Below are positions 1 to 64,000 of a stretch of DNA of 64,000 nt, piece after piece. Position 1 is the first letter of the stretch. Each line of letters opens with the position of its first letter. Source of the stretch: Clostridia bacterium (GTDB lineage: Bacteria > Bacillota > Clostridia > Oscillospirales > CAG-272). The position numbers and the translations under genes were made by a program. The notes beneath the pieces were generated by a model. The model did no database searches and had not been told where the DNA came from. It worked only from the letters and a program-made list of their open reading frames with translations. The DNA is taken from positions 8,171-72,170 of the forward strand of contig JAFVSI010000009.1 in assembly GCA_017503865.1 (NCBI GenBank). The letters run 5' to 3'.

Positions 1-180
1 AGAATCGGTATTCGCCGTGAGCGTGCGGCAAATTATTCGCACACCAAGAAGGGAACAAAGAGATTGTATGATGCGGTTGAAAGCTACTGTTGTAGTTATA
101 GAAAAGCGGCTCCCGATGCCGATATGGATGCCGAGTTTTATGCGTTTTTTAACGATCTTGATGATGAGGATAAGAAATGA
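1..180 (+). CDS. 3' end of an unidentified CDS truncated by the window edge
   Basis: Frame 1 is open from base 1 to TGA at 178-180. The C-terminus is acidic (...AEFYAFFNDLDDEDKK). The stop overlaps an ATG at 177 (ATGA). Confidence 0.35.
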   Translation, partial: RIGIRRERAANYSHTKKGTKRLYDAVESYCCSYRKAAPDADMDAEFYAFFNDLDDEDKK

Positions 181-242
181 TGTACGTTATGGACGAGGGC
201 TATGACGAGGAGATAGGCGAAGCTGTGAGGAGAGAGAAGTAT

Positions 243-1214
243 ATGAAAAAAGATTATATAAAAGCAGTTATGATAGGTCACGCGGTTGGGGACGCAATTG
301 GAGTCCCTGTGGAGTTTTATTTGCGAAAAAACATAGAAAAGAATCCCGTTGCGGATATGCGAGGATACGGTACGTATGACGTGCCTGCGGGAACGTGGTC
401 GGACGATACGAGTATGTCACTTGCGGCTCTTGACAGTCTTTCGGGCGGCGAGGTTGACTATTTTGATATAATGGTTAATTTCGCAAAGTGGCTAAATAAC
501 GGAGATTACACGCCAGCCGGAAAAAGTTTTGACGTGGGGCGTACTTGCCTACGTGCTATACTTAATTTTGCAGGCGTTGCATATTTAGAGGAACACGGAT
601 TCATTTTACCTCCCGGATTTGATATTTTTGAGTGCGGTCTTCGTGATGAGTATTCCAATGGAAACGGCTCGCTCATGCGAATTCATCCTTTTGTGCTTTA
701 TGCACACGCAAAGGGGCTTCCATTCGTTGAGTGGATTGATATTATAAAGAAGGCGTCAATGCTGACGCATGCACACAGCCGCTCTCAGATAGGCTGTATC
801 ATATATACTTCCGTGCTTATGGAATTGCTTAAGGAGCAGAGCCGTGCGGCAATAGTGAGAGGGCTTGAAAGAGCAAAAGCTGCACTTTCAGATCACCCTG
901 AATCAGTACATTATGAAAGAATTTTCAAAGAGAATTTTTCTTTGCTTGCTCGCGACGAAATTAAAAGCTCGGGATACGTTGTCGACACTCTCGAGGCGGC
1001 AATTTGGTGCCTTCTTACAACCGACAGCTACCGAGACTGCGTGCTTAAGGCTGTAAATCTTGGCGGCGATACCGATACTGTTGCCGCAGTTGCAGGCGGA
1101 CTTGCCGGGGCACTCTATGGCTATGATGCAATTCCCGAGGAATGGAGAAATACACTTATAAAGAGGGAGTACATTGAAAAGATGTGCGAGACTTGTGCTG
1201 AGAATTGGGGTTAA
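243..1214 (+). CDS. ADP-ribosylglycohydrolase family protein (DraG/ARH-like)
   Basis: Contains the motifs GHAVGDAIGVPVEF, GTWSDDTSM and GGDTDTVAAVAGGLAGALYG, typical of ADP-ribosylglycohydrolases. ATG 243 sits 10 nt after GAGGAG. An alternative start at 177 would overlap the upstream stop (ATGA). Confidence 0.85.
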   Translation: MKKDYIKAVMIGHAVGDAIGVPVEFYLRKNIEKNPVADMRGYGTYDVPAGTWSDDTSMSLAALDSLSGGEVDYFDIMVNFAKWLNNGDYTPAGKSFDVGRTCLRAILNFAGVAYLEEHGFILPPGFDIFECGLRDEYSNGNGSLMRIHPFVLYAHAKGLPFVEWIDIIKKASMLTHAHSRSQIGCIIYTSVLMELLKEQSRAAIVRGLERAKAALSDHPESVHYERIFKENFSLLARDEIKSSGYVVDTLEAAIWCLLTTDSYRDCVLKAVNLGGDTDTVAAVAGGLAGALYGYDAIPEEWRNTLIKREYIEKMCETCAENWG

Positions 1215-1269
1215 TATTATTACATTATCCCCCGAGTTATAGCAATCGGTTTTTGTTAGACAAAAAAAT

Positions 1270-1297
1270 AGCAGGACATTTGCCCTGCTCATTTTGT
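1270..1297 (+). terminator. Putative intrinsic terminator after the ARH gene
   Basis: Hairpin AGCAGG-N8-CCTGCT followed by a T-rich stretch (CATTTTGTG). Confidence 0.45.
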
Positions 1298-1436
1298 GAA
1301 CATCCTTTCTCATAAAAGAAACGGCTTTTTTATAAGTCGTTTTCTTGCAGTTGGAGTTGTATTTGTGTAGTAAATACATTATAGCACACGCATCGTAAAT
1401 TTTCAATGTAAAGCTTTAAAAAATATCCCGAGGCTA

Positions 1437-1493
1437 TTGACAATTTCGTTCGAACGAAGTATAATATCAACAGAAGGCTTCGTTCGAGCGAAG
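1437..1493 (+). promoter_or_regulatory. Consensus sigma-A promoter with two palindromic operator-like sites upstream of the LuxR-type regulator
   Basis: TTGACA (1437-1442), a 17-nt spacer, then TATAAT (1460-1465). The perfect 14-bp palindrome TTCGTTCGAACGAA (1445-1458) fills the spacer. The near-identical palindrome CTTCGTTCGAGCGAAG (1478-1493) lies in the 5' UTR. Confidence 0.6.
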
Positions 1494-1510
1494 CGTAGAG
1501 GAGGAAGCAG

Positions 1511-2740
1511 ATGATCACTGTACAACAAGCGGCAGAAAAATGGGGAGTTACACCGAGGCGTGTGCAAGATCTTTGCAAACGCGGAGAGATAGTTGGTGCG
1601 ACAATGTGGCACCGAAGCTGGATGATACCCGCAGCTGCCGAGTATCCACGCCGTTCGGCAGAGGAGAAAAAGGCGTCTGCAAGTGACGATATGCCCCTTC
1701 CGAGAAAGACTCCTTTTCTATATATGAGCGACCTATACAGAACACCCGGCTGTGCAGAGGAGAGCATAAAGTCACTCGAGTACAATCACGAGGCACAGGT
1801 GCTTTTTGAGGCGGAGATAGCTTATGCACGAGGGGATATTGATTTTGCTTATAATAATGCAAAATATCTTCTCGGTAAGCATTCGGGCTTTTATGCCGTT
1901 CTTTCGGCAGGTATGATTCTCGGTATTTGTGCGATGTGGCGTGGAGATATTGAGATGTGGAACAAGGCGAAGATACATATTTGCGAAGCACCCGCGAAGA
2001 ACGATAATGACCGAGATATTATGACTCTTGCTCTCACGGCACTTGACAGTATGGTGTATAATACGACCTCGTTCCCCGATTGGTTCAAGATAGGCTCTTT
2101 TGAGCTGCTTCACCCCGACGCAATGCCTGCGGCAAAGGTATATTATGCTAAATATCTTTATGCGCTTGGCTATGCTGTGGCATCGGGAGAATACGAGATA
2201 GAGGGAGTCAAGGGGCTCTCACTTATGAAAATGCTGCCCTATACCATTGAACCGATGATCTCGCAGGCAATGGCGGACAAGACGGTTATAGCCGAGATAT
2301 ATCTAAGGCTTACCTGTGCCACTATATACCACAACAGCGGCAACGATAAAGAGGCAATAAGGCATATCGACAGGGCTATCGCACTGGCTCTTCCCGACGA
2401 TCTTTTCGGTCTTCTTGCCGAATATCGCAGAACGCTCGACAGCTTGCTTGACGACCGTCTCTCTCTTGTGAGCCGCGATGTATATGAAAGGGTAATGAAG
2501 CTCTATAAGAAATATATCGTCGGTTGGTCTGCTCTTAGCGGTGCCGTCAGAAACAGAAATCTTATTACCACCCTTACCACCCGTGAGCGAGAGGTCGCAA
2601 AGCTTGCGGCATTCGGAATGTCAAACGCCGATATTGCCGAGAGACTTCACATTTCTCTCGCATCTGTAAAGCAGTCTATAAGAACAGCCATTTACAAAAG
2701 CGGAGTTGAAAATAAGGCGGCTCTTGCTTCGATACTTTAA
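1511..2740 (+). CDS. LuxR-family transcriptional regulator with an extra N-terminal excisionase/MerR-like HTH and a central helical-repeat region
   Basis: The N-terminus MITVQQAAEKWGVTPRRVQDLCKRGEI resembles an HTH_17-type HTH. The C-terminus LTTREREVAKLAAFGMSNADIAERLHISLASVKQSIRTAIYK is a LuxR/GerE HTH. The RBS GGAGGAAG precedes ATG 1511. Confidence 0.8.
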   Translation: MITVQQAAEKWGVTPRRVQDLCKRGEIVGATMWHRSWMIPAAAEYPRRSAEEKKASASDDMPLPRKTPFLYMSDLYRTPGCAEESIKSLEYNHEAQVLFEAEIAYARGDIDFAYNNAKYLLGKHSGFYAVLSAGMILGICAMWRGDIEMWNKAKIHICEAPAKNDNDRDIMTLALTALDSMVYNTTSFPDWFKIGSFELLHPDAMPAAKVYYAKYLYALGYAVASGEYEIEGVKGLSLMKMLPYTIEPMISQAMADKTVIAEIYLRLTCATIYHNSGNDKEAIRHIDRAIALALPDDLFGLLAEYRRTLDSLLDDRLSLVSRDVYERVMKLYKKYIVGWSALSGAVRNRNLITTLTTREREVAKLAAFGMSNADIAERLHISLASVKQSIRTAIYKSGVENKAALASIL

Positions 2741-2825
2741 TAGCCAAAAAGTCCCAAAAAGGATATACTCGGGCTCGAAAAAAATAGCCTAATTTTTCGG
2801 TTTTGGGTAATGGTCAAAAAAATAG

Positions 2826-2873
2826 AAATCCTGTATACTGTTAACAAGAACGGTAGACAGGATTTTTTGTTTT
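2826..2873 (+). terminator. Terminator-like hairpin between the LuxR gene and the surface-protein operon
   Basis: The 9-bp stem AAATCCTGT/ACAGGATTT encloses a 22-nt loop and is followed by TTTTTGTTTTG. It ends 9 nt before the RBS of the next gene. Confidence 0.5.
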
Positions 2874-2888
2874 GCAGAGGAGATGACA

Positions 2889-3206
2889 ATGCCAAATTCA
2901 AAGCACAAAGAGGGTGATCTCTATAAGGTCATCGAGGCCTTTGGAGAGCACTTTGAAATTAGGTACGGCTACTACGAGGAGTTCGAAAGAGATAGCGGAG
3001 AGCCGATACCGATATATCCCGACTTTAAGAAGGATCCGCATTACACCGCGAGGGGCGAGCCCTTCGTGACGGCAATGCAGGATATGTGCGAGTGTGCACA
3101 GTTCAAGGCATCGGGACTTTATGATGAATGCTGCGGAAATTGCAAGCACTTCCGCAGGGGAGAAGAGCTAATAGGTGTTTGCGAGTATGCTTCGGAGGTA
3201 AAATGA
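2889..3206 (+). CDS. Small Cys-rich hypothetical protein
   Basis: ORF with AGAGGAG 6 nt upstream of ATG 2889; the ORF-track start 2883 abuts the RBS. Cysteine cluster CECAQ...CCGNCKHF...C. The stop overlaps the start of the next gene (ATGATGA). Confidence 0.5.
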   Translation: MPNSKHKEGDLYKVIEAFGEHFEIRYGYYEEFERDSGEPIPIYPDFKKDPHYTARGEPFVTAMQDMCECAQFKASGLYDECCGNCKHFRRGEELIGVCEYASEVK

Positions 3207-6200
3207 TGAAAACAACTAAATCGGTAATAATAAGAATGAGCATAATGCTCGTGATAGCGGCACTGCTCGTGGGTGCTTTGGCGGTAACGGTAAGTGCCGC
3301 GACACAGACTCTAAGCTACGTCGAGCGTACCGTGAACCCGAGTACAAAGGCGGTAACGGCTACTACCAAGAGTGCTACGGCAACTGTGGTGACGGCAAGT
3401 GACACTGTGCTTGGTGAGGCAGGAAAAGAGACTTATTACGTTGTTTCGAGCGAAACAACAATTGATAAGTACGTTACGGTAAACGGAACGGTCCACCTCA
3501 TTATCGGAGCAAAATATGATCTTGGAACCAAGAACATAACAGTACCCGAGGGTGCAACGCTTCACGTACACGAGGCATCGGGTGTTTCGGGTGCGTCTCT
3601 GAATTTAAACGCGATCAACCTGAAGAGTGAGAGCAGTAACGTCTATATTCACGGCGGTACGGTCAATGCTACGGGACCAATAGGTACCACCGGGGTAAAC
3701 GGCTTTGGTGACGTTGTAATATACGGCGGTACTATTACGGCGAAAAATATTGGAGTTGGGGCTACCGATTTTGGAGACCTTACGGCAAATCTTGTGGGAA
3801 TATACGGTGGAAATATTACCGTCAATACTGATACGTACCTTGTTCCCGCTATCGGAATGACCGGCGGAGATATTAAAACAATTGAAATACACAACGCGAC
3901 TGTAAGTGCAAAAAAGCTTCCCGTGAAAGGCACTGCGAGTGACAATGTGACACCCGTTATAGGTATAAGGTCGGGTACTGCTGAGGAAATAATTATAAAC
4001 AAGTCAAATCTTAAGGTGTACTCCCATTCTATTGATGATGATAAGTATACCGCTAATCATAGCGGTCCTCCCATAGGCAGTGGAACTGACAGCACCACCC
4101 ACAGCATTACGATAACTGACAGTATTATCGATATCGATAGCTCAAATAAGGCTGCCGGTATAGGAAGAGGATTTGATGACACCAGCATATGTGAGAGCAT
4201 AACGGTCAGCGGAAGTACTATTTACATTTGTTCTGGACCGTATCTCTACAGCCAAGAGGAATACAGTGCGGGACTTGCGGCAAAGAACGTCACAGTCACT
4301 TCAAGTGACATAAAGGTTGAGTTTGACAATATTATTACCAACGATCCTTCGGGCTGGGGCATCTATGCTGACGAAACACTTACCATAAACAGCGGAAGAT
4401 TTGATTTTAAAGAAACAAAGTACGGAATCGAGAGCAAGGGTACTTTGACCATAAACGGCGGTTTGTTTAACAGTGCCGTTACGGGCGTGACAGGTAAGGA
4501 TAGCAACGGCAACGACGTTTGTGCTCATACCATAACGATAGAAGGGATTGGCATTAAGGATATAGGCGAGATAAAGCTTGAGTCGGGAAGCTACGATATC
4601 GGAAACTATAAGAAAAATTTTGTTTCGGATAAAATAACCGTTTATGCTTCGCCCAAAAATGCCGTTACAAGTGTAAAGGTCGGATCGACTGTTTACGGTG
4701 GAAGGTTTACGGGTACTACCGAAAGAGTGGGAACCTTTTTCCCGATCTGTAATTGTAGCTCGTTCACCGACGGCTTGTGTGACAACTGCGGCAGCCGTGA
4801 GCCCGCAGAGATTGTTGACGGCTACTATCTCATAAAAGATATTGACGATTACCTCTATTTTAAGGACGTCGTTGAGGGCACCCTCAAAAACGGCGCTGCC
4901 CCGAACGGCAAGATAAATGCAAAGCTTATGACCGATCTTACACTCGGTTCGGGAACAACTAAGAAGAGTGAAGGCTCAAGCTACAGCGTCAGCGTTCAGA
5001 CCTCGGGCGTGAGTGTTGGCACGGAAGAGTATCCCTTTAAGGGAATATTTGATGGCAACAACCATACCATTACCTTCTGGAACAACTCCCCCAAAAGTGA
5101 AGAAGTTACAGGGCTCTTTGTTGCGGCAGAAAATGCGACCATCAAAAATCTGACCGTGTCGGGAGGTGTTTACTCATCCGTTGGCAGCGGATCTGTGACC
5201 GGCGGAATAGTTGGAATTACAAAAGGCGATAAGGTTACGATAGAAAACTGCATAGTAAACGCAAATTATTATCTTTCGGGGCATATTATCAATCTTTACT
5301 CGCCATTTGGCGGTTTTGTGGGAAAGAACGAGGCTACCGAGCTTATACTGAATAACGTAGCGTACGTTGGCGGCTTTACACCGTACAATGCTTCATGTCT
5401 TGCTTTTATAGTAGGAGACAGCAACAGCGGTGCGGCTGTGAAAATATCCAACTCGTATATTTTCTCAAATCCTATCTTTTCGAGATCTGATCCAAGCGAC
5501 AATGCGATTTTCTGCAACAATGAGGAAGATACCTACGTTACAAATTCCTATACGAGAATACTCTTTACCATTGTGAGCGGCGGTAGCGGAGGAATGAATA
5601 GGCATAATGACAGCAATAAGTTGGGTGATAATGAGATTTATAGCGTCAGTGACAAACAGGTAGCAAACGGTTACCTCGCTTATGTTATCAATCAGGGAGC
5701 TTCGAAGAATATATGGAAGCAGACTCTCGGAGGTGATACTCCCGATGCTACTCCGAACTTCACGGGTAAGGACGTACAATATAATTTTGGCACCCAGACG
5801 TACGACAATCACGAGCATACCTTAAGCCACACGCTCGGCAAGGTGAATACCGAGAACGATACTATTATCGTATCCTGTGCGGGTTGCTCGGCGGACGGAG
5901 ACATTATGGTTACTATCACACCGCCTGCTACGGAGTATTACGTACCCGGAAAATATGATTACGGTGTTACGGTAACGAACGCAAACGGACTTAGCATCAA
6001 TTATACTAAGAATGGTGAGCCTATAACCTACGTTCCAAGTAGTGCAGGTAACTACACCGCATCTGTTACGGCAGGGAACGTTACGGCATCGGTTGAATAT
6101 ACGATAGCAAAGTACAATACGCCTCCGCAAAACGTATATGCCAAAACGGCGGTTCTTGATACTATGGAGCCCTCCGCAGTTGAGCTTGGTATAGGAGACA

Positions 6201-8539
6201 ACATTTGGAATTATTCTATCAGCAATTATACTATAGAGCTGACAGACGAGGCTCTTTATCACGATCAAACAACCTACAATTACAAAATAACACCCACAGG
6301 CACCAGCAGTAGCAACAATATTGACGTCATTACGGGAACCGTCGAGATCAACGTTAGAGATGTAACGCCACCGAGCGTGAGCGTTGAATTAGATGAGAGC
6401 GACATCGCCCTCGATACAAACAGCGACGGAACGATAAATTATTTTGTTAAGTCGGCAAAGAAGCTTAAGGTATCGGCAAGCGATCCTCGCGGCTCTGGAG
6501 TTAGCAAGGTAGAGTATTTCATAAGCGACGATCCCGCGGCTGACCTCTCAACAGCAGTTTTCACAGAGGTTGTGAACGGCGAGATCGAGCTGCCCGCAAA
6601 CGCAACGTTCTTCGTATTCGTGAGGGCAACTGACAACGAGAATAACAAGAAGACAGTTTACACCGACGGCTTCGTGAGTTATGCCGACAGTGTAAGCGAG
6701 ACGGCGTCTATTGAGTACACAAAGTTTACCGATGATCCTACAATAAGCTTGAATCTTAACGGAAACACGGTTGAAAAGGTAATGCTCGGAGAGGACTTGA
6801 CACTTTCCGCTGATACCGATTACAGCGTTTCCGAGGACGGCATACTAACCCTCGTGGGAGATAAGCTTGACGAACTCGAAGAGGGTACGTACGAGATAAC
6901 CGTACACTACTTGCCGAGAGGTGAGGAATATCTTGGGGCAAGCTATTGTGAGGAGCCTGCAACAAATACTATTACTCTTACAGTATACAAGGCGGCAGGT
7001 AACGTCACTATTACAAGCGATATAGGCAAGGAATACGACTCAAGTGCAGTCGGTCAGCCGACTGTTAATACACTCAGCGGCGGCGAAAAGACGTTTGAGT
7101 TTAGAGTCGACGAAGAGGGAAGTGCATACAGCACCGAAGCACCGAAGAACGTAGGAAAATATATCGTTCGCGTGACGGTTGCCTCTGACGATTACTACAC
7201 AGAGGCATCGGCAGAAAAATCCTTTGAGATAACAAAGGCTCCGCTTGAGGTCAAGGCAAATGCACACACGGTAGCCTATGGCGAAGCTCCCGCAAATAAC
7301 GGAGTAAGCTATATTGGCTTCAAGGGCACCGAAAACGAGGGAGTTCTTGGCGGTACGCTTGCGTACAGCTACGATTACGAGCAGCTCGGTGCAGCAGGGG
7401 AGTACACGATAACTGTCGGCGGTTATACGAGTGATAATTACGAGATAACCTTTACCGAGAGCGTTCTCACTGTTGTTCAAAGGCAAGCATTCTTTAATAC
7501 CGAGCCCCAGTCGGTAATGAAGGGTGAGAGCATCGATACTACAAAATATACACCTGAGCGACTTCTTGACGGACATTATGCAGTTGTTGCCCCTGAAAAT
7601 GGCGAGCTTGTGATAAGCAAGATATTTGACGAAAACGGCGTAGATGTTACGGCGAATTACGCTATAAATCATATTTCAAAGGGTACGTACCACTGCTACG
7701 ATACCGCTTATACAAGCGACGGAACAAATCACTGGAATGCGTGCGTGGTAAGTGAGTGTACCGAGATTATAAACTATGCACCTTGTGAGGGCGGTGTTGC
7801 CAACTGTTCTACAAAGGCACTCTGCAGTACGTGTAAAAAGTCTCACGGCGGAGTAGATCCCCTTGTGCACAGTTTTACAGATTATGAATCCGACGAAAAT
7901 GCCAACGAGGATTATGACGGTACAAAGACTGCATACTGCGATTACGGTTGCGGTGAGACCGATACTCAAATAGATCAGGGAAGCCGTCATACAATAGTAC
8001 TCGAAGGTCTTGTCTCGGATAGCATTACCTCAGCTGATAAGGAGTCACTTGAGGACATCGTTGACGATATAGATGCGATAATTATGTTCGGTGACATTAC
8101 CGGTGAGCAGGTTGAGGAACTCGAGAATGCTAAGGCAGAGGCGGAAGCTCTTATAAGCGAGATAGACGGTATCGAGGCTGAAAAGACCGAGATCAAGGAA
8201 GCTCTTGCATCATATAGCGACGAGACACTCAAGGCAAGTGATAAGGCAGATATTGAGGTTATCCTCGAGGATATCAATAATCTTCTTGCTACCGACAAGC
8301 TCACCGAAAGCGAGAGAGCAGAGTTTGAGGTGGCAAAGGCAGATGCCGAGAAGCTTTTGAGTGAGGTAGAGGAGCTTATTCCCGATACCACCGAAGAGAC
8401 GGAGGCTCAAAATACCGATACCAATAAGTCTGACGAAGATGAGAAGGGCTGCGGAAGCACCATTGGTGCAACAGGCATCGCACTCGTTGCAGTTTTTGGA
8501 ATCGGCGTGACAGTTCTCCAAAAAAAGAAAGAGGATTGA
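3203..8539 (+). CDS. Giant (1,778 aa) cell-surface protein: signal peptide, beta-helix-like repeats, GLUG-like region, MBG-type Ig-like domains, Cys-rich region, acidic coiled coil, C-terminal TM anchor
   Basis: The start MMKTTKSVIIRMSIMLVIAALLVGALAVTVSAATQ is a signal peptide. Repeated I(Y/H)GG(T/N)(I/V)T units are present. YPFKGIFDGNNHTITF and GGIVGITKG are GLUG-like. KAPLEVKANAHTVAYGEAP...YTSDNYEITF is MBG-like. The C-terminus GIALVAVFGIGVTVLQKKKED is a TM helix with a basic tail. GGAGG lies upstream of 3203. Confidence 0.8.
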   Translation: MMKTTKSVIIRMSIMLVIAALLVGALAVTVSAATQTLSYVERTVNPSTKAVTATTKSATATVVTASDTVLGEAGKETYYVVSSETTIDKYVTVNGTVHLIIGAKYDLGTKNITVPEGATLHVHEASGVSGASLNLNAINLKSESSNVYIHGGTVNATGPIGTTGVNGFGDVVIYGGTITAKNIGVGATDFGDLTANLVGIYGGNITVNTDTYLVPAIGMTGGDIKTIEIHNATVSAKKLPVKGTASDNVTPVIGIRSGTAEEIIINKSNLKVYSHSIDDDKYTANHSGPPIGSGTDSTTHSITITDSIIDIDSSNKAAGIGRGFDDTSICESITVSGSTIYICSGPYLYSQEEYSAGLAAKNVTVTSSDIKVEFDNIITNDPSGWGIYADETLTINSGRFDFKETKYGIESKGTLTINGGLFNSAVTGVTGKDSNGNDVCAHTITIEGIGIKDIGEIKLESGSYDIGNYKKNFVSDKITVYASPKNAVTSVKVGSTVYGGRFTGTTERVGTFFPICNCSSFTDGLCDNCGSREPAEIVDGYYLIKDIDDYLYFKDVVEGTLKNGAAPNGKINAKLMTDLTLGSGTTKKSEGSSYSVSVQTSGVSVGTEEYPFKGIFDGNNHTITFWNNSPKSEEVTGLFVAAENATIKNLTVSGGVYSSVGSGSVTGGIVGITKGDKVTIENCIVNANYYLSGHIINLYSPFGGFVGKNEATELILNNVAYVGGFTPYNASCLAFIVGDSNSGAAVKISNSYIFSNPIFSRSDPSDNAIFCNNEEDTYVTNSYTRILFTIVSGGSGGMNRHNDSNKLGDNEIYSVSDKQVANGYLAYVINQGASKNIWKQTLGGDTPDATPNFTGKDVQYNFGTQTYDNHEHTLSHTLGKVNTENDTIIVSCAGCSADGDIMVTITPPATEYYVPGKYDYGVTVTNANGLSINYTKNGEPITYVPSSAGNYTASVTAGNVTASVEYTIAKYNTPPQNVYAKTAVLDTMEPSAVELGIGDNIWNYSISNYTIELTDEALYHDQTTYNYKITPTGTSSSNNIDVITGTVEINVRDVTPPSVSVELDESDIALDTNSDGTINYFVKSAKKLKVSASDPRGSGVSKVEYFISDDPAADLSTAVFTEVVNGEIELPANATFFVFVRATDNENNKKTVYTDGFVSYADSVSETASIEYTKFTDDPTISLNLNGNTVEKVMLGEDLTLSADTDYSVSEDGILTLVGDKLDELEEGTYEITVHYLPRGEEYLGASYCEEPATNTITLTVYKAAGNVTITSDIGKEYDSSAVGQPTVNTLSGGEKTFEFRVDEEGSAYSTEAPKNVGKYIVRVTVASDDYYTEASAEKSFEITKAPLEVKANAHTVAYGEAPANNGVSYIGFKGTENEGVLGGTLAYSYDYEQLGAAGEYTITVGGYTSDNYEITFTESVLTVVQRQAFFNTEPQSVMKGESIDTTKYTPERLLDGHYAVVAPENGELVISKIFDENGVDVTANYAINHISKGTYHCYDTAYTSDGTNHWNACVVSECTEIINYAPCEGGVANCSTKALCSTCKKSHGGVDPLVHSFTDYESDENANEDYDGTKTAYCDYGCGETDTQIDQGSRHTIVLEGLVSDSITSADKESLEDIVDDIDAIIMFGDITGEQVEELENAKAEAEALISEIDGIEAEKTEIKEALASYSDETLKASDKADIEVILEDINNLLATDKLTESERAEFEVAKADAEKLLSEVEELIPDTTEETEAQNTDTNKSDEDEKGCGSTIGATGIALVAVFGIGVTVLQKKKED

Positions 8540-8572
8540 TCTAACACAGAGATAACCAAAACAAAAAATTCA

Positions 8573-8605
8573 CAGGGCAGTTCGTTTGAACTGCCCTGCT
8601 TTTTT
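8573..8605 (+). terminator. Intrinsic terminator of the surface-protein gene
   Basis: CAGGGCAGTTC-GTTT-GAACTGCCCTG followed by CTTTTTT. Confidence 0.75.
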
Positions 8606-8687
8606 AGGTAAGCAAAAGCTCGATGTATTTTTCATATATTTAGCCCTTGGAGCATAGTTTTTAACAAAACAAAAAGGAGAGAAGGCT

Positions 8688-9374
8688 ATGTTTGCAAGTA
8701 TAATATCTTTGATTTCAAATTTTTTGCACCTGATACTCGGTATAGGTACGCCCGGAAAATATCCGCCGCCGCTTAGCTCCGAGAAGGAAAGGGAATATTT
8801 CACGCTTTTGAAGACCAAGAAGGACGAGGCAGCTCGCGAAGCACTGATACTTCACAATCTTCGGCTCGTCTCGCACATAGTGAGAAAATACTATGCCTCA
8901 AGTCCAAACCAAGAGGATCTCGTCTCGATTGGCACCGTCGGGCTTATAAAGGCGGTCGACAGCTTTTCCGACACAAACGGTGCCCGCTTCGCGACCTATG
9001 CGTCAAGGTGTATTCAAAATGAGATACTAATGCACTTTCGTTCGCAAAAGAAGCTGGCACAGGAGGTGTCGTTATCCGAGACTATTGACGTTGACAGGGA
9101 CGGAAATCCGCTTACGTATATTGACGTTATTTGCAGCGAGGACAACGTGGCTGACGACGTTGAGATAAAAATACGCACTCAAAAGATGATGAGGCTACTT
9201 AAAACGGCACTTACTACGAGGGAGAGACGTATAATCACTATGCGTTACGGTCTTGGGGAATCAAAGCCGCTCACGCAAAGGGAGACTGCCGAGCGGCTCG
9301 GCATTTCCCGCTCATACGTCAGCCGCCTCGAAAAAAGTGCCATATCAAAGCTTCGTGGGGAATTTGATAAATAA
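8688..9374 (+). CDS. sigK: Sporulation sigma factor, pro-sigma-K type (uninterrupted)
   Basis: A hydrophobic pro-sequence precedes YPPPLS. HNLRLVSHIVRKY, ATYASRCIQNEILMHFRSQKK and GISRSYVSRLEK match SigK better than SigE (compare B. subtilis HNLRLVAHIVKKF and ILMHLRALKK). Confidence 0.75.
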   Translation: MFASIISLISNFLHLILGIGTPGKYPPPLSSEKEREYFTLLKTKKDEAAREALILHNLRLVSHIVRKYYASSPNQEDLVSIGTVGLIKAVDSFSDTNGARFATYASRCIQNEILMHFRSQKKLAQEVSLSETIDVDRDGNPLTYIDVICSEDNVADDVEIKIRTQKMMRLLKTALTTRERRIITMRYGLGESKPLTQRETAERLGISRSYVSRLEKSAISKLRGEFDK

Positions 9375-9412
9375 AAAGTAACGGAACGCGACTGCGTTCC
9401 GTTACTTTTTTA
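9374..9412. terminator. Bidirectional terminator between sigK and the ACP gene
   Basis: AAAAAGTAACGGAACGC-GAC-TGCGTTCCGTTACTTTTTT has an A-run on one side and a T-run on the other. Confidence 0.75.
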
Positions 9413-9423
9413 TTGATATGTTT

Positions 9424-9648
9424 TTACGCGATGGACTCGAGATAATCAACAACGTCACCGACAGTTGTGAACTTACGGATGTCATCATCCTGAATCTCTA
9501 TACCGAATTTGTCCTCACACTGCATAACGAGATCGGCAAGCTCAATAGAATTGATGCCGAGGTCATTCGAAAGCTCTGCATCAAGGGTAATGTCAGCCTC
9601 ATCTATCTGAAGCTCATCAACAAGAAGTCTTACAAACTTTTCGTACAT
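9424..9648 (-). CDS. Acyl carrier protein (stand-alone)
   Basis: This 74-aa acidic protein has the phosphopantetheine-attachment context DLGINSIELADLV. The RBS GGAGGAAAAA lies upstream. Confidence 0.8.
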   Translation of the reverse strand: MYEKFVRLLVDELQIDEADITLDAELSNDLGINSIELADLVMQCEDKFGIEIQDDDIRKFTTVGDVVDYLESIA

Positions 9649-9724
9649 ATTTTTCCTCCGAAATAATAATCGATTTTACAAATATCGCTGCCTATTTTGG
9701 TAAAGCGAACTACTTCAGTTATCA

Positions 9725-9753
9725 ATTATACAGTACCAATAGCTGTTTGTCAA
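9725..9753 (-). promoter_or_regulatory. Consensus sigma-A promoter for the ACP gene
   Basis: On the minus strand: TTGACA (9753-9748), 17 nt, TATAAT (9730-9725). Confidence 0.55.
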
Positions 9754-9777
9754 GAAAAAATATGAAATAAAGTAAAA

Positions 9778-9826
9778 AAACGGCTCACTTAGTTTCTCGG
9801 GAAAACTTTTTTAAGTGAGCCGATAT
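9778..9826 (-). terminator. Intrinsic terminator after dpaB
   Basis: On the minus strand the hairpin CGGCTCACTTA...TAAGTGAGCCG is followed by TTTTTTT. Confidence 0.65.
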
Positions 9827-9828
9827 TC

Positions 9829-10389
9829 TTATACGAAAATTTTTCTATACTGTTTGCCCTCAAGAGCCGCCTCGAGGGTGGGGAGAACGAGCGAAAAATC
9901 TGCCACGAGGGAATGTGGTTTCTTTTCGGGATCGTCTTGTCTCATAGGCACGAAATAGACGCATTTTCTATTCAAAAGAGCTGCAATATTTTTCATATTA
10001 GCCGACAGTGCATCGTTTGATGCGAGGGTTATAACAAGCGGGCGGTCACCTCTTAGATGTGCCTTTGCCGCCATACAGACCGCCGTATCGGTAATTCCCG
10101 ACGCGAGCTTTGCAAGGGTGTTTCCCGTGCAGGGGCAGATTATCATTGCGTCAAGCGAAATGCTCGGCCCGAGAGGCTCTGCGTCGACTATGGTGTGTAT
10201 TATGGGGTGATTGGTTATCTTCTCCACCTCACTTATAAGAGCCTTTGCCTCGCCGAAGCGAGTGTCGGTCGAAAAGACGGTCTCGCTCATTACGGGCACG
10301 ACCTCGTAGCCCTTTTCAACAAGAAGGCGAAGCTGTTCGAGAGATTTTTTGTGTGTACAAAACGAGCCGCAAAATGCAAAGCCTATCAT
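9829..10389 (-). CDS. dpaB: Dipicolinate synthase subunit B (flavoprotein)
   Basis: MIGFAFCGSFCTH... is a SpoVFB-like flavoprotein N-terminus. The start overlaps the dpaA stop (ATGA). Confidence 0.85.
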   Translation of the reverse strand: MIGFAFCGSFCTHKKSLEQLRLLVEKGYEVVPVMSETVFSTDTRFGEAKALISEVEKITNHPIIHTIVDAEPLGPSISLDAMIICPCTGNTLAKLASGITDTAVCMAAKAHLRGDRPLVITLASNDALSANMKNIAALLNRKCVYFVPMRQDDPEKKPHSLVADFSLVLPTLEAALEGKQYRKIFV

Positions 10390-11303
10390 AATTGTCTTGC
10401 CTCCCTTGATATGATTTTTATTATGCTGTCTGCGATAAGCTCTCCTGCACTCTCGGGGGCATATTTGCCGGGAAGAGAGGGAGCCCAGCTTATGTTTGAG
10501 CTAAGCTCGTGTACGGCGGCAAGGTCAAATCCGCCCGGGACTGATGCAAGCTCGACGAGCACCGTACTTTTGTCTACTTTTTCAAGAAATTCTTTATTAA
10601 ATATCATATGGGGTACGGTATTAAATATCATATCGTAGCCACAGGTAAGGGGCTCTGACCAATGCTCACCCTCGATTTTTACCGTCTTATAACCAAGAGT
10701 TTCGGCAAAGGCGAGGTCGCTGTCCTTTCTTGCCGCGACAGTTACTTTGGCACCGAGTGCCGAAAAAAGCCTTGAAAGCTGCTTTGAAATTCTACCGAAG
10801 CCCGCAATGCCGATACTTGCCCCTGATATTGTGTGGCTGAGGGTGTTCATAGCTACAGACAATGCCGCCTCGGCAGTTATATAGGCGTTCTTGATCTCAA
10901 GGGACTCAACTGCAAGAAGGTCGTGAACGCTGTGTCCCTTATCCCTTGCCATAGATGCGAAATGCTCGGGCAGCTTTCCGCCTATGATGAGTGCCCCGGG
11001 CTCTGATAGGCGGAGAACGCTCAGAAGCTTGGTCTCGCCAAGCTCTCCGTCCTTGTCAAGCGGGGCGTTTATGTGAGCACCGTCGGCACTTACGGGGAAG
11101 GGTAAAATAATCACCGAGGCGTCCTTCAGCGTCTCGGCGGGGGACGTTTCTCTTGTAATTTTTGTTTGCCGCAGACCTTGACACAAGCCTATATCGAGCC
11201 CTGTGACCGAGATTTTAGCTCCCGTCTCGGCAAGACGCATAATGGCGTACAGCTGCCGTCTGTCGCCACCAAGCACCGCTATTTTTATATTATCATATAT
11301 CAT
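10386..11303 (-). CDS. dpaA: Dipicolinate synthase subunit A
   Basis: IAVLGGDRRQ plus a Rossmann motif (IGIAGFGRISK) resemble SpoVFA. The gene is coupled to dpaB. Confidence 0.85.
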   Translation of the reverse strand: MIYDNIKIAVLGGDRRQLYAIMRLAETGAKISVTGLDIGLCQGLRQTKITRETSPAETLKDASVIILPFPVSADGAHINAPLDKDGELGETKLLSVLRLSEPGALIIGGKLPEHFASMARDKGHSVHDLLAVESLEIKNAYITAEAALSVAMNTLSHTISGASIGIAGFGRISKQLSRLFSALGAKVTVAARKDSDLAFAETLGYKTVKIEGEHWSEPLTCGYDMIFNTVPHMIFNKEFLEKVDKSTVLVELASVPGGFDLAAVHELSSNISWAPSLPGKYAPESAGELIADSIIKIISREARQL

Positions 11304-11383
11304 AAAAAATACCTCACAAGCAAGATAAAAAACGATCTACGTTAATAATCTTATGATGCTTACGAGGCATTTGACATATTAAA

Positions 11384-13615
11384 TTACGGGTTATTTTCAA
11401 AAGAAAATTCAAACGAGAATTTTTCTGCATCTGCAATTATCACCCGTTGCGATGAGGACGGAGCGGGTAGCTCCTTCCCCTCGGGGAGAGGTGAGTGCGA
11501 GCCGAGGATCAGGGTATTGCAGCTATTTATGAAAACTTCTTGAAGCTCCGCATTCTTGCCAAGTAAAGAAAGTCTGTCGGCATAGAATATAGCTCCTTCC
11601 TTAGTTCTCAAAAGGAAGGATATTATCCTTCTTGACGAGACGATGGCACTGTCCTCACGCGGTACGTAAAGAATGCTTGAACCAACGCGTGTAAGCTCTT
11701 CGCTTTTATAAAGTGTGGGAGAGACACCGTTTTCTATCGCTAATTTCGTAATGTCCTCGAGAATGAGAATATCGTTGCTTGTTTTTGGCTCGGGTAGATA
11801 TAGGTCGTGTACTACAACGTTGCCGAAAAATTTGTCGAGTGAGGAAATGTGCTTTGGGTGGTAGTGGGTGAGCACGAGCGTGTCCGCCTCAACGAATGCC
11901 TGCTCTCTTGCCCATTCGTAAGCATTGTAGAGGGAAGAATATGTGCCGTCGGATACGTCTATTATCAAAAGCTCACCGTCGTCTGCAACTGCCACTGAGT
12001 CGCGTCCGCCGTCACTTGTATAGACCGCTCTTATCTGTGTATTTGTCGCATTGTATATCAAAAGGCAGACGCAGAAGGATGCAAGGGCGAGTGCGGGTGG
12101 AGCAAAGAGCCATCTTTTCTCTTTTAGCTTTACTGCAAAAAGCACGGCAAGAGAGAATGTCATTGCCGTTATTATTACGCCTGCAAAAACGTGTCTTAGG
12201 GAGACTGCGGAAAACTCGAAGGCTGAAAGATATGCTGCGAGGCTTGTGATAAGAGAGGCGAGAAATTCGGTCGCGTGACAGAGAAGTGAGCCGACAAAAG
12301 AGACTTTTCCAAACAAAAGAGTAAGTACGCTAATAGCGAGATAGACCTCGCCGAGCGGAGTTACTGTAAGGTTTGCGATAGGTGAAATTACCGACGTTTC
12401 ACCAAATGCTAAGTAGAATATTATACATATAAAGACGTTTGCCGAAAGAGTGACTGTCAGTGCTCCCGCGATTTTTCTTATTGAACGCAAAAATATTTTG
12501 ACGAAGCCCTTTTTGCTCTCGGGCTTTCTTTTTCGCAGTTTCGAAAGAAGCTCGGAATAAAGTACGATGCCGAGCGTTGCGAGAAAGGAGAGCCAAAACG
12601 AGAGTGAGCCTACCGATACGGGAGATACGAGAAGAATAAGCATACCCGCCACCGAAAGAGAGGTGAGTGTGTCGGACTCACTTGAAAGGTAATAACAAAG
12701 ATATGCCACAAGAAGCATAAGCACCGAGCGTGAGGCTGAGAGTGAAAAGCCCGAGACTGTCAGCAAAAGTAGCGAGAGAGCGGTCGTTGCGATGCACCGA
12801 ATAGATTTTCGAATCTTTAATCTCGTCAACAAAAAGTCGAAGGCACCTACGAGCAGAGAAAGGTGAAGTCCGCTTACAGCAAGAAGATGAGAGACTCCCG
12901 AACGTCTGAAATCTCTCACAACTCTGCCCGATAGCATTGACGTATTTGAGGTGAGAAATCCGAGGGAGAGTGCGGCGGAGTCGGGCTCCAACAATTCACA
13001 GAAGATATTTCGTATGCGGTGGCGGAGCTTTGCCGACGCGACCGACAGAGAAAATCCGTCAAATTCCTTTAGTATCACGAGGTCCTTGTCAAGTGTTGAG
13101 GTTATTTCAAGGTTTACGTCGCTTGGAAGGATTGTCTCTGAATTGCTTTCAGCTATCTCTATTTTCCCTAAAAGCAAGAGGCGGTCACCCGCCACGTAAT
13201 CTGCCTCGTGAGAAAAATTAAGGTATGCCCTTTGTCCTATTTTGCCCTTATCGGTCGATAATAGAATCCCCTCGTATCTCGTGGAATATTTTGAGTTGTA
13301 TTCGGTTTCTAAAACTACAAACTCTATCGGTGCGTTTTCTGCCGTGTATTTTTCGAGTCTCTTAAGAGGCAGGTCGATAGCAAGGAGTGAGGAGGCGAGC
13401 GAAATAGATATGAAAATTGCACATATAGCAGCCTCTATGAGCCCGTACTTTCGTTTTTCTATACGCCACGATAGGAAGAAAAGAAGGGCGGTTGCCAAAA
13501 TGCTTGCGGCAAGGATTGCAATCTTCCCAAATATGCCGAGCGTCACCGCGAGAAGCGATGTGCCGATAAAGCAAAAACAAAAGAGACATAGAGGTCTTTT
13601 ATAAAAAATTCCCAT
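11384..13615 (-). CDS. comEC: ComEC/Rec2 DNA internalization channel with a C-terminal metallo-beta-lactamase domain
   Basis: Polytopic membrane protein carrying the competence-domain motif SGVSHLLAVSGLHLSLL and a C-terminal LVLTHYHPKH (MBL). Confidence 0.85.
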   Translation of the reverse strand: MGIFYKRPLCLFCFCFIGTSLLAVTLGIFGKIAILAASILATALLFFLSWRIEKRKYGLIEAAICAIFISISLASSLLAIDLPLKRLEKYTAENAPIEFVVLETEYNSKYSTRYEGILLSTDKGKIGQRAYLNFSHEADYVAGDRLLLLGKIEIAESNSETILPSDVNLEITSTLDKDLVILKEFDGFSLSVASAKLRHRIRNIFCELLEPDSAALSLGFLTSNTSMLSGRVVRDFRRSGVSHLLAVSGLHLSLLVGAFDFLLTRLKIRKSIRCIATTALSLLLLTVSGFSLSASRSVLMLLVAYLCYYLSSESDTLTSLSVAGMLILLVSPVSVGSLSFWLSFLATLGIVLYSELLSKLRKRKPESKKGFVKIFLRSIRKIAGALTVTLSANVFICIIFYLAFGETSVISPIANLTVTPLGEVYLAISVLTLLFGKVSFVGSLLCHATEFLASLITSLAAYLSAFEFSAVSLRHVFAGVIITAMTFSLAVLFAVKLKEKRWLFAPPALALASFCVCLLIYNATNTQIRAVYTSDGGRDSVAVADDGELLIIDVSDGTYSSLYNAYEWAREQAFVEADTLVLTHYHPKHISSLDKFFGNVVVHDLYLPEPKTSNDILILEDITKLAIENGVSPTLYKSEELTRVGSSILYVPREDSAIVSSRRIISFLLRTKEGAIFYADRLSLLGKNAELQEVFINSCNTLILGSHSPLPEGKELPAPSSSQRVIIADAEKFSFEFSFENNP

Positions 13616-13629
13616 AATCTACGTCTCCT

Positions 13630-13720
13630 TTTTATTTTGTAAATTGGTGTTTGTGGGGGTGTTTATTATGTGGGGGAGAACCATTTTTTGCAAAATAGGT
13701 TTTCCCCCGCATAAAGCATC
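13630..13720 (-). repeat. Diverged copy of the composite intergenic repeat (hairpin + AAACAC + ACAAACACCAATTT module)
   Basis: The minus strand reads GGGGGAAAACC-tattttgcaaaaaat-GGTTCTCCCCC ... AAACAC ... ACAAACACCAATTTAC. Compare the copies at 16.7 kb and 22.0 kb. Confidence 0.45.
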
Positions 13721-13731
13721 ACACACATAAA

Positions 13732-14334
13732 TCAAAGTTTAATTTTAATTTCGGTAGCAATGCCGAGAATTCTTGCGTCTCCCGATTCGAAATCCTCGGG
13801 GGCGAGGAGAATGGGGGAATAGTCCTCGTTTTCGGGGATAAGCCTGACTCCCTTTTTATCCTTTGAAAAGCGTTTTACCGTTGCACTGTCGCCACCGACA
13901 AGGCAGGCGACTATGTCTCCGTTTTCGGCATACTGCTGTTTCTTGAAAAGCACAAGAGAGCCGTCTATCATACCGATGTTTTTCATACTGTCTCCCCTTA
14001 TCGTGAGGAAAAAGAAGTCGTTAGAATCGTCAACGTCAGCTATCTCGTAGCCAAGCAAGGTCTCTTCGGTGATTATCGGACTTCCCGCACGAATTTCTCC
14101 TATTATAGGTATCTGTGTGCCTCTCTTGGCGGTAATGGGACTACCTGAGTCGAAGAAATAATTTATGCCTACGTCAAAATATTCGGCAATTTTTTGGAGC
14201 TTGTCTGCCTTCGGCACAGTGCGACCGTACTTCCAGTCGGCAAGAGTAGAGGGAGATATTCCCGTATCCTTCGACACGCGGTATGCGGTAATTTTGTGCA
14301 TTTTGAGCAAATTTTCAAAGCATTGGTAGTTCAT
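13732..14334 (-). CDS. CI/LexA-like repressor: XRE-family HTH fused to an S24 self-cleaving peptidase domain
   Basis: The N-terminus ITAYRVSKDTGISPSTLADWKYGRTVP is an XRE HTH. The C-terminus GDSMKN...GDIVAC...ATVKRF is an S24 Ser/Lys dyad context. ATG 14334 sits behind AGAGGTG; the longer ORF-track start lacks an RBS. Confidence 0.8.
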   Translation of the reverse strand: MNYQCFENLLKMHKITAYRVSKDTGISPSTLADWKYGRTVPKADKLQKIAEYFDVGINYFFDSGSPITAKRGTQIPIIGEIRAGSPIITEETLLGYEIADVDDSNDFFFLTIRGDSMKNIGMIDGSLVLFKKQQYAENGDIVACLVGGDSATVKRFSKDKKGVRLIPENEDYSPILLAPEDFESGDARILGIATEIKIKL

Positions 14335-14387
14335 TCGGACACCTCTTTGATATATTTCACAATATTTCGGAAATCCGTAATAAACTA

Positions 14388-14416
14388 TTGACATTATTTC
14401 GGTTTTCCGATATAAT
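14388..14416 (+). promoter_or_regulatory. Perfect consensus sigma-A promoter reading rightward toward the Zn-ribbon gene
   Basis: TTGACA (14388-14393), 17 nt, TATAAT (14411-14416). Confidence 0.6.
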
Positions 14417-14429
14417 CTTGTCAAGATAT

Positions 14430-14458
14430 ATTATACAACATATGTCGAAAAATGTCAA
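14430..14458 (-). promoter_or_regulatory. Perfect consensus sigma-A promoter reading leftward toward the S24 repressor gene
   Basis: On the minus strand: TTGACA (14458-14453), 17 nt, TATAAT (14435-14430). The spacer contains TGTCGAA (14443-14449). Confidence 0.6.
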
Positions 14459-14497
14459 TAAATAATCGAAAATTTAGAAATGAGGTGATTAAAGAAA

Positions 14498-14701
14498 ATG
14501 TGTGAAATTTGCGGAGGGTATTTCTGCTATCCGTCGTGCCCGTCTTATGATGGAGATAGTGCTGAGCTTGGAAGAAGACTGTTTTGGTGTTCTTCTTGCG
14601 GCTGTTCAATACACGAAGCTGACGGATATAGTGTTGACGGTGAATTCGTATATTGTGAAGATTGCGTACAAAAGCGAGATGATGCAGATGAAGGAAATTG
14701 A
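14498..14701 (+). CDS. Small Cys-rich (zinc-ribbon-like) hypothetical protein
   Basis: This 67-aa protein carries CEIC...C...C, CSSCGC and CEDC pairs. The RBS GAGGTGA lies upstream. Confidence 0.5.
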   Translation: MCEICGGYFCYPSCPSYDGDSAELGRRLFWCSSCGCSIHEADGYSVDGEFVYCEDCVQKRDDADEGN

Positions 14702-15053
14702 TAAGAACGACATCAAGAGGGCGGAAGATTATTTAAAGGGGTACTGTATAAACGGAAAGCTTCTGCGTCTTGAAAGATATGAAAGGGAATATTTTGGTGA
14801 TAAAGGAGCTTGCGATTTTGAGGGAATTGGTGAAGTACCTCTTGCGAGGGCAAGAATGTATGAGGTGAGACACTTTATAAATTCGCTCCCTAACAGCGAC
14901 GAAAAGCTTTTTCTTTATTACCGTTACATAAAGGGGGAAACGGTAGAGCGGTGCGGGGAGCTGCTCGGGCTTTCAAGAAGCTCTGCCTTCAGGCTAAAAA
15001 TCAGAGCTGTCAAAATAGCTGCAGAGGAGTTGGCGAAAACAGATGTGCAGTGA
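14679..15053 (+). CDS. Sigma-70 region-4-like HTH protein (resembles phage late-gene activators of the ArpU/DUF1492 type)
   Basis: The C-terminus DEKLFLYYRYIKGETVERCGELLGLSRSSAFRLKIRAVKIAAEEL is a region-4-type HTH. The start is ambiguous (ATG 14679, 14682 or 14688). The gene overlaps the upstream gene's 3' end. Confidence 0.5.
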   Translation: MMQMKEIDKNDIKRAEDYLKGYCINGKLLRLERYEREYFGDKGACDFEGIGEVPLARARMYEVRHFINSLPNSDEKLFLYYRYIKGETVERCGELLGLSRSSAFRLKIRAVKIAAEELAKTDVQ

Positions 15054-15162
15054 GGCTTTAGAAAGTTCTAAGTATAGAAAATTTTTCTTATCGGGGAAAA
15101 TACACAGTTTGTTAACAATTTTGGTGTAAAATCAAGTCGAATGAAGAAAAAGAGGTGGCAAA

Positions 15163-15915
15163 ATGGGGAAATTTGACGGAATACTTCTTTGCTCGGACTT
15201 TGACGGCACCTTTGCATCAAACGGAGTGCCGATAGAGGCAAATATGAAGGCAATCAAATATTTCAGAGAAAACGGCGGTCTTTTTACACTTGCGAGCGGA
15301 CGCAATTACGAATTTTTGACACCGCTTTTCAAGGGATACGATTTTGGCGTTCCTATGATAAATATGAACGGTGCTTTGATATATGATTTCGACAGCAAAA
15401 AGATACTTTCGGAGCGTACAATGAAGGGAGTAACTCTCGAGAAGATACGTCGCATCGTAGCCGAGGTCGGGGGAGTAAGCCATATAAATCTCTTTACTAA
15501 AAGAGGATTCAGAAAATTAGATATAAGCGGCGGTCAGGCTCCTTCGACAGAGGAGTACGGCGATCTCTACAAATTTGCCGTGAGGGTGTTCGGTGAGAAG
15601 CCCGAGGGTGACAGGGCAAAGGAGCTCATTAAAGGTATTATGACGGAGCACGTAATAGAGAGAAGCTCGTCAAATTACGTTGAGGTGCTTGAGCCTGAGT
15701 CGACAAAGTCTCCTAATACGCTCGCCTTAAAAAAGGCGGTGGGAGCACATACTCTCGTTTGCGTAGGTGACTACGAAAACGATATCGAAATGATAAAAAG
15801 TGCCGACATAGGCTATGCGGTCGACAATGCCATTGACGAGCTTAAGGCGGTTGCCGATAGAGTGACCGTTTCCTGCAAAGATGGGGCAATAGCTAAAATT
15901 ATCGAAGAGCTTTAA
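15163..15915 (+). CDS. HAD-IIB (Cof-type) phosphatase
   Basis: LLCSDFDGTF is HAD motif I, and the motif IV region VGDYENDIEM is present. Confidence 0.85.
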   Translation: MGKFDGILLCSDFDGTFASNGVPIEANMKAIKYFRENGGLFTLASGRNYEFLTPLFKGYDFGVPMINMNGALIYDFDSKKILSERTMKGVTLEKIRRIVAEVGGVSHINLFTKRGFRKLDISGGQAPSTEEYGDLYKFAVRVFGEKPEGDRAKELIKGIMTEHVIERSSSNYVEVLEPESTKSPNTLALKKAVGAHTLVCVGDYENDIEMIKSADIGYAVDNAIDELKAVADRVTVSCKDGAIAKIIEEL

Positions 15916-15916
15916 A

Positions 15917-15949
15917 CAAAAAATGCCGAGGCTTTGCCTCGGCATTTGT
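15917..15949. terminator. Bidirectional terminator between the HAD gene and abrB
   Basis: AAAAAATGCCGAGGC-TTT-GCCTCGGCATTTG. Confidence 0.65.
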
Positions 15950-16008
15950 CATATAAATAGAGAATAAAAGTTCTTTTTTAGGTCTTGAAAGAATAAACTT
16001 TTCTCGAA

Positions 16009-16254
16009 TCAAAGCTGATCCTTTATCTTAGCGATGCACTCCGCACAAATTCTCTTGCCGTTGAAATAAATAACGTCGTTTGCATTGTTACAGAAGGTAC
16101 AGCAGGGTTGATATTTCTGGAGCACGATCTTGTCACCGTCGGTAAATATCTCAATAGAATCCTTTACGTTTATGCCTAAAATAGTGCGAAGCTCCTTGGG
16201 AAGAACTATTCTTCCAAGCTCGTCAACCTTTCTTACTACTCCCGTTGATTTCAT
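16009..16254 (-). CDS. abrB: AbrB/SpoVT-family transition-state regulator with a C-terminal Cys4 cluster
   Basis: MKSTGVVRKVDELGRIVLPKELR is the SpoVT-AbrB swapped-hairpin domain. The C-terminus is CCTFC...CAEC. Confidence 0.85.
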   Translation of the reverse strand: MKSTGVVRKVDELGRIVLPKELRTILGINVKDSIEIFTDGDKIVLQKYQPCCTFCNNANDVIYFNGKRICAECIAKIKDQL

Positions 16255-16332
16255 AATTTTATCTCTCCTTTGCCTTGTTTATATGTTTTTCGGATTTTAG
16301 GGGAAATCCTACTCTTTAACTTTTATGATGAC

Positions 16333-16361
16333 ATTATAAAACATTTTTTTTTGCTTGTCAA
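16333..16361 (-). promoter_or_regulatory. Consensus sigma-A promoter of abrB
   Basis: On the minus strand: TTGACA (16361-16356), 17 nt, TATAAT (16338-16333). Confidence 0.6.
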
Positions 16362-16457
16362 CACGAAATTGGTAAATTTTGGTCAAATTAGAAAAAATTT
16401 ATAATTCGATTTAGCATATTATGTCAAATAAGGTTGAATAGAGTAGAAACGGCTCGT

Positions 16458-16500
16458 ATTTTCAAATTTTGCAAACGAAGTTTCTACCTTTAGGTAATTT
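16458..16500 (+). repeat. Intergenic repeat, module A, copy 1
   Basis: ATTTTCAAATTTTGCAAACGAAGTTTCTACCTTTAGGTAATTT. Near-identical copies lie at 21923, 25803, 50453 (reverse complement) and 56974 (reverse complement). Confidence 0.8.
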
Positions 16501-16560
16501 ATCGAACGGTTTGATTTTGTTAGTCGGTGTCTTCACGTAAGAGGTAAAACGATGATACGT

Positions 16561-16699
16561 GGTAGGGGAGGGGCTCGCTCCTCCCGCCTCAAACGATAAA
16601 TGGCAACAAAAGGAATTGGTTGTAGATAAAGGTTTAACACTCATTTACAATAAATTCTTTTCGTATCTTTTTTCGGGAGGAGCAAGCCCCTCCCCTACC
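16561..16699. repeat. 139-bp element bounded by 26-bp G-rich inverted repeats (MITE-like or long hairpin)
   Basis: GGTAGGGGAGGGGCTCGCTCCTCCCG (16561-16586) pairs with CGGGAGGAGCAAGCCCCTCCCCTACC (16674-16699) at 25 of 26 positions. The arms are separated by 87 bp. Each arm also folds locally (GGGAGG-N8-CCTCCC). Confidence 0.75.
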
Positions 16700-16829
16700 G
16701 TGTTTTCGGGTATCGCACATTTTCGGTTTAAATCAAACACACCTATAAACACCAATTTGTCTAAAGGTGTTTAAGCTTTGCCATTTTGTGTCAATAATAG
16801 CGGAGAAGTATTTTTAGGGGGCGTTTAAT

Positions 16830-17114
16830 ATGATAAAGGGAACGCAGAGGCAGATGGTAATGGTACGCACCTCTGAGAGCGAGAGCTTTGAGATGGCATA
16901 TTTCGTAGTTCGCTCCGGAGTGGGGGCAGAGAAGAGTGAAAAGAGTATGATAGATGAGGCAAACAGCATAGTCTCGTCTGTCATAGGCGGTTCGTCGGCG
17001 GCAAAAAGAGAGAAAAGAAAACGGGTGCTTCGCCGCATTCTTGTTTTTACGGTAGGGGCAATATTCGGTGCGGTTGCACTTGGAATTACGCTTGCTTTGT
17101 TTTTTATCGTATAA
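16830..17114 (+). CDS. Hypothetical small protein with a C-terminal TM helix
   Basis: This 94-aa ORF has a soluble N-terminus, a basic stretch (KREKRKRVLRR) and then the TM helix ILVFTVGAIFGAVALGITLALFFIV. Confidence 0.5.
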   Translation: MIKGTQRQMVMVRTSESESFEMAYFVVRSGVGAEKSEKSMIDEANSIVSSVIGGSSAAKREKRKRVLRRILVFTVGAIFGAVALGITLALFFIV

Positions 17115-17141
17115 TGTAGAAAAGCTAATACAGCAAAGCTG

Positions 17142-17170
17142 TTGACTTTGATGTATAAGTATGCTATAAT
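17142..17170 (+). promoter_or_regulatory. Sigma-A promoter of rnj
   Basis: TTGACT (17142-17147), 17 nt, TATAAT (17165-17170). It leaves a 5' UTR of about 115 nt. Confidence 0.55.
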
Positions 17171-17291
17171 TATTGGAGTTTAAATTGTATAGTACGCCTC
17201 AGTGAGATATTTCGGGGAGCGGTGTCGAAATATTTTCGGGGCGAGTCTTTGTGTGCAAAAAATGCACTGTAATTTGAAAAAAGGAGAATGT

Positions 17292-18968
17292 ATGCCAAAA
17301 AAAGCAAAAGGCAAGATTAAGATTATTCCGCTTGGCGGACTTAACGAGGTGGGAAAAAATCTCACCGTTATTGAATATGAAAATGACATAATAATAGTAG
17401 ACTGCGGTCTCGGCTTTCCCGACGAGGAAATGCCCGGTGTTGACCTTGTAATCCCCGACGTGAGCTATCTTGAGGCAAATGCTGACAAGATTCGCGGAAT
17501 GGTGCTCACTCACGGACACGAGGACCATATAGGAGCGATACCTTACGTGCTCCGTCAAATAAATATGCCGATATACGGCACAAAGCTGACTCTCGGTATT
17601 ATCAAGAACAAGCTCGAAGAGCACGTTCTTCCCGCTCAGCCTCAGCTCGTCTGCGTTAAGGCGGGGGATACCGTTAAGCTCGGACAGATGTCGGTTGAGT
17701 TTATTCACGTAAATCACTCGATAGCAGACGCTTGCTGTCTTGCTATCACAACACCTCTCGGTGTTATCGTACACTCGGGAGACTTTAAGCTTGACGTCAC
17801 GCCTATTGACGGTGATATGATGAATATAACGAGGCTCGGAGAGATAGGCAAGAAGGGAACGCTCCTTCTTATGTGTGAGTCAACGAATGCCGAGAGACCG
17901 GGGCATACTCCGTCAGAGAAGAAGGTCGGAAAGTCGCTTGAAAACATCTTCGCGGCAAACGTCGACAAGAGAATAGTTATAGCAACCTTCTCGTCAAACG
18001 TTCACAGAGTACAGCAGGTCATTGACGTTAGTGCAAAGCACGGCAGAAAGGTCGCGGTCACAGGACGCAGTATGCTCAATATCGTGGGTGCGGCAGTCGA
18101 GCTTGGATATATGAACGTGCCAAAGGGCGTTCTTGTTGACGTAAACGATATAAAGCGTTTCCGTCCCGAGGAGATCACCCTTATTACTACGGGTAGCCAG
18201 GGTGAGCCGATGTCAGCTCTTTACAGAATGGCATTTGGCGACCACTCGCAGATAACGCTTGATTCAAAGGACCTTGTAGTGCTTTCCTCAAGTGCTATTC
18301 CCGGAAACGAAAAGCTTGTTGGAAGGATAATCAACGAGCTTACTAAGAACGGAGTCAGCGTGCTTCACGACGCAGTTGTTGAGGTCCACGTTTCGGGACA
18401 CGCATGCCAAGAGGAATTGAAGCTTTTGCAGGCACTCGTACGCCCCAAGTATTTTATGCCCGTTCACGGTGAATACAGACACCTTGCGGCAAACCGCGAG
18501 CTTGCACTTGATATGGGAATGGACGCAAGTCACATTTTTATTTCGGATATTGGCAAGGTGCTTGAGATAGACCCAAAGGGAGCAAGGTTTTCGGGTACCG
18601 TTCCCGCAGGCAAGATACTTGTTGACGGTTACGGTGTCGGTGACGTCGGAAACATCGTGCTTCGCGACAGACGCCATCTCTCGCAGGACGGACTTATCGT
18701 TGTGGTTGCCTCAATCGACTCCCACGCAGGTCTTCTTTTGTCGGGCCCCGATATTGTTTCGAGAGGCTTTGTCTACGTAAGAGAGGCTGAGGAGCTTATG
18801 GACGAGGCAAGACAGATAGCATACGACGCTATCGACCGTTGTCTTTCGAACGGCAGATATGCCGACAGAATGGCACTCAAGACGGCACTTAAGGACGACC
18901 TCACAAAGTTCATTTACTCAAAGACGAAGAGAAAACCGATGGTTCTTCCCGTTATAATGAACCTCTGA
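17292..18968 (+). CDS. rnj: Ribonuclease J
   Basis: KIIPLGGLNEVGKN and the HGHEDHIGAIPY beta-lactamase/beta-CASP motifs are present. AAGGAG lies 6 nt upstream of ATG 17292. Confidence 0.9.
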   Translation: MPKKAKGKIKIIPLGGLNEVGKNLTVIEYENDIIIVDCGLGFPDEEMPGVDLVIPDVSYLEANADKIRGMVLTHGHEDHIGAIPYVLRQINMPIYGTKLTLGIIKNKLEEHVLPAQPQLVCVKAGDTVKLGQMSVEFIHVNHSIADACCLAITTPLGVIVHSGDFKLDVTPIDGDMMNITRLGEIGKKGTLLLMCESTNAERPGHTPSEKKVGKSLENIFAANVDKRIVIATFSSNVHRVQQVIDVSAKHGRKVAVTGRSMLNIVGAAVELGYMNVPKGVLVDVNDIKRFRPEEITLITTGSQGEPMSALYRMAFGDHSQITLDSKDLVVLSSSAIPGNEKLVGRIINELTKNGVSVLHDAVVEVHVSGHACQEELKLLQALVRPKYFMPVHGEYRHLAANRELALDMGMDASHIFISDIGKVLEIDPKGARFSGTVPAGKILVDGYGVGDVGNIVLRDRRHLSQDGLIVVVASIDSHAGLLLSGPDIVSRGFVYVREAEELMDEARQIAYDAIDRCLSNGRYADRMALKTALKDDLTKFIYSKTKRKPMVLPVIMNL

Positions 18969-19112
18969 TGCAATTGTTTAGAGATTGTTCATATTTTGGT
19001 CAAGAATTCATCACGCAAACAAGGTATAATAATGAGAGTGAGTGTTGAAAAATGCTATCGCTCCGAATTATAAAATAAACAAAAAATAAAAGAAAAGGCA
19101 GGGAATATCCCT

Positions 19113-20936
19113 ATGGGAAAAGCAAACAGAATTAAAAACGGAAGAAATGCAGCTTCCGTTGCAAAGAACAGCAAAAAGAACAGTTCTTTCTGGTATACTC
19201 TTTCATTGGCTCTTGTAGCCGCTTTCGTAGCTATCGTAATTATAGTATCTTCGATATTTTCGACCGGAGTTATAATGAGAAGCAAAAAGGCTATCTATAC
19301 CGACAACTACACCGTAAACGGTGCGGTTCTTCAGTATATGTTTATGGCAGACTATCAGGACTTTTTGAACACCTATTCCTACTACGTTCAGGCGTTCGGT
19401 CTTGATACCACAAAGTCTCTTGCTAAGCAGCAGTTTGGTTCAGCTGCAGCTTCCTTCCTCGGCAGCTTCGATGGAACCTGGAAGGATTACTTTATGTCCA
19501 ATCTCAAGGCTCAGACCGAGCAGCTCCTCGTTTACTGTGAGGTTGCTAACGAGAAGGGAATCGAGCTCGAAGAGGATGATATTGCACTTATTGATGAGAC
19601 CATTCACGCTCTTGAGCACAGTGCATCGGATTCGGGTTACAGCTTGAGCTCCTTCCTCAATATGTACTACGGTGAGGGCGTAAAGCTTAAGGACGTACGC
19701 GAGGCACTCGAGCTTTCGTCGCTCGCTGCAAAGGTTGCAGAGGTTATTGACGCAGAGCTTATGGATGGCATTACTGTTGACGAGATCAATAAAAAGTATG
19801 AGGACAATAAGAAGGACTATAACGTTAAGGATTACATATACTACACAATGAGTGTTGAATATGATGAGGTTGTAGCCGAAATTATCCCCGACTATGACGG
19901 AAAGACCGAGCTTACCGAGGAGCAGGAAAAGACTGTTCTCGAGGCTTACAAGAACAAGATAGCCGAGACAAAGACAAAGGCTGAGGCGTTTGAGAATTAC
20001 ACCACGCTTGACGATTTCAAGAACGCAGCTCTTGAGGATCTTGCATATACTTCCTTCGATTCCTACTACAAGACAGAGGCTCTTGCCGATGCCGACAAGC
20101 TCTCCGATACCGACCTTCACACAGTAAAGGTAGCACTTATCGCAGAGGTTATCGACGAGGTCAAGAAGGATGCAGAGATGGCTGATGCTACCGCTGAGGC
20201 TGACGGTGCTTTCACCGCTTACGGTGTAGCACTTGCAGGTGAAAATACCGCAAAGGCAATTGATAACGTAAAGACAAAGCTTTACAAGGATTTGAACACT
20301 GCCGTTGATTCTCTCTTCTCGCAGAAGCTTAAGTATGACAGCGAGGACACCCTTCCCAAGTGGGCGTTTGACGAGGCTGAGGGCATTGGCGACACCAAGA
20401 AGCTTTCCTTCGGTGACGGCTCCTCTGACGGTGAAATAGAGAATAAGAACGGATACTTTGATATTGCCGTTTATATGCTTGCATCCGATGAATATTGCGA
20501 CAAGACTCTCGCTAAGGACGTAGCTTATATGACCTTTGCCGACGAGGCAAGTGCAAAGAAGGCAATCGAGGCATTCAAGGCGGGTGCTACTAAGGATTAC
20601 GCTGCATTCGAGGCAGTTGCAAAGAGCAACAATGCTGTAACTAACGGCAAGTTCGAGAACTATCTTGAGGGACAGCTTTCTTACGGTACTTACGAGACTT
20701 GGCTCTACGATGACGAGACCGTTATCGGTAGCATTACCGAGACTCCCGTAACAAACGCAGCTACCACAGATAAGGAGTATGCGGTATTCTTCTATTACGG
20801 AGACGGTGACGAGGCTTGGTATATAGACGTTAAGAATGCAATATTCGTTGACGATTATCAGGAATACTATAAAACGATTACCGAAAAATACCCCGTAACA
20901 GTGGTTGATAAGGTTCTTGACAAGATAGACGTCTGA
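19113..20936 (+). CDS. Membrane-anchored acidic extracytoplasmic protein (possibly a SurA-N/PpiD-like chaperone domain without a PPIase)
   Basis: The N-terminus is basic and is followed by the TM helix FWYTLSLALVAAFVAIVIIVSSIF. The remaining ~550 aa are acidic. The functional guess is weak. Confidence 0.55.
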   Translation: MGKANRIKNGRNAASVAKNSKKNSSFWYTLSLALVAAFVAIVIIVSSIFSTGVIMRSKKAIYTDNYTVNGAVLQYMFMADYQDFLNTYSYYVQAFGLDTTKSLAKQQFGSAAASFLGSFDGTWKDYFMSNLKAQTEQLLVYCEVANEKGIELEEDDIALIDETIHALEHSASDSGYSLSSFLNMYYGEGVKLKDVREALELSSLAAKVAEVIDAELMDGITVDEINKKYEDNKKDYNVKDYIYYTMSVEYDEVVAEIIPDYDGKTELTEEQEKTVLEAYKNKIAETKTKAEAFENYTTLDDFKNAALEDLAYTSFDSYYKTEALADADKLSDTDLHTVKVALIAEVIDEVKKDAEMADATAEADGAFTAYGVALAGENTAKAIDNVKTKLYKDLNTAVDSLFSQKLKYDSEDTLPKWAFDEAEGIGDTKKLSFGDGSSDGEIENKNGYFDIAVYMLASDEYCDKTLAKDVAYMTFADEASAKKAIEAFKAGATKDYAAFEAVAKSNNAVTNGKFENYLEGQLSYGTYETWLYDDETVIGSITETPVTNAATTDKEYAVFFYYGDGDEAWYIDVKNAIFVDDYQEYYKTITEKYPVTVVDKVLDKIDV

Positions 20937-20988
20937 TTTTAATGGGGTGCGTTCTACGCACCCCTGTATTTTTAGGAGAATTTTATTT

Positions 20989-21639
20989 ATGGTTTTGAAT
21001 CCAAAGCAAACAACGGTAGCTTACAGATGCCCTCATTGCGGTGCCGGAATTATGAGCCTCGTTGATCCCTTCTTGCTTTCTGCCGATATGGTAAAGCTTA
21101 AGTGCGATTGCGGTAAGAGCGAGATGTCGGTGGTCTACTCAAACGACGGAAAGATAAGGATTACCGTGCCGTGCATCTTTTGCCCGAATCCGCATTCCTT
21201 TGTAGTCAATTCATCGGTGTTTTTTGGCAAGGAGCTTTTCGTGCTGCCGTGTCCTTATTCCGATATGACTATCGCTATGACGGGAGACGTCAACAGCGTG
21301 AAGGCGGAGCTTGCAAGAAGCGAGCTTGAGCTTCTTAATATCCTTGAGGAGAACGGTCTTGACAGCTTTGAGGCTCTTCACGTCTCTGACGGGGAGAGAA
21401 GGGAGCTTACCGATCCGCAGATATTTGATATCATAATGTTTGTGATAAAGGACCTTGATGCCGAGGGCAAGATCTATTGCCGTTGCGAAAACGAGGGAGA
21501 GGGCGACTTTGAGGTCGAGGTGCTCGACGACGGAATAAAGGTGAGCTGCAAGAGGTGCGGTGCTTCAAGAGTTATTCCTACAGACGGGCTTCTTGCCGCA
21601 AACGCTTTTCTTAATGCAGATTCATTGACTCTCGAATGA
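20989..21639 (+). CDS. Hypothetical protein with Zn-ribbon-like Cys pairs
   Basis: Contains CPHCG...CDCG and CRCE...CKRCG. ATG 20989 sits behind TAGGAGAA. Confidence 0.6.
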   Translation: MVLNPKQTTVAYRCPHCGAGIMSLVDPFLLSADMVKLKCDCGKSEMSVVYSNDGKIRITVPCIFCPNPHSFVVNSSVFFGKELFVLPCPYSDMTIAMTGDVNSVKAELARSELELLNILEENGLDSFEALHVSDGERRELTDPQIFDIIMFVIKDLDAEGKIYCRCENEGEGDFEVEVLDDGIKVSCKRCGASRVIPTDGLLAANAFLNADSLTLE

Positions 21640-21649
21640 TTGAAGATAA

Positions 21650-21680
21650 AAACCCGACAGCTTAGCTGTCGGGTTTTTTA
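21650..21680. terminator. Bidirectional terminator
   Basis: AAAACCCGACAGC-TTA-GCTGTCGGGTTTTTT. Confidence 0.8.
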
Positions 21681-21712
21681 GGTCAGGTGTCTATTTTGCA
21701 AACGATGCTCGA

Positions 21713-21808
21713 TTAGCAGCCGCAACCGCAGCAGAATATAAGGATGAGAGCTATGATGATAAGCCAGATCCACTCGTTGTCAAAAAGATTGCAAAGACAG
21801 TTATTCAT
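21713..21808 (-). CDS. 31-aa hydrophobic Cys-rich micropeptide (resembles the tiny-TM YjcZ-like sporulation peptides)
   Basis: Manual translation gives MNNCLCNLFDNEWIWLIIIALILIFCCGCGC*. GGGGGAC lies 7 nt upstream of the ATG, and a terminator follows. The ORF is too short for the supplied track. Confidence 0.4.
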   Translation of the reverse strand: MNNCLCNLFDNEWIWLIIIALILIFCCGCGC

Positions 21809-21922
21809 AATATGTCCCCCGTTAAATTTTTTGTCGAGCTTTCGCTCTTCGATATCATATTATGAGTTCGTTCTCTCTTTGGTGACAAAATATTTTTGAC
21901 TTTGGGCGGCAGAAGTTTGGTG

Positions 21923-22060
21923 ATTTCAAAATTTGCAAACCGAAGGTTTCTACCCCGAAGGGGTAATTTGTCGGTGAGATTGTTTTTCGGTGGGGGCTTG
22001 TTCCCACCGCTCTAAACACAAATTAACTCTTCACAAATACCAATTTATCTATCATTAAAG
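21923..22060 (+). repeat. Composite intergenic repeat copy 2 (module A + GC hairpin + AAACAC/ACAAATACCAATTT module)
   Basis: ATTTCAAAATTTGCAAACCGAAGGTTTCTACCCCGAAGGGGTAATTT (21923-21969), hairpin GGTGGG-GGCTTGTT-CCCACC (21989-22008), then ...AAACAC...ACAAATACCAATTTAT. Confidence 0.75.
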
Positions 22061-22146
22061 ATAAAAATTTTTTAAATCCTATTGTGAAAAATCATAAATT
22101 ATTATATAATATAGGCAATAGATAAAAAGTATCGGAGAATGAATAG

Positions 22147-23967
22147 ATGTCAAAAGCCGAAATGCAAAAAAATATAAGGAATTTTTCAATAATAGCACAC
22201 ATTGACCATGGAAAGTCAACCCTTGCTGACAGACTTCTCGAAGCAACTGCCGCTGTGGCAAAGCGAGATATGGAATCGCAGATTCTTGACAATATGGATC
22301 TCGAAAAAGAGAGGGGAATTACTATCAAGGCAAGAGCTGTAAGACTCGAGTACCTTCACGATGACGGAGAAAAGTACATCTTAAACCTCATCGACACCCC
22401 CGGTCACGTTGACTTTAACTATGAGGTCTCCCGTTCACTCAATGCTTGTGACGGGGCACTTCTTGTGGTTGACGCAACGCAGGGAATAGAGGCACAGACG
22501 CTTGCTAACGCATACCTTGCGGTCGATGCCGACCTTGAGATAGTTCCCGTTATCAATAAAATAGACCTTCCCTCTGCAAATATTGAGGGAGTAAGACACG
22601 ATATTGAGGAAATTATCGGCATTCCCGCTGAGGATTGTCCCGCAGTCTCGGCAAAAACGGGACTTAATATAAATGACGTCTTAAAGGCTGTAGTTGAGCA
22701 GGTTCCCGCTCCTAAGGGAGATCCTGACGCCCCCCTCAAATGCCTCATTTTCGACTCCTATTACGATAGCTACCTCGGTGTTGTCGTTTACGTACGAGTT
22801 ATGGACGGAACGCTTCACTCGGGTGACCGTATCAAAATGATGAGCAACGGTATTGAGTTTGACGTTATTGACGTTGGATATATGGGTGCATTCGGTCTTA
22901 ACAAGCAGGACTCGCTTTCGGCAGGAGAGGTTGGTTATATAACCGCCTCGATAAAGAGCGTTGGTGATACCCGTGTGGGTGATACGGTTACGCTTGCATC
23001 AAACCCCGCAAACGAGCCTCTCCCGGGATTTAAGGCTGTTCAGCCTATGGTTTACGCAGGTATTTATCCTGCTGACGGTGCTAAGTACGGTGACCTTCGC
23101 GACTCGCTTGAAAAGCTTCAGCTTAACGATGCGGCACTTGTCTTTGAGCCCGAGACCTCTGTGGCTCTTGGATTTGGATTCCGTTGCGGATTCCTCGGGC
23201 TTCTCCATATGGAGATAATAGAGGAGAGACTTGAGAGAGAATTTAATCTCGACCTTATCACAACCGCCCCTTCGGTTATTTACGAGGTCGACCTCAAGGG
23301 TGGTGAGAGGGTAAGGATCGACAACCCCTCAAATTACCCGACGGCAGACGAGATAGACGTAGCATACGAGCCTATCGTCAAGGCAAGCATCATAACGCCC
23401 ACCGAGTACGTTGGCGGACTTATGGACCTTTGTCAGGACAGACGAGGCAACTTTATCGATATGAAATATATCGACACTACACGCGTTGAGCTTCACTACG
23501 AGCTTCCGTTAAACGAGATAATATATGACTTTTTCGATGCACTCAAGAGCCGTTCTCGCGGATATGCTTCGCTCGACTATGAGCTTGGAGACTACGTACC
23601 GAGCAAGCTCGTTAAGCTTGATTTTCTGCTTAACGGTGAGCAGGTTGACGCACTTTCCTTCATAGTTCACGAGGAAAAGGCATATACGAGAGCGAGAAGA
23701 ATTGCCGAAAAGCTCAAGGAAAATATACCGCGTCAGCTTTTCGAGGTACCTATCCAGGCGGCAATCGGCTCGAAGATAATTGCAAGAGAGACCGTTAAGG
23801 CTATGCGTAAGGACGTCCTTGCAAAGTGCTACGGTGGAGATATAACGAGAAAGAAGAAGCTGCTTGAAAAGCAGAAAGAGGGTAAGAAGAAGATGCGTCA
23901 GCTTGGCTCCGTTCAAGTCTCGCCCGAGGCGTTTATGGCAGTGCTCAAGCTTGACGATGATAACTGA
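22147..23967 (+). CDS. lepA: Elongation factor 4
   Basis: [28 protein letters not shown] and the C-terminal LepA-specific region are present. Confidence 0.95.
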
Positions 23968-23974
23968 TGCCGAT

Positions 23975-25102
23975 ATGAAGAAATCCCTTGGGCTTTATAT
24001 CCATATCCCTTTTTGCAAAAGAAAGTGCCTTTATTGCGATTTTTGCTCGGTGGCGGGCGGAAATGAGGAGCTTGTCGAAAGGTACGCGGCTTCTCTCAAA
24101 ACTTGCCTGACGCAGTACGCAAAAATGGCAGAGGGCTATGCCGTTGATACCGTTTATTTCGGTGGAGGTACGCCTACCTTGCTTCCCATAGGTCTTATGG
24201 GGGAGATACTTGACGCTTGCTTTTCAAATTTTGATATTACGAGGGACGCCGAGATAACCTGTGAGACAAATCCCGCAACCGCCTCGGCAGAATATCTTTC
24301 GACGATTCGTAAATTTGGGATAAACAGACTTAGCATCGGACTTCAAAGTATGATGGAAAACGAGCTTCGTGCTCTCGGAAGAATTCACGGACGAGAGGAT
24401 TTTCTCCGTACCTTTTCGGACGCACGGAAGGCAGGTTTTGACAATATCAGCGTTGACCTTATGTACGGCATTCCCGAGCAAACTATGGAAAGCTTTAAGG
24501 ATACGATAGAAAAAACCGTCAAGCTTTCGCCAGAGCATATTTCCGCATACTGCCTTAAGGTCGAGGAAAACACTCCGTTTGGCAGAATGGGAGATAAGCT
24601 TATCCTTCCCGATGACGACGAGGCGAGCGATATGTACGAGGAGTGTGTAAAATCACTTGCAAGGGCAGGATATTCAAGGTATGAAATAAGCAATTTTGCG
24701 AGAGAGGGAAGAGAGTCAAAGCACAATTTGCGGTATTGGCTCGGCAGGGAATATCTCGGTATCGGTGCTGCCGCACACTCTTATTTCGGCGGTGAAAGAT
24801 TTGCATTTTCGCCAAATATTACCGCTTTCGCAAACGGTGAATTTTCCGCTTGCGAGAGGGAAAAAATAGATACCGAGGAGAGAATGAGGGAGCAAGTGAT
24901 GCTCCGTATGCGACTTCAAATAGGGGTGAATGCCGACGAATTTGAAAGTGAGTTTGGTATTCCCTTTGAAACGAGGTTTTCGGAAATAAAGAGATTTATC
25001 GACAGTGGGCACGTCGCTTTTGACGGAAAGAATTACCGTTTTACCGACGAGGGCTTTTTCGTGAGCAGCTATATTTTGTCGGAAATTCTTGATTTTTCAT
25101 AA
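23975..25102 (+). CDS. hemW: Radical SAM heme chaperone HemW (HemN-like)
   Basis: LGLYIHIPFCKRKCLYCDF is the CxxxCxxC motif. An alternative start at 23957 would overlap the lepA stop. Confidence 0.85.
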   Translation: MKKSLGLYIHIPFCKRKCLYCDFCSVAGGNEELVERYAASLKTCLTQYAKMAEGYAVDTVYFGGGTPTLLPIGLMGEILDACFSNFDITRDAEITCETNPATASAEYLSTIRKFGINRLSIGLQSMMENELRALGRIHGREDFLRTFSDARKAGFDNISVDLMYGIPEQTMESFKDTIEKTVKLSPEHISAYCLKVEENTPFGRMGDKLILPDDDEASDMYEECVKSLARAGYSRYEISNFAREGRESKHNLRYWLGREYLGIGAAAHSYFGGERFAFSPNITAFANGEFSACEREKIDTEERMREQVMLRMRLQIGVNADEFESEFGIPFETRFSEIKRFIDSGHVAFDGKNYRFTDEGFFVSSYILSEILDFS

Positions 25103-25189
25103 AAGGCAATTGTCCCTGAATACTTGACATATCGCAGAGAATATTATAAAATATATTTAAATAATTAACTGTTTAAGAGGAGAAAAACA

Positions 25190-25498
25190 ATGGAAGATAA
25201 TAAGATGTCAAACGACTTCTTTACGTTTGTAGATGAAGAAGGAAACGAGATAGTTTTTGAGCTTATCGGTCAGTGTGAGCTTAAGGGAAATACTTATTTT
25301 GCAATGATACCCGCAGGCTCCGACGATAACGGTGAGTTTTGTGAGTACAACATTCTCAAGCTCGCTATCGAGGATGGCGAGGAGGTTTACGTAACTATTG
25401 ACGATGATGATGAGTTCGATATGGTAGCCGACTACTTTGATGACCTCTTCTCTGAGGAGATAGACTACGACGCAACCGAGGAAGACACCACTAAATAA
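25190..25498 (+). CDS. DUF1292-family acidic protein
   Basis: FTFVDEEGNEIVFELIG...YFAMIP and an acidic tail are present. Confidence 0.75.
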   Translation: MEDNKMSNDFFTFVDEEGNEIVFELIGQCELKGNTYFAMIPAGSDDNGEFCEYNILKLAIEDGEEVYVTIDDDDEFDMVADYFDDLFSEEIDYDATEEDTTK

Positions 25499-25559
25499 GT
25501 TGCCTCTGTTGTTTTAACGGCAAAAGATTGAAATTTTTTTACTTACTTTTCTTTTTTTA

Positions 25560-25790
25560 AAAGTAAGAGCCTGCTTGGCACGTGATGAATGGGTTTAAAA
25601 AACCTACAAATAGAAAACGGAGTCCGAAAAAAGAGAGCCGGAACGGTTTGCAGACCTCCCTCCTTCTTCCTCGATTGACTTGTCTCGACGAAGAAAAGAG
25701 GACGTTGGGAGCAGTAAAGTGACGGATAGGACACCACCTTGCATAGCAGGGTTTCTCTATTCTCATTCACACGGCCCGGCGGGTTTTTTG
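25560..25790 (+). ncRNA. Candidate structured RNA with 6S-like rod architecture plus a terminator
   Basis: The 5' arm AGAGCCTGCTTGGCACGTGATG (25566-25587) pairs imperfectly with the 3' arm CACCACCTTGCATAGCAGGGTTTCT (25732-25758). An apical hairpin joins CTCCCTCCTTCTTCCTCGA to TCGACGAAGAAAAGAGGACGTTGGGAG. The middle is asymmetric and unpaired. CCCGGCGGG followed by TTTTTTG lies at 25775-25790. No credible CDS is present. Confidence 0.3.
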
Positions 25791-25802
25791 TTGTCTATAT
25801 GT

Positions 25803-25876
25803 ATTTCAAATTTTGCAAACGAAGCTTCTACCTTTGGTAATTTATCTATTAGCCAATCTGTTGATTGGCTTTTTTG
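25803..25876 (+). repeat. Intergenic repeat module A copy 3, immediately followed by a terminator hairpin
   Basis: ATTTCAAATTTTGCAAACGAAGCTTCTACCTTTGGTAATTT (25803-25843), then AGCCAATC-TGTT-GATTGGCT followed by TTTTTTG (25851-25876). Confidence 0.75.
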
Positions 25877-25974
25877 TTTGTGATACTTTAGGTCGAAATT
25901 CGGTATATATAGATAATTTGAAGAAAAATCATCAAAAAAGTACCGTTTTTTAGATGTTGATTAGTCAAAAAGCC

Positions 25975-26003
25975 TTGACAATATGTGGATTTTTGTGTAA
26001 AAT
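25975..26003 (+). promoter_or_regulatory. Sigma-A promoter of rny
   Basis: TTGACA (25975-25980), 17 nt, TAAAAT (25998-26003). Confidence 0.55.
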
Positions 26004-26086
26004 ATATATGTATGTTCATAATAGGGGTAATTTTTCCACTTTGTGATATATAAATCAAAAAACAAACAAGAAAAAGGAGGTGCTAT

Positions 26087-27631
26087 ATGGAAAAAATCAT
26101 TTTTTGCGTCATCGGTGCCGTTGTCGGTATCGTTCTCGGAATCGTGATAGGTATTGCCATTCGCAAGGCAATTGCCGAGAAGAAGATAGGCTCTGCCAAG
26201 CTTGAGGCGGAGAAGATAAGAGAAGATGCCAAGAAGGAAGCTGAGACGGCAAAGAAGGAAGCTTTGATAAGCGCTAAGGAAGATATCCTTCGTCAGAGAA
26301 ACGAAGCTGAACGTGAAATGAAGGAGCGTCGCGGCGAGATAACAAGACAGGAACGCAGACTCGTTCAAAAGGAAGAAAATCTCGACAAGAAGACCGAACA
26401 GCTCGAAAGAAAGAATGAGCAGCTTGACAAGAGTATCAAGGAAAACGAGGCTCTTAGAGAACAGATAAACGAGCTTCTCTCAAAGGAGCTTAAGATACTC
26501 GAAAACATTTCGGGAATATCGGCTCAAGAGGCTAAGGAAGAGCTTATTTCGAGAGTTGAGTCCGAGGTAAGACACGAGCTTGCACAAAGGCTTGACGAGC
26601 TTGACGCACAGTTCAAGGAAGAGGCTGACGATAAGGCAAGAAACATAATCTCTCTCGCAATACAGAGATGTGCTGCAGACCACGTAGCCGAGACTACTAT
26701 CTCGGTCGTTGCCCTGCCGAGTGAGGATATGAAGGGTAGAATTATCGGTCGTGAGGGACGAAATATCCAGATGCTTGAAAAGCTTACGGGTATCGATCTT
26801 ATAATCGACGATACTCCCGAGGCAATAACTCTTTCGGGCTTTGATCCCGTAAGACGTGAAACGGCAAGAATTACACTTGAAAAGCTTATTTCCGACGGAC
26901 GAATCCATCCCTCGAGAATTGAGGAGACGGTTGAAAGAGCAGCCAAAGAGGTTGAGGCAGCTATCAAGCAGGCGGGTGAGCGAGCTACCTTTGACGTAGG
27001 CGTTCACGGAATCAATCCCGAGCTTGTAAGAATGCTCGGTAGACTCAAGTACAGAACCAGCTACGGACAAAACGTACTTAAGCACTCTATTGAGGTTGCA
27101 CTTATCTCGGGTATGATAGCCGATGAGCTTGGAGTTGACAGTGCACTTGCAAAGCGTGCAGGACTTCTCCACGACATAGGAAAGGCACAGACACACGAGA
27201 TGGAAGGCTCACACGTTGAGCTTGGAGTAAATCTCGCTAAGAGATTCAAGGAGAGCCGCGAGGTTATCCACGCTATTGAGGCACACCACGGAGACGTGGA
27301 GGCTAAGACAATTACGGCAGTCATCGTTCAGGCGGCAGATGCGATATCTGCGGCAAGACCCGGTGCACGTAGAGAGGATCTTGAAAATTACATTAAGCGA
27401 CTCGAGAAGATCGAGGAGATAGCAAACAGCTTCGGCGGAGTTGACAAGGCATTCGCAGTTCAGGCAGGCCGTGAGATAAGAGTTATGGTCAAGCCCGAGG
27501 AAGTCAACGATGACGGTATGAAGCTTATCGCAAGGGAAATGGCGGCTAAGATCCAAGAGGACGTCAAGTATCCCGGACAGATCAAGATCAATGTTATAAG
27601 AGAAAGCCGTGCGGTAGATTTCGCAAAGTAA
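26087..27631 (+). CDS. rny: Ribonuclease Y
   Basis: N-terminal TM helix, coiled coil, KH domain ([12 protein letters not shown]) and HD domain (LLHDIGK). Confidence 0.95.
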
Positions 27632-27741
27632 TCTAATAAAAACGGCAAAAATCTTTCTATCCCGAAAATGAGGATTTGATATATATTTTAGTATAAAGTC
27701 CAAAACGGAATAAAACGAGGAATCGTTTAAGATAGATACAA

Positions 27742-27778
27742 GGGAGATGGTAATACTACCGTCTCCCTTTGTTTTTTG
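27742..27778 (+). terminator. Intrinsic terminator of rny
   Basis: GGGAGATGGTA-ATA-CTACCGTCTCCC followed by TTTGTTTTTTG. Confidence 0.75.
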
Positions 27779-27873
27779 ATTTTTCTTTCCGCATAAACAA
27801 TATCGCACCGTGTCGAATAATATGTTGATGTATAGGTCTTTAATTTTAGGAAATGTAGAATGGAGAAGGTAAG

Positions 27874-28134
27874 ATGGATACGTTGACACTTGATAATCTT
27901 TCTGTAAACAGATGCGGACGTGTGGCGGGACTCTTGTCGGGTGGAGCTATGCGGCGGAGAATGATAGATCTCGGTATAGTAGAGGGAACAAAAATAGAAT
28001 GCGTGGGGAGAAGCCCCTCGGGGGACCCCTCGGCATATATGATACGCGGGGCGGTGATCGCCATACGCAAGAGGGATGCGAAAAATATACTCCTTGTTGC
28101 ATCTTCTGTGGGGGGCAACTATGGGACTCACTAA
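27874..28134 (+). CDS. feoA: Ferrous iron transport protein A
   Basis: FeoA SH3-like pattern: L..L..G..G.V..L...RRRMIDLGIVEGTKIE. Confidence 0.85.
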   Translation: MDTLTLDNLSVNRCGRVAGLLSGGAMRRRMIDLGIVEGTKIECVGRSPSGDPSAYMIRGAVIAIRKRDAKNILLVASSVGGNYGTH

Positions 28135-30262
28135 AAGCTCGGTAGGCACGAGGGTAATCGATAAAGAAAAATCTTTTGGGGACTTTCGTGAAAAATATGA
28201 CGCGGTGGTGGCTCTTGCGGGAAATCCAAACGTAGGAAAAAGCACCGTTTTTAACAGTCTTACAGGAATGAAGCAGCACACAGGCAATTGGGCGGGAAAG
28301 ACGGTGGCGTCTGCCGTTGGGGTTTGCCGACACGGTGGACATGAATACGCTATGGTGGATATTCCAGGTACTTATTCGCTTATGTCAAGCTCGAAAGAGG
28401 AAGAGGTGGCGAGAAATTTTCTGTGTTTTTCCTCGCCTGACGTCAGTGTTGTGGTGTGTGATGCTACCTGTCTTGAAAGGAATCTCAATCTCGTGCTTCA
28501 AATAATGGAAGTGTCTAAGAAAACGGTGATTTGCGTAAATCTTCTCGACGAGGCAAAACGAAAGGGAATTGAAATTGACACCGAGCTGCTTTCCTCTCGT
28601 CTTGGAGTTTCGGTGGTCGGAGTCGTCGGTCGAGACAAAAAGAGTCTTGGCGTACTGCTCGATGCTGTCTCTGACACTCTTGAGTCTGACGGAGCGTACC
28701 GAAACGTAACCTATTGCGATGCAATCGAAGATGCCGTGTCAATACTCTCGCCCGTCATTGAAAAAAAGATTTCGCTAAGGCTTAACCCCAAATGGGTGTC
28801 TCTACGGCTCCTTGACGGCGACGAGACGCTTGTTAAAGAGCTGTCGGGATTTGTTGGATTTGACGTTCTCGGTGACGAGGATATTTCTTTAGCTCTTAAT
28901 AGGGCTGATGAGCATCTGAGGGAGAGGGGATTTTTTGCCGATATTCTGAAGGAAGCTATCGCGAGTACCTTAGTGCGTGAGGCAGAGGATATTTGCGAAG
29001 GGGTTGTTTCGTATGAGAAAAAAGGAAAGAAGGAGAGAGACAGGTCGATAGACAAGGTGCTGACAAGTCGGGCATTTGGATACCCCGTAATGATTGCCTT
29101 TCTCGCAACCGTGTTTTTTATAACTATTTCGGGTGCGAATGCGATCTCGGAGCTAATATCTACGTTTCTATTTTATATAGAGGGACTTTTCGGTAAATTT
29201 CTTTTGAGTATCGGTACGCCCGACTGGCTGTACGGGGCACTCGTGCTTGGAATATTCAGGGTGCTTGCGTGGGTGGTTTCGGTAATGTTGCCACCTATGG
29301 CGATATTCTTTCCGCTTTTTACCTTGCTCGAGGACGTTGGTTATCTGCCGAGGATTGCATACAATCTCGACAAGCCCTTCTCAAAGTGCTCGGCGTGCGG
29401 AAAGCAGGCTCTCACTATGTGTATGGGCTTTGGTTGCAACGCGGCAGGAGTTGTCGGGTGCAGAATAATCGACTCTCCCCGTGAGCGACTATTAGCAACG
29501 CTTACGAATTGCTTTGTACCGTGCAACGGAAAGTTTCCAATGCTCATAGCACTTATAAGTATCTTCTTTATAGGCGGTGACGGTGGTTTTTTCGATACGT
29601 TGCTGTCTGCACTGTTGCTTACGGCAGTTATTCTTCTCGGTGTGGCGATGACCTTTTTCTGCACATGGTTGCTTTCAAAGACGTTGCTTCGCGGCACACC
29701 CTCGTCTTTTACGCTTGAGCTTCCGCCATACAGACGTCCGCAGATTTTTCGTGTGCTTGTTCGCTCGGTGCTTGACCGAACGGTCTTTGTCCTTGCCCGT
29801 GCGGCAGCTATCGCCGCCCCTGCAGGACTTGTCATATGGCTCATGGCGAATATAACTGTAGGAGATGTCAGTCTTCTTCGCTATATAGCGGACTTCCTCG
29901 ATCCCTTTGCGAGTCTTATGGGACTTGACGGAGTCATACTCGTCGCGTTTATCCTCGGACTGCCCGCTAACGAAATAGTCATACCGATAATTATTATGGC
30001 GTATCTTGCCGAGGGAAGTATAGCCGAAATAGGAAGTCTTGATGAGATGCGGAGAATATTTGTTGATAACGGGTGGGATTTTGTAACTGCGGGAAGCGTT
30101 ATACTGTTCTCGCTTTTGCATTCTCCCTGTGCAACAACACTTATGACGGTAAAAAAGGAAACGGGAAGTTTTAGGTGGGCACTCCTTTCAGCAGTCTTGC
30201 CGACGGTAATAGGAATAATTGTCTGCATAATATTTGCAAATTTAACGAGATTATTTATATAG
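28121..30262 (+). CDS. feoB: Ferrous iron transporter FeoB
   Basis: The G-domain motif VALAGNPNVGKSTVFN is followed by a polytopic membrane domain. ATG 28121 overlaps feoA by 14 nt. Confidence 0.9.
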   Translation: MGLTKSSVGTRVIDKEKSFGDFREKYDAVVALAGNPNVGKSTVFNSLTGMKQHTGNWAGKTVASAVGVCRHGGHEYAMVDIPGTYSLMSSSKEEEVARNFLCFSSPDVSVVVCDATCLERNLNLVLQIMEVSKKTVICVNLLDEAKRKGIEIDTELLSSRLGVSVVGVVGRDKKSLGVLLDAVSDTLESDGAYRNVTYCDAIEDAVSILSPVIEKKISLRLNPKWVSLRLLDGDETLVKELSGFVGFDVLGDEDISLALNRADEHLRERGFFADILKEAIASTLVREAEDICEGVVSYEKKGKKERDRSIDKVLTSRAFGYPVMIAFLATVFFITISGANAISELISTFLFYIEGLFGKFLLSIGTPDWLYGALVLGIFRVLAWVVSVMLPPMAIFFPLFTLLEDVGYLPRIAYNLDKPFSKCSACGKQALTMCMGFGCNAAGVVGCRIIDSPRERLLATLTNCFVPCNGKFPMLIALISIFFIGGDGGFFDTLLSALLLTAVILLGVAMTFFCTWLLSKTLLRGTPSSFTLELPPYRRPQIFRVLVRSVLDRTVFVLARAAAIAAPAGLVIWLMANITVGDVSLLRYIADFLDPFASLMGLDGVILVAFILGLPANEIVIPIIIMAYLAEGSIAEIGSLDEMRRIFVDNGWDFVTAGSVILFSLLHSPCATTLMTVKKETGSFRWALLSAVLPTVIGIIVCIIFANLTRLFI

Positions 30263-30315
30263 CAGTTTCCTACATTATTATATATAGGAGAGCTGTGAGT
30301 CAAAAAGTATATAAC

Positions 30316-30354
30316 GGAGAGAAAACGGATTTTCCGTTTTCTCTCCATTTTTTT
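30316..30354 (+). terminator. Intrinsic terminator of feoAB
   Basis: GGAGAGAAAACGGA-TTT-TCCGTTTTCTCTCC followed by ATTTTTTT. Confidence 0.8.
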
Positions 30355-30533
30355 ATAAAATGCGAACGATTTATGAGAAAAAACAGAAAAATATGAGCAA
30401 AAAATGATCGAAAATGGGCTCTGGTATGACAAAAATGCCTCAAAAAACGGTGTTTTTGTTTACTTTGTATATTTTGAGCCTTAAAATATATGTAAAATTC
30501 TCTCTTTTGTATAAAGAAATGTAAAAAAAATTC

Positions 30534-30562
30534 TTGACAACGTAAAATTATTGTGATATAAT
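30534..30562 (+). promoter_or_regulatory. Strong sigma-A promoter of the S10 operon with an A-tract UP element
   Basis: AAAAAAAA (30523-30530), TTGACA (30534-30539), 17 nt, TGaTATAAT (-10 at 30557-30562). Confidence 0.7.
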
Positions 30563-30569
30563 ACTAAAG

Positions 30570-30855
30570 CTTGATATGCGATGAAGCGAGAGGTTGCTGC
30601 TTAGGCAGGTAATTTTCGTGGAGTATGTCCGTTTTGATCGGGCGACAGCAATCCTTACACGGCTTTTGCAGTGTTTTTGCGAACGTTATCCGAAATGTCA
30701 AATATGGTACTGATGTTTGGCGGTTTCGGTTTTTAAACGGAGAGCGAAGATACGCACGGCACAGTGTCAAGGGAGCGTCCCTGCAAGAAAACGCGATGTC
30801 CGCGAGTTATCCACGAACACGCGGCAAGCGAAATAATTACAAGGAGGCAAACAAA
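30570..30855 (+). promoter_or_regulatory. Long (~285 nt) untranslated leader of the S10 operon, possible r-protein autoregulatory leader
   Basis: This is the distance from the consensus promoter to the rpsJ ATG (30856). Several local hairpins are present, e.g. CTGC-TTAG-GCAG and CGCG...CGCG. The ORF-track extension 30625-30855 has no RBS. Confidence 0.3.
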
Positions 30856-31167
30856 ATGGCAGTTAAGGAAAAGATCAGAGTAAGACTCAAGAGCTACGAC
30901 CACACAATCATCGATGCAGCAGCAGAGAAGATCGTTGAGGTTGCTAAGAGAAACGGCGCAGAAGTTTCTGGTCCTATACCGCTTCCCACAGAGAAGGAGA
31001 TAGTTACCATTCTCCGTGCGGTTCACAAGTATAAGGACAGCCGTGAGCAGTTTGAGATGCGTACTCACAAGAGACTCATTGACATATTGAAGCCTACACA
31101 GAAGGTTGTAGACGCACTTATGAGCATTGAGCTTCCCGCAGGCGTTGAGATCGAGGTAAAAATCTAA
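30856..31167 (+). CDS. rpsJ: 30S ribosomal protein S10
   Basis: [16 protein letters not shown]... with AAGGAGG upstream. Confidence 0.95.
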
Positions 31168-31304
31168 TCAAGCACCGCGAACTCACAAAACAAGGATAAC
31201 AGCCGATGATAGACTGAGGTCTTACAGCTCGGCAACCTTGTAAGTCACGTTGGCATCATCATTATATAAGGTGTCAACCAATAATTTACAGGAGGAAAAA
31301 TCAA

Positions 31305-31934
31305 ATGAAAAAGGGAATTATCGGAAGAAAAGTCGGTATGACACAGATCTTTGACGAGATCGGAAACGTAATACCGGTTACGGTAATTGAGGCAGGCCCC
31401 TGCGTAGTATCGCAGAAGAAGACTGTCGAAACTGATGGATACGAGGCAGTACAGCTCGGATTTATCGACGCAAAGGAAAAGAACGCAAACAAGCCCACCA
31501 AGGGACACTTCGAGAAGGCTGGTACTTCTGTTAAGAAGCACCTTAAGGAGTTCCGTCTTGATGATTGCTCTGCTGTAAACGTAGGCGACGTCATCACAGT
31601 CGATACCTTCGCCGCTGGCGACAAGGTCGACGTAACAGGTATGACAAAGGGTCGTGGATACACAGGCGCTATTAAGAGATGGAATCTTCACAAGCTCCGT
31701 ATGACTCACGGTGTAGGCCCTGTTCACCGCCAGTCCGGTTCTATGGGTGTTATCGACCCTGCGAGAATCTTCAAGAACAAGAAGATGGCCGGTCAGTACG
31801 GTAACGAGCAGGTAACCGTTCTCAATTTGAAAGTTGTAAAGATCGACTCCGAAAAGAATCTTATCGCTATCAAGGGTGCCATTCCCGGTGCCAAGGATGG
31901 CATAGTATTCATCCGTGATTCGGTTAAAGCATAA
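31305..31934 (+). CDS. rplC: 50S ribosomal protein L3
   Basis: [16 protein letters not shown]... Confidence 0.95.
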
Positions 31935-31954
31935 GCGGAAGGAGGAAAAACACA

Positions 31955-32665
31955 ATGCCAAACATTAAAGTTATGGATATGACAGGCAAGGAAGTCGGAG
32001 AAATGATGCTCTCTGATGTTATATTCGGAGCAGAAGTTAACGAAGCCGTCCTCCACGCTGCAGTAAGAGCATATCTTATGAATCAGAGACAGGGTACACA
32101 GTCCACACTTACTCGCTCTGAGGTTTCCGGCGGCGGTAAGAAGCCCTGGAGACAGAAGGGTACCGGTAGAGCTCGTCAGGGTTCAACCCGTTCTCCTCAG
32201 TGGACACACGGTGGTATCGCACTTGGTCCTAAGCCCAGAGATTACCGTACAGGTATGAATAAGAAGGCAAAGAGACTTGCTCTCTTCAGTGCGCTTTCCG
32301 CTAAGGTCGCAGCAGGTGAGCTCATCGTAGTTGATGAGATCAAGCTTGACACCTTCAAGACCGCAGAGATGGTCAAGATGTTCAAGGCACTCGGTTGCGA
32401 GAAGCAGGTTACAAAGACTTACAAGACCACAACCGTTAAGGACGGTGAGGTTGTAAGAGAGAAGCTTTCGAGAACAGCAACTGTTGCCGAGAGCACACTC
32501 GTAGTTCTTCCCGAGGTTGACAAGTTCGTAATCAAGAGCTGCGCTAACATCGAGAAGGCTGCTACAACACTCTTCAGCACTCTCAACGTTTATGAGGTGC
32601 TCAAGGCAGAGAAGGTCGTTATGACTAAGGCTGCTATCGAAAAACTCCAGGAGGTTTATGCGTGA
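31955..32665 (+). CDS. rplD: 50S ribosomal protein L4 (236 aa, with a ~30-aa internal insertion)
   Basis: GGGKKPWRQKGTGRARQGS is present. By recollection this is longer than the typical ~207 aa. Confidence 0.95.
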   Translation: MPNIKVMDMTGKEVGEMMLSDVIFGAEVNEAVLHAAVRAYLMNQRQGTQSTLTRSEVSGGGKKPWRQKGTGRARQGSTRSPQWTHGGIALGPKPRDYRTGMNKKAKRLALFSALSAKVAAGELIVVDEIKLDTFKTAEMVKMFKALGCEKQVTKTYKTTTVKDGEVVREKLSRTATVAESTLVVLPEVDKFVIKSCANIEKAATTLFSTLNVYEVLKAEKVVMTKAAIEKLQEVYA

Positions 32666-32958
32666 TGAAAATGGTACAGGATATAATCATTAAGCCCGTT
32701 ATCACTGAGGCGAGCATGGACCGACTTGGTATGAAGAGATATACCTTTAAGGTAGCAAACGATGCGACCAAGCCCGAGATCGCAAAGGCTGTTGAAGCTT
32801 TGTTCGGCGTAAAGGTTGCAAAGGTCAACACAATTTCAATGAAGAAAAAGCCCACAAGAACAGGTGTTCACTTCGGTTACAAGTCCGAGTGGAAGAAGGC
32901 TATAGTAACACTTACAGCTGATTCCAAGACCATCGAGTTCTTCGACGGCCTTAACTGA
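32665..32958 (+). CDS. rplW: 50S ribosomal protein L23
   Basis: DIIIKPVITEAS...YTFKV. The start could be GTG 32662 or ATG 32665. Confidence 0.9.
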   Translation: MKMVQDIIIKPVITEASMDRLGMKRYTFKVANDATKPEIAKAVEALFGVKVAKVNTISMKKKPTRTGVHFGYKSEWKKAIVTLTADSKTIEFFDGLN

Positions 32959-32976
32959 TGTAGGAGGTAAGGAATA

Positions 32977-33807
32977 ATGCCTACAAAGAAGTATAATCCT
33001 ACGACACCGTCGAGAAGACACATGTCTGTGCCTACTTTCGAGGAGATCACAAAGTTTACTCCCGAAAAGTCCCTCACGGTTATTAAGAAAAAGCATGCCG
33101 GACGTAACAGCTACGGCAAGATCACCGTTCGTCACCACGGCGGCGGAAACAAGATTAAGTACAGAATTATCGACTTCAAGAGAATGAACGAGGCTCCCGC
33201 AACTGTTATCGGCGTTGAGTACGACCCCAACAGAAGCGCATACATCGCTCTTCTTCAGAACGAGGCTGGCGACAAGAGCTACATCATCGCTCCCGTTGGT
33301 CTTAAGGATGGCGACGTTGTTTACACAGGTGCTGATTCCGATATCAAGCCCGGTAACACACTTCCTATCGAGAACATCCCCGTCGGTACATTCATTCACA
33401 ACATCGAGCTTTATCCCGGTAAGGGCGCTCAGCTCGTTCGTTCCGCAGGAGTTGCTGCACAGCTTCTCTCTAAGGAGAACGGCATCGCTCAGATAAGACT
33501 TCCTTCCGGTGAAGTTCGTATGGTTCGTCTTGACTGCAAGGCTACAATCGGTCAGGTAGGTAACGTTGAGCACGATACCGTTAAGATCGGTAAGGCCGGT
33601 AAGACAAGACACCTCGGAATTCGTCCTACAGTCCGCGGTTCTGTAATGAACCCCTGCGACCACCCTCACGGTGGTGGTGAAGGTAAGTCTCCTATCGGTA
33701 GACCTTCGCCTGTTACACCTTGGGGTAAGCCTGCTCTCGGATATAAGACGAGAAACAAGAAGGCTAGAACTGATAAGTTCATAGTCAGACGCAGAAATGG
33801 TAAATAA
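32977..33807 (+). CDS. rplB: 50S ribosomal protein L2
   Basis: [16 protein letters not shown]...HPHGGGEG. Confidence 0.95.
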
Positions 33808-33820
33808 GGAGGGAATATAA

Positions 33821-34102
33821 ATGAGCAGAAGTCTTAAAAAGGCACCTTACGTTGAAGAGAAGCTCTACACACGTATCTGTGCTATGAATGAGAAGAAAGA
33901 GAAGAAAGTTCTCAAGACATGGTCTCGTGCGTCAACAATATTCCCTGAGTTTGTAGGACACACGATCGCCGTTCACGATGGCAGAAAGCACGTTCCGGTA
34001 TATATCACCGAGGATATGGTTGGTCACAAGCTCGGCGAGTTCGCACTTACAAGAACATTCAAGGGCCACGCAGGCTCCAAGACATCCAATAACGGTAAAT
34101 AA
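33821..34102 (+). CDS. rpsS: 30S ribosomal protein S19
   Basis: [11 protein letters not shown]...[17 protein letters not shown]. Confidence 0.95.
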
Positions 34103-34122
34103 TGCAGGAGGAAAGAATTAGT

Positions 34123-34458
34123 ATGGAAGCAAAAGCAACGCTTAAATATGCAAGAATTTCCCCACGCAAGGTAAAGATCGTTCTCGACCTCATCAGAGGT
34201 AAGGATGCGGGAGTAGCAATGGCTATTCTTAAGAACACCAAGAAGAGTGCTTCTGAATACCTTGTAAAGCTTTTGGGAAGTGCAATTGCAAATGCAGTAA
34301 ACAACTTTGATATGGATGGCACTAAGCTTTATGTCAGCGAGTGCTTCGTATGCGAGGGCCCGACTCTCAAGAGAATCATGCCCAGAGCAAAGGGAAGTGC
34401 AGACAGAATCCTTAAGAGAACATCCCACATCACAGTAGTAGTTAAGGAAAGAGACTAA
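34123..34458 (+). CDS. rplV: 50S ribosomal protein L22
   Basis: [17 protein letters not shown], with AGGAGG upstream of ATG 34123. Confidence 0.93.
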
Positions 34459-34478
34459 GAGAAGGAGGTAAGAGCTAA

Positions 34479-35234
34479 ATGGGACAGAAGGTTAATCCCC
34501 ACGGTTTGCGTGTTGGAGTAATTAAGAACTGGGATTCGAGATGGTTCGTGTCTGACGAGAAGTTCGGCGACACACTCGTATCCGACTACAATATCAGAAA
34601 ATATCTGAAGAAGGCACTCCAGGCTGCAGGCGTTCCTAAGATCGAGATCGAACGTGACAGCCAGAGAGTTAGAGTATTTATCCACTGTGCAAAGCCCGGT
34701 CTTGTAATTGGACGTGGCGGTGCAGAGATCGAGAAGTACAAGAACGAGCTTCAGAAAATGGTTGGTATGCCCGTTGCCCTCAACGTTGTTGAGGTAAGAC
34801 AGCCCGACCTCGATGCACAGCTTGTTGCTGAGAATATCTCGGCACAGCTCGAAAGAAGAATTTCTTTCCGTCGTGCTATGAAGATGGCGATCAGAAACAC
34901 CATGAGACTTGGTGCAAAGGGAATCAAGATTTCCTGCAGCGGTCGTCTTGGCGGTGCCGAGATCGCAAGATCAGAACACTATCACGAGGGTACTATCCCG
35001 CTTCAGACTCTCAGAGCTGATATCGATTACGGTTTCTGGGAAGCAAATACAACTTACGGAAAGATCGGCGTTAAGGTATGGATTTACCGTGGCGAAGTTC
35101 TTAACGAAGTAAACCGCCCCTCTAGAGACAACCGCCGCGGCGACCGCAAGGACGCTCGTAACGGTGACAGACGTCCTAGAAGAAGAGACGGTGCAAAAGG
35201 CGAGAGAGCTCCGAGAGAAGGAGGACGTAAATAA
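34479..35234 (+). CDS. rpsC: 30S ribosomal protein S3 (with an Arg/Asp-rich C-terminal tail)
   Basis: [13 protein letters not shown]... with the tail [26 protein letters not shown]. Confidence 0.95.
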
Positions 35235-35647
35235 TGTTAATGCCTAAGAGAGTTAAGTTCCGTCGTGTTCAGCGCGGAAGACTTAAAGGAAAAGCAATGA
35301 GAGGCAATAAGGTTACAAACGGTTCTTACGGTCTTGTAGCACTTGAGCCCGCTTGGATCACAAGCAACCAGATCGAGGCAGCACGTATTGCGATGACAAG
35401 ATACATCAAGCGTGGTGGTAAGGTTTGGATTAAGATATTCCCCGATAAGCCTATCACAGAGAAGCCTGCTGAAACTCGAATGGGTTCCGGTAAGGGTAGC
35501 CCTGAGTACTGGGTAGCTGTTGTTAAGCCGGGTAGAGTAATGTTCGAGATGGACGGAGTTGCAGAGGAAGTTGCAAGAGAAGCAATGAGACTTGCATCTC
35601 ACAAGCTCCCCATCAAGTGTAAGTTCGCGAAGAAGGAGGGTATCTAA
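35234..35647 (+). CDS. rplP: 50S ribosomal protein L16
   Basis: [11 protein letters not shown]. There is a TAATG overlap with rpsC. Confidence 0.95.
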
Positions 35648-35650
35648 GCC

Positions 35651-35848
35651 ATGAAGAACAACATAGTTAAGGATCTCAGAGCTATGAACGTTGAAGAACT
35701 CAACGCAAAGCTCAAGGAGCTTAAGGAAGAGCTTTTTACACTCCGTTTCCAGCACGCGATCAATCAGCTTGACAACCCCAAGAAGATGACGGAAGTCAAG
35801 AAGGACATTGCTCGTGTAATGACAATCCTTTCAGAGAAAAATGCGTAA
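35651..35848 (+). CDS. rpmC: 50S ribosomal protein L29
   Basis: LRAMNVEELNAKLKELKEELFTLRFQ. Confidence 0.93.
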   Translation: MKNNIVKDLRAMNVEELNAKLKELKEELFTLRFQHAINQLDNPKKMTEVKKDIARVMTILSEKNA

Positions 35849-35860
35849 GGAGGAAGAGTC

Positions 35861-36121
35861 ATGACAGAAGAAAGAAACCTTAGAAAAACAAGAGTCGGTC
35901 ACGTAGTGAGCGACAAGATGAACAAGACCGTTGTAGTTGCTATCGAAGATAACGTTAAGCACGCTGTTTACGGCAAGATCATCAAGCGCACCTTGAAGGT
36001 TCACGCACACGATGAAAACGAGATTTGCGGAATCGGCGACAAGGTTGAGATTATGGAAACAAGACCTCTCTCTAAGACAAAGAGATGGCGTGTTGTTGAG
36101 ATAATCGAGAAGGCTAAATAA
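35861..36121 (+). CDS. rpsQ: 30S ribosomal protein S17
   Basis: [19 protein letters not shown]. Confidence 0.93.
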
Positions 36122-36190
36122 TTAGCTCCAATATAAACCCATATACAGTAAATACGGCAGAAATCGTATTGAATTCAGGAGGAAATAGAA

Positions 36191-36559
36191 GTGATACAGC
36201 AACAAACATTAATGACGGTTGCCGATAACACCGGAGCTAAAGAGCTGATGTGCATTCGCGTACTCGGCGGTACAGGCCGCAGATACGCAAACATCGGTGA
36301 CGTGGTAGTAGCCAGCGTAAAGAAGGCTGCCCCCGGCGGTGTAGTTAAGAAAGGCGAAGTAGTTAAGGCAGTTGTAGTTAGAAGCGTTCACGGCGTAAAG
36401 CGTGCTGACGGCTCTAACATCAAGTTTGACGAAAACGCAGCGGTAATCATCAAAGAAGATAAGACGCCCAAAGGAACCCGTATATTTGGTCCTGTGGCAA
36501 GAGAGCTTCGTGAGAAGGACTTCCTTAAGATCCTCTCCCTCGCTCCCGAAGTACTTTAA
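36191..36559 (+). CDS. rplN: 50S ribosomal protein L14 (GTG start)
   Basis: [20 protein letters not shown] at 36191 sits behind AGGAGG. Confidence 0.95.
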
Positions 36560-36573
36560 TGGAGGTATCGAAA

Positions 36574-36903
36574 ATGCATATTAAGACTGGAGATACCGTA
36601 GTTCTTCTTACTGGAAAGTACGAAGATAAGTACGACAAGAATGGTAAGATCATAACACACAAGGTTATAGCAGTTTCTCCCAAGGAAGGAAAGGCTATCG
36701 TTGAGGGTGTTAACATGATCCACAAGCACGTTAAGCCCCGTAGACAGGGTGAGACAGGCGGCATCATTGATGCTGAAGGTGCTATCTACGCATCTAAGGT
36801 TGCTCTTTACTGCCCCAAGTGTGATAAGGGTGTAAGAGCAAAGACTCAGATCGTTGACGGCAAGAAGATCCGCGTTTGTGCAAAATGCGGCAAAGAGCTT
36901 TAA
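36574..36903 (+). CDS. rplX: 50S ribosomal protein L24
   Basis: MHIKTGDTVVLLTGK is the KOW motif, with GGAGG upstream. Confidence 0.9.
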   Translation: MHIKTGDTVVLLTGKYEDKYDKNGKIITHKVIAVSPKEGKAIVEGVNMIHKHVKPRRQGETGGIIDAEGAIYASKVALYCPKCDKGVRAKTQIVDGKKIRVCAKCGKEL

Positions 36904-36920
36904 TTAGGAGGTAGATACTG

Positions 36921-37460
36921 ATGGCAAGACTTAGAGATATGTATAAGGCCGAGGTAGCTCCCGCCCTTATGAAAAAGTTTGAGTACAAGAGCCCCATGCA
37001 GATCCCCAAGCTCGACAAGATCGTAATCAACTGCGGTGTTGGCGACGCAAAGGAGAACTCCAAGGCACTTGATGCAGTTATTGGTGATCTTACGATCATC
37101 GCGGGACAGAAGGCTGTTCCCACATACGCTAAGAAGTCCGTTGCAAACTTCAAGCTCCGTCAGGGCATGAAGATCGGTGCAAAGGTTACTCTCAGAGGCG
37201 ACAGAATGTACGAGTTTGTAGACAGACTCTTCAACTTCGCACTCCCCAGAGTACGTGACTTCAAGGGTATCAACCCCAACGCATTCGACGGTAGAGGAAA
37301 CTACGCTCTCGGACTTAAGGAGCAGCTCATATTCCCCGAAATCGAGTACGACAAGGTTGACAAGATTCGTGGTATGGATATTTGCTTCGTAACAACAGCA
37401 AATACAGACGAAGAGGCAAGAGAGCTCCTCAAGCTTATGGGCGCTCCCTTCGCAAACTGA
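36921..37460 (+). CDS. rplE: 50S ribosomal protein L5
   Basis: [20 protein letters not shown]... Confidence 0.95.
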
Positions 37461-37477
37461 TTCGGAGGTAAAAGAAA

Positions 37478-37663
37478 ATGGCTAAGAAAGCGATGATTCT
37501 CAAGCAGCAGAAGGCTCAGAAGTTCTCCACCCGTGAGTACAACAGATGTAAGATCTGCGGACGCCCTCATGCTTATCTCCGTAAGTACGGTATTTGCCGT
37601 ATTTGCTTCCGTAATCTTGCTTACAAGGGCGAGATTCCCGGCGTAAAGAAGGCAAGCTGGTAA
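37478..37663 (+). CDS. rpsZ: 30S ribosomal protein S14 type Z (zinc-binding)
   Basis: 61 aa, with [20 protein letters not shown]. Confidence 0.95.
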
Positions 37664-37869
37664 TCAGCAACACTTATTAAAAATCAGTCCCGACTAAATA
37701 CGGACGGGCTGTTTGCTGTCAGAGACAGCGCTCCAAACTATCAGAAGGAAGCTAATCGCAAAGTCGTTGGGCTTAACCGCTGATACGCCGCCGATCCTAT
37801 TTGCCAAAGAGAGCAAATTTGGATTCGGCAGCAAGATTAAATTAACTTGCATAAAGGAGGATTTGTAAT
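37664..37869 (+). promoter_or_regulatory. Unusually long (206 nt) structured spacer between rpsZ and rpsH
   Basis: Hairpins GCTGTC-AGA-GACAGC (37715-37729) and GCCGCCGATCCTATTTGC...GCAAATTTGGATTCGGCAGC (37787-37832). No ORF and no obvious promoter. Confidence 0.35.
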
Positions 37870-38268
37870 ATGCAAATGTCAGACGTAATTGCCGATATGC
37901 TCACAAGAATCAGAAATGCTAACGATGCAAAGCATCAGACAGTGGACATTCCGGCATCTAACATGAAGAAGGCCATCGCAGACATACTTGTTGAAGAGGG
38001 CTACGTAAAGAGTTATCAGGTAATTGAGGACGGTAAGCAGGGAGTTATCCGCGTAACACTCAAGTACACCGCAGGCAAGCAGAAGGTTATTCGCGGTATC
38101 CGCCGTGTATCCAAGCCCGGCCTTCGTAAGTACGCAGGTTACGAGGATATGCCCAAGGTTATGAACGGCCTTGGAATCGCTATCGTTTCCACATCTAAGG
38201 GTATCATGACAGACAAGAAGGCTCGCGCTAACAAGATCGGCGGCGAAGTCCTCGCGTTTGTATGGTAA
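37870..38268 (+). CDS. rpsH: 30S ribosomal protein S8
   Basis: [15 protein letters not shown]. Confidence 0.95.
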
Positions 38269-38290
38269 TGAAAGCGGGAGGTAAACGAAC

Positions 38291-38863
38291 ATGTCAAGAA
38301 TAGGAAGAATGCCGATTACAGTTCCCGCAGGCGTTACAGTTACAGTTGCAGAAGGCAACTTAGTAACAGTAAAGGGCCCCCTCGGAACTCTTACACAGAA
38401 ATTCAGCGACCGCTTGACCATTAAGCAGGAGGGCGCAGAGATAGTAGTTGCTCGTTCCACTGACGAAAAAGAGGACAGAAGCATTCACGGTCTCACAAGA
38501 ACACTCATCAACAACATGGTTGTTGGTGTATCTCAGGGATACTCCAAGACACTTGAGATCATTGGTGTAGGTTACAAAGCAGTTAAGGTTGGCAAGACCG
38601 TACAGCTTTTCCTCGGCCACTCTCTCACATCTAAGGGAAACCCCCAGGATAAGTTTATTATCGAAGAAACAGACGGAATCACACTTGAGGTTGCTGATAA
38701 GGTCGTTCCTATGACTATCACAGTTAAGGGTATCGACAAGCAGGCAGTAGGTCAGATGGCAGCGGTTATCCGCTCTAAGAGACCTCCCGAGCCTTACCAC
38801 GGTAAGGGCGTTAAGTACGCAACCGAGAGAGTTCGCCGCAAAGCCGGAAAGACCGGTAAATAA
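38291..38863 (+). CDS. rplF: 50S ribosomal protein L6
   Basis: MSRIGRMPITVPAGVTV. Confidence 0.95.
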   Translation: MSRIGRMPITVPAGVTVTVAEGNLVTVKGPLGTLTQKFSDRLTIKQEGAEIVVARSTDEKEDRSIHGLTRTLINNMVVGVSQGYSKTLEIIGVGYKAVKVGKTVQLFLGHSLTSKGNPQDKFIIEETDGITLEVADKVVPMTITVKGIDKQAVGQMAAVIRSKRPPEPYHGKGVKYATERVRRKAGKTGK

Positions 38864-38881
38864 TGAAAGGAGTAGATACAA

Positions 38882-39241
38882 ATGGTTTCAAGAAAAGACG
38901 CTAACAAGGCTCGTCTTAAGAGACATAAGAGAGTCAGAGCAAAGATTTCGGGAACAGCTTCCCGTCCTCGTTTGGCAGTATATCGTTCAAACGCACATAT
39001 CGCAGCTCAGGTTATTGATGATGTCGCAGGTGTAACATTGGTTTCTGCTTCTACCCATGAGAAGGATTTCCAGGGTAACGGCGGCAATAAGGTTGCGGCA
39101 AGAGCAGTTGGAAAATTGCTCGCAGAAAGAGCAAATGCTAAGGGTATCACCGAAGTCGTATTCGACAGAGGCGGCTATCTTTATCACGGACGTGTATCGG
39201 AATTGGCTGACGGCGCTCGCGAGGGCGGCCTTAAGTTCTAA
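38882..39241 (+). CDS. rplR: 50S ribosomal protein L18
   Basis: [27 protein letters not shown]. Confidence 0.95.
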
Positions 39242-39303
39242 GACCGGTTTGTACACTGTTCAAAGACAATAATTGTATTGAACAAAATTCAGGAGGAAAA
39301 CAC

Positions 39304-39807
39304 ATGGCAACAAAGATTAATCCGGCTGAGCTTGATCTTAGAGAACAGCTCGTCGCGCTGAACCGTGTTTCCAAGACCGTAAAAGGTGGTCGTATCGCCC
39401 GTTTCGCAGCTATTATGGTAGTAGGTGACGGAAACGGTCACGTAGGTGTAGGACTTGGAAAGGCTGCTGAAGTTCCCGAGGCAATTCGCAAGGGAATTGA
39501 AGACGCAAAGAAGAATATGATTACAGTATCCCTTAAGGGAACAACAATTCCCCACGAGGTAGTTGGTGTATTCGGAGCAGGTAAGGTGCTTCTTAAGCCC
39601 GCTGCACCCGGTACCGGAGTTATCGCTGGTGGAAAGGTTAGAGCAGTGCTTGAGCTTGCAGGTATTTCTAATATCCGTGCAAAGAGCCTTCGTTCTAACA
39701 ACCCCGCAAACGTTGTAAAGGCAACGATTGAGGGACTTAAGGCACTCCGCACAGCAGAAGAGGTTGCGAAGATTCGTGACATTTCTGTTGAGCAGGTAAA
39801 AGGTTAA
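39304..39807 (+). CDS. rpsE: 30S ribosomal protein S5
   Basis: [33 protein letters not shown]. Confidence 0.95.
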
Positions 39808-39818
39808 TGGAGGGTTAG

Positions 39819-39995
39819 ATGATGAAAAAAGTTACTCTCGTAAAGAGCCTTATAGGTGCAAAGCCTAACCAGAAGGCAACAGCTGCTTCTCTCGGTCTTT
39901 CTAAGATCGGTGACAGCATTACTCACGAGGACAACGCAGTTCTCGCAGGTAAGGTAAAAGTAATCTCTCACCTTGTTAAGGTTGAGAACGCATAA
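39819..39995 (+). CDS. rpmD: 50S ribosomal protein L30
   Basis: Manual translation gives [58 protein letters not shown]. The ORF is below the track's length cutoff. Confidence 0.9.
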
Positions 39996-40011
39996 GAAAG
40001 GAGGCAGTCAC

Positions 40012-40452
40012 ATGAAACTTAATGAACTTTCTCCCGCACAGGGTTCCGTTAAGGCAGGATACCGTAAGGGCAGAGGCCCCGGTTCCGGTAACGGTAAGAC
40101 CGCAGGTAAGGGTCACAAGGGTCAGAACGCTCGTTCAGGCGGCGGAGTAAGACCTGGATTTGAGGGTGGACAGCTTCCGCTCTACAGAAAGCTTCCCAAG
40201 AGAGGCTTTAAGAACAGATTTGCTGTTAATTATTCCATTGTCAACGTTGCAGACCTCAACAGATTTGAGGACGGTGCAGTTGTAGATCTCGAGGCACTTC
40301 TCGCAGCGAAGATCGTACGCAAGCCCCTCGATGGACTTAAGGTTCTCGGCAACGGTGAGCTTACTAAAAAATTAACTGTCAAAGCGACAGTCTTTTCGGC
40401 AACAGCCAAGGAAAAGATAGAAGCAGCAGGTGGAAAGATAGAGGAGGTATAA
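40012..40452 (+). CDS. rplO: 50S ribosomal protein L15
   Basis: [12 protein letters not shown]...[19 protein letters not shown], with AGGAGG upstream of ATG 40012. Confidence 0.93.
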
Positions 40453-40456
40453 GGAT

Positions 40457-41797
40457 ATGTTCCAGACGCTCAAGAATGCTTGGAAGGTAGTTGATATTAA
40501 AAACAAGCTACTCTTCACGCTCCTCATCGTCGTCCTCTATCGTCTCGGTGCTAACATTCCCGTTCCTTACGTTAATGCAGAGCTCTTCAAGGCTTATGCA
40601 GAAGAGACGTTCAGACACGGAATACTTCAGTACCTCAACGTTATGTCCGGTGATGCACTTTCAAAGGCAACGCTCTTTGCACTCGGTGTTTCACCTTACA
40701 TCACATCATCAATCGTAATCCAGCTTTTGACCGTAGCATTCCCGAAGCTTCAGGAATGGTCAAAGGATGGCGAGAACGGAAGAAAGAAGATAAACTTCCT
40801 TACTCGTATCGTTACTGTTGCTCTTGCACTCGTAACCAGTATCGGTTACGTTTACTTCCTCGAGTCCGGTGGCGGACAGGGCGTTTCGTGGATAGTTGGT
40901 GAACTCAACTTCTTCAAGGGTGCTGTCATAGTTGCTTGCTATTGTGCAGGTGCGTCTATCGTTATGTGGCTCGGTGAGAAGATCAACGACAAGGGTATCG
41001 GAAACGGTATCTCGATGATACTTTTCGCAAACATCATTACAAGTAGCTTTTCTACATTCAGCAACCTCAAGGAGTTGATACTTCCTACAGGTGGCAAGTT
41101 CAACTGGGTTGGACTTGTAATCGCTATTGTCGTAGTTCTCGTTCTTCTCGGTTTCATACTTCTCATAGTAGCAGTTACCGATGCAGAGAGAAGAATTCCC
41201 GTACAGTATGCAAAGAGAGTTGTTGGCCGTAAGATGTATGGCGGACAGAGCACGAATCTTCCTATTAAGGTAAATATGTCCGGAGTTATGCCTATAATCT
41301 TTGCGAACTCCATCGTTGCAATTCCTTCGACCATCATCACCTTCGCAGGTGCTGACGTTACAAAGGGTGTAGCAAAGTTCTTCAACGATTGGTTTAACTA
41401 CAACACAATACCTTATCTCGTAGTATTCTTTGCTCTTCTTATTGCTTTTGCATACTTCTATGTTGCGATTTCCTTTAATCCTATCGAGGTTGCAAACAAT
41501 ATCAAACAAAACGGCGGTTCTATTCTCGGAATTCGTCCTGGTAGACCTACCGTTGACTATATCACAAAGATTCTTTACAGAATCACACTTGTAGGCGCTC
41601 TCTTCGTAGCGATCATTGCAGTGCTTCCTATGCTTGCAGTTGTTGTTGAGCATCTTGTATCTCCCAACACTCAGTATTTCGCAGCATTCGCATTCGGCGG
41701 TTCTTCGCTTATGATCGTTGTAGGAGTTATCCTTGAGACAGTTCGTGATCTCGAGGCACAGCTTACACTCAGAAACTATAAGGGCTTCCTTGATTAA
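40457..41797 (+). CDS. secY: Preprotein translocase subunit SecY
   Basis: 10-TM protein. LFALGVSPYITSSIVIQLL is present. Confidence 0.95.
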   Translation: MFQTLKNAWKVVDIKNKLLFTLLIVVLYRLGANIPVPYVNAELFKAYAEETFRHGILQYLNVMSGDALSKATLFALGVSPYITSSIVIQLLTVAFPKLQEWSKDGENGRKKINFLTRIVTVALALVTSIGYVYFLESGGGQGVSWIVGELNFFKGAVIVACYCAGASIVMWLGEKINDKGIGNGISMILFANIITSSFSTFSNLKELILPTGGKFNWVGLVIAIVVVLVLLGFILLIVAVTDAERRIPVQYAKRVVGRKMYGGQSTNLPIKVNMSGVMPIIFANSIVAIPSTIITFAGADVTKGVAKFFNDWFNYNTIPYLVVFFALLIAFAYFYVAISFNPIEVANNIKQNGGSILGIRPGRPTVDYITKILYRITLVGALFVAIIAVLPMLAVVVEHLVSPNTQYFAAFAFGGSSLMIVVGVILETVRDLEAQLTLRNYKGFLD

Positions 41798-41823
41798 GCC
41801 TTAAGTTCGTTTGGAGGAACTGT

Positions 41824-42474
41824 ATGAACTTAATTTTGATGGGCGCACCCGGTGCGGGAAAGGGAACACAGTCGGCAAATATTTCGGCTAAGTGGAATAT
41901 TCCTGCAGTATCAACGGGCGATCTGCTTCGCGGTGCAATCAAAGATGGCACCGAGCTCGGAATGAAGGCCAAGTCCTTTATGGACTCAGGTAACCTCGTT
42001 CCTGACGAGCTTGTTATCAACATTATCAAAGAATATATCGGTTCAGACAAATGCAAGAACGGCTTTATACTTGACGGATTCCCCCGTTCAATTCCTCAGG
42101 CAGAGGCACTTGACGCTATGGGCGTTAAGATAGACCTCGTACTCAGCATTGAGGTCTCTGATGAAAAGATCATCGAGAGAATGAGCGGACGCAGAATTTG
42201 TTCGGGATGCGGTGCTTCGTACCACATTTTGTATAAGCCGACTAAGGCTGAAAATATTTGTGATGCTTGTGGTGCGTCACTCTACACAAGAGCTGATGAC
42301 GCAGCAGAAACGGTGCTTAACCGTCTTGAGACCTATCACGCTATTACCGAGCCCCTTAAAGAGTATTACTCGAAAAAGGGAAATCTCGTGTGCGTAACGG
42401 GTAGGGAAAAGGTCGAGGATACCTCGGCTGCAGTGCTCGAGGCGATAAGCAAATATGAGGCCTCGAAAAAATGA
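41824..42474 (+). CDS. adk: Adenylate kinase (zinc-lid type)
   Basis: LMGAPGAGKGTQ. The lid is CSGCG...CDACG. Confidence 0.95.
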   Translation: MNLILMGAPGAGKGTQSANISAKWNIPAVSTGDLLRGAIKDGTELGMKAKSFMDSGNLVPDELVINIIKEYIGSDKCKNGFILDGFPRSIPQAEALDAMGVKIDLVLSIEVSDEKIIERMSGRRICSGCGASYHILYKPTKAENICDACGASLYTRADDAAETVLNRLETYHAITEPLKEYYSKKGNLVCVTGREKVEDTSAAVLEAISKYEASKK

Positions 42475-43232
42475 TTCAACTAAAAAATTCTCTTCAGATC
42501 AAAGATATGAAGGAAGCAGGACGCATCACGGGCGAGGCGTTACTTATCGCCCGTGAGCACGTCCGAGAAGGAATAAGCACGTACGAGCTTGATAAACTCA
42601 TACGCGAGCACATCGAAAGATCGGGTGCAAAGCCTTCCTTTCTCGGATATGGCGGATTTCCCGCTTCGGCTTGTATCAGTATCAATGATGAAGTCATACA
42701 CGGTATTCCCTCGAAAAAGAGAATACTTCGTGAGGGCGACATAGTAAAGGTTGACGTAGGAGCTTTTTACCGCGGCTTCCACGGAGATGCCGCAAGGACT
42801 ATCCCCGTAGGAAAGGTAAATGCTGAGGCTCTTAAGTTGATCGAGGTGACAAGACAAAGCTTCTTTGACGGTGTTAACGCACTTAAGGTAGGGGGACGAA
42901 TTGGTGACGTGGGAAGTGCAATACAGACCACAGTCGAGAAAAACTCCTTCTCGGTAGTTAAGAAGTATATCGGACACGGAGTCGGTCGCGAGCTTCACGA
43001 ATCTCCCGACGTACCGAATTTCGGAACGGCAGGCAGAGGAGTACGCTTGTGTGCAGGAATGACTCTTGCCATCGAGCCTATGGTAAACGTAGGCGGTCCC
43101 GAGGTATATGAGCTTGCGGACGGATGGACGGTCAAGACTCGCGACGGTTCGTTGTCGGCACACTATGAAAACACCGTAGCTCTAACGGGCGACGGTGTGA
43201 TGATACTCACTCTTCTTGATAAAGAATGGTAA
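42471..43232 (+). CDS. map: Type I methionine aminopeptidase
   Basis: The metal ligand context is VDVGAFYRGFHGDAARTIPVG...HGVGRELHE. There is an ATGA overlap with adk. Confidence 0.95.
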   Translation: MIQLKNSLQIKDMKEAGRITGEALLIAREHVREGISTYELDKLIREHIERSGAKPSFLGYGGFPASACISINDEVIHGIPSKKRILREGDIVKVDVGAFYRGFHGDAARTIPVGKVNAEALKLIEVTRQSFFDGVNALKVGGRIGDVGSAIQTTVEKNSFSVVKKYIGHGVGRELHESPDVPNFGTAGRGVRLCAGMTLAIEPMVNVGGPEVYELADGWTVKTRDGSLSAHYENTVALTGDGVMILTLLDKEW

Positions 43233-43289
43233 GTTGAGTTTAGAAAAAAGGCAAAAAGAATCACAAATAAACGTAGAGGAGGGATTGTT

Positions 43290-43508
43290 CTGGCAAAGGA
43301 CGATGTGATCGAATTTGAAGGTACGGTAGTTGAGGCTCTGCCCAGTGCCACCTTCAAGGTAAAGCTTCCCAACGGGCACATAGTAACAGCTCACATTTCG
43401 GGAAAGCTTCGTATGAATTATATTAGAATATTGCCGGGAGACAAGGTGACCGTTGAGGTATCTGTCTACGACCTTACCAAGGGCCGTATAACCTGGCGTG
43501 CGAAATAA
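43290..43508 (+). CDS. infA: Translation initiation factor IF-1 (apparent CTG start)
   Basis: (M)[23 protein letters not shown]... aligns from residue 1 with known IF-1 (MAKDDVIE...). GGAGG ends 7 nt before CTG 43290. No in-frame ATG, GTG or TTG lies between the upstream stop and 43305. Confidence 0.8.
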
Positions 43509-43544
43509 ACGCAAGATTAAACAAGAAAGGTATGGTATAATAAA

Positions 43545-43658
43545 ATGAAGGTTAAACCATCCGTTAAAAAGATTTGCGATAAGTGCAAAATCATTAAAAG
43601 AAAAGGCAAAGTCATGGTTATCTGCGAAAACCCCAAGCATAAGCAGAAACAGGGCTGA
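43545..43658 (+). CDS. rpmJ: 50S ribosomal protein L36
   Basis: Manual translation gives [37 protein letters not shown]. Confidence 0.92.
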
Positions 43659-43690
43659 TTGCTAATTTAACAGAGAGGTGGAAAAACAGA

Positions 43691-44059
43691 ATGGCTCGTA
43701 TAGCTGGTGTTGATATTCCTAACAACAAGCGTGTAGAAATAGCTCTTACCTATATTTACGGTATCGGCCGCAAGAGTGCAAACGACATTCTTGCAAAGAC
43801 AGGAATCAATCCTGACACACGTGCAAAGGATCTTACTGAGGACGAGGTAGCAAAGCTTCGTGACGAGATTGAAAATTCTTACGTTGTTGAGGGTGATCTT
43901 CGTAGAGATGTAGCACTCAATATCAAGAGAATGGTAGAAATCAACTGCTACCGTGGAATCAGACATAGAAAAGGTCTTCCTGTAAGAGGACAGAGAACAA
44001 AAACAAATGCAAGAACTCGCAAGGGTCCTGCAAAGACAATCGCTAACAAGAAGAAGTAA
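43691..44059 (+). CDS. rpsM: 30S ribosomal protein S13
   Basis: [26 protein letters not shown]. Confidence 0.95.
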
Positions 44060-44074
44060 AGGAGAACATGTCAG

Positions 44075-44470
44075 ATGGCAAAAGTTGCAAAGAAAGTTGT
44101 CAAGAGACGCCGCGAGAGAAAAAATATTGAAAAAGGCGCGGTTCATATCGGAGCAACCTTCAATAATACAATCGTTACTATCACCGACGTTGCCGGAAAC
44201 GCAATTTCGTGGGCATCTGCAGGTGAGCTCGGCTTCAAAGGCTCGAGAAAGTCAACTCCTTACGCTGCACAGATGGCTTCTGAGACAGCTGCAAAGGCTG
44301 CAATGGAGCACGGACTTAAGAGCGTTGAGGTATATGTAAAGGGACCCGGATCGGGACGTGAGTCTGCAATTCGCGCACTCGAGACAGCTGGTCTTCAGAT
44401 CACAATGATCAAAGACGTTACGCCTGTGCCCCACAATGGATGCAGACCGCCTAAGCGTAGACGTGTATAA
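44075..44470 (+). CDS. rpsK: 30S ribosomal protein S11
   Basis: [18 protein letters not shown]...[18 protein letters not shown]. Confidence 0.95.
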
Positions 44471-44490
44471 TTAGTAGGAGGGAATTAGTA

Positions 44491-45117
44491 ATGGCAAGAT
44501 ATACTGGACCTGTATGTAAGCTTTGCCGCAGAGAGGGAACAAAGCTTTTCCTTAAGGGCGACAGATGTACATCGGGAAAGTGCGCACTTGACCGCAGAGC
44601 AACAGCTCCCGGCCAGCACGGCGCAGCAAACAAGAAGCAGAGAGAATATGGAATGCATCTTCGTGAGAAGCAGAAGACCAAGAGATACTACGGTGTTCTC
44701 GAGGGACAGTTCAAGAGCTACTTTGCTGAGGCAGACCGCGTAGAAGGTATGACTGGTGAGAACCTCATCAAGCTTATCGAGCGTCGTCTTGATAACGTAG
44801 TTTACAGAATGGGTATGGCAGAGAGCCGTAAGGAAGCTCGTCAGCTCGTTCTTCATGAGCATTTTTCTCTCAACGGTAAGAAGGTAAATATTCCTTCTAT
44901 CATCGTTAGCGCAGGTGACGTAGTAGCAGTAATGGAGAACTTCCGTTCTTCCGCAAAGTGCAAGGATCTCGCAGAGAAGCTTGCAACAAAGAATGCTCCT
45001 AAGTGGCTTGACGTTGATAAGACAAATCTTTCGGCAAAAGTTGTGGCTCTTCCCGCAAGAGACGACGTTGACTTTGAGATCAACGATCAGCTTATCGTCG
45101 AGTTCTATTCCAAGTAA
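44491..45117 (+). CDS. rpsD: 30S ribosomal protein S4
   Basis: [26 protein letters not shown]. Confidence 0.95.
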
Positions 45118-45213
45118 TTAATTACCCCGCACGCCACGCAAGAACGTGTTGCGTGAGAAAAGCGTAATAACGTAAAATTTATGCGAAATTTAAATTAGGA
45201 GGTTTTATTTGGA

Positions 45214-46188
45214 ATGATTGAAATAGAAAAGCCCAATATAACTACCGTAAACCTCAGCGATGACGGTACGTGCGGTAAATTTATAGTTGAACCTCTTGAG
45301 CGTGGATTCGGAATCACACTCGGTAACTCGCTTCGCAGAATTATGCTTAGCTCGTTGCCCGGATACGCTGTAACGAACATAAAGATCGACGGCGTTCTTC
45401 ACGAGTTTGATACGATCCCCGGAGTAAAAGAGGACGTAACAGAAATAGTTCTTAACGTAAAGGGTATCATAGCAAAGCTTCATTGCAATTCGCCTAAGAC
45501 CGTTATCATTGACGTAACGGGCGAGAAGGAAGTTGTTGCGGGTGATATCAAGCAGGACTCCGACATCGAGATACTCAATCCTTCGCATCACATTGCGACA
45601 ATCGGTGAGAACGAGAGACTTTATATGGAGCTCACGTTTGACCGTGGAAGAGGATACATCTCGCAGGAAAGAAATAAGCAGCTTCACCAGGCTATGCTTG
45701 GCGGCAACATTTCTGCTCCTATCGGAACGATCTACACCGACTCGATCTACACACCTGTTTATAACGTAAGCTACTCGGTAGAGGACACTCGTGTCGGCAA
45801 CATAACCGACTACGACAAGCTCACGCTTGAAGTTCTTACTAACGGTACTATTTCTGCAAGTGAAGCGATTTCCTTCGGAGCCAAGATTCTCAACGAGCAT
45901 CTCAACTTGTTTGTTAACTTGTCGGATGAAGCAAAGAACGTAGAAATTATGGTTGAAAGAGAAGAGACCATAAAGGAAAAGGTTCTTGAGATGACTATTG
46001 AGGAACTTGACATGTCTGTACGTAGCTTCAACTGCTTGAAGCGCGCAGGCATAGATACCGTTGAGGACCTTACAAATCGTACCGAAGAGGATATGATCAA
46101 GGTCCGCAACCTTGGTAAGAAATCACTCGAAGAAGTTATTAACAAACTTCATTCGTTTGGTCTTGAGCTTCGTAAAGAAGAGGACTGA
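45214..46188 (+). CDS. rpoA: DNA-directed RNA polymerase subunit alpha
   Basis: [20 protein letters not shown], with the C-terminal domain [16 protein letters not shown]. Confidence 0.95.
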
Positions 46189-46262
46189 TAACGCGTTTGA
46201 GTTGCGTTTAAGTTAAAAGACCAAGAAACTAATCGAATTACACCAAAAGGAGAGAATAAACA

Positions 46263-46679
46263 ATGCCCGGAACAAGAAAACTCGGCAGACCTACCGCTCA
46301 CAGAAAAGCAATGCTTCGCGGTATGGTTACCTTACTGCTTGAGAACGGACAGGTTGAGACAACACTCACCAGAGCAAAGGAAGTTCGTTCTGTTGCAGAG
46401 AAAATGATTACTCTCGGCAAGAAGAATACTCTTGCCAGCCGCCGTGCAGCATTGGCATACATCACTAAGGAAGAAGTAGTAACGAAGGTATTTTCCGAAC
46501 TCGCTCCCTTGTATGCAAACCGTGCAGGCGGATATACACAGATCTTCAAGCTCGGCCCCCGCAGAGGCGACGGTGCTGAAATGGCTATCGTAAAGCTTAT
46601 TGATTACAAGAAGCCCGAAGCTGGCGAGAAGAAGGCAAAGAAGGAAAAGAAGGTTGAGGCTGCAGCTCTCGAGGCGTAA
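46263..46679 (+). CDS. rplQ: 50S ribosomal protein L17 (Lys/Glu-rich C-terminal extension)
   Basis: [17 protein letters not shown] with the tail [23 protein letters not shown]. Confidence 0.95.
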
Positions 46680-46701
46680 GCCGACCGATATTCCAAGAAA
46701 G

Positions 46702-46737
46702 AGGCTGTCGCAATAGCGACAGCCTTCTGCTTTTTTG
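46702..46737 (+). terminator. Intrinsic terminator of the alpha operon
   Basis: AGGCTGTCGC-AATA-GCGACAGCCT followed by TCTGCTTTTTTG. Confidence 0.8.
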
Positions 46738-46883
46738 TCGAAAAACAAAAATGATATACAAATTGTTCATAAAAATTTACAATAATAGAAATGAATAGAT
46801 TACGATACGTTAAAAATAATAGTATATAATTATAGATGATTATAATGAAAAAGAATGCCGTATTTGCGGAATGAGAGGGAAAA

Positions 46884-49800
46884 ATGCTTGAATTAAAAAA
46901 TATCGTAAAGGAATATCTCAGCGGTGAGTCGAAGGTCACGGCTCTTCGTGACGTCAGCCTCAAATTCAGAAAGAACGAATTTGTGGCAATTCTCGGTTCC
47001 TCCGGCTGTGGAAAGACGACCTTACTTAACATCGTTGGCGGTCTTGACAGATATACGAGCGGCGACCTTATTATAAACGGGGTTTCCACAAAGCAATACA
47101 AGGACTCGGACTGGGATAGCTATAGAAATCACTCTGTAGGATTTGTTTTCCAGAGCTATAATCTTATACCTCACCAGACGGTGCTTTCAAACGTTGAGCT
47201 TGCACTCACCCTTTCGGGCGTATCTAAGACAGAACGCAGAGCAAGGGCAAAGGAAGCACTTAGCCAGGTAGGTCTTGAGGACCAGATCCACAAGAAGCCC
47301 AATCAAATGTCGGGCGGACAGATGCAGAGAGTTGCAATAGCTCGTGCACTTGTCAATAACCCCGATATCTTACTTGCCGACGAGCCTACGGGTGCACTTG
47401 ACACACAGACGAGTGTGCAGATAATGGACCTTCTTAAAGAGGTTGCTAAGGACAGACTCGTTATTATGGTAACTCATAACCCCGAGCTTGCTGATGAGTA
47501 TGCTACAAGAATAGTAAGACTTCGTGACGGAGAAATCATAAGCGACAGCAATCCCGTTACAGAGGAATTTTCTGTGCCCACCCAAGAAGAAAAGGGCAAG
47601 AAGAAAAAGAAAAACAAGAATAAGACGTCAATGTCTTTCTTTACGGCTCTCTCACTCTCTCTCAACAACCTTATGACCAAAAAGACGAGAACGGCTCTCA
47701 CGTCCTTTGCAGGAAGCATAGGAATTATAGGAATCGCTCTCATTTTGGCACTTTCAAACGGTATTCAGGTTTATATAGATCAGGTTCAAGAGGATACTCT
47801 TTCAACTTATCCCTTGACGCTTCAAGCTGAAACACAGGATTTTTCGGCTCTTCTTGCGGCAATGACAGACGTTTCTGAGTCGCAGGTGACCGATCCTGAT
47901 CCAAACAAGATATACGTTGACGATTCGATGGGCTCAATGGCACAAGCGATGAGCTCGACCATTAAAAACGACCTCGTTTCCTTTAAATCCTATCTTGAAG
48001 ATAATTATAGCAGGATTGAGGATTCGGTAAGTGATATTCGTTATTCATACTCGTTTGACCTTCAAATGTTCAGCGAGGACGGAAAAACGCAGGTAAACCC
48101 CACGACCATTTTCGACAGTATGGGCGATATGTTTGCGGGTGTTGACGATATGATGGGAAGTATGGGCTCTATGAGTCCTATGGGCGGTATGAGCATTCTT
48201 TCCGAAATGATAGACAACAGAGAGCTTCTCGATCAGCAGTATGAGCTTGTAGGAGAGGGAAGCCGTTGGCCCGAAAAGGCAAACGAGGTTGTGCTTGTCG
48301 TTGGCAGGAACAATCAAATAAGCAAAATGACGCTTTATATGCTCGGAGTTGAGGACCAGAGCGAGATCGAGGGTATTCTCAACGATCTTATGACTAATGG
48401 TGAATACGAGTCAGAGCATATGCAGACGTATGACCTTGACGATTTTCTCGGTATGAAGTTCCGCCTTCTCAACACCTCTGACTTCTTTGCAAAGAGCGAG
48501 GACAAATATACAGTTGACGGAAAAGAGTACCCCGTATGGTACGATATGAGAACGGTCGGCTTCGATCAGGAGACCTTCGTTACCGAGAATGGAATGGAGC
48601 TTGTGGTATCGGGTATAGTTCGTCCCCGTGCGGGAGCATCTGCTGCGTCCATCACGGGAGCTATTGGATACACCAAGGAGCTTACCGAGCTTATTCTTGC
48701 TGAAAACCTTGAGAGTGAGGTCATAAATCAGCAGAAGGCAACTCCGCTTAACAACGTGCTTACGGGAGCAAGCTTTGAGAGAGTGCCTTACACAAGAGAG
48801 AATATCGGTGAGCTTGTAAGACGTGTTGGTACTACCAATATGAATAGCTTTTATAATATCATGACCTCTATGATAGTGAACAACGACGAGTACAAGTCAT
48901 TGCTTGAGGTAAATGATAACACCGCCGCTATGTTTATCGGCACTATGGAGAACGATAAGCAGGCAGAGAAGATCGGTAAGCTTATCGAGATGGCAAAGAA
49001 AAATGACGTTACGGGACAGATAGTACCGCAGATATTGGCGTCACTTTCCTATGCTCCCGACGGTCTTAAGGGTGTTGTATTTACCGAGGATAACGTTGTA
49101 TCCCTGTTGCCGCTTATGTCAAATACTCAGGTTATGATGCTCATAGGTATACCCGAGACACCCGACAATCCCGAGACCGAAATTAGCGAGGCTTCTCCCG
49201 CTGTTATAGGCCTCAAGGACGTATGCTCACCAGAGGATAAGGCGGCATTCTTCGCCGATATGAACGCGGAGATGGAGACTTGGAAGGTCAACGAAAAGAG
49301 TATGTCGCTCCTTCTTTCGCAGATGGACGAGGAGATGTTCGCTGAGTTTGAGGAGACGCTCTATTCTCTCGTTCCCGATAAGGACGCGACCTATGAGTCA
49401 ACGCTCAAAAAGCTTGGAGACGCTGAAAAATCAGCTCCTTCAACGATCAATTTCTATGCAAAGGACTTTGCCTCTAAAAAGGTCATTGAAGAGCTTATAA
49501 GCGATTATAACGACTCTGTAGAGGAATCGCATAAGGTAAAGTACACCGACGTTGTAGGTATTATGATGTCGTCTGTATCAACGATAATCGACGTTATCTC
49601 TTACGTGCTTATAGCCTTCGTTTCTATCTCGCTCGTGGTATCCTCGATAATGATAGGAATTATCACCTATATCTCGGTGCTTGAGCGTACTAAGGAGATT
49701 GGAATTCTTCGTGCTATCGGTGCGTCGAAGAGAGATATTTCCCGTGTGTTCAATGCAGAGACTATGATAATTGGCTTCGGTGCAGGATTTATAGGCGTTG

Positions 49801-50000
49801 GCGGAACGCTACTCTTGTGTCTGCCGATAAATGCTATAATCCACGCACTTTCGGGCATACAGAACGTAAGTGCACAGATGCCTCTTATGGCAGGCGTCAT
49901 ACTAATCGTAATAAGCGTGGTGCTTACACTTATCTCGGGACTTTTCCCTGCGAGAATTGCATCGAAGAAGGATCCCGTTGAGGCACTTCGTTCCGAATAA
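46884..50000 (+). CDS. Fused ABC transporter: MacB/LolD-type ATPase + large extracytoplasmic domain + FtsX-type permease
   Basis: Walker A GSSGCGKTT, signature MSGGQMQRVAIARAL and Walker B ILLADEPTG. After a lysine linker (KGKKKKKNKNK) come a TM helix, a ~600-aa loop, then C-terminal FtsX helices (ERTKEIGILRAIGASKRDI). Confidence 0.85.
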   Translation: MLELKNIVKEYLSGESKVTALRDVSLKFRKNEFVAILGSSGCGKTTLLNIVGGLDRYTSGDLIINGVSTKQYKDSDWDSYRNHSVGFVFQSYNLIPHQTVLSNVELALTLSGVSKTERRARAKEALSQVGLEDQIHKKPNQMSGGQMQRVAIARALVNNPDILLADEPTGALDTQTSVQIMDLLKEVAKDRLVIMVTHNPELADEYATRIVRLRDGEIISDSNPVTEEFSVPTQEEKGKKKKKNKNKTSMSFFTALSLSLNNLMTKKTRTALTSFAGSIGIIGIALILALSNGIQVYIDQVQEDTLSTYPLTLQAETQDFSALLAAMTDVSESQVTDPDPNKIYVDDSMGSMAQAMSSTIKNDLVSFKSYLEDNYSRIEDSVSDIRYSYSFDLQMFSEDGKTQVNPTTIFDSMGDMFAGVDDMMGSMGSMSPMGGMSILSEMIDNRELLDQQYELVGEGSRWPEKANEVVLVVGRNNQISKMTLYMLGVEDQSEIEGILNDLMTNGEYESEHMQTYDLDDFLGMKFRLLNTSDFFAKSEDKYTVDGKEYPVWYDMRTVGFDQETFVTENGMELVVSGIVRPRAGASAASITGAIGYTKELTELILAENLESEVINQQKATPLNNVLTGASFERVPYTRENIGELVRRVGTTNMNSFYNIMTSMIVNNDEYKSLLEVNDNTAAMFIGTMENDKQAEKIGKLIEMAKKNDVTGQIVPQILASLSYAPDGLKGVVFTEDNVVSLLPLMSNTQVMMLIGIPETPDNPETEISEASPAVIGLKDVCSPEDKAAFFADMNAEMETWKVNEKSMSLLLSQMDEEMFAEFEETLYSLVPDKDATYESTLKKLGDAEKSAPSTINFYAKDFASKKVIEELISDYNDSVEESHKVKYTDVVGIMMSSVSTIIDVISYVLIAFVSISLVVSSIMIGIITYISVLERTKEIGILRAIGASKRDISRVFNAETMIIGFGAGFIGVGGTLLLCLPINAIIHALSGIQNVSAQMPLMAGVILIVISVVLTLISGLFPARIASKKDPVEALRSE

Positions 50001-50014
50001 GGAGTTGCTTGAAT

Positions 50015-50425
50015 ATGGGAAAAATAAAGTCTGCTCTTTATAGATTTATGTACGGCAGATACGGTACTGACACACTAAATAAGGCACTTTTGTGGTGTTA
50101 CGTCGGTCTTATTCTTGTGCAGATGATAGTTACCGTTTTTGTAGAAAACGTAGCTTATGCGACCTTCGTTTTTATGATTCTTGAATGGACTCTCGTTTTC
50201 GTGATCTTCTTTAGAATGATGTCCCGAAATATTGCAAAAAGACGCAGAGAAAACGAAAGGTTTACGTCTTATTTCAAGCTCGTTCGTAATAAGCATAGGG
50301 ATAGAAAGACCCACGTTTACAGAAAATGCCCGTCCTGCAAGGTTACCCTTCGTCTGCCGAAAGCAAAAGGGAAGCATACCGTCGTATGCCCCAAATGCAA
50401 AAATAGATTTGAGGTAAGAGGATAA
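50015..50425 (+). CDS. Membrane protein with a C-terminal zinc ribbon
   Basis: Two TM helices precede CPSC...CPKC. ATG 50015 lies 10 nt after GGAG, and the gene starts 15 nt after the ABC gene. Confidence 0.6.
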   Translation: MGKIKSALYRFMYGRYGTDTLNKALLWCYVGLILVQMIVTVFVENVAYATFVFMILEWTLVFVIFFRMMSRNIAKRRRENERFTSYFKLVRNKHRDRKTHVYRKCPSCKVTLRLPKAKGKHTVVCPKCKNRFEVRG

Positions 50426-50452
50426 AAAGGCGGCTCGAAAGAGCCGCCTTTT
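50424..50452. terminator. Bidirectional terminator hairpin
   Basis: AAAAAGGCGGCTC-GAAA-GAGCCGCCTTTT. Confidence 0.75.
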
Positions 50453-50496
50453 AAATTACCTAAAGGTAGAAACCTTCGGTTCCAAAAATTTGAAAT
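50453..50496 (-). repeat. Intergenic repeat module A copy 4 (reverse orientation), abutting the terminator hairpin
   Basis: The plus strand reads AAATTACCTAAAGGTAGAAACCTTCGGTTCCAAAAATTTGAAAT. Confidence 0.75.
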
Positions 50497-50578
50497 ATAT
50501 TTTGTAGAGTTTTGAATTTATTGACATAAGGGAAAATATGTGATAAAATATTTATATCAAAACAAGAAGGATATAAAA

Positions 50579-51283
50579 ATGAACGGTATAAAGAAAACTG
50601 TCGGTATTATGGGCGGAATGGGGCCTATGGCAACGGCAGACCTTATTTACAACATAGTTTCGTCGACAAAAGCGGCAAGCGACAGCGACCATATTCACCT
50701 TATAATTGACAGCGACGGCAGTGTGCCCGACAGGACCGAGGCTATACTTCACGGCGGCGAATCACCCCTGCCGAAGCTTATAACGATGGCGAAAAAGCTC
50801 GAATATATGGGGGCTGACATAATTGCGGTCTCCTGTAACACCTCGCACTATTTTTACAATGAGATATGCGATGCGGTTGACGTTCCCGTGCTTAATATGC
50901 TTAACGAGACGGCTCGCTCTATTGCCCGTTCGGGTGCGAAGGAGGTTTTGCTTCTTGCCACTGATGCCACTGTCAAGATGGGGCTTTACGAGAAATATCT
51001 TTCACAGTACGGCATCAAGACGAAATATATGAGTGACGAGGGGCAAAGAGAGGTTATGAAGCTCATATACGATTGTGTTAAGGCGGGACATTTCGAGTTT
51101 GACGTAGATAATTTCAGAAAAATGCTTCGCGAGGCAGGGGCAGAGGACATTCCAACAATTCTCGGTTGTACCGAGTTACCGATTGCCTTCAGACGCTTCG
51201 AGCTTTCGGGATTTCATACCATAGACCCGTCAAACATACTCGCAAAGGCGATAATTAGAGACGCGGGCGGGGAGCTTAAATAA
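50579..51283 (+). CDS. Aspartate/glutamate racemase family protein (aspartate-racemase-like)
   Basis: IGIMGGMGPMATADL, with the catalytic Cys contexts AVSCNTSHYF and LGCTELP. Confidence 0.8.
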   Translation: MNGIKKTVGIMGGMGPMATADLIYNIVSSTKAASDSDHIHLIIDSDGSVPDRTEAILHGGESPLPKLITMAKKLEYMGADIIAVSCNTSHYFYNEICDAVDVPVLNMLNETARSIARSGAKEVLLLATDATVKMGLYEKYLSQYGIKTKYMSDEGQREVMKLIYDCVKAGHFEFDVDNFRKMLREAGAEDIPTILGCTELPIAFRRFELSGFHTIDPSNILAKAIIRDAGGELK

Positions 51284-51343
51284 TTTGTTGAGATATATTT
51301 TTAACGAAAATAATATACTGTTAATAAGAAGGAGTGATGTGTT

Positions 51344-51766
51344 ATGGCAATGGTGTACGGTTGGCTTGCGGTTGTGGTTATCGCAATAATTGTTGAGGTC
51401 ATAGTGCCCGGACTTGTTTCTATCTGGTTCGTTCCGTCGGCACTTGTGGCAATGGTTTTGGCATTTTTCTCGGTGCCTGTTATTATACAGGTTGCGGTCT
51501 TCTTGGTGTCCTCGGGTCTGTTTATATTTCTTTCAAGAAAATTTATCGGCACAGGGAAGAAGAGCACGAGAACTAATATTGACAGTGTTATAGGTGAGCG
51601 TTGTATAGTTGCTGAAAAAATTGATAATATTCACGCCACCGGTAAGGTGAAGCTTAATGGAATGGACTGGACAGCTCGTTCACTTGACAGCGAGGTCACT
51701 TACGAGGTTGACGATATTGTGTATGTCGACAGAGTAGAGGGCGTAAAATTAATAGTAAAAAAATAA
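51344..51766 (+). CDS. NfeD-family membrane protein
   Basis: Three N-terminal TM helices and a C-terminal OB-like domain (G.V.LNGMDWTARS). The gene lies upstream of the SPFH gene. Confidence 0.8.
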   Translation: MAMVYGWLAVVVIAIIVEVIVPGLVSIWFVPSALVAMVLAFFSVPVIIQVAVFLVSSGLFIFLSRKFIGTGKKSTRTNIDSVIGERCIVAEKIDNIHATGKVKLNGMDWTARSLDSEVTYEVDDIVYVDRVEGVKLIVKK

Positions 51767-51785
51767 TATAAAAAAGGAGAATGTT

Positions 51786-52700
51786 ATGATACCTGCAATA
51801 ATTGGAATAATAGTTGTTTTTTTAGTGGTGCTTATAAGCTGTATACACATTGTACCCCAAGCTAATGCTTACGTTATTGAGCGACTTGGAATGTATCATG
51901 CTACATGGAAAACGGGAATGCACATAAAGGTGCCCTTTATTGATAAGATATCAAGAAGGATAAACCTTATGGAGCAGGTTGCCGATTTTCCGCCCCAGCC
52001 TGTTATTACCAAGGATAACGTTACTATGCAGATAGATACGGTCGTTTTCTATCAGATAACCGATTGCAAGCTCTTTGCATACGGAGTAACAAAGCCGCTT
52101 GTGGCTATTGAGAACCTTACTGCAACAACGCTCAGAAACATTATAGGTGAGCTTGATCTCGATGCTACCCTTACCTCGCGTGACGTAATAAATACCCGTA
52201 TGCGCGCAGCGCTTGATGAGGCTACTGACCCATGGGGAATTAAAGTAACACGTGTTGAGCTTAAGAACATTATGCCTCCGAGAGAGATACAAGAGGCAAT
52301 GGAAAAGCAGATGAAAGCCGAAAGAGAGCGCCGTGAGGCTATTCTTCGTGCAGAGGGCGAGAAGAACAGTGCGATCCTCGTGGCAGAGGGAGAAAAGCAG
52401 TCCGTTATTCTTCGTGCTGAGGCTGAAAAGCAGTCGGCTATTCTTCGCGCCGAGGCAGTAAGAGAAGCCAAGATCAGAGAGGCTGAAGGTGAAGCTGAGG
52501 CTATTCTTAAGGTGCAGGAAGCAACTGCGGCAGGTCTTAAGATGCTCAACGAGGCGGCTCCCAACGACCAAGTAGTCAAGCTCAAGAGCCTTGAGGCATT
52601 CGGAAAGGCTGCTGACGGAAAGGCAACTAAGATAATCATTCCGTCTGAAATACAGGGACTTGCGGGTCTTGCAGGTGGAATTACAGAAGCCGTCAAATAA
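51786..52700 (+). CDS. SPFH/band-7 (stomatin-like) protein
   Basis: N-terminal TM helix, SPFH core (VITKDNVTMQIDTVVFYQI...) and a repetitive coiled coil (AILRAEGEK...). Confidence 0.9.
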   Translation: MIPAIIGIIVVFLVVLISCIHIVPQANAYVIERLGMYHATWKTGMHIKVPFIDKISRRINLMEQVADFPPQPVITKDNVTMQIDTVVFYQITDCKLFAYGVTKPLVAIENLTATTLRNIIGELDLDATLTSRDVINTRMRAALDEATDPWGIKVTRVELKNIMPPREIQEAMEKQMKAERERREAILRAEGEKNSAILVAEGEKQSVILRAEAEKQSAILRAEAVREAKIREAEGEAEAILKVQEATAAGLKMLNEAAPNDQVVKLKSLEAFGKAADGKATKIIIPSEIQGLAGLAGGITEAVK

Positions 52701-52702
52701 AT

Positions 52703-52740
52703 AAAAAAGCGTTGGTACTTTTGTACCAACGCTTTTAATT
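52703..52740. terminator. Bidirectional terminator between the SPFH gene and rnhA
   Basis: AAAAAAGCGTTGGTAC-TTTT-GTACCAACGCTTTT. Confidence 0.8.
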
Positions 52741-53181
52741 TTAATCTGTAAAGCTATCAGCGAACGTGGTTGCGAGAACGTCGCAACGCTCGTTATATTC
52801 ATGCCCTGTGTGACCGTGAACCCAAACAAAGCTGACTTTGTGTCTCTCAAGCTGAGCAATAAGACGTTGCCAAAGGTCAACGTTCAGCACCTCGCTTCTG
52901 TCAGCCTTTCGCCAACCGTTTTTCTTCCAAGAATCGAGCCAGCCTTTCTCGATTGCATCAACGAGATACTTTGAGTCAGACGTGAGCGTCACCTCGCAGG
53001 GCTCTTTGAGGACTGTGAGTGCCTCGATAGCCGCCATAAGCTCCATTCTGTTGTTGGTAGTCTGCCTCTCACCGCCCGACATTTCCTTTTTATTTTTGCC
53101 GTATATGAGGATAGCCCCCCAGCCGCCCTTACCGGGATTACCTCGGCAGGCACCGTCTGTATAAATATCAACGTGCTTCAT
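52741..53181 (-). CDS. rnhA: Ribonuclease HI
   Basis: [22 protein letters not shown]...TNNRMEL...[11 protein letters not shown]. Confidence 0.92.
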
Positions 53182-53249
53182 AGAAAACCTCGCTAAACTT
53201 AAACTCTTCCTCTATATTCTAACACAAAAGGTTAAATATTTCAATATTA

Positions 53250-53287
53250 AAACAAAAATTAAGCCTTCTCCTGTGGGAGAAGGCTTT
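53250..53287 (-). terminator. Intrinsic terminator of the three-paralog operon
   Basis: On the minus strand, AAGCCTTCTCC-CACA-GGAGAAGGCTT is followed by AATTTTTGTTTT. Confidence 0.7.
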
Positions 53288-53306
53288 AGTTGATTTTCTT
53301 TGACGT

Positions 53307-54473
53307 TTAGAAAGTGATAACTACCTTGTCGGTATTGTGCTTTATCTCGTAGTTTGAGAATTCCTTGTGAGTTTCGTAAAGCTTCATCTCGCCGCCCTCA
53401 ATGGACTTCGGAACAAGACCGTTTTTAAAGCTGATATAAAAGACGTTATTGCCCTTAATGTTCTTTTGTGCCTGTGTTTCGCTAAGGTCGATTATGCAAT
53501 TGTTTTCGCCTGTCTCAAGCTTTGCAAAAACCTTGTAATAGAGCTGATTTGCGGCAAATGCGATATCCTTTGAAAGAAGTGCACCGAAGACCTCGCTCTG
53601 ACGGTGGAAGAAATCAACCCAAGCGTCAAGGCTGTCAAGATTGTTTTCGGGATTGTAATGAAGGAAATTTGTCCAGTGTATGCCAAATACTCCCGAACGG
53701 ATAGGCTTTTTCTCATCTCCGAATGGAGTAAAGTAGGTCGGGTCAAAGTCATAAGCCTCCCACGGTACGTTTCCGCCGTCCTCACGAATAGATGCAATGC
53801 CGCCAAAGGTCTTTAAATTTCCCTTATAGGGAAGCGAGCCGTTTGTCCAGTACTTTATGCCGATAGGCTCAAGTATCTCTGCCATCTCGTTCATCATATC
53901 GAGGTTTGTGGTTGCCATTCCGCACGGAGAAACGAATACTCTCGGCTTTTGAGAAAAGCCCCACGAATCGTATATCTTGAAGAAAAGCTCAAGACGGTTC
54001 TTGAAATCGTTGGTGTCGAGATATGAGGTCTTTTTCGTTTCGTCAATGGGAGTAAAATATTCTCTTTCCCAGATCCGCTTCCCGTTTTCGTCATATCTTC
54101 CGTGAAGAAGTCCGTGAATTGCATACTCTATGTATTCTGCACTTTCGATCTCCTCAAAGCATGCCTTGGCATACTCGAGGTCAATTTCAGATGCTCTGTC
54201 CCAAGTATAGGGCTTGTGAGTAATTCCAACTTGTCCACGAAGAAAATTATCCTTGTCCCAGTCGCCAAGGCAGAGAGGGCAGACTATCTTCATATCAAGT
54301 GCCTTGCCAAGCTCGGCAAGCATTCTGTAATCAAGGGGGTGATGGTTACGGGGAAGTCCCGAACGTGATGCCTGACCTATTGTACGAAGGTCACGTCCGT
54401 CATGCCAGCCCACGTCGTCAAGTGAAAGCTGAAACGCGGCAGGAATAGTTATTTTATCAAGAATATTTCCCAT
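53307..54473 (-). CDS. Uncharacterized conserved cytoplasmic protein, tandem paralog 1 of 3
   Basis: 388 aa. Shares conserved blocks with the two upstream ORFs (LDDVGWHDG, HHPLDYRML, KIVCPLCLGDWDK, EYIEYAIHG..HGRY, HWTNFL..NPENNL, VFYISFKNGL). No signal peptide or TM helix. Confidence 0.8.
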   Translation of the reverse strand: MGNILDKITIPAAFQLSLDDVGWHDGRDLRTIGQASRSGLPRNHHPLDYRMLAELGKALDMKIVCPLCLGDWDKDNFLRGQVGITHKPYTWDRASEIDLEYAKACFEEIESAEYIEYAIHGLLHGRYDENGKRIWEREYFTPIDETKKTSYLDTNDFKNRLELFFKIYDSWGFSQKPRVFVSPCGMATTNLDMMNEMAEILEPIGIKYWTNGSLPYKGNLKTFGGIASIREDGGNVPWEAYDFDPTYFTPFGDEKKPIRSGVFGIHWTNFLHYNPENNLDSLDAWVDFFHRQSEVFGALLSKDIAFAANQLYYKVFAKLETGENNCIIDLSETQAQKNIKGNNVFYISFKNGLVPKSIEGGEMKLYETHKEFSNYEIKHNTDKVVITF

Positions 54474-54493
54474 TTTTATTACTCGATTTTTAA

Positions 54494-55666
54494 TTAAAAA
54501 GAAATTACTACCTTATCGTTAGCGTGTTTTATTTCGTAGGTCGAGAATTCCTTGTGAGTTTCGTAAAGCTTCATTTCGCCGCCCTCACAAGACGCGGGAA
54601 CAAGACCGTTCTTAAAGCTTATATAAAAGACGTTATTATCCTTGACATTCTTCTTTTCAAGAGCATTCGAGAGGTCTATAACACACTTTCCTTCCTCGAC
54701 GCTTATATTCGAGAAAAGACGGTAGAACTGCTGATTTACAGAGAAGCCCATATCTTTTGAAATCATAGTGCCGAAAACCTCGCTCTGACGTTTGAAATAT
54801 GTTACCCACTCGTCAAGTCTCTTGAGATTGTTTTCGGGGTTGAAACGAAGGAAATTCGTCCAGTGCATACCTATAACGTTGCTGTCAGGCTTAAAGGTAT
54901 CAAAATACGTAGGGTCAATGTCATACGCCTGCCAGGGAATTTCCTTGCCGAACATCTCGCCCATTTTCGGCATACAGGCAATATTGTTATACATATTGAA
55001 GTTGCCCTCAAAGGGGAAAACACCGTTAGTCCAGTATTTTATGCCTCTTTCACTCAGCTCTGCTGACATTCTTTCCATTATATCGTCGTTAAAGGTCTTT
55101 CTGCCCATTCCGCAGGGAGAAACAAATATTCTTATCTTCTGCGAAAAGCCCCAACCGTTGTAAATTTTAAAGAATAGGTCGAGACGGCGTCTAAAATCGT
55201 CAATGTCAAAAACAACTGTCTTATTTCTACCCTCGGGATTTGGAATAAAGTATTCCTTCTCCCAAACAAGCTTGCCGTTCTCGTCATATCTGCCGTGATG
55301 AAGTCCGTGAATAGCATATTCTATATACTCGCCACCTTCCATCTCGTCAAAGCACGCCTTTGCATAGTCAAGGTCTATCTCAGAGGCTCTGTCCCAGTTA
55401 TAAGGATTATTGGTGATACCGACCTCTCCACGCAAATAATTCCACTTATCCCAGTCGCCAAGGCAGAGAGGGCAGACTATCTTCATATCAATTGCACGTC
55501 CAAGTTCTTGAAGCATTCTGTAATCAAGGGGGTGATGGTCGCGGGGAAGTCCCGAGCGAGAAGGGCCACCCTCGGTACGAAGGTCGCGTCCGTCGTGCCA
55601 GCCCACGTCGTCAAGACAAAGCTGAAGGGCTGAGGGAATAGTTATTTTATCAAGTATATTTTCCAT
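54494..55666 (-). CDS. Uncharacterized conserved cytoplasmic protein, tandem paralog 2 of 3
   Basis: 390 aa, with AAGGAGAAAAA directly upstream of the ATG. Shares the same conserved blocks. Confidence 0.8.
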   Translation of the reverse strand: MENILDKITIPSALQLCLDDVGWHDGRDLRTEGGPSRSGLPRDHHPLDYRMLQELGRAIDMKIVCPLCLGDWDKWNYLRGEVGITNNPYNWDRASEIDLDYAKACFDEMEGGEYIEYAIHGLHHGRYDENGKLVWEKEYFIPNPEGRNKTVVFDIDDFRRRLDLFFKIYNGWGFSQKIRIFVSPCGMGRKTFNDDIMERMSAELSERGIKYWTNGVFPFEGNFNMYNNIACMPKMGEMFGKEIPWQAYDIDPTYFDTFKPDSNVIGMHWTNFLRFNPENNLKRLDEWVTYFKRQSEVFGTMISKDMGFSVNQQFYRLFSNISVEEGKCVIDLSNALEKKNVKDNNVFYISFKNGLVPASCEGGEMKLYETHKEFSTYEIKHANDKVVISF

Positions 55667-55677
55667 TTTTTCTCCTT

Positions 55678-56850
55678 TTAGAAAGTAATTATAACTTTAT
55701 TTGCCGTGTGATTGACCTTGTAGTTAACAAAATCGTTGTGTGTCTCATAAACTTCAATAGTGCCGCCCTCGCAAGACACAGGGGTAAGACCGTTTTTGAA
55801 GCTTATATAGAATACGTCGGTGTCGCTGTTCTTTTCGTGCTTTTCCGCCTCTACACCGGAGAGGTCGATTATGCACTTGTTGCCATCTATTTCAATGTTT
55901 GAATAGAGAGCATAGAACTGCTGATTCATCGAGAAAGCGGTATCCTTTGCGAGCATAGCTCCGAATACCTCGCTCTGACGGCGGAAGAAATCAACCCAAA
56001 GGGGAAGATTTTTGAGGTTGTTTTCGGGATTGAAGCGAAGGAAGTTTGTCCAGTGCATACCGATAGAGTTACTTGTTATAGGTCTGCCTTCGGTTCCGTA
56101 AGGCTCGAAGTATGTTGGATCAAAGTCGTAAGCATCCCACGGAACCTCTGTTATTTTACGGCTGATTGCGATGTCGCCCTCTTTTTTGAAGTTGCCCTCG
56201 AAAGAAAAGCCGCCGTTCATCCAGTATTTTACGCCACGTTTTTCGAGCTCCTTGACCATTCCCGCAAGTATCTCGTCGTTTGTGTCAGCCATTCCGCAGG
56301 GAGCAACGTATATTTTGAGCTTTTGCGAGAAATGCCACATATCGTAGAGCTTGAAGAAAACGTCAAGGCGGTGATTGAAATCATCTGCGTCATAGACGGG
56401 CATCATCTTGCCGTCAATCATTACGGGGTGCAAATGCTCAACCTCCCAAAGAAGAGCACCGTCCTCGCCGTATCTTCCGTGAAGAGTTCCGTGAATAGCG
56501 TATTCTATATACTCGGCACTCTCAAGCTCCTTAAGACACGCTTCGGTGTATTCGAGGTCGATTTCTGAGGCTCTGTCCCAAGTGTAGGGCTTGTGTGTCA
56601 TACCTACCTCACCACGAAGCACATTGTCCTTGTCCCAGTCGCCAAGGCAGAGAGGGCAAACTATTTTCATGTCAATAGCACGGCCAAGCTCAGCGAGCAT
56701 TCTATAATCAAGCGGGTGGTGGTAGCGGGGAATTCCCGAACGGGATGCCATGCCTTCGGGGCGAAGGTCTTCGCCATTGTGCCAGCCCACGTCATCAAGG
56801 CAGAGGATAAGTGCCTGAGGAATTATGAGGTTGTTCTTTGAGAGTTCCAT
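55678..56850 (-). CDS. Uncharacterized conserved cytoplasmic protein, tandem paralog 3 of 3 (first in the operon)
   Basis: 390 aa, with AAAGGAGAACAAC upstream of the ATG. Shares the same conserved blocks. Confidence 0.8.
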   Translation of the reverse strand: MELSKNNLIIPQALILCLDDVGWHNGEDLRPEGMASRSGIPRYHHPLDYRMLAELGRAIDMKIVCPLCLGDWDKDNVLRGEVGMTHKPYTWDRASEIDLEYTEACLKELESAEYIEYAIHGTLHGRYGEDGALLWEVEHLHPVMIDGKMMPVYDADDFNHRLDVFFKLYDMWHFSQKLKIYVAPCGMADTNDEILAGMVKELEKRGVKYWMNGGFSFEGNFKKEGDIAISRKITEVPWDAYDFDPTYFEPYGTEGRPITSNSIGMHWTNFLRFNPENNLKNLPLWVDFFRRQSEVFGAMLAKDTAFSMNQQFYALYSNIEIDGNKCIIDLSGVEAEKHEKNSDTDVFYISFKNGLTPVSCEGGTIEVYETHNDFVNYKVNHTANKVIITF

Positions 56851-56895
56851 GTTGTTCTCCTTTTTATCGGTTGATTGTATTATCCCACTAAATGA

Positions 56896-56924
56896 ATTCT
56901 ACACTTTATCTACCTAAAAGTCAA
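56896..56924 (-). promoter_or_regulatory. Sigma-A promoter of the three-paralog operon
   Basis: On the minus strand: TTGACT (56924-56919), 17 nt, TAGAAT (56901-56896). Confidence 0.5.
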
Positions 56925-56973
56925 TAGCATTTGGGAAAATCAAGACATATATTATTAAATGTATAAGATATAT

Positions 56974-57018
56974 AAATTACCTAAAGGTAGAAACCTTCGG
57001 TTTGCAAAAATTGAAAAT
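56974..57018 (-). repeat. Intergenic repeat module A copy 5 (reverse orientation), between divergent promoters
   Basis: The plus strand reads AAATTACCTAAAGGTAGAAACCTTCGGTTTGCAAAAATTGAAAAT. Confidence 0.75.
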
Positions 57019-57059
57019 AACAGTTAATAAAACTTTTATTTTTAATCTTCCAAACCCTA

Positions 57060-57088
57060 TTGATTTTGAGGTAGAAAAGGGGTATAAT
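57060..57088 (+). promoter_or_regulatory. Sigma-A promoter of the NUDIX-GDPD-DUF1015 genes
   Basis: TTGATT (57060-57065), 17 nt, TATAAT (57083-57088). Confidence 0.5.
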
Positions 57089-57117
57089 TATATATATATT
57101 TTCTCTTGGAGATTTTT

Positions 57118-57690
57118 ATGGAAAAAGAGCTTTTTGAAAAACAGGTATCATCTGAATTTATATTTGACGGCAAGGTCATTCACCTTTACTGTGACACAGT
57201 GGAATTGCCCGACGGAAATACCTCTACACGCGAGTACATAAAGCACGTGGGGGCGGTATGCGTTGTTCCCGTTACCGATGAGGGTGAGATAGTCTTAGTA
57301 AGACAGTACCGTTATGCCGTAGGCAGAGATATGCTCGAGATACCCGCAGGAAAGCTTGATTATGTGGGAGAAGATCCCGTGTCAGCCGCACTTCGTGAGC
57401 TTCGCGAGGAAACGGGGGCTGTGTGTAAAAATCTTCGCTTTATAGGAAAATATCTCGGCTCACCCGCACTTCTTGACGAGAATATCTGGATGTATCTTGC
57501 TGAGGGCCTTGAGTTTGGCGAACGTGATCTTGATGACGACGAATTTCTCAACGTTGAAAAGCTCCCCGTGGACGAGCTTGTCGAGAAAATTCTTTCGGGT
57601 GAGATCGAGGACGGAAAAACTCAGGCGGCGGTGCTGAAGACGGCACTTCTTATAAACAGAGAAAAAGACGGAAAGAACAAAAACTCTTAA
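57118..57690 (+). CDS. NUDIX hydrolase (ADP-ribose pyrophosphatase-like)
   Basis: The Nudix box is GKLDYVGEDPVSAALRELREETG. GGAG lies 6 nt upstream of ATG 57118. Confidence 0.85.
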   Translation: MEKELFEKQVSSEFIFDGKVIHLYCDTVELPDGNTSTREYIKHVGAVCVVPVTDEGEIVLVRQYRYAVGRDMLEIPAGKLDYVGEDPVSAALRELREETGAVCKNLRFIGKYLGSPALLDENIWMYLAEGLEFGERDLDDDEFLNVEKLPVDELVEKILSGEIEDGKTQAAVLKTALLINREKDGKNKNS

Positions 57691-57711
57691 ATTTTTTGGA
57701 TGTAGATAGCT

Positions 57712-58524
57712 ATGTTAGTTGCTTTGGTAATTATGCTGCTGATAATTATAGCGGCAGTAATTTATATTTCACTAATAATGCCTCGAGCGATAGACGGTGC
57801 TGATATGGATCTGCTTTGTTGCGATTATGCCCACAGAGGACTTTGGAACGAAAAGGTTCCCGAGAACTCACTCGCTGCATTTGAGCTTGCGGTAAGGGCA
57901 GGGTACGGAATCGAGCTTGATATTCAGCTCACGAGAGACGGAAGGATAGTCGTTTTTCACGATGTGACTCTGAGACGTATGTGCGGAGTTGACAGACGCC
58001 TTTGCGACCTCACCCTTGCCGAGCTTAAAACCCTTCGTCTGCTTGGTACTAATCAGCAGATACCTACGCTTATCGAGGCGCTTCAGCTCGTTGACGGCAG
58101 AGTTCCGCTTCTTATAGAGCTTAAGGGAGACGATATTGACACCACCCTATGCTCACGCGTGGCAAAAATACTCGACAATTACGGCGGAGCCTTTTGCGTT
58201 GAGTCCTTCAATCCTATGATGCTCTCGTGGTTTAAAAATTACCGCCCGAGATATGCAAGAGGTCAGCTCGTTACCGACTTTATTAAAGAGAAGAGAAGAG
58301 GAAATAAGCTGCTTTCCTTCCTTCTTTCCCATATGCTTCTCAACTTCCTGTCGAGGCCCGATTTTATTGCCATACACAAAAAATATCAGTCTAAATTTTC
58401 GTTCAAGATGTGTACAGGTCTCTTCAGAGCCAAGGCGTTTGTTTGGACGGTGAGACACCCAAAGGAGTATATGGACGCCCACAGGAGCGGAAAATATACT
58501 ATCTTTGAAAAAATTAACCCCTGA
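57712..58524 (+). CDS. Glycerophosphodiester phosphodiesterase family protein (membrane-anchored)
   Basis: N-terminal TM helix. HRGLWNEKVPENSLAAFELAV..GYGIELDIQLTRDGRIVVFHD is present. Confidence 0.8.
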   Translation: MLVALVIMLLIIIAAVIYISLIMPRAIDGADMDLLCCDYAHRGLWNEKVPENSLAAFELAVRAGYGIELDIQLTRDGRIVVFHDVTLRRMCGVDRRLCDLTLAELKTLRLLGTNQQIPTLIEALQLVDGRVPLLIELKGDDIDTTLCSRVAKILDNYGGAFCVESFNPMMLSWFKNYRPRYARGQLVTDFIKEKRRGNKLLSFLLSHMLLNFLSRPDFIAIHKKYQSKFSFKMCTGLFRAKAFVWTVRHPKEYMDAHRSGKYTIFEKINP

Positions 58525-58538
58525 AAACGGAGACAAAT

Positions 58539-59819
58539 ATGGAAAAATGCTTTTCTGCGGCAGATATACTTTTGCCCGATTTTAATAAGGTTGACACAAA
58601 AAAATGGGCGGTCGTTGCTTGTGACCAGTTCACAAGTGAGCCCGAATACTGGGAAAAGGCGGCAGTCGAGGTTGGCTCAGCCCCATCAACCCTCAATATG
58701 ATTCTCCCCGAGGTGTATCTTGGCGAGACCGAAAAAAGAGTTCCCGCCATCAACGAGACGATGCACGTATATATCCGCGACGTTCTTGTTTCTCACGGGG
58801 ACAGTATGATATACGTAGAGAGAACGCAGTCCGACGGAAGTGTCCGTCACGGAATTATCCTTGCAGTTGACCTTGAAAAATATGAATACACAAAGGGAGC
58901 GTCCTCGCTCATTCGTGCTACCGAGGCAACCGTTATTGAGAGAATTCCCCCGAGAGTAGCAATACGTAGAGGGGCTGAGACTGAGCTTCCTCACGTTATG
59001 CTCCTTGTTGACGACCCCGAAAAGACGGTTATCGAGCCCCTTGCAGTTTCAAATGATATGACACCCGAGTACGATTTCGAGCTTATGCTTGGTGGCGGTC
59101 ACATAAAGGGAAGCTTTATCGGAAAGAGTGAGCAAAAGAGAATTGAAGACGCACTTCTTTCCCTTGTAACCGATGAAAAAATGGCACAGCGTTACGGCAA
59201 AGAGGGAATTGCTCCCTTGCTTTTTGCGGTAGGAGACGGAAATCACTCACTCGCTTCTGCCAAGGCAGCTTACGAGGAAGTGAAGTCAAAGCTTGGAGCA
59301 GATGTGGCGGCCGTTCACCCCTCAAGATACGCACTTTGCGAGGTAGTCAATATTCACGACGACGCACTCAAATTTGAGCCCATTTACCGCGTAGTGTTTG
59401 GAGTTGAGCAGGAGTCCTTCCTCGCAGAGCTTCGGGAATATGCTAAAAAGCTTTCGGGAGAGGCTGAGGCACAGACAGTCGAGTATCTTTACGGAGACGG
59501 CAGCTGCGGTAAGATAGTTTTCGAGCATCCCGTACAGCAGCTTACAGTCGGTACTCTCCAGACCTTTATCGATGCTTACATAAAGGAGCATAAGGGAGTA
59601 GAGGTCGATTATATTCACGGAGAGGGCTCGGTTGCTTCTCTTTCTAAGAAGGACGGAGCAATAGGCTTTATCTTCTCGGGCATGGAAAAATCCCAGCTCT
59701 TCAAGACCGTCATTTTTGACGGAGCACTTCCTCGCAAGACTTTTTCGATGGGGCATGCCGAGGATAAGAGATATTATCTCGAGTGCCGCAAAATTGACCT
59801 TGATAAAGTAAACGGATAA
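58539..59819 (+). CDS. DUF1015-family protein
   Basis: The length (~426 aa) and the N-terminal pattern ...LLPDF...W.VVACDQFTSEP are typical of DUF1015, as far as I recall. Confidence 0.65.
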   Translation: MEKCFSAADILLPDFNKVDTKKWAVVACDQFTSEPEYWEKAAVEVGSAPSTLNMILPEVYLGETEKRVPAINETMHVYIRDVLVSHGDSMIYVERTQSDGSVRHGIILAVDLEKYEYTKGASSLIRATEATVIERIPPRVAIRRGAETELPHVMLLVDDPEKTVIEPLAVSNDMTPEYDFELMLGGGHIKGSFIGKSEQKRIEDALLSLVTDEKMAQRYGKEGIAPLLFAVGDGNHSLASAKAAYEEVKSKLGADVAAVHPSRYALCEVVNIHDDALKFEPIYRVVFGVEQESFLAELREYAKKLSGEAEAQTVEYLYGDGSCGKIVFEHPVQQLTVGTLQTFIDAYIKEHKGVEVDYIHGEGSVASLSKKDGAIGFIFSGMEKSQLFKTVIFDGALPRKTFSMGHAEDKRYYLECRKIDLDKVNG

Positions 59820-59841
59820 ATAAAAGCGTGATGTATTTACA

Positions 59842-60492
59842 TCACGCTTTATTTTTATATTTACAAATATCTTTAAGAGGGCACTCGCCGCACTTTGGAG
59901 AACGGGCAGAGCAGGTGTCACGTCCAAACTGAACTATGCGGTGGCAAAAGTCGGACTGCTCTTCGGGCTCAATAAGCTCTTTCATTATCATCTCGACTTT
60001 TGTGGGGTCCTTCATATCGGTAGAGTACATTCCGAACCGTCCGCAAATTCGGATACAGTGCGTATCTGCAACAAGTGCAGGTTTGCCGTATACGTCGCCT
60101 AAAATGAGGTTTGCTATCTTTCTGCCAACTCCGGGAAGCGAGAGCAGGTCGTTCATATTGTCGGGCACAACTCCGCCAAAATCGTCACGGAGCATAATGC
60201 AGGCTCTCTTTATGCTGTCGGCTTTCGTTCTGAATAGACCGCAGGGGCGTACAATGTCTTCAAGCTCGCCTATGTCGGCGTCCGCCATAGCTTCGAGCGT
60301 TGGATATTTTTGAAATAGGTCGCGGCAGACTATATTGACGCGTGCATCGGTACACTGTGCCGAAAGACGTGCCATAACGAGAAGACGCCACGCAACTCCG
60401 CCTGCCTCGAGAGCACAAACAGCCTCGGGATAAACTCCCTTTAGTCGCTCGACAATTTCCGCCATTAAAAGCTTTTTCTCTTTTTTAGTCAT
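59842..60492 (-). CDS. nth: Endonuclease III
   Basis: HhH-GPD motif LLSLPGVGRKIANLILG and 4Fe-4S cluster C..CSARSPKCGECPLKDIC. ATG 60492 overlaps the proB stop by 8 nt. Confidence 0.88.
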   Translation of the reverse strand: MTKKEKKLLMAEIVERLKGVYPEAVCALEAGGVAWRLLVMARLSAQCTDARVNIVCRDLFQKYPTLEAMADADIGELEDIVRPCGLFRTKADSIKRACIMLRDDFGGVVPDNMNDLLSLPGVGRKIANLILGDVYGKPALVADTHCIRICGRFGMYSTDMKDPTKVEMIMKELIEPEEQSDFCHRIVQFGRDTCSARSPKCGECPLKDICKYKNKA

Positions 60493-61294
60493 TTTCTGCG
60501 TCTTTCTTCTTTGCCGAGAAGTACGTTCCCACGTGACCACCGTCAAGGAGCGTGTAAAGTATCTCGGGGTCATGTCCGTTGAGTATGAACATCGGGATTC
60601 CCTCAGAGGTACAAAGCTCTGCCGCCTTCAGCTTTGCGACCATTCCGCCCGTACCTCTGTCAGTTCCCGCACCGCCCGCTATCGAATAGATTGCGTCGTC
60701 AATAACGTCAACGCGGTCGATAAGACGTGCGTCGGGATTTTTACGGGGATCGGAGTCGTAAAGTCCGTCAATGTCGGAGAGGTTGAGCAAGAGGTCTGCG
60801 TGGCAAACCTCGGCAACGTAAGCCGAAAGAATATCGTTTCCGCCAAACTTTGTAAGCTCATCGGTTGAAATAGAGTCGTTCTCGTTTACAATCGGTATGC
60901 AGTTCATTTCAAGCAGACGGTTAAAAGTATTTTCCGCAGCCGCACGGCGAATGGGATTTGTGAGGACGTCCTTGGTCATAAGTATCTGAGCTACCGTGTG
61001 TCCGTATGTAGAGAAGAATTTGTCATAAATCTTCATCAGCTCACTTTGTCCTATTGCCGCCATAGCCTGCTTTTCCTCGGGGGTTCTCGGAATAGTTCCA
61101 AAGCCGACCTTTGCAACTCCTGCACTTACCGCACCCGATGAGACTATAACTACCTGCTTTCCCGAATTTTTAATGTCCGAAAGCACCTTGACAAGTCCCT
61201 CAATTCTGCGGAGATTGAGGTGTCCCGTTGAATGAGTGAGGGTTGAGGTGCCGAATTTTACTACTATTCGGTGGCTATCTCTAAAAAATTTCAT
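60485..61294 (-). CDS. proB: Glutamate 5-kinase (short form without a PUA domain)
   Basis: VVKFGTSTLT...VIVSSGAVSAG...GGNDILSA are present. The protein is 269 aa. Confidence 0.88.
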   Translation of the reverse strand: MKFFRDSHRIVVKFGTSTLTHSTGHLNLRRIEGLVKVLSDIKNSGKQVVIVSSGAVSAGVAKVGFGTIPRTPEEKQAMAAIGQSELMKIYDKFFSTYGHTVAQILMTKDVLTNPIRRAAAENTFNRLLEMNCIPIVNENDSISTDELTKFGGNDILSAYVAEVCHADLLLNLSDIDGLYDSDPRKNPDARLIDRVDVIDDAIYSIAGGAGTDRGTGGMVAKLKAAELCTSEGIPMFILNGHDPEILYTLLDGGHVGTYFSAKKKDAEND

Positions 61295-61434
61295 AAAAAA
61301 GCCTTCCTTCTAAAAAAATATTCTTAAATCTCTTCCCAAAATAAGAATTTTGTATTATAATTATATAAGTAGATACATTATACAACTTTTTTAAAAATTT
61401 TTCAAGTATAAAATAAAAATCGGAGGATTTGGTT

Positions 61435-61740
61435 ATGAAGCAGAGATACACTATCACTATTGCGGATATTGAGATGAACGTTGTAAGTGATGAGTCTCCC
61501 GAGGCAGTTGAGGCACTTGTCGGTATCGTTGACAGAAAGATGAGAGAGATTGCCCTTATGAGCAAGCGTTGCTCAAAGAGCGAGGCGGCTCTCCTTTGTG
61601 CACTCGATTATTGCTCGGATAAGATCAAGGCACAAAGAAAGATCAAGGCTCTTGAGACAAAGCTCGCCTATACCGAAACCGCACTTGAGGACCTTCAGGC
61701 TGAAAACGAGGAGCTTCGTGCCTCTCTTGCAGACAAATAA
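61435..61740 (+). CDS. zapA: Cell division protein ZapA
   Basis: YTITIADIEMNVVSDESPEAVEALVGIVDRKMREI is followed by a C-terminal coiled coil. Confidence 0.8.
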   Translation: MKQRYTITIADIEMNVVSDESPEAVEALVGIVDRKMREIALMSKRCSKSEAALLCALDYCSDKIKAQRKIKALETKLAYTETALEDLQAENEELRASLADK

Positions 61741-61753
61741 TTTACGGTAGATA

Positions 61754-63760
61754 ATGAATTCAAAACCTGAACTTTTAGCACCGGCGGGCTCGCCCGCCGC
61801 CTTTGATGCTGCAATTGATGCGGGGGCGGACGCGATATATCTCGGTCTGCCTGCCTTCAATGCAAGAATAAATGCAAATAATTTTACCCCCGCAGACATC
61901 GGTGCAGCTTTTTCTCGTGCACACGCCTACGGGGTTAAAATTTATGTTACTCTGAATACTATGGTCTTTGACCGCGAAAGAGATGATTTCCTTCGCACTG
62001 CAGAGAGTGCGTATCTTGCGGGAGCGGACGGCTTTATCGTTGCCGATCTCGGTGCGGCTGCTCTTATAAGAAAGAGTATGCCCGACATAGAGCTTCACGC
62101 AAGCACGCAGCTCTCGGGGCATAACGTCTCTGCGGCGGAAAAGCTCAAGGAGCTTGGCTTTACGCGAATGGTATGTGCGAGAGAAATGAGCGAGGGCGAC
62201 CTTCGCACCTTCCTCAAAAACTCACCTATTGAGGCTGAGGTATTCGTTCACGGGGCACTTTGCGTTTGTCATTCGGGACAGTGTCTTTTTTCGTCCCTCG
62301 TTGGCGGAAGAAGCGGAAACAGAGGCGAGTGTGCCCAGCCCTGCAGACTTCCTTATAATGGCAAAAACAGCTATCCGCTCTCTCTAAAGGACCTAAGCCT
62401 TGCCGCACACGCGGACAAGCTCTCGGATATGGGAATTGCGTCCTTTAAAATTGAGGGAAGAATGAAATCCCCCGAGTACGTTCGTGACGTTACACGCATT
62501 TGGCGTAGACTTATAGACGAAAATCGCGGTGCTACGCCCGACGAAATGCGGGAGCTTAGCGAGATATTTTCAAGAGGTGGACTTACCGACTCTTATTTCA
62601 AGAAAAGCATATCGACCTCAATGCTCGGTACGAGGAGCGAGGGCGACAAGCAAAAGAGCCGTGAGCTTCAGCCGTTTGTGGGTATTGATCGTAAGAAACC
62701 GATTGACCTTTTAGTAAAAATAAAGGCGGGCGAGCCGTCATCTATTACCGTTACGAATTATCATAAAACGGTCTACGGAGATATTCCCGAGGCGGCACGT
62801 ACAGCACCTCTCGACCGTGCGGCAGTAGAGAAGAACGTTTTAAAGCTCGGTGGCACTCCTTACTTTGCAAGAAAGCTTGACGTTGAGCTTGACGAGGGCC
62901 TTATTTTGCCCGTTTCAGCGATAAACAGACTCCGACGGGAAGCAATTGCCTCACTCACAGCGACAGGGCGTGAGGAGCAAAGTATTCTTGATGCGGATAT
63001 AAAAAAATTCCCCTATGAGCCCATTTTTTCACGTACGGCGGTCTTTTACGAGCCAAAGAATATTACGGATAAGGCACGAGAGTATTTTGACGTGATATAT
63101 ACGCCACTCCATCTTTTTGAAGGGCAGTCAAACGGTGTGCTTATGCCTGCCGTAATTTTTGACAGCGAGAGAGCAGAGGTGCTTGAAATGCTGAAAAAAG
63201 TCGCAAAAAATGGGGCTGAGCACGCACTTGTCGGCAATATAGGACACCTGTCTCTTGCCCGCGAGGCGGGACTCGAGGTACACGCCGACCATAGATTCAA
63301 TATTGCAAATTCCTCTGCGGCAAAAGAGCTTGCAGAGCTTTCGGTTAGCGATATGATAGTATCGGCAGAGCTTACACTGCCGCAGATAAGAGATATCGGA
63401 GGCAAGAGACTTGCAACGGTTTACGGTAAGCTTCCGCTTATGACACTTGAAAAGTGCGTCATAAAGGAAATTTCCGACTGTAAGCATTGTGAGAGAGATG
63501 GCTTTGCCTATCTCGTTGACAGAAAGGGCGTGCGGTTTGCCGTAAGACGTGAATATAAGCATAGGAATCTTATATTCAACAGTGTTCCCGTCTATATGGC
63601 GGACAGAGAGGATCTGCTTGCCAAATACAAGGTTGACGGTTGGCACTTTATCTTTAGTGACGAGAGTGCAAAAGAGGTTGACGAGCTTATTGACGCATAT
63701 ATCTCGCACCGTACTCCAAAAACTAATTTTGTTAGAAGGATAAATATTAAAAATGACTGA
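61754..63760 (+). CDS. Peptidase U32 family protein
   Basis: PELLAPAGS...GADAIYLG...E.F.HGALC...SGQC...RSGNRGECAQPCR is the U32 signature region. Confidence 0.88.
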   Translation: MNSKPELLAPAGSPAAFDAAIDAGADAIYLGLPAFNARINANNFTPADIGAAFSRAHAYGVKIYVTLNTMVFDRERDDFLRTAESAYLAGADGFIVADLGAAALIRKSMPDIELHASTQLSGHNVSAAEKLKELGFTRMVCAREMSEGDLRTFLKNSPIEAEVFVHGALCVCHSGQCLFSSLVGGRSGNRGECAQPCRLPYNGKNSYPLSLKDLSLAAHADKLSDMGIASFKIEGRMKSPEYVRDVTRIWRRLIDENRGATPDEMRELSEIFSRGGLTDSYFKKSISTSMLGTRSEGDKQKSRELQPFVGIDRKKPIDLLVKIKAGEPSSITVTNYHKTVYGDIPEAARTAPLDRAAVEKNVLKLGGTPYFARKLDVELDEGLILPVSAINRLRREAIASLTATGREEQSILDADIKKFPYEPIFSRTAVFYEPKNITDKAREYFDVIYTPLHLFEGQSNGVLMPAVIFDSERAEVLEMLKKVAKNGAEHALVGNIGHLSLAREAGLEVHADHRFNIANSSAAKELAELSVSDMIVSAELTLPQIRDIGGKRLATVYGKLPLMTLEKCVIKEISDCKHCERDGFAYLVDRKGVRFAVRREYKHRNLIFNSVPVYMADREDLLAKYKVDGWHFIFSDESAKEVDELIDAYISHRTPKTNFVRRINIKND

Positions 63761-64000
63761 TAACCGATTCGAAAGGGAAGAGATGCTTATAGGCAAAGAG
63801 GCACTTGCAAGACTTGAGGGTGCCCGCGTTTGCCTTTTCGGTGTGGGAGGTGTCGGTAGCTATGCTGCAGAAGCACTTGCCCGTGCAGGTGTCGGTGCTA
63901 TCGACATTATTGATAACGATACAGTGAGCATCACCAATATAAACCGTCAGCTTTGTGCCCTGACGAGTACTGTGGGGCAGAACAAGATTGACGTGGTTGA
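63753..64000 (+). CDS. tcdA: ThiF/MoeB-fold tRNA threonylcarbamoyladenosine dehydratase (5' part, truncated by the window edge)
   Basis: RFEREEMLIGKEALARLEGARVCLFGVGGVGSYAAEALARAGVG.IDIID.D.V..TNINRQ. There is an ATGACTGA overlap with the U32 stop. Confidence 0.75.
   Translation, partial: MTDNRFEREEMLIGKEALARLEGARVCLFGVGGVGSYAAEALARAGVGAIDIIDNDTVSITNINRQLCALTSTVGQNKIDVV

Follow-up and report, generated by a model that had tools for sequence, protein, structure and literature searches.

The intergenic region between a gene for an autocleaving S24 repressor and a divergent operon of two small genes, in the window that we analysed (the whole stretch of 64,000 nucleotides), is probably a repressor-gated pair of competing promoters, as judged from its sequence and from that of its relatives. 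The region is 163 bp long with a G+C content of 27%. It holds two promoters of the form TTGACA-17-TATAAT, P(right) on the + strand (14388–14416) and P(left) on the − strand (14458–14430), each of which matched the consensus at 12 of 12 positions in a promoter scan of the window. The two point at each other across the 13 bp that separate their −10 boxes (14417–14429, sequence cttgtcaagatat), and the claim of an earlier, sequence-only reading that two perfect sigma-A-type promoters stand face-to-face here was borne out with all its coordinates. On the + strand, the elements follow in the order O1, TTGACA, a spacer with O2, TATAAT, the 13-bp gap, ATTATA, a 17-nt spacer and TGTCAA, where O1 and O2 denote two predicted repressor operators (Table 1).

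Table 1. Features of the cassette, in window coordinates
Feature	Position	Strand	Basis or remark
Repressor gene, 200 aa, XRE-type HTH and C-terminal S24 autopeptidase domain	13732..14334	−	Pfam, homologues
Repressor RBS, GAGGTG	14340..14345	−	'cctc' kept beside the start codon in related loci
O1 (predicted operator), TTCGGAAATCCGTA	14366..14379	both	1 mismatch to TTCGGNNNNCCGAA; position kept in 54 distinct sequences
P(right) −35 box, TTGACA	14388..14393	+	Promoter scan; invariant column block across species
O2 (predicted operator), TTCGGTTTTCCGAT	14398..14411	both	Near-maximal information content across species
P(right) −10 box, TATAAT	14411..14416	+	Promoter scan; column information across species
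Predicted start of P(right)	A14423	+	7–8 nt from each −10 box
Predicted start of P(left)	G opposite C14422	−	7–8 nt from each −10 box
P(left) −10 box, TATAAT (ATTATA on + strand)	14430..14435	−	Promoter scan; column information
P(left) spacer, 17 nt, holds TGTCGAA	14436..14452	−	Not conserved
P(left) −35 box, TTGACA (TGTCAA on + strand)	14453..14458	−	Promoter scan; column information
RBS of first rightward gene, GAGGTG	14482..14487	+	Read from sequence
First rightward gene, 67-aa Cys-rich protein	14498..14701	+	Conserved ORF
Second rightward gene, 123 aa, sigma-region-4-like C-terminal domain	14682..15053	+	PHROG, model

Perfect 12-of-12 promoters number six in the 64-kb window, against 0.04 expected (iid); all have 17-nt spacers, and two of the six are the pair that face each other within 71 bp. 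Given this excess, perfect consensus appears to be the form in which the host organism writes its strong promoters. There are four further TTGACA-17-TATAAT promoters, at 1437(+), 9753(−), 16361(−) and 30534(+); of these, one precedes abrB (16254–16009), one the ORF 1511–2740 and one the ORF 30625–31167, and one falls in the region upstream of an acyl-carrier-protein gene. An extra TTGACA on the − strand (14419–14424) sits right at the predicted starts, as part of the palindrome cttgtcaag; no −10 box goes with it, and other species do not conserve it.

A scan of one genome per species returned 217 relatives of the repressor, and the best 80 of these 217 (60–72% identity) were retrieved with their flanks. 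These 80 all come from uncultured Clostridia, Oscillospiraceae or Eubacteriales from guts, and with the window they form a comparison set of 81 loci from species-level genomes. The gene for the sigma-region-4-like protein lies divergent from the repressor gene in 69 of the 81 loci (68 plus the window). Both face-to-face promoters are present in all 69, with 10–12 of 12 matches, and every locus except L082 has at least 11 matches on both sides. A tight layout, with −10 boxes 13–16 bp apart, is found in 55 of the 69 (16 bp, n = 35; 15 bp, n = 14; 14 bp, n = 5; 13 bp, the window itself), and 51 of the 54 distinct tight-layout sequences score 12 of 12 on both promoters. The remaining 14 loci have a wide layout, in which the gap is 29–82 bp, the promoters still face each other and the operator is a variant one. 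The layout is kept in about 70 uncultured gut and rumen Clostridia species.

Across the 54 distinct sequences, column information is maximal at the four hexamers and O2, moderate at O1 and about zero in the P(left) spacer. Conservation in the gap between the two −10 boxes is confined to C-A (positions 6–7) and A-C-A (positions 9–11); the 34 loci whose gap is 16 bp have C at position 6 in 24 cases and at position 10 in 31, and A at position 7 in 26 and at position 11 in 31. These short motifs put a purine 7 nt from each −10 box, in agreement with the earlier placement of both starts near 14423, for which our prediction is 14422/14423. Such a pyrimidine–purine step 7 nt from each −10 box is what would be expected if both promoters fire. 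The predicted transcripts abut at 14422/14423 in the window and overlap by 4 nt in the 16-bp class, and each promoter does lie, as had been proposed, within the 5′ UTR of the opposing transcript. A Spo0A-box-like TGTCGAA that had been singled out is present at 14443–14449, but the P(left) spacer around it carries about zero information across the 54 sequences, which speaks against a conserved element. The same heptamer occurs 11 times in the related intergenic regions versus 2.8 ± 1.6 in shuffles, a mild enrichment with no fixed position (besides the window, in L085, L016, L071, L076 and L006), and a lineage-specific Spo0A input may exist in these spore formers.

Two direct repeats, TATTTCGGAAATCCG (14363–14377) and TATTTCGGTTTTCCG (14395–14409), had been put forward as candidate operators. 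Both are present at these positions and are better read as 14-bp palindromes of the form TTCGG-N4-CCGAA at 14366–14379 and 14398–14411; so refined, they stand as candidate operators, with O2 almost invariant across species. The P(right) −35 box is immediately preceded by O1, which corresponds to about +44..+57 of the P(left) transcript. O2 takes up the spacer of P(right) and shares one base, the first, with the −10 box of that promoter; relative to the P(left) transcript, it lies at about +12..+25 in the window and at +16..+29 in the 16-bp-gap class. In all 54 distinct tight-layout sequences, O2 begins 4 nt past the −35 box (10 nt from the −35 start), and the start-to-start distance from O1 to O2 is 31–33 bp, about three helical turns. 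By sequence comparison, these predicted operators are conserved around P(right) only, and P(left) has no conserved operator. Elsewhere in the 64-kb window there is no TTCGG-N4-CCGAA site beyond O1 and O2. A wider regulon was rejected, as the window holds two sites only and matches in the related loci lie nearly all just upstream of the repressor gene; none was found near cinA in L088.

In 14 of the 54 tight-layout loci, versus 1.9 expected, the 5′ UTR of the rightward operon holds a third operator-like site, past the P(left) −35 box (L008, L010, L025, L021, L054, L056, L072 and L081 are among these loci), and the wide-gap loci L063, L071, L074 and L076 have one as well. It was not found in the window, where the best match (14464–14477) reaches 8 of 14. 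This site may have a looping or roadblock role.

The left gene, which the sequence-only reading took to be an S24 repressor, was confirmed as such by its HTH_3 and Peptidase_S24 domains, its Ala-Gly site and an invariant Ser/Lys dyad. Pfam reports Peptidase_S24 (PF00717) at 8e-25, with 87 bits against a cutoff of 23.3, and HTH_3 at 1e-9. The Ala83-Gly84 cleavage site and the Ser116 and Lys154 dyad are invariant in 30 repressor homologues, and the C-terminal domain aligns with solved structures of LexA (3e-16), UmuD and CI. Its start at 14334 was taken from the homologue alignment, not from a longer TTG ORF. The canonical LexA model TIGR00498 gives 96.4 bits against a cutoff of 110.95, with residues 72–193 alone aligning, and the winged-helix N-terminal domain of LexA is absent, its place being taken by an XRE-type HTH_3. 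On the strength of these domain comparisons, we therefore group the repressor with chromosomal S24 regulators of phage-like type, among them HdiR and the non-canonical LexA of Bacteroidetes. An Ala-Gly scissile bond and a Ser-Lys dyad are the criteria for S24 autocleaving repressors given in PMC8565304. In L087 (8619–10532) and L088 (8615–10561), an ABC-F ATPase gene begins 12–16 bp after the repressor stop on the same strand, and P(left) may drive both genes.

The first rightward protein combines an N-terminal CxxCx4Cx3CP cluster with a C-terminal zinc-ribbon-like CxxC...CxxC. Its eight cysteines are invariant in 22 species, an ORF with an MCxxC start occupies the same position in at least 49 related loci, and the 67-aa ORF is real. 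Its structure model, of low confidence (pLDDT 67), shows similarity to the zinc-binding domain of ClpX and to LIM domains, and profile searches and the alignment revealed no HTH or other DNA-binding domain. The public gene calls extend the downstream gene to 168 aa (P0121, 14547–15053), so that it runs through the 67-aa ORF in a different reading frame; known homologues of the sigma-like protein measure 117–141 aa. The Cys-rich family is largely unannotated, with 11 database entries.

The second rightward protein matches phrog_36 (6e-12) and phrog_248 (5e-6), of the transcription-regulator category, and falls below the Pfam thresholds of DUF1492 (18.6 versus 21.5) and Sigma70_r4 (17.4 versus 24.1). 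In its AlphaFold model (pLDDT 79), about 60 C-terminal residues superpose on region 4 of SigD, SigE and SigR with an rmsd of 1.9–3.4 Å, at weak Foldseek E values of 0.07–0.4; a sequence search against solved structures gave no meaningful match. The genes downstream differ between species and are often convergent (in the window, the next is a HAD hydrolase gene), so that the rightward operon appears to consist of the two small genes alone. No conserved target gene adjoins the sigma-like gene across the related loci, and the Cys-rich and sigma-region-4-like operon is the only detectable target of the repressor by sequence search.

The 12 loci without the sigma-like gene all keep a strong P(left). 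Seven of them show no promoter in the divergent direction, in four a separate promoter stands far upstream in back-to-back orientation, and L040 has a weak face-to-face match of 10 of 12. In 10 of these 12 loci, an operator-like site begins 11–14 nt below the P(left) −10 box, which suggests autoregulation, with the repressor bound downstream of the start of its own transcript. Within the cassette, this autoregulatory operator would also serve as the spacer of the opposing promoter. Loci that have P(left) and an operator and lack the operon also indicate that operator sharing and autoregulation could explain part of the layout without a toggle.

An open complex of RNA polymerase covers roughly −55 to +20, and each −10 box of the cassette occupies +8..+13 of the opposing promoter. 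With coincident starts and a footprint of this size, two polymerases could not hold the region together, and the mutually exclusive occupancy proposed earlier would follow. While repressor is present, a pair of HTH-S24 dimers on O1 and O2 would keep polymerase off P(right), and P(left) would have the DNA to itself and make repressor mRNA. The P(left) polymerase would have to escape and transcribe through bound operators that span about +12..+57, which would result in negative autoregulation. Loss of the repressor, most likely by RecA-stimulated self-cleavage at Ala83-Gly84 (RecA dependence is assumed), would unmask P(right) and leave two equal promoters to compete, one polymerase at a time. 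Operon expression would then rise at the direct expense of repressor synthesis, so that induction would be both sharpened and prolonged. As the starts coincide, there would be no room for collisions between elongating polymerases, and interference would take the form of competition and occlusion, unlike in phage 186; an overlap of just 0–4 nt excludes antisense pairing in the tight class. Given equal core promoters and no second operator set, a sharpened, self-resetting SOS-like switch explains the cassette more economically than a toggle with two heritable states. The third operator-like site of the 14 tight-layout loci counts against this competing-promoter model, which leaves it unused.

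A serious rival, if a rather unlikely one, is that a single operator pair represses both transcription units, that both rise on induction and that promoter competition is a side effect. The gene lexA itself rises in the SOS response. The position of O2 falls within or beside the polymerase footprint; because O2 overlaps the downstream edge of a P(left)-bound polymerase, the repressor may repress both promoters together, by analogy with BirA at the bio operon, and both transcripts would then rise. The loci without the operon place their operator-like site from about +5..+8 of P(left), as in classic autorepression, and the bio operon has an operator between face-to-face promoters (PMC5640590). 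However, the operator of the cassette lies further downstream of the P(left) start than in those single-promoter loci, which would weaken direct occlusion, and P(left) must be active when repressed for the repressor to be made at all. Furthermore, steric exclusion between two polymerases would remain under joint repression as well.

We consider it unlikely that the cassette is a true bistable toggle, in which the repressor shuts P(right), the firing of P(right) or its product shuts P(left), and two states are heritable; in one variant, the P(right) product is an anti-repressor or a Cro analogue. A double-negative loop does exist in principle, from the repressor to P(right) and from the P(right) polymerase to P(left), and a cooperative O1–O2 spacing would provide non-linearity. 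The face-to-face layout is found in every locus with the operon, and the lysis–lysogeny switch of phage 186 has face-to-face promoters, as it is cited in PMC2760811. On the other hand, identical core promoters imply symmetric competition, in which P(left) should fire once repressor is gone and reset the system. The hallmarks of a two-repressor switch are likewise missing: neither the P(left) spacer nor its flanks hold a conserved operator for a second regulator, the first opposing gene encodes no HTH or other DNA-binding domain and is not a Cro, and there is no prophage context. On this evidence the layout does not establish the bistable switch that had been claimed for it; bistability is plausible and unproven.

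It is distinctly doubtful, though conceivable, that RNA polymerase itself serves as the second repressor of a one-protein toggle, making the cassette, with its two equal consensus promoters and coincident starts, a conserved chromosomal memory device that commits gut Clostridia to a novel protein pair. Repressor cleavage would in that case commit cells to a ferredoxin-like CxxCx4Cx3CP/zinc-ribbon protein and a sigma-region-4-like protein. WhiB-type Fe-S proteins bind sigma region 4, and in loose analogy the two proteins could re-target or modulate RNA polymerase. Finally, it is very improbable that only one promoter functions and that the other match arose through AT-richness or because TATAAT is nearly symmetric. 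DNA as AT-rich as this region often yields promoter-like matches (23 in the promoter scan versus 15 expected), but 12-of-12 matches are expected only 0.04 times per window, and each gene needs a promoter and has only this candidate. Conservation itself contradicts the idea of a single promoter: both hexamer pairs are invariant across species while the P(left) 17-nt spacer drifts freely.

The cassette is chromosomal and not phage-borne. Its neighbours in the window are the housekeeping genes ComEC, DpaA/B, HAD hydrolase, AbrB and RNase J, and in other species they include ABC-F, PNP and CinA. ComEC adjoins the repressor gene only in the window's own species and the position of the cassette is not syntenic, so that it sits in variable chromosomal contexts. 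The promoter–operator pattern has no match in viral contigs and no phage record encodes the sigma-like protein; together with the housekeeping neighbours, these results led us to reject a prophage switch. An RNA element was also rejected (Rfam returned nothing near threshold, and neither 5′ UTR fold significantly outdid its shuffles, with z scores of −0.26 and −1.78), as was an origin by large inverted duplication, since the two spacers show no relationship and the local inverted repeats are centred on different points.

Like the face-to-face switches of the phage 186, P2 and Ecl18kI type, the cassette has opposing promoters (69 of 69 operon loci, with predicted starts) and predicted operators at one of them, O1 and O2 around P(right). 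The pR/pL pair of phage 186 and the Pe/Pc pair of P2 likewise stand between a repressor gene and an opposing operon, with repressor operators at the opposing promoter. Their starts are separated by about 62 bp in 186 and about 35 bp in P2, interference comes mainly from elongating polymerases that traverse the weaker promoter, a second regulator (Apl or Cox) completes the loop, and both switches belong to prophages. In contrast, no elongation-type interference, second regulator or prophage context was seen in the cassette. The face-to-face switch of phage 186 is covered by PMC3675496 and by Dodd 1990 and Callen 2004 as cited in PMC2760811.

The Pm/Pr promoters of Ecl18kI/SsoII are similar in that they face each other between divergent genes and that polymerase at one hinders the other. 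Ecl18kI is the precedent for polymerase exclusion at facing promoters, and interference occurs there although 50 bp separate the starts; by blocking one promoter, the regulator indirectly turns on the other, whose polymerase then transcribes past the regulator on the DNA (PMC2760811). The two promoters of that system are unequal, one of them is non-canonical and the regulator is a methyltransferase, whereas in the cassette the starts are 0–4 nt apart in most species, both promoters are of consensus type and the regulator is an autocleaving S24 repressor. The E. coli bioA/bioBFCD region offers a chromosomal case of divergent, facing promoters, with a palindromic operator among the −35 and −10 elements (PMC5640590). 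There, one operator co-represses both promoters, whereas in the cassette only one promoter has embedded operators, and the repressor gene itself is driven by the other.

With regard to the regulator, HdiR of Lactococcus and Streptococcus, the non-canonical LexA of Bacteroidetes and IrvR of S. mutans share with our repressor a CI-type HTH joined to an S24 domain, an Ala-Gly site and the Ser/Lys pair. They are chromosomal and autoregulated and have a small local target set (PMC8565304, PMC7101444). Their targets as given there are umuC cassettes, SOS genes or irvA, in contrast to the Cys-rich and sigma-region-4-like operon of the cassette, and the accessible literature on HdiR, the Bacteroidetes LexA and IrvR describes no face-to-face twin-promoter layout. 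The sigma-like protein resembles, by its PHROG matches and a putative sigma-region-4-like fold, the Ltr late activators of Gram-positive phages (RinA, ArpU, LtrA/Sigma70_r4 and LtrB/DUF1492), small proteins whose DNA-binding domain is sigma-region-4-like and that are made only after loss of a CI-type repressor (PMC3753634). It differs from them in scoring below the Pfam thresholds, in having no terS or late operon downstream and in lacking a homologue in phage records.

The face-to-face switches described so far belong to a few phages, one restriction-modification system and the bio operon. With starts 0–4 nt apart and both promoters of perfect consensus, the cassette takes this design to an extreme geometry, and we regard it as a new and extreme variant, well replicated in evolution, of a regulatory principle that is already known. 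The related loci also provide a natural variant series, with −10 gaps of 13–16 bp in most, of 29–82 bp in others and a single promoter in some, which may be used to probe the interplay of promoter competition, roadblocking and repressor cleavage. Furthermore, the comparison flags a previously unannotated Cys-rich protein and its sigma-region-4-like partner as the apparent sole output of an SOS-like regulator in these organisms.

Among the wide-gap loci, a sub-family (L059, L063, L066, L071, L074, L076 and L078) carries the operator TTACG-N4/5-TGTGA or GCGTAA. It keeps the order O1, −35, O2, −10 with a −10 gap of 40–72 bp, and the overlap between its two transcripts would reach tens of nucleotides. 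The MAG RGIG9137 carries the whole cassette twice, as the differing copies L047 and L052, and twin promoters are present in both.

Follow-up and report, generated by a model that had tools for sequence, protein, structure and literature searches.

Module A, an intergenic repeat of an uncultured Clostridia species, as the probable enlarged terminus of a MITE-like insertion family

We analyzed a 64,000-nt stretch of clostridial DNA (hereafter, the window) across which five copies of a short sequence, module A, are dispersed between genes. Module A is probably a DNA-level repeat: the lineage-specific, enlarged terminus of a family of small, hairpin-rich insertions of the MITE/BIME kind. Put differently, the best reading of the copies is as a recently expanded subfamily of a MITE-like mosaic repeat, hosted by one uncultured gut or rumen Clostridia species and belonging to an element family of an Oscillospiraceae-like MAG clade. 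The evidence for this reading includes the relation of module A to a shorter motif in related species, the palindromic elements that both sequences bound, and the comparison of filled and empty sites between strains and species.

Results

Five copies of module A lie between chromosomal genes

The earlier note on this DNA reported module A at five places, and all five copies were found there: copy 1 at 16458..16503 (+), copy 2 at 21923..21972 (+), copy 3 at 25803..25846 (+), copy 4 at 50450..50496 (−), and copy 5 at 56971..57018 (−). The repeat had been put at ~43 nt, which is slightly too short; it spans about 46–50 nt, from (T)ATTTCAAA to GGTAATTTAT(C). In a self-BLAST of the window, the copies were 87–95% identical to one another over 44–49 nt with sharp edges, and module A was the sole dispersed repeat apart from three tandem paralogous genes (53307–56850, − strand; 388–390 aa, 65–84% nucleotide identity over four repeated segments), for which there was no Pfam match. 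A degenerate pattern for the whole module matched five times in the window and not once in 100 shuffles, and an nhmmer profile built from the five copies returned the same five in the window with E-values of 1e-13 to 1e-16, the next best match having E>2. A covariance model carrying the structure drawn in the earlier note likewise found only these five (64–76 bits) in 360 kb that included relatives. The sequences of its two small hairpins are as described there, HP1 being AAACC-GAA-GGTTT or AAAC-GAA-GTTT and HP2 being TACC-TTTA-GGTA or TACCCC-GAA-GGGGTA; copy 2 has the expanded HP2, and copy 4 is a variant carrying TTTTTGGAACC that was found also in contig L089. Copies of module A recur in independent assemblies from other samples, which rules out an assembly artefact.

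The five copies, a density of 5 in 74 kb, are spaced 3.9–24.6 kb apart and occur in both orientations (three plus, two minus) within one replication arm, as judged from a monotonic GC skew; they do not form a CRISPR tandem array with spacers, and no further copy turned up in the 10 kb that follow the window on the right. Module A was rejected as coding sequence because the frame is not preserved between copies, which contain stop codons and differ in length by 1, 2, and 5 nt. Taken alone, the module has a weak terminal inverted repeat of ~6–7 nt (CAAATT/AATTTAT) and holds three short palindromes. A 13-nt fragment at 21693 (ATTTTGCAAACGA), which the earlier note had also mentioned, is an exact match, but it reaches only E=3.6 with the profile and is not counted here as a family member; on one side it has a terminator and on the other the stop codon of a small minus-strand ORF that is conserved. 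Upstream of lepA, at 21713–21808 (−), we also observed a 31-codon ORF (MNNCLCNLFDNEWIWLIIIALILIFCCGCGC) with a ribosome-binding site and a promoter-like site of its own, the DNA of which is conserved in contigs L005, L101, and L086; it may encode an unannotated small membrane or Cys-rich protein.

The window is chromosomal, with the S10-spc-alpha ribosomal operon and its S10 leader and with genes for RNase J, LepA, RNase Y, and sporulation. Each of the copies falls between genes, as claimed earlier, an outcome with a chance probability of ~2e-5 given 11.5% non-coding DNA. Copy 1 lies between an AbrB/MazE-like gene and a small ORF followed by rnj, and copy 2 lies upstream of lepA. Copy 3 is found between a 6S-RNA-like gene and rny, directly 3′ of the former's terminator and thus between two terminators; copy 4 stands between a gene for a 136-aa protein and a racemase gene and faces into a convergent gene; and copy 5 is placed between two diverging promoters in the spacer that separates a 390-aa gene from a NUDIX gene. 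Four of the five copies face a co-directional downstream gene, which is not significant at n=5. In a consensus scan, the promoters of the lepA, rny, racemase, NUDIX, and 390-aa genes fell outside module A, either downstream of it or diverging from it, and the 5′ end of four copies was 24–41 nt from the −35 element of a diverging promoter-like site (for copy 1, by direct reading). As a separate observation, the segment at 25565–25789 (+) matches the full 6S/SsrS RNA model RF00013 with 33.9 bits (E=3e-5), below the gathering score of 46.4 bits. The segment has a terminator at its end and good conservation in L086, L081, and L101, and is likely to be a 6S/SsrS RNA gene that is missed at the Rfam gathering threshold.

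Module A is related to a conserved terminal motif of palindromic insertions

Weak covariance-model hits in relatives led to a motif of ~19 nt, S, which consists of TTTCAAATTTTG joined to ATTTATC (written whole, TTTCAAATTTTGATTTATC). In an alignment of the five copies, module A is S with a palindromic insert of 25–32 nt between TTTTG and ATTTATC, and copy 1 matches the S of L099, from a genome that is ~81% identical overall, at every one of its outer 15+8 nt. With up to 2 mismatches, S occurs at six loci in L081, L086, L087, and L099, where it always adjoins GC-hairpin bodies; by our own estimate, the chance expectation for this is ~0.004. Occurrences of S in relatives were noted in L099 (2022–2040), L087 (172–190), L086 (2413–2431, 13730–13748, and 18704–18722), and L081 (15430–15448, 15604–15622, and 18011–18029). 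S is nearly invariant among relatives despite genome identities of ~80%, and hairpin cassettes have it at their edges. A palindromic insert of ~195 nt in L081, directly after the rny terminator, is enclosed by two S motifs in inverted orientation; this segment is missing from the window, L086, L099, and L101. More generally, in relatives, which contain no module A, S forms the inverted ends of discrete GC-hairpin units of about 120–200 nt, the L081 cassette being at least one case with S at both ends. As judged from these sequences, small palindromic insertion elements form a family across the clade, with S as their conserved terminus, and module A is a derived terminus with an extra palindromic insert.

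Two copies in the window are themselves ends of such elements. Copy 1 forms the left end of element E2, a 305-nt insertion, and its 5′ boundary is the start of the insertion relative to L086. The body of E2 (16504..16764, +) comprises a long hairpin with 26-nt arms (16561–16586 and 16674–16699, 96% complementary, 87-nt loop) and a right terminus, B, with the sequence ATAAACACCAATTTGTCTAA (16743–16764). The left and right ends of E2 pair in inverted orientation (15 nt at 80%, 20 nt at 75%), and its DNA folds far better than shuffles (z=−5.65). Also within the insertion, an arginine-rich ORF of 15 codons starts at ~16553 behind a good ribosome-binding site; a type I toxin-antitoxin system was rejected, as this ORF is all that is present. 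Copy 2 is the left end of element E3, about 128 nt long, the body of which (21973..22050, +) consists of a GC hairpin, GGTGGGGGCTTGTTCCCACC, and a right terminus B, AAATACCAATTTATC (22035–22049); the ends of E3 match as inverted repeats and its DNA fold has z=−2.64. Element E1 (13639..13741, −) is palindromic and has no module A. It combines an S-like left end (TAAACTTTGATTTATG), which overlaps the stop codon of a LexA-like gene, with a GCGGGGG...CCCCCAC hairpin and a right terminus B (AAACACCAATTT), and it is self-complementary (fold z=−2.18). The full elements are thus strongly palindromic, whereas module A alone is not.

Terminus B occurs three times in the window, at 13652 on the minus strand, 16747, and 22035, and is the S-like terminus in reverse orientation. 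As a dispersed family it was not significant in the self-BLAST of the window, and it is solely the strain and species comparisons that lead us to take it as real. The combination of a module A-type left end with an S-like, inverted right end B is seen for copies 1 and 2, and copies 3–5 are solo. A GC hairpin with a T-run, terminator-like in form, follows directly after copy 3 (25851..25876, +) within the same inserted segment, and copy 4 is abutted by a GC hairpin at 50427..50452 that reads directly as AAAAGGCGGCTC-GAAA-GAGCCGCCTTTT and is likely to be a two-way terminator of the upstream 136-aa gene. These GC hairpins next to two solo copies probably act as terminators of the neighboring genes.

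Two further repeats were noted in this material. E1 belongs to a family of self-complementary repeats of ~100 nt with a GCGGGGG...CCCCCGC hairpin that is common to several species, with members in the window (13639–13741, −), L005 (5437–5546), L090 (21880–21946), and L083 (3512–3573; also in L084). L101 (300–340) and L095 (3940–4010) share an intergenic module, GGGCTTTGGAAAAAACCTRACAYAAACTAACTAAYCGAYAAAC..CAATTTAT, that has a three-frame stop run (TAACTAACTAA) and a B-type end.

S may alternatively owe its strong cross-species conservation to being a host protein-binding site, with S and module A bound by a regulator or nucleoid-associated protein and conserved for that function rather than for mobility. 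We consider this unlikely, despite several features that it would accommodate: the near-invariance of S between species, the three short palindromes in the module, the enrichment of TTTGCAAA in the window (11 observed, 2.25 expected), and the 24–41 nt that separate four copies from a diverging −35 element. Those promoter distances vary without helical phasing, however, and indels shift the spacing of the half-sites (3 versus 5 nt in HP1, 4 versus 7 nt in HP2). Insertion of 25–32 nt within S would destroy a compact site, yet it is the split form that spread, and the sites are not conserved at the orthologous promoters of sister species. Manual comparison with consensus sequences gave no acceptable match to LexA (GAAC-N4-GTTY), CodY, cre, or Spo0A operators or to sigma-54 sites; for cre, copies 1 and 3 have one mismatch, but copies 2, 4, and 5 fail.

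Filled and empty sites differ by segments larger than module A

Module A is present in contigs L004–L010 and L088–L092, which are ~99–100% identical to the window in nucleotide sequence where measured (L004 and L005); L004–L010 share an identical RNase Y. It is absent from L101 (GCA_052832465.1; 85% nucleotide identity to the window), L099/L100 (81%), L086/L087 (80%), and L081/L082 (81%), as well as from L083–85 and L095–98, which are more distant by protein identity. The gene order AbrB (where covered)-rnj-lepA-hemN-DUF1292-rny is conserved in L086, L099/L100, and L101, and the lepA-hemN-DUF1292-rny part alone is kept in L081/L082, and at the three sites that can be compared in L101, L099, and L086, module A is absent from all three. 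Elsewhere in these contigs, the orientation of a ComEC-DpaA-DpaB block with respect to the LexA-like gene differs by an inversion between the species of the window (9829–14424) and its relatives (L086 1–3105 and L099 1–2706).

The copy 1 site spans 305 nt in the window (16460–16764) but 12 nt in L086, and the insert begins exactly at the 5′ edge of the module. At the copy 3 site, ~105 nt in the window correspond to 17 nt in the sister species L101. Upstream of lepA, the window, L005, L101, and L086 each have an allele unrelated to the other three. There, the flanks of L005 are 99% identical to those of the window, and the segment 21935–22034 is replaced by a different palindromic element, a member of the ~100-nt self-complementary (E1-type) family; the unalignable stretch runs from just inside the 5′ end of the module to just before AAATACCAATTTATC. 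Similarly, the interior of the copy 1 site is replaced in L005, and identity resumes at the B terminus, ATAAAYACCAATTTGTC. Of the four boundaries of strain-variable DNA that can be observed, three lie just inside conserved termini. Strains with 99% identity in the flanks differ by the replacement of entire cassettes, with the termini kept. The inserted segments exceed module A and differ at each locus, and precise insertion of a 46-nt unit was never observed. The three filled-versus-empty comparisons revealed no consistent target-site duplication, the candidates being TAT/TTAT, AATTTRT, and a T-rich 10-mer at copy 3. AATTTRT recurs at junctions, where it may be part of the element itself.

Such a pattern might be produced by a site-specific recombination system, comparable to integrons or dif modules, that trades hairpin cassettes at fixed intergenic positions and uses the S, A, and B termini as its crossover sites; some of the cassettes would double as terminators. 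The four different cassettes that four lineages carry upstream of lepA, the position of most variable boundaries just inside the termini, and the recurrence of AATTTRT at junctions all fit this proposal. We nonetheless regard it as improbable, because independent insertion of family members that share their ends, or homologous recombination through the 99%-identical flanks, gives the same pattern, and because no recombinase gene was seen nearby and no cassette arrays were present.

Under the reading that we prefer, of module A as an enlarged element terminus, an ancestral S terminus would have gained the palindromic insert of 25–32 nt in the species of the window. Because the same derived insert is present at five loci and in none of the relatives, we infer that the five copies share a single progenitor and spread recently within the species by copying. 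They may have spread by transposition in trans, through a putative transposase that recognizes S-type ends, or by recombination between elements that share ends. Neither a transposase nor a full-length IS bearing S-type ends was found in ~85 kb of the source genome or at the relatives' loci, no transposase domain appeared among the genes called in L004, L088, and L090, and the neighborhood of the window contains no RAYT gene. Any effects on neighboring genes, such as the provision of terminator hairpins or altered promoter spacing, would be incidental.

Some contigs start at these sequences. In two short contigs, L092 (1–40) and L006 (59–111), a module A copy stands at the very start or no more than ~60 nt from it, and the 58-kb contig to which L005 (1–252) belongs begins inside the cassette of the copy 1 site. 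Multi-copy repeats would be expected to give this picture, which suggests that further occurrences of the elements in the genome interrupt its assembly.

Covariation in the hairpins of module A is not supported

The earlier note proposed that paired changes in HP1 and HP2 reveal selection for a fold, in a folded RNA or a REP-like DNA element. We counted covariation on its structure over six distinct module A sequences. Although 98% of cells pair, none of the 11 pairs changes on both sides, one pair has a G-U change, one is broken, and the covariation score equals that of all 500 shuffles, so the argument from covariation fails. The DNA-repeat half of the proposal was broadly right, but not for the reason given, as selection for a fold is not supported. 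The changes that had appeared paired consist only of two symmetric indels inside palindromes, each confined to one lineage of copies. In HP1, the indel is CC...GG versus C...G. In the HP2 of copy 2, the loop TTTA is replaced by CCGAAGG, a 7-mer that also forms the apex of HP1 ~10 nt upstream, and a single templated event can account for the expansion. Both indels match the expected one-step product of palindrome-templated mutation, and the mini-hairpins would on this account stem from such mutation rather than from selection for a fold.

Folding differs from copy to copy as well. Minimum-energy RNA and DNA folds are not the same among the copies; a third hairpin, AAGGT/ACCTT, competes with HP1 and HP2, excludes both, and is preferred in copies 4 and 5; and copy 3 folds to nothing. 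The z-scores of the module, from +0.75 to −2.1, are no better than those of shuffles. In the strain of the window, copy 3 has a T>C change that breaks an HP1 pair, together with a loop deletion, whereas five contigs (L005 and L007–L010) keep the T and an intact copy. These two changes are among nine strain differences in the spacer, of which copy 3 makes up 8%.

A structured RNA, whether a small RNA, a cis-regulatory leader, or a 3′-UTR element with its two hairpins under selection, is therefore very unlikely. Both hairpins can be drawn in all copies, the two symmetric length changes preserve pairing, and four copies face a co-directional gene. Against these points stand not only the missing double-sided substitutions, the inconsistent folds, and the HP1 pair lost in a strain variant, but also the positions of the copies: the genes' own promoters lie outside the module, copy 3 is enclosed by two terminators, copy 4 points into a convergent gene, and sister species lack the module upstream of the corresponding conserved genes. 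At gathering thresholds, Rfam models matched only the S10 leader in the whole window and nothing in module A, and permissive scans of three copy-bearing regions gave only sub-threshold generic hairpins.

It is more improbable still that module A is a promoter, for sigma-A or an alternative sigma factor, or an intrinsic terminator that was duplicated with regulatory regions: it is AT-rich and intergenic and contains −35-like TTGCAA and −10-like TAATTT hexamers, but by direct reading the best hexamers are 19–25 nt apart, at a spacing that varies between copies (sigma-A promoters have 16–18 nt), the scan that finds the genes' own promoters elsewhere finds none within the copies, and stems of 4–6 bp with no T-run led us to reject it as a terminator. 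Sigma-A, sigma-54, ECF, sigma-H, and sigma-B promoters were rejected by direct reading, on spacing or mismatch to consensus sequences.

Searches beyond the clade

Outside the contigs described above, module A had 3 chance matches in Bacteroidota MAGs among species-representative genome contigs, 70 matches in JGI metagenome contigs that are likewise put down to chance, none of them with the TTTGCAAAC core, and 0 matches in viral contigs. A blastn search against plasmids and phages returned nothing, and the sequence was not found in the full text of papers. Comparison of the open-frame peptides of module A with a protein database gave 8 word-sharing candidates, none of which scored. Viral contigs held 91 stretches that match motif S, most of them by appearance within protein-coding-looking stretches; only those in L115, L146, L167, and L141 resembled an element end.

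Discussion

The known elements that most invite comparison are MITEs such as bcr1 of the Bacillus cereus group, RUP of Streptococcus pneumoniae, and the Correia elements of Neisseria. Like these, the elements that carry module A are small (about 50–300 nt), non-coding, intergenic, and multi-copy; they are strongly palindromic and enclose a variable hairpin body within conserved inverted ends; they form species-restricted subfamilies with filled/empty polymorphism between close relatives; and they often adjoin terminators and promoters. Terminal inverted repeats are present in the full elements (E2 and the L081 element), whereas the solo module has only ~6–7 nt. The elements differ from MITEs in that three comparisons gave no consistent target-site duplication, ~85 kb contained no parent IS or transposase, and phage and plasmid collections, Rfam, and literature text yielded no similarity. 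They differ also in that one terminus has an internal palindromic insert and occurs alone too.

A modular build, with module A, a hairpin body, and module B in varying combinations or singly, is shared with the BIMEs of E. coli and the BOX elements of S. pneumoniae, which are likewise intergenic and frequently follow terminators. Their modules are unrelated in sequence to those described here, however. BIMEs are made of REP palindromes in alternating orientation, in hundreds of copies, and BOX elements have the fixed order boxA-boxB(n)-boxC; neither layout was seen. REP sequences and REPINs, which RAYT (TnpA-REP) transposases mobilize, are also short palindromic intergenic units: imperfect palindromes of 20–40 nt that begin with a conserved GTAG and mostly form inverted pairs, in hundreds of copies. 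On its bottom strand, module A has GTAG followed by the 5-bp hairpin AAACC-TTC-GGTTT, a possible resemblance to the head and hairpin of a REP. Unlike REPs, its stems are AT-rich and only 4–6 bp long, its five copies in 74 kb form no inverted doublets, and their orientation is mixed. The feature is undescribed but of a typical kind, a small intergenic repeat family of an uncultured Clostridia lineage.

Two aspects are somewhat unusual. A probable mobile-element terminus gained an internal palindromic insert and then multiplied, and strains with 99% identity differ by the turnover of whole cassettes, which would be of wider interest if it were site-specific. In practice, module A flags intergenic DNA that should not be annotated as a small RNA or riboswitch, and its elements offer markers for strain typing and account for contig breaks in the MAGs of the clade.
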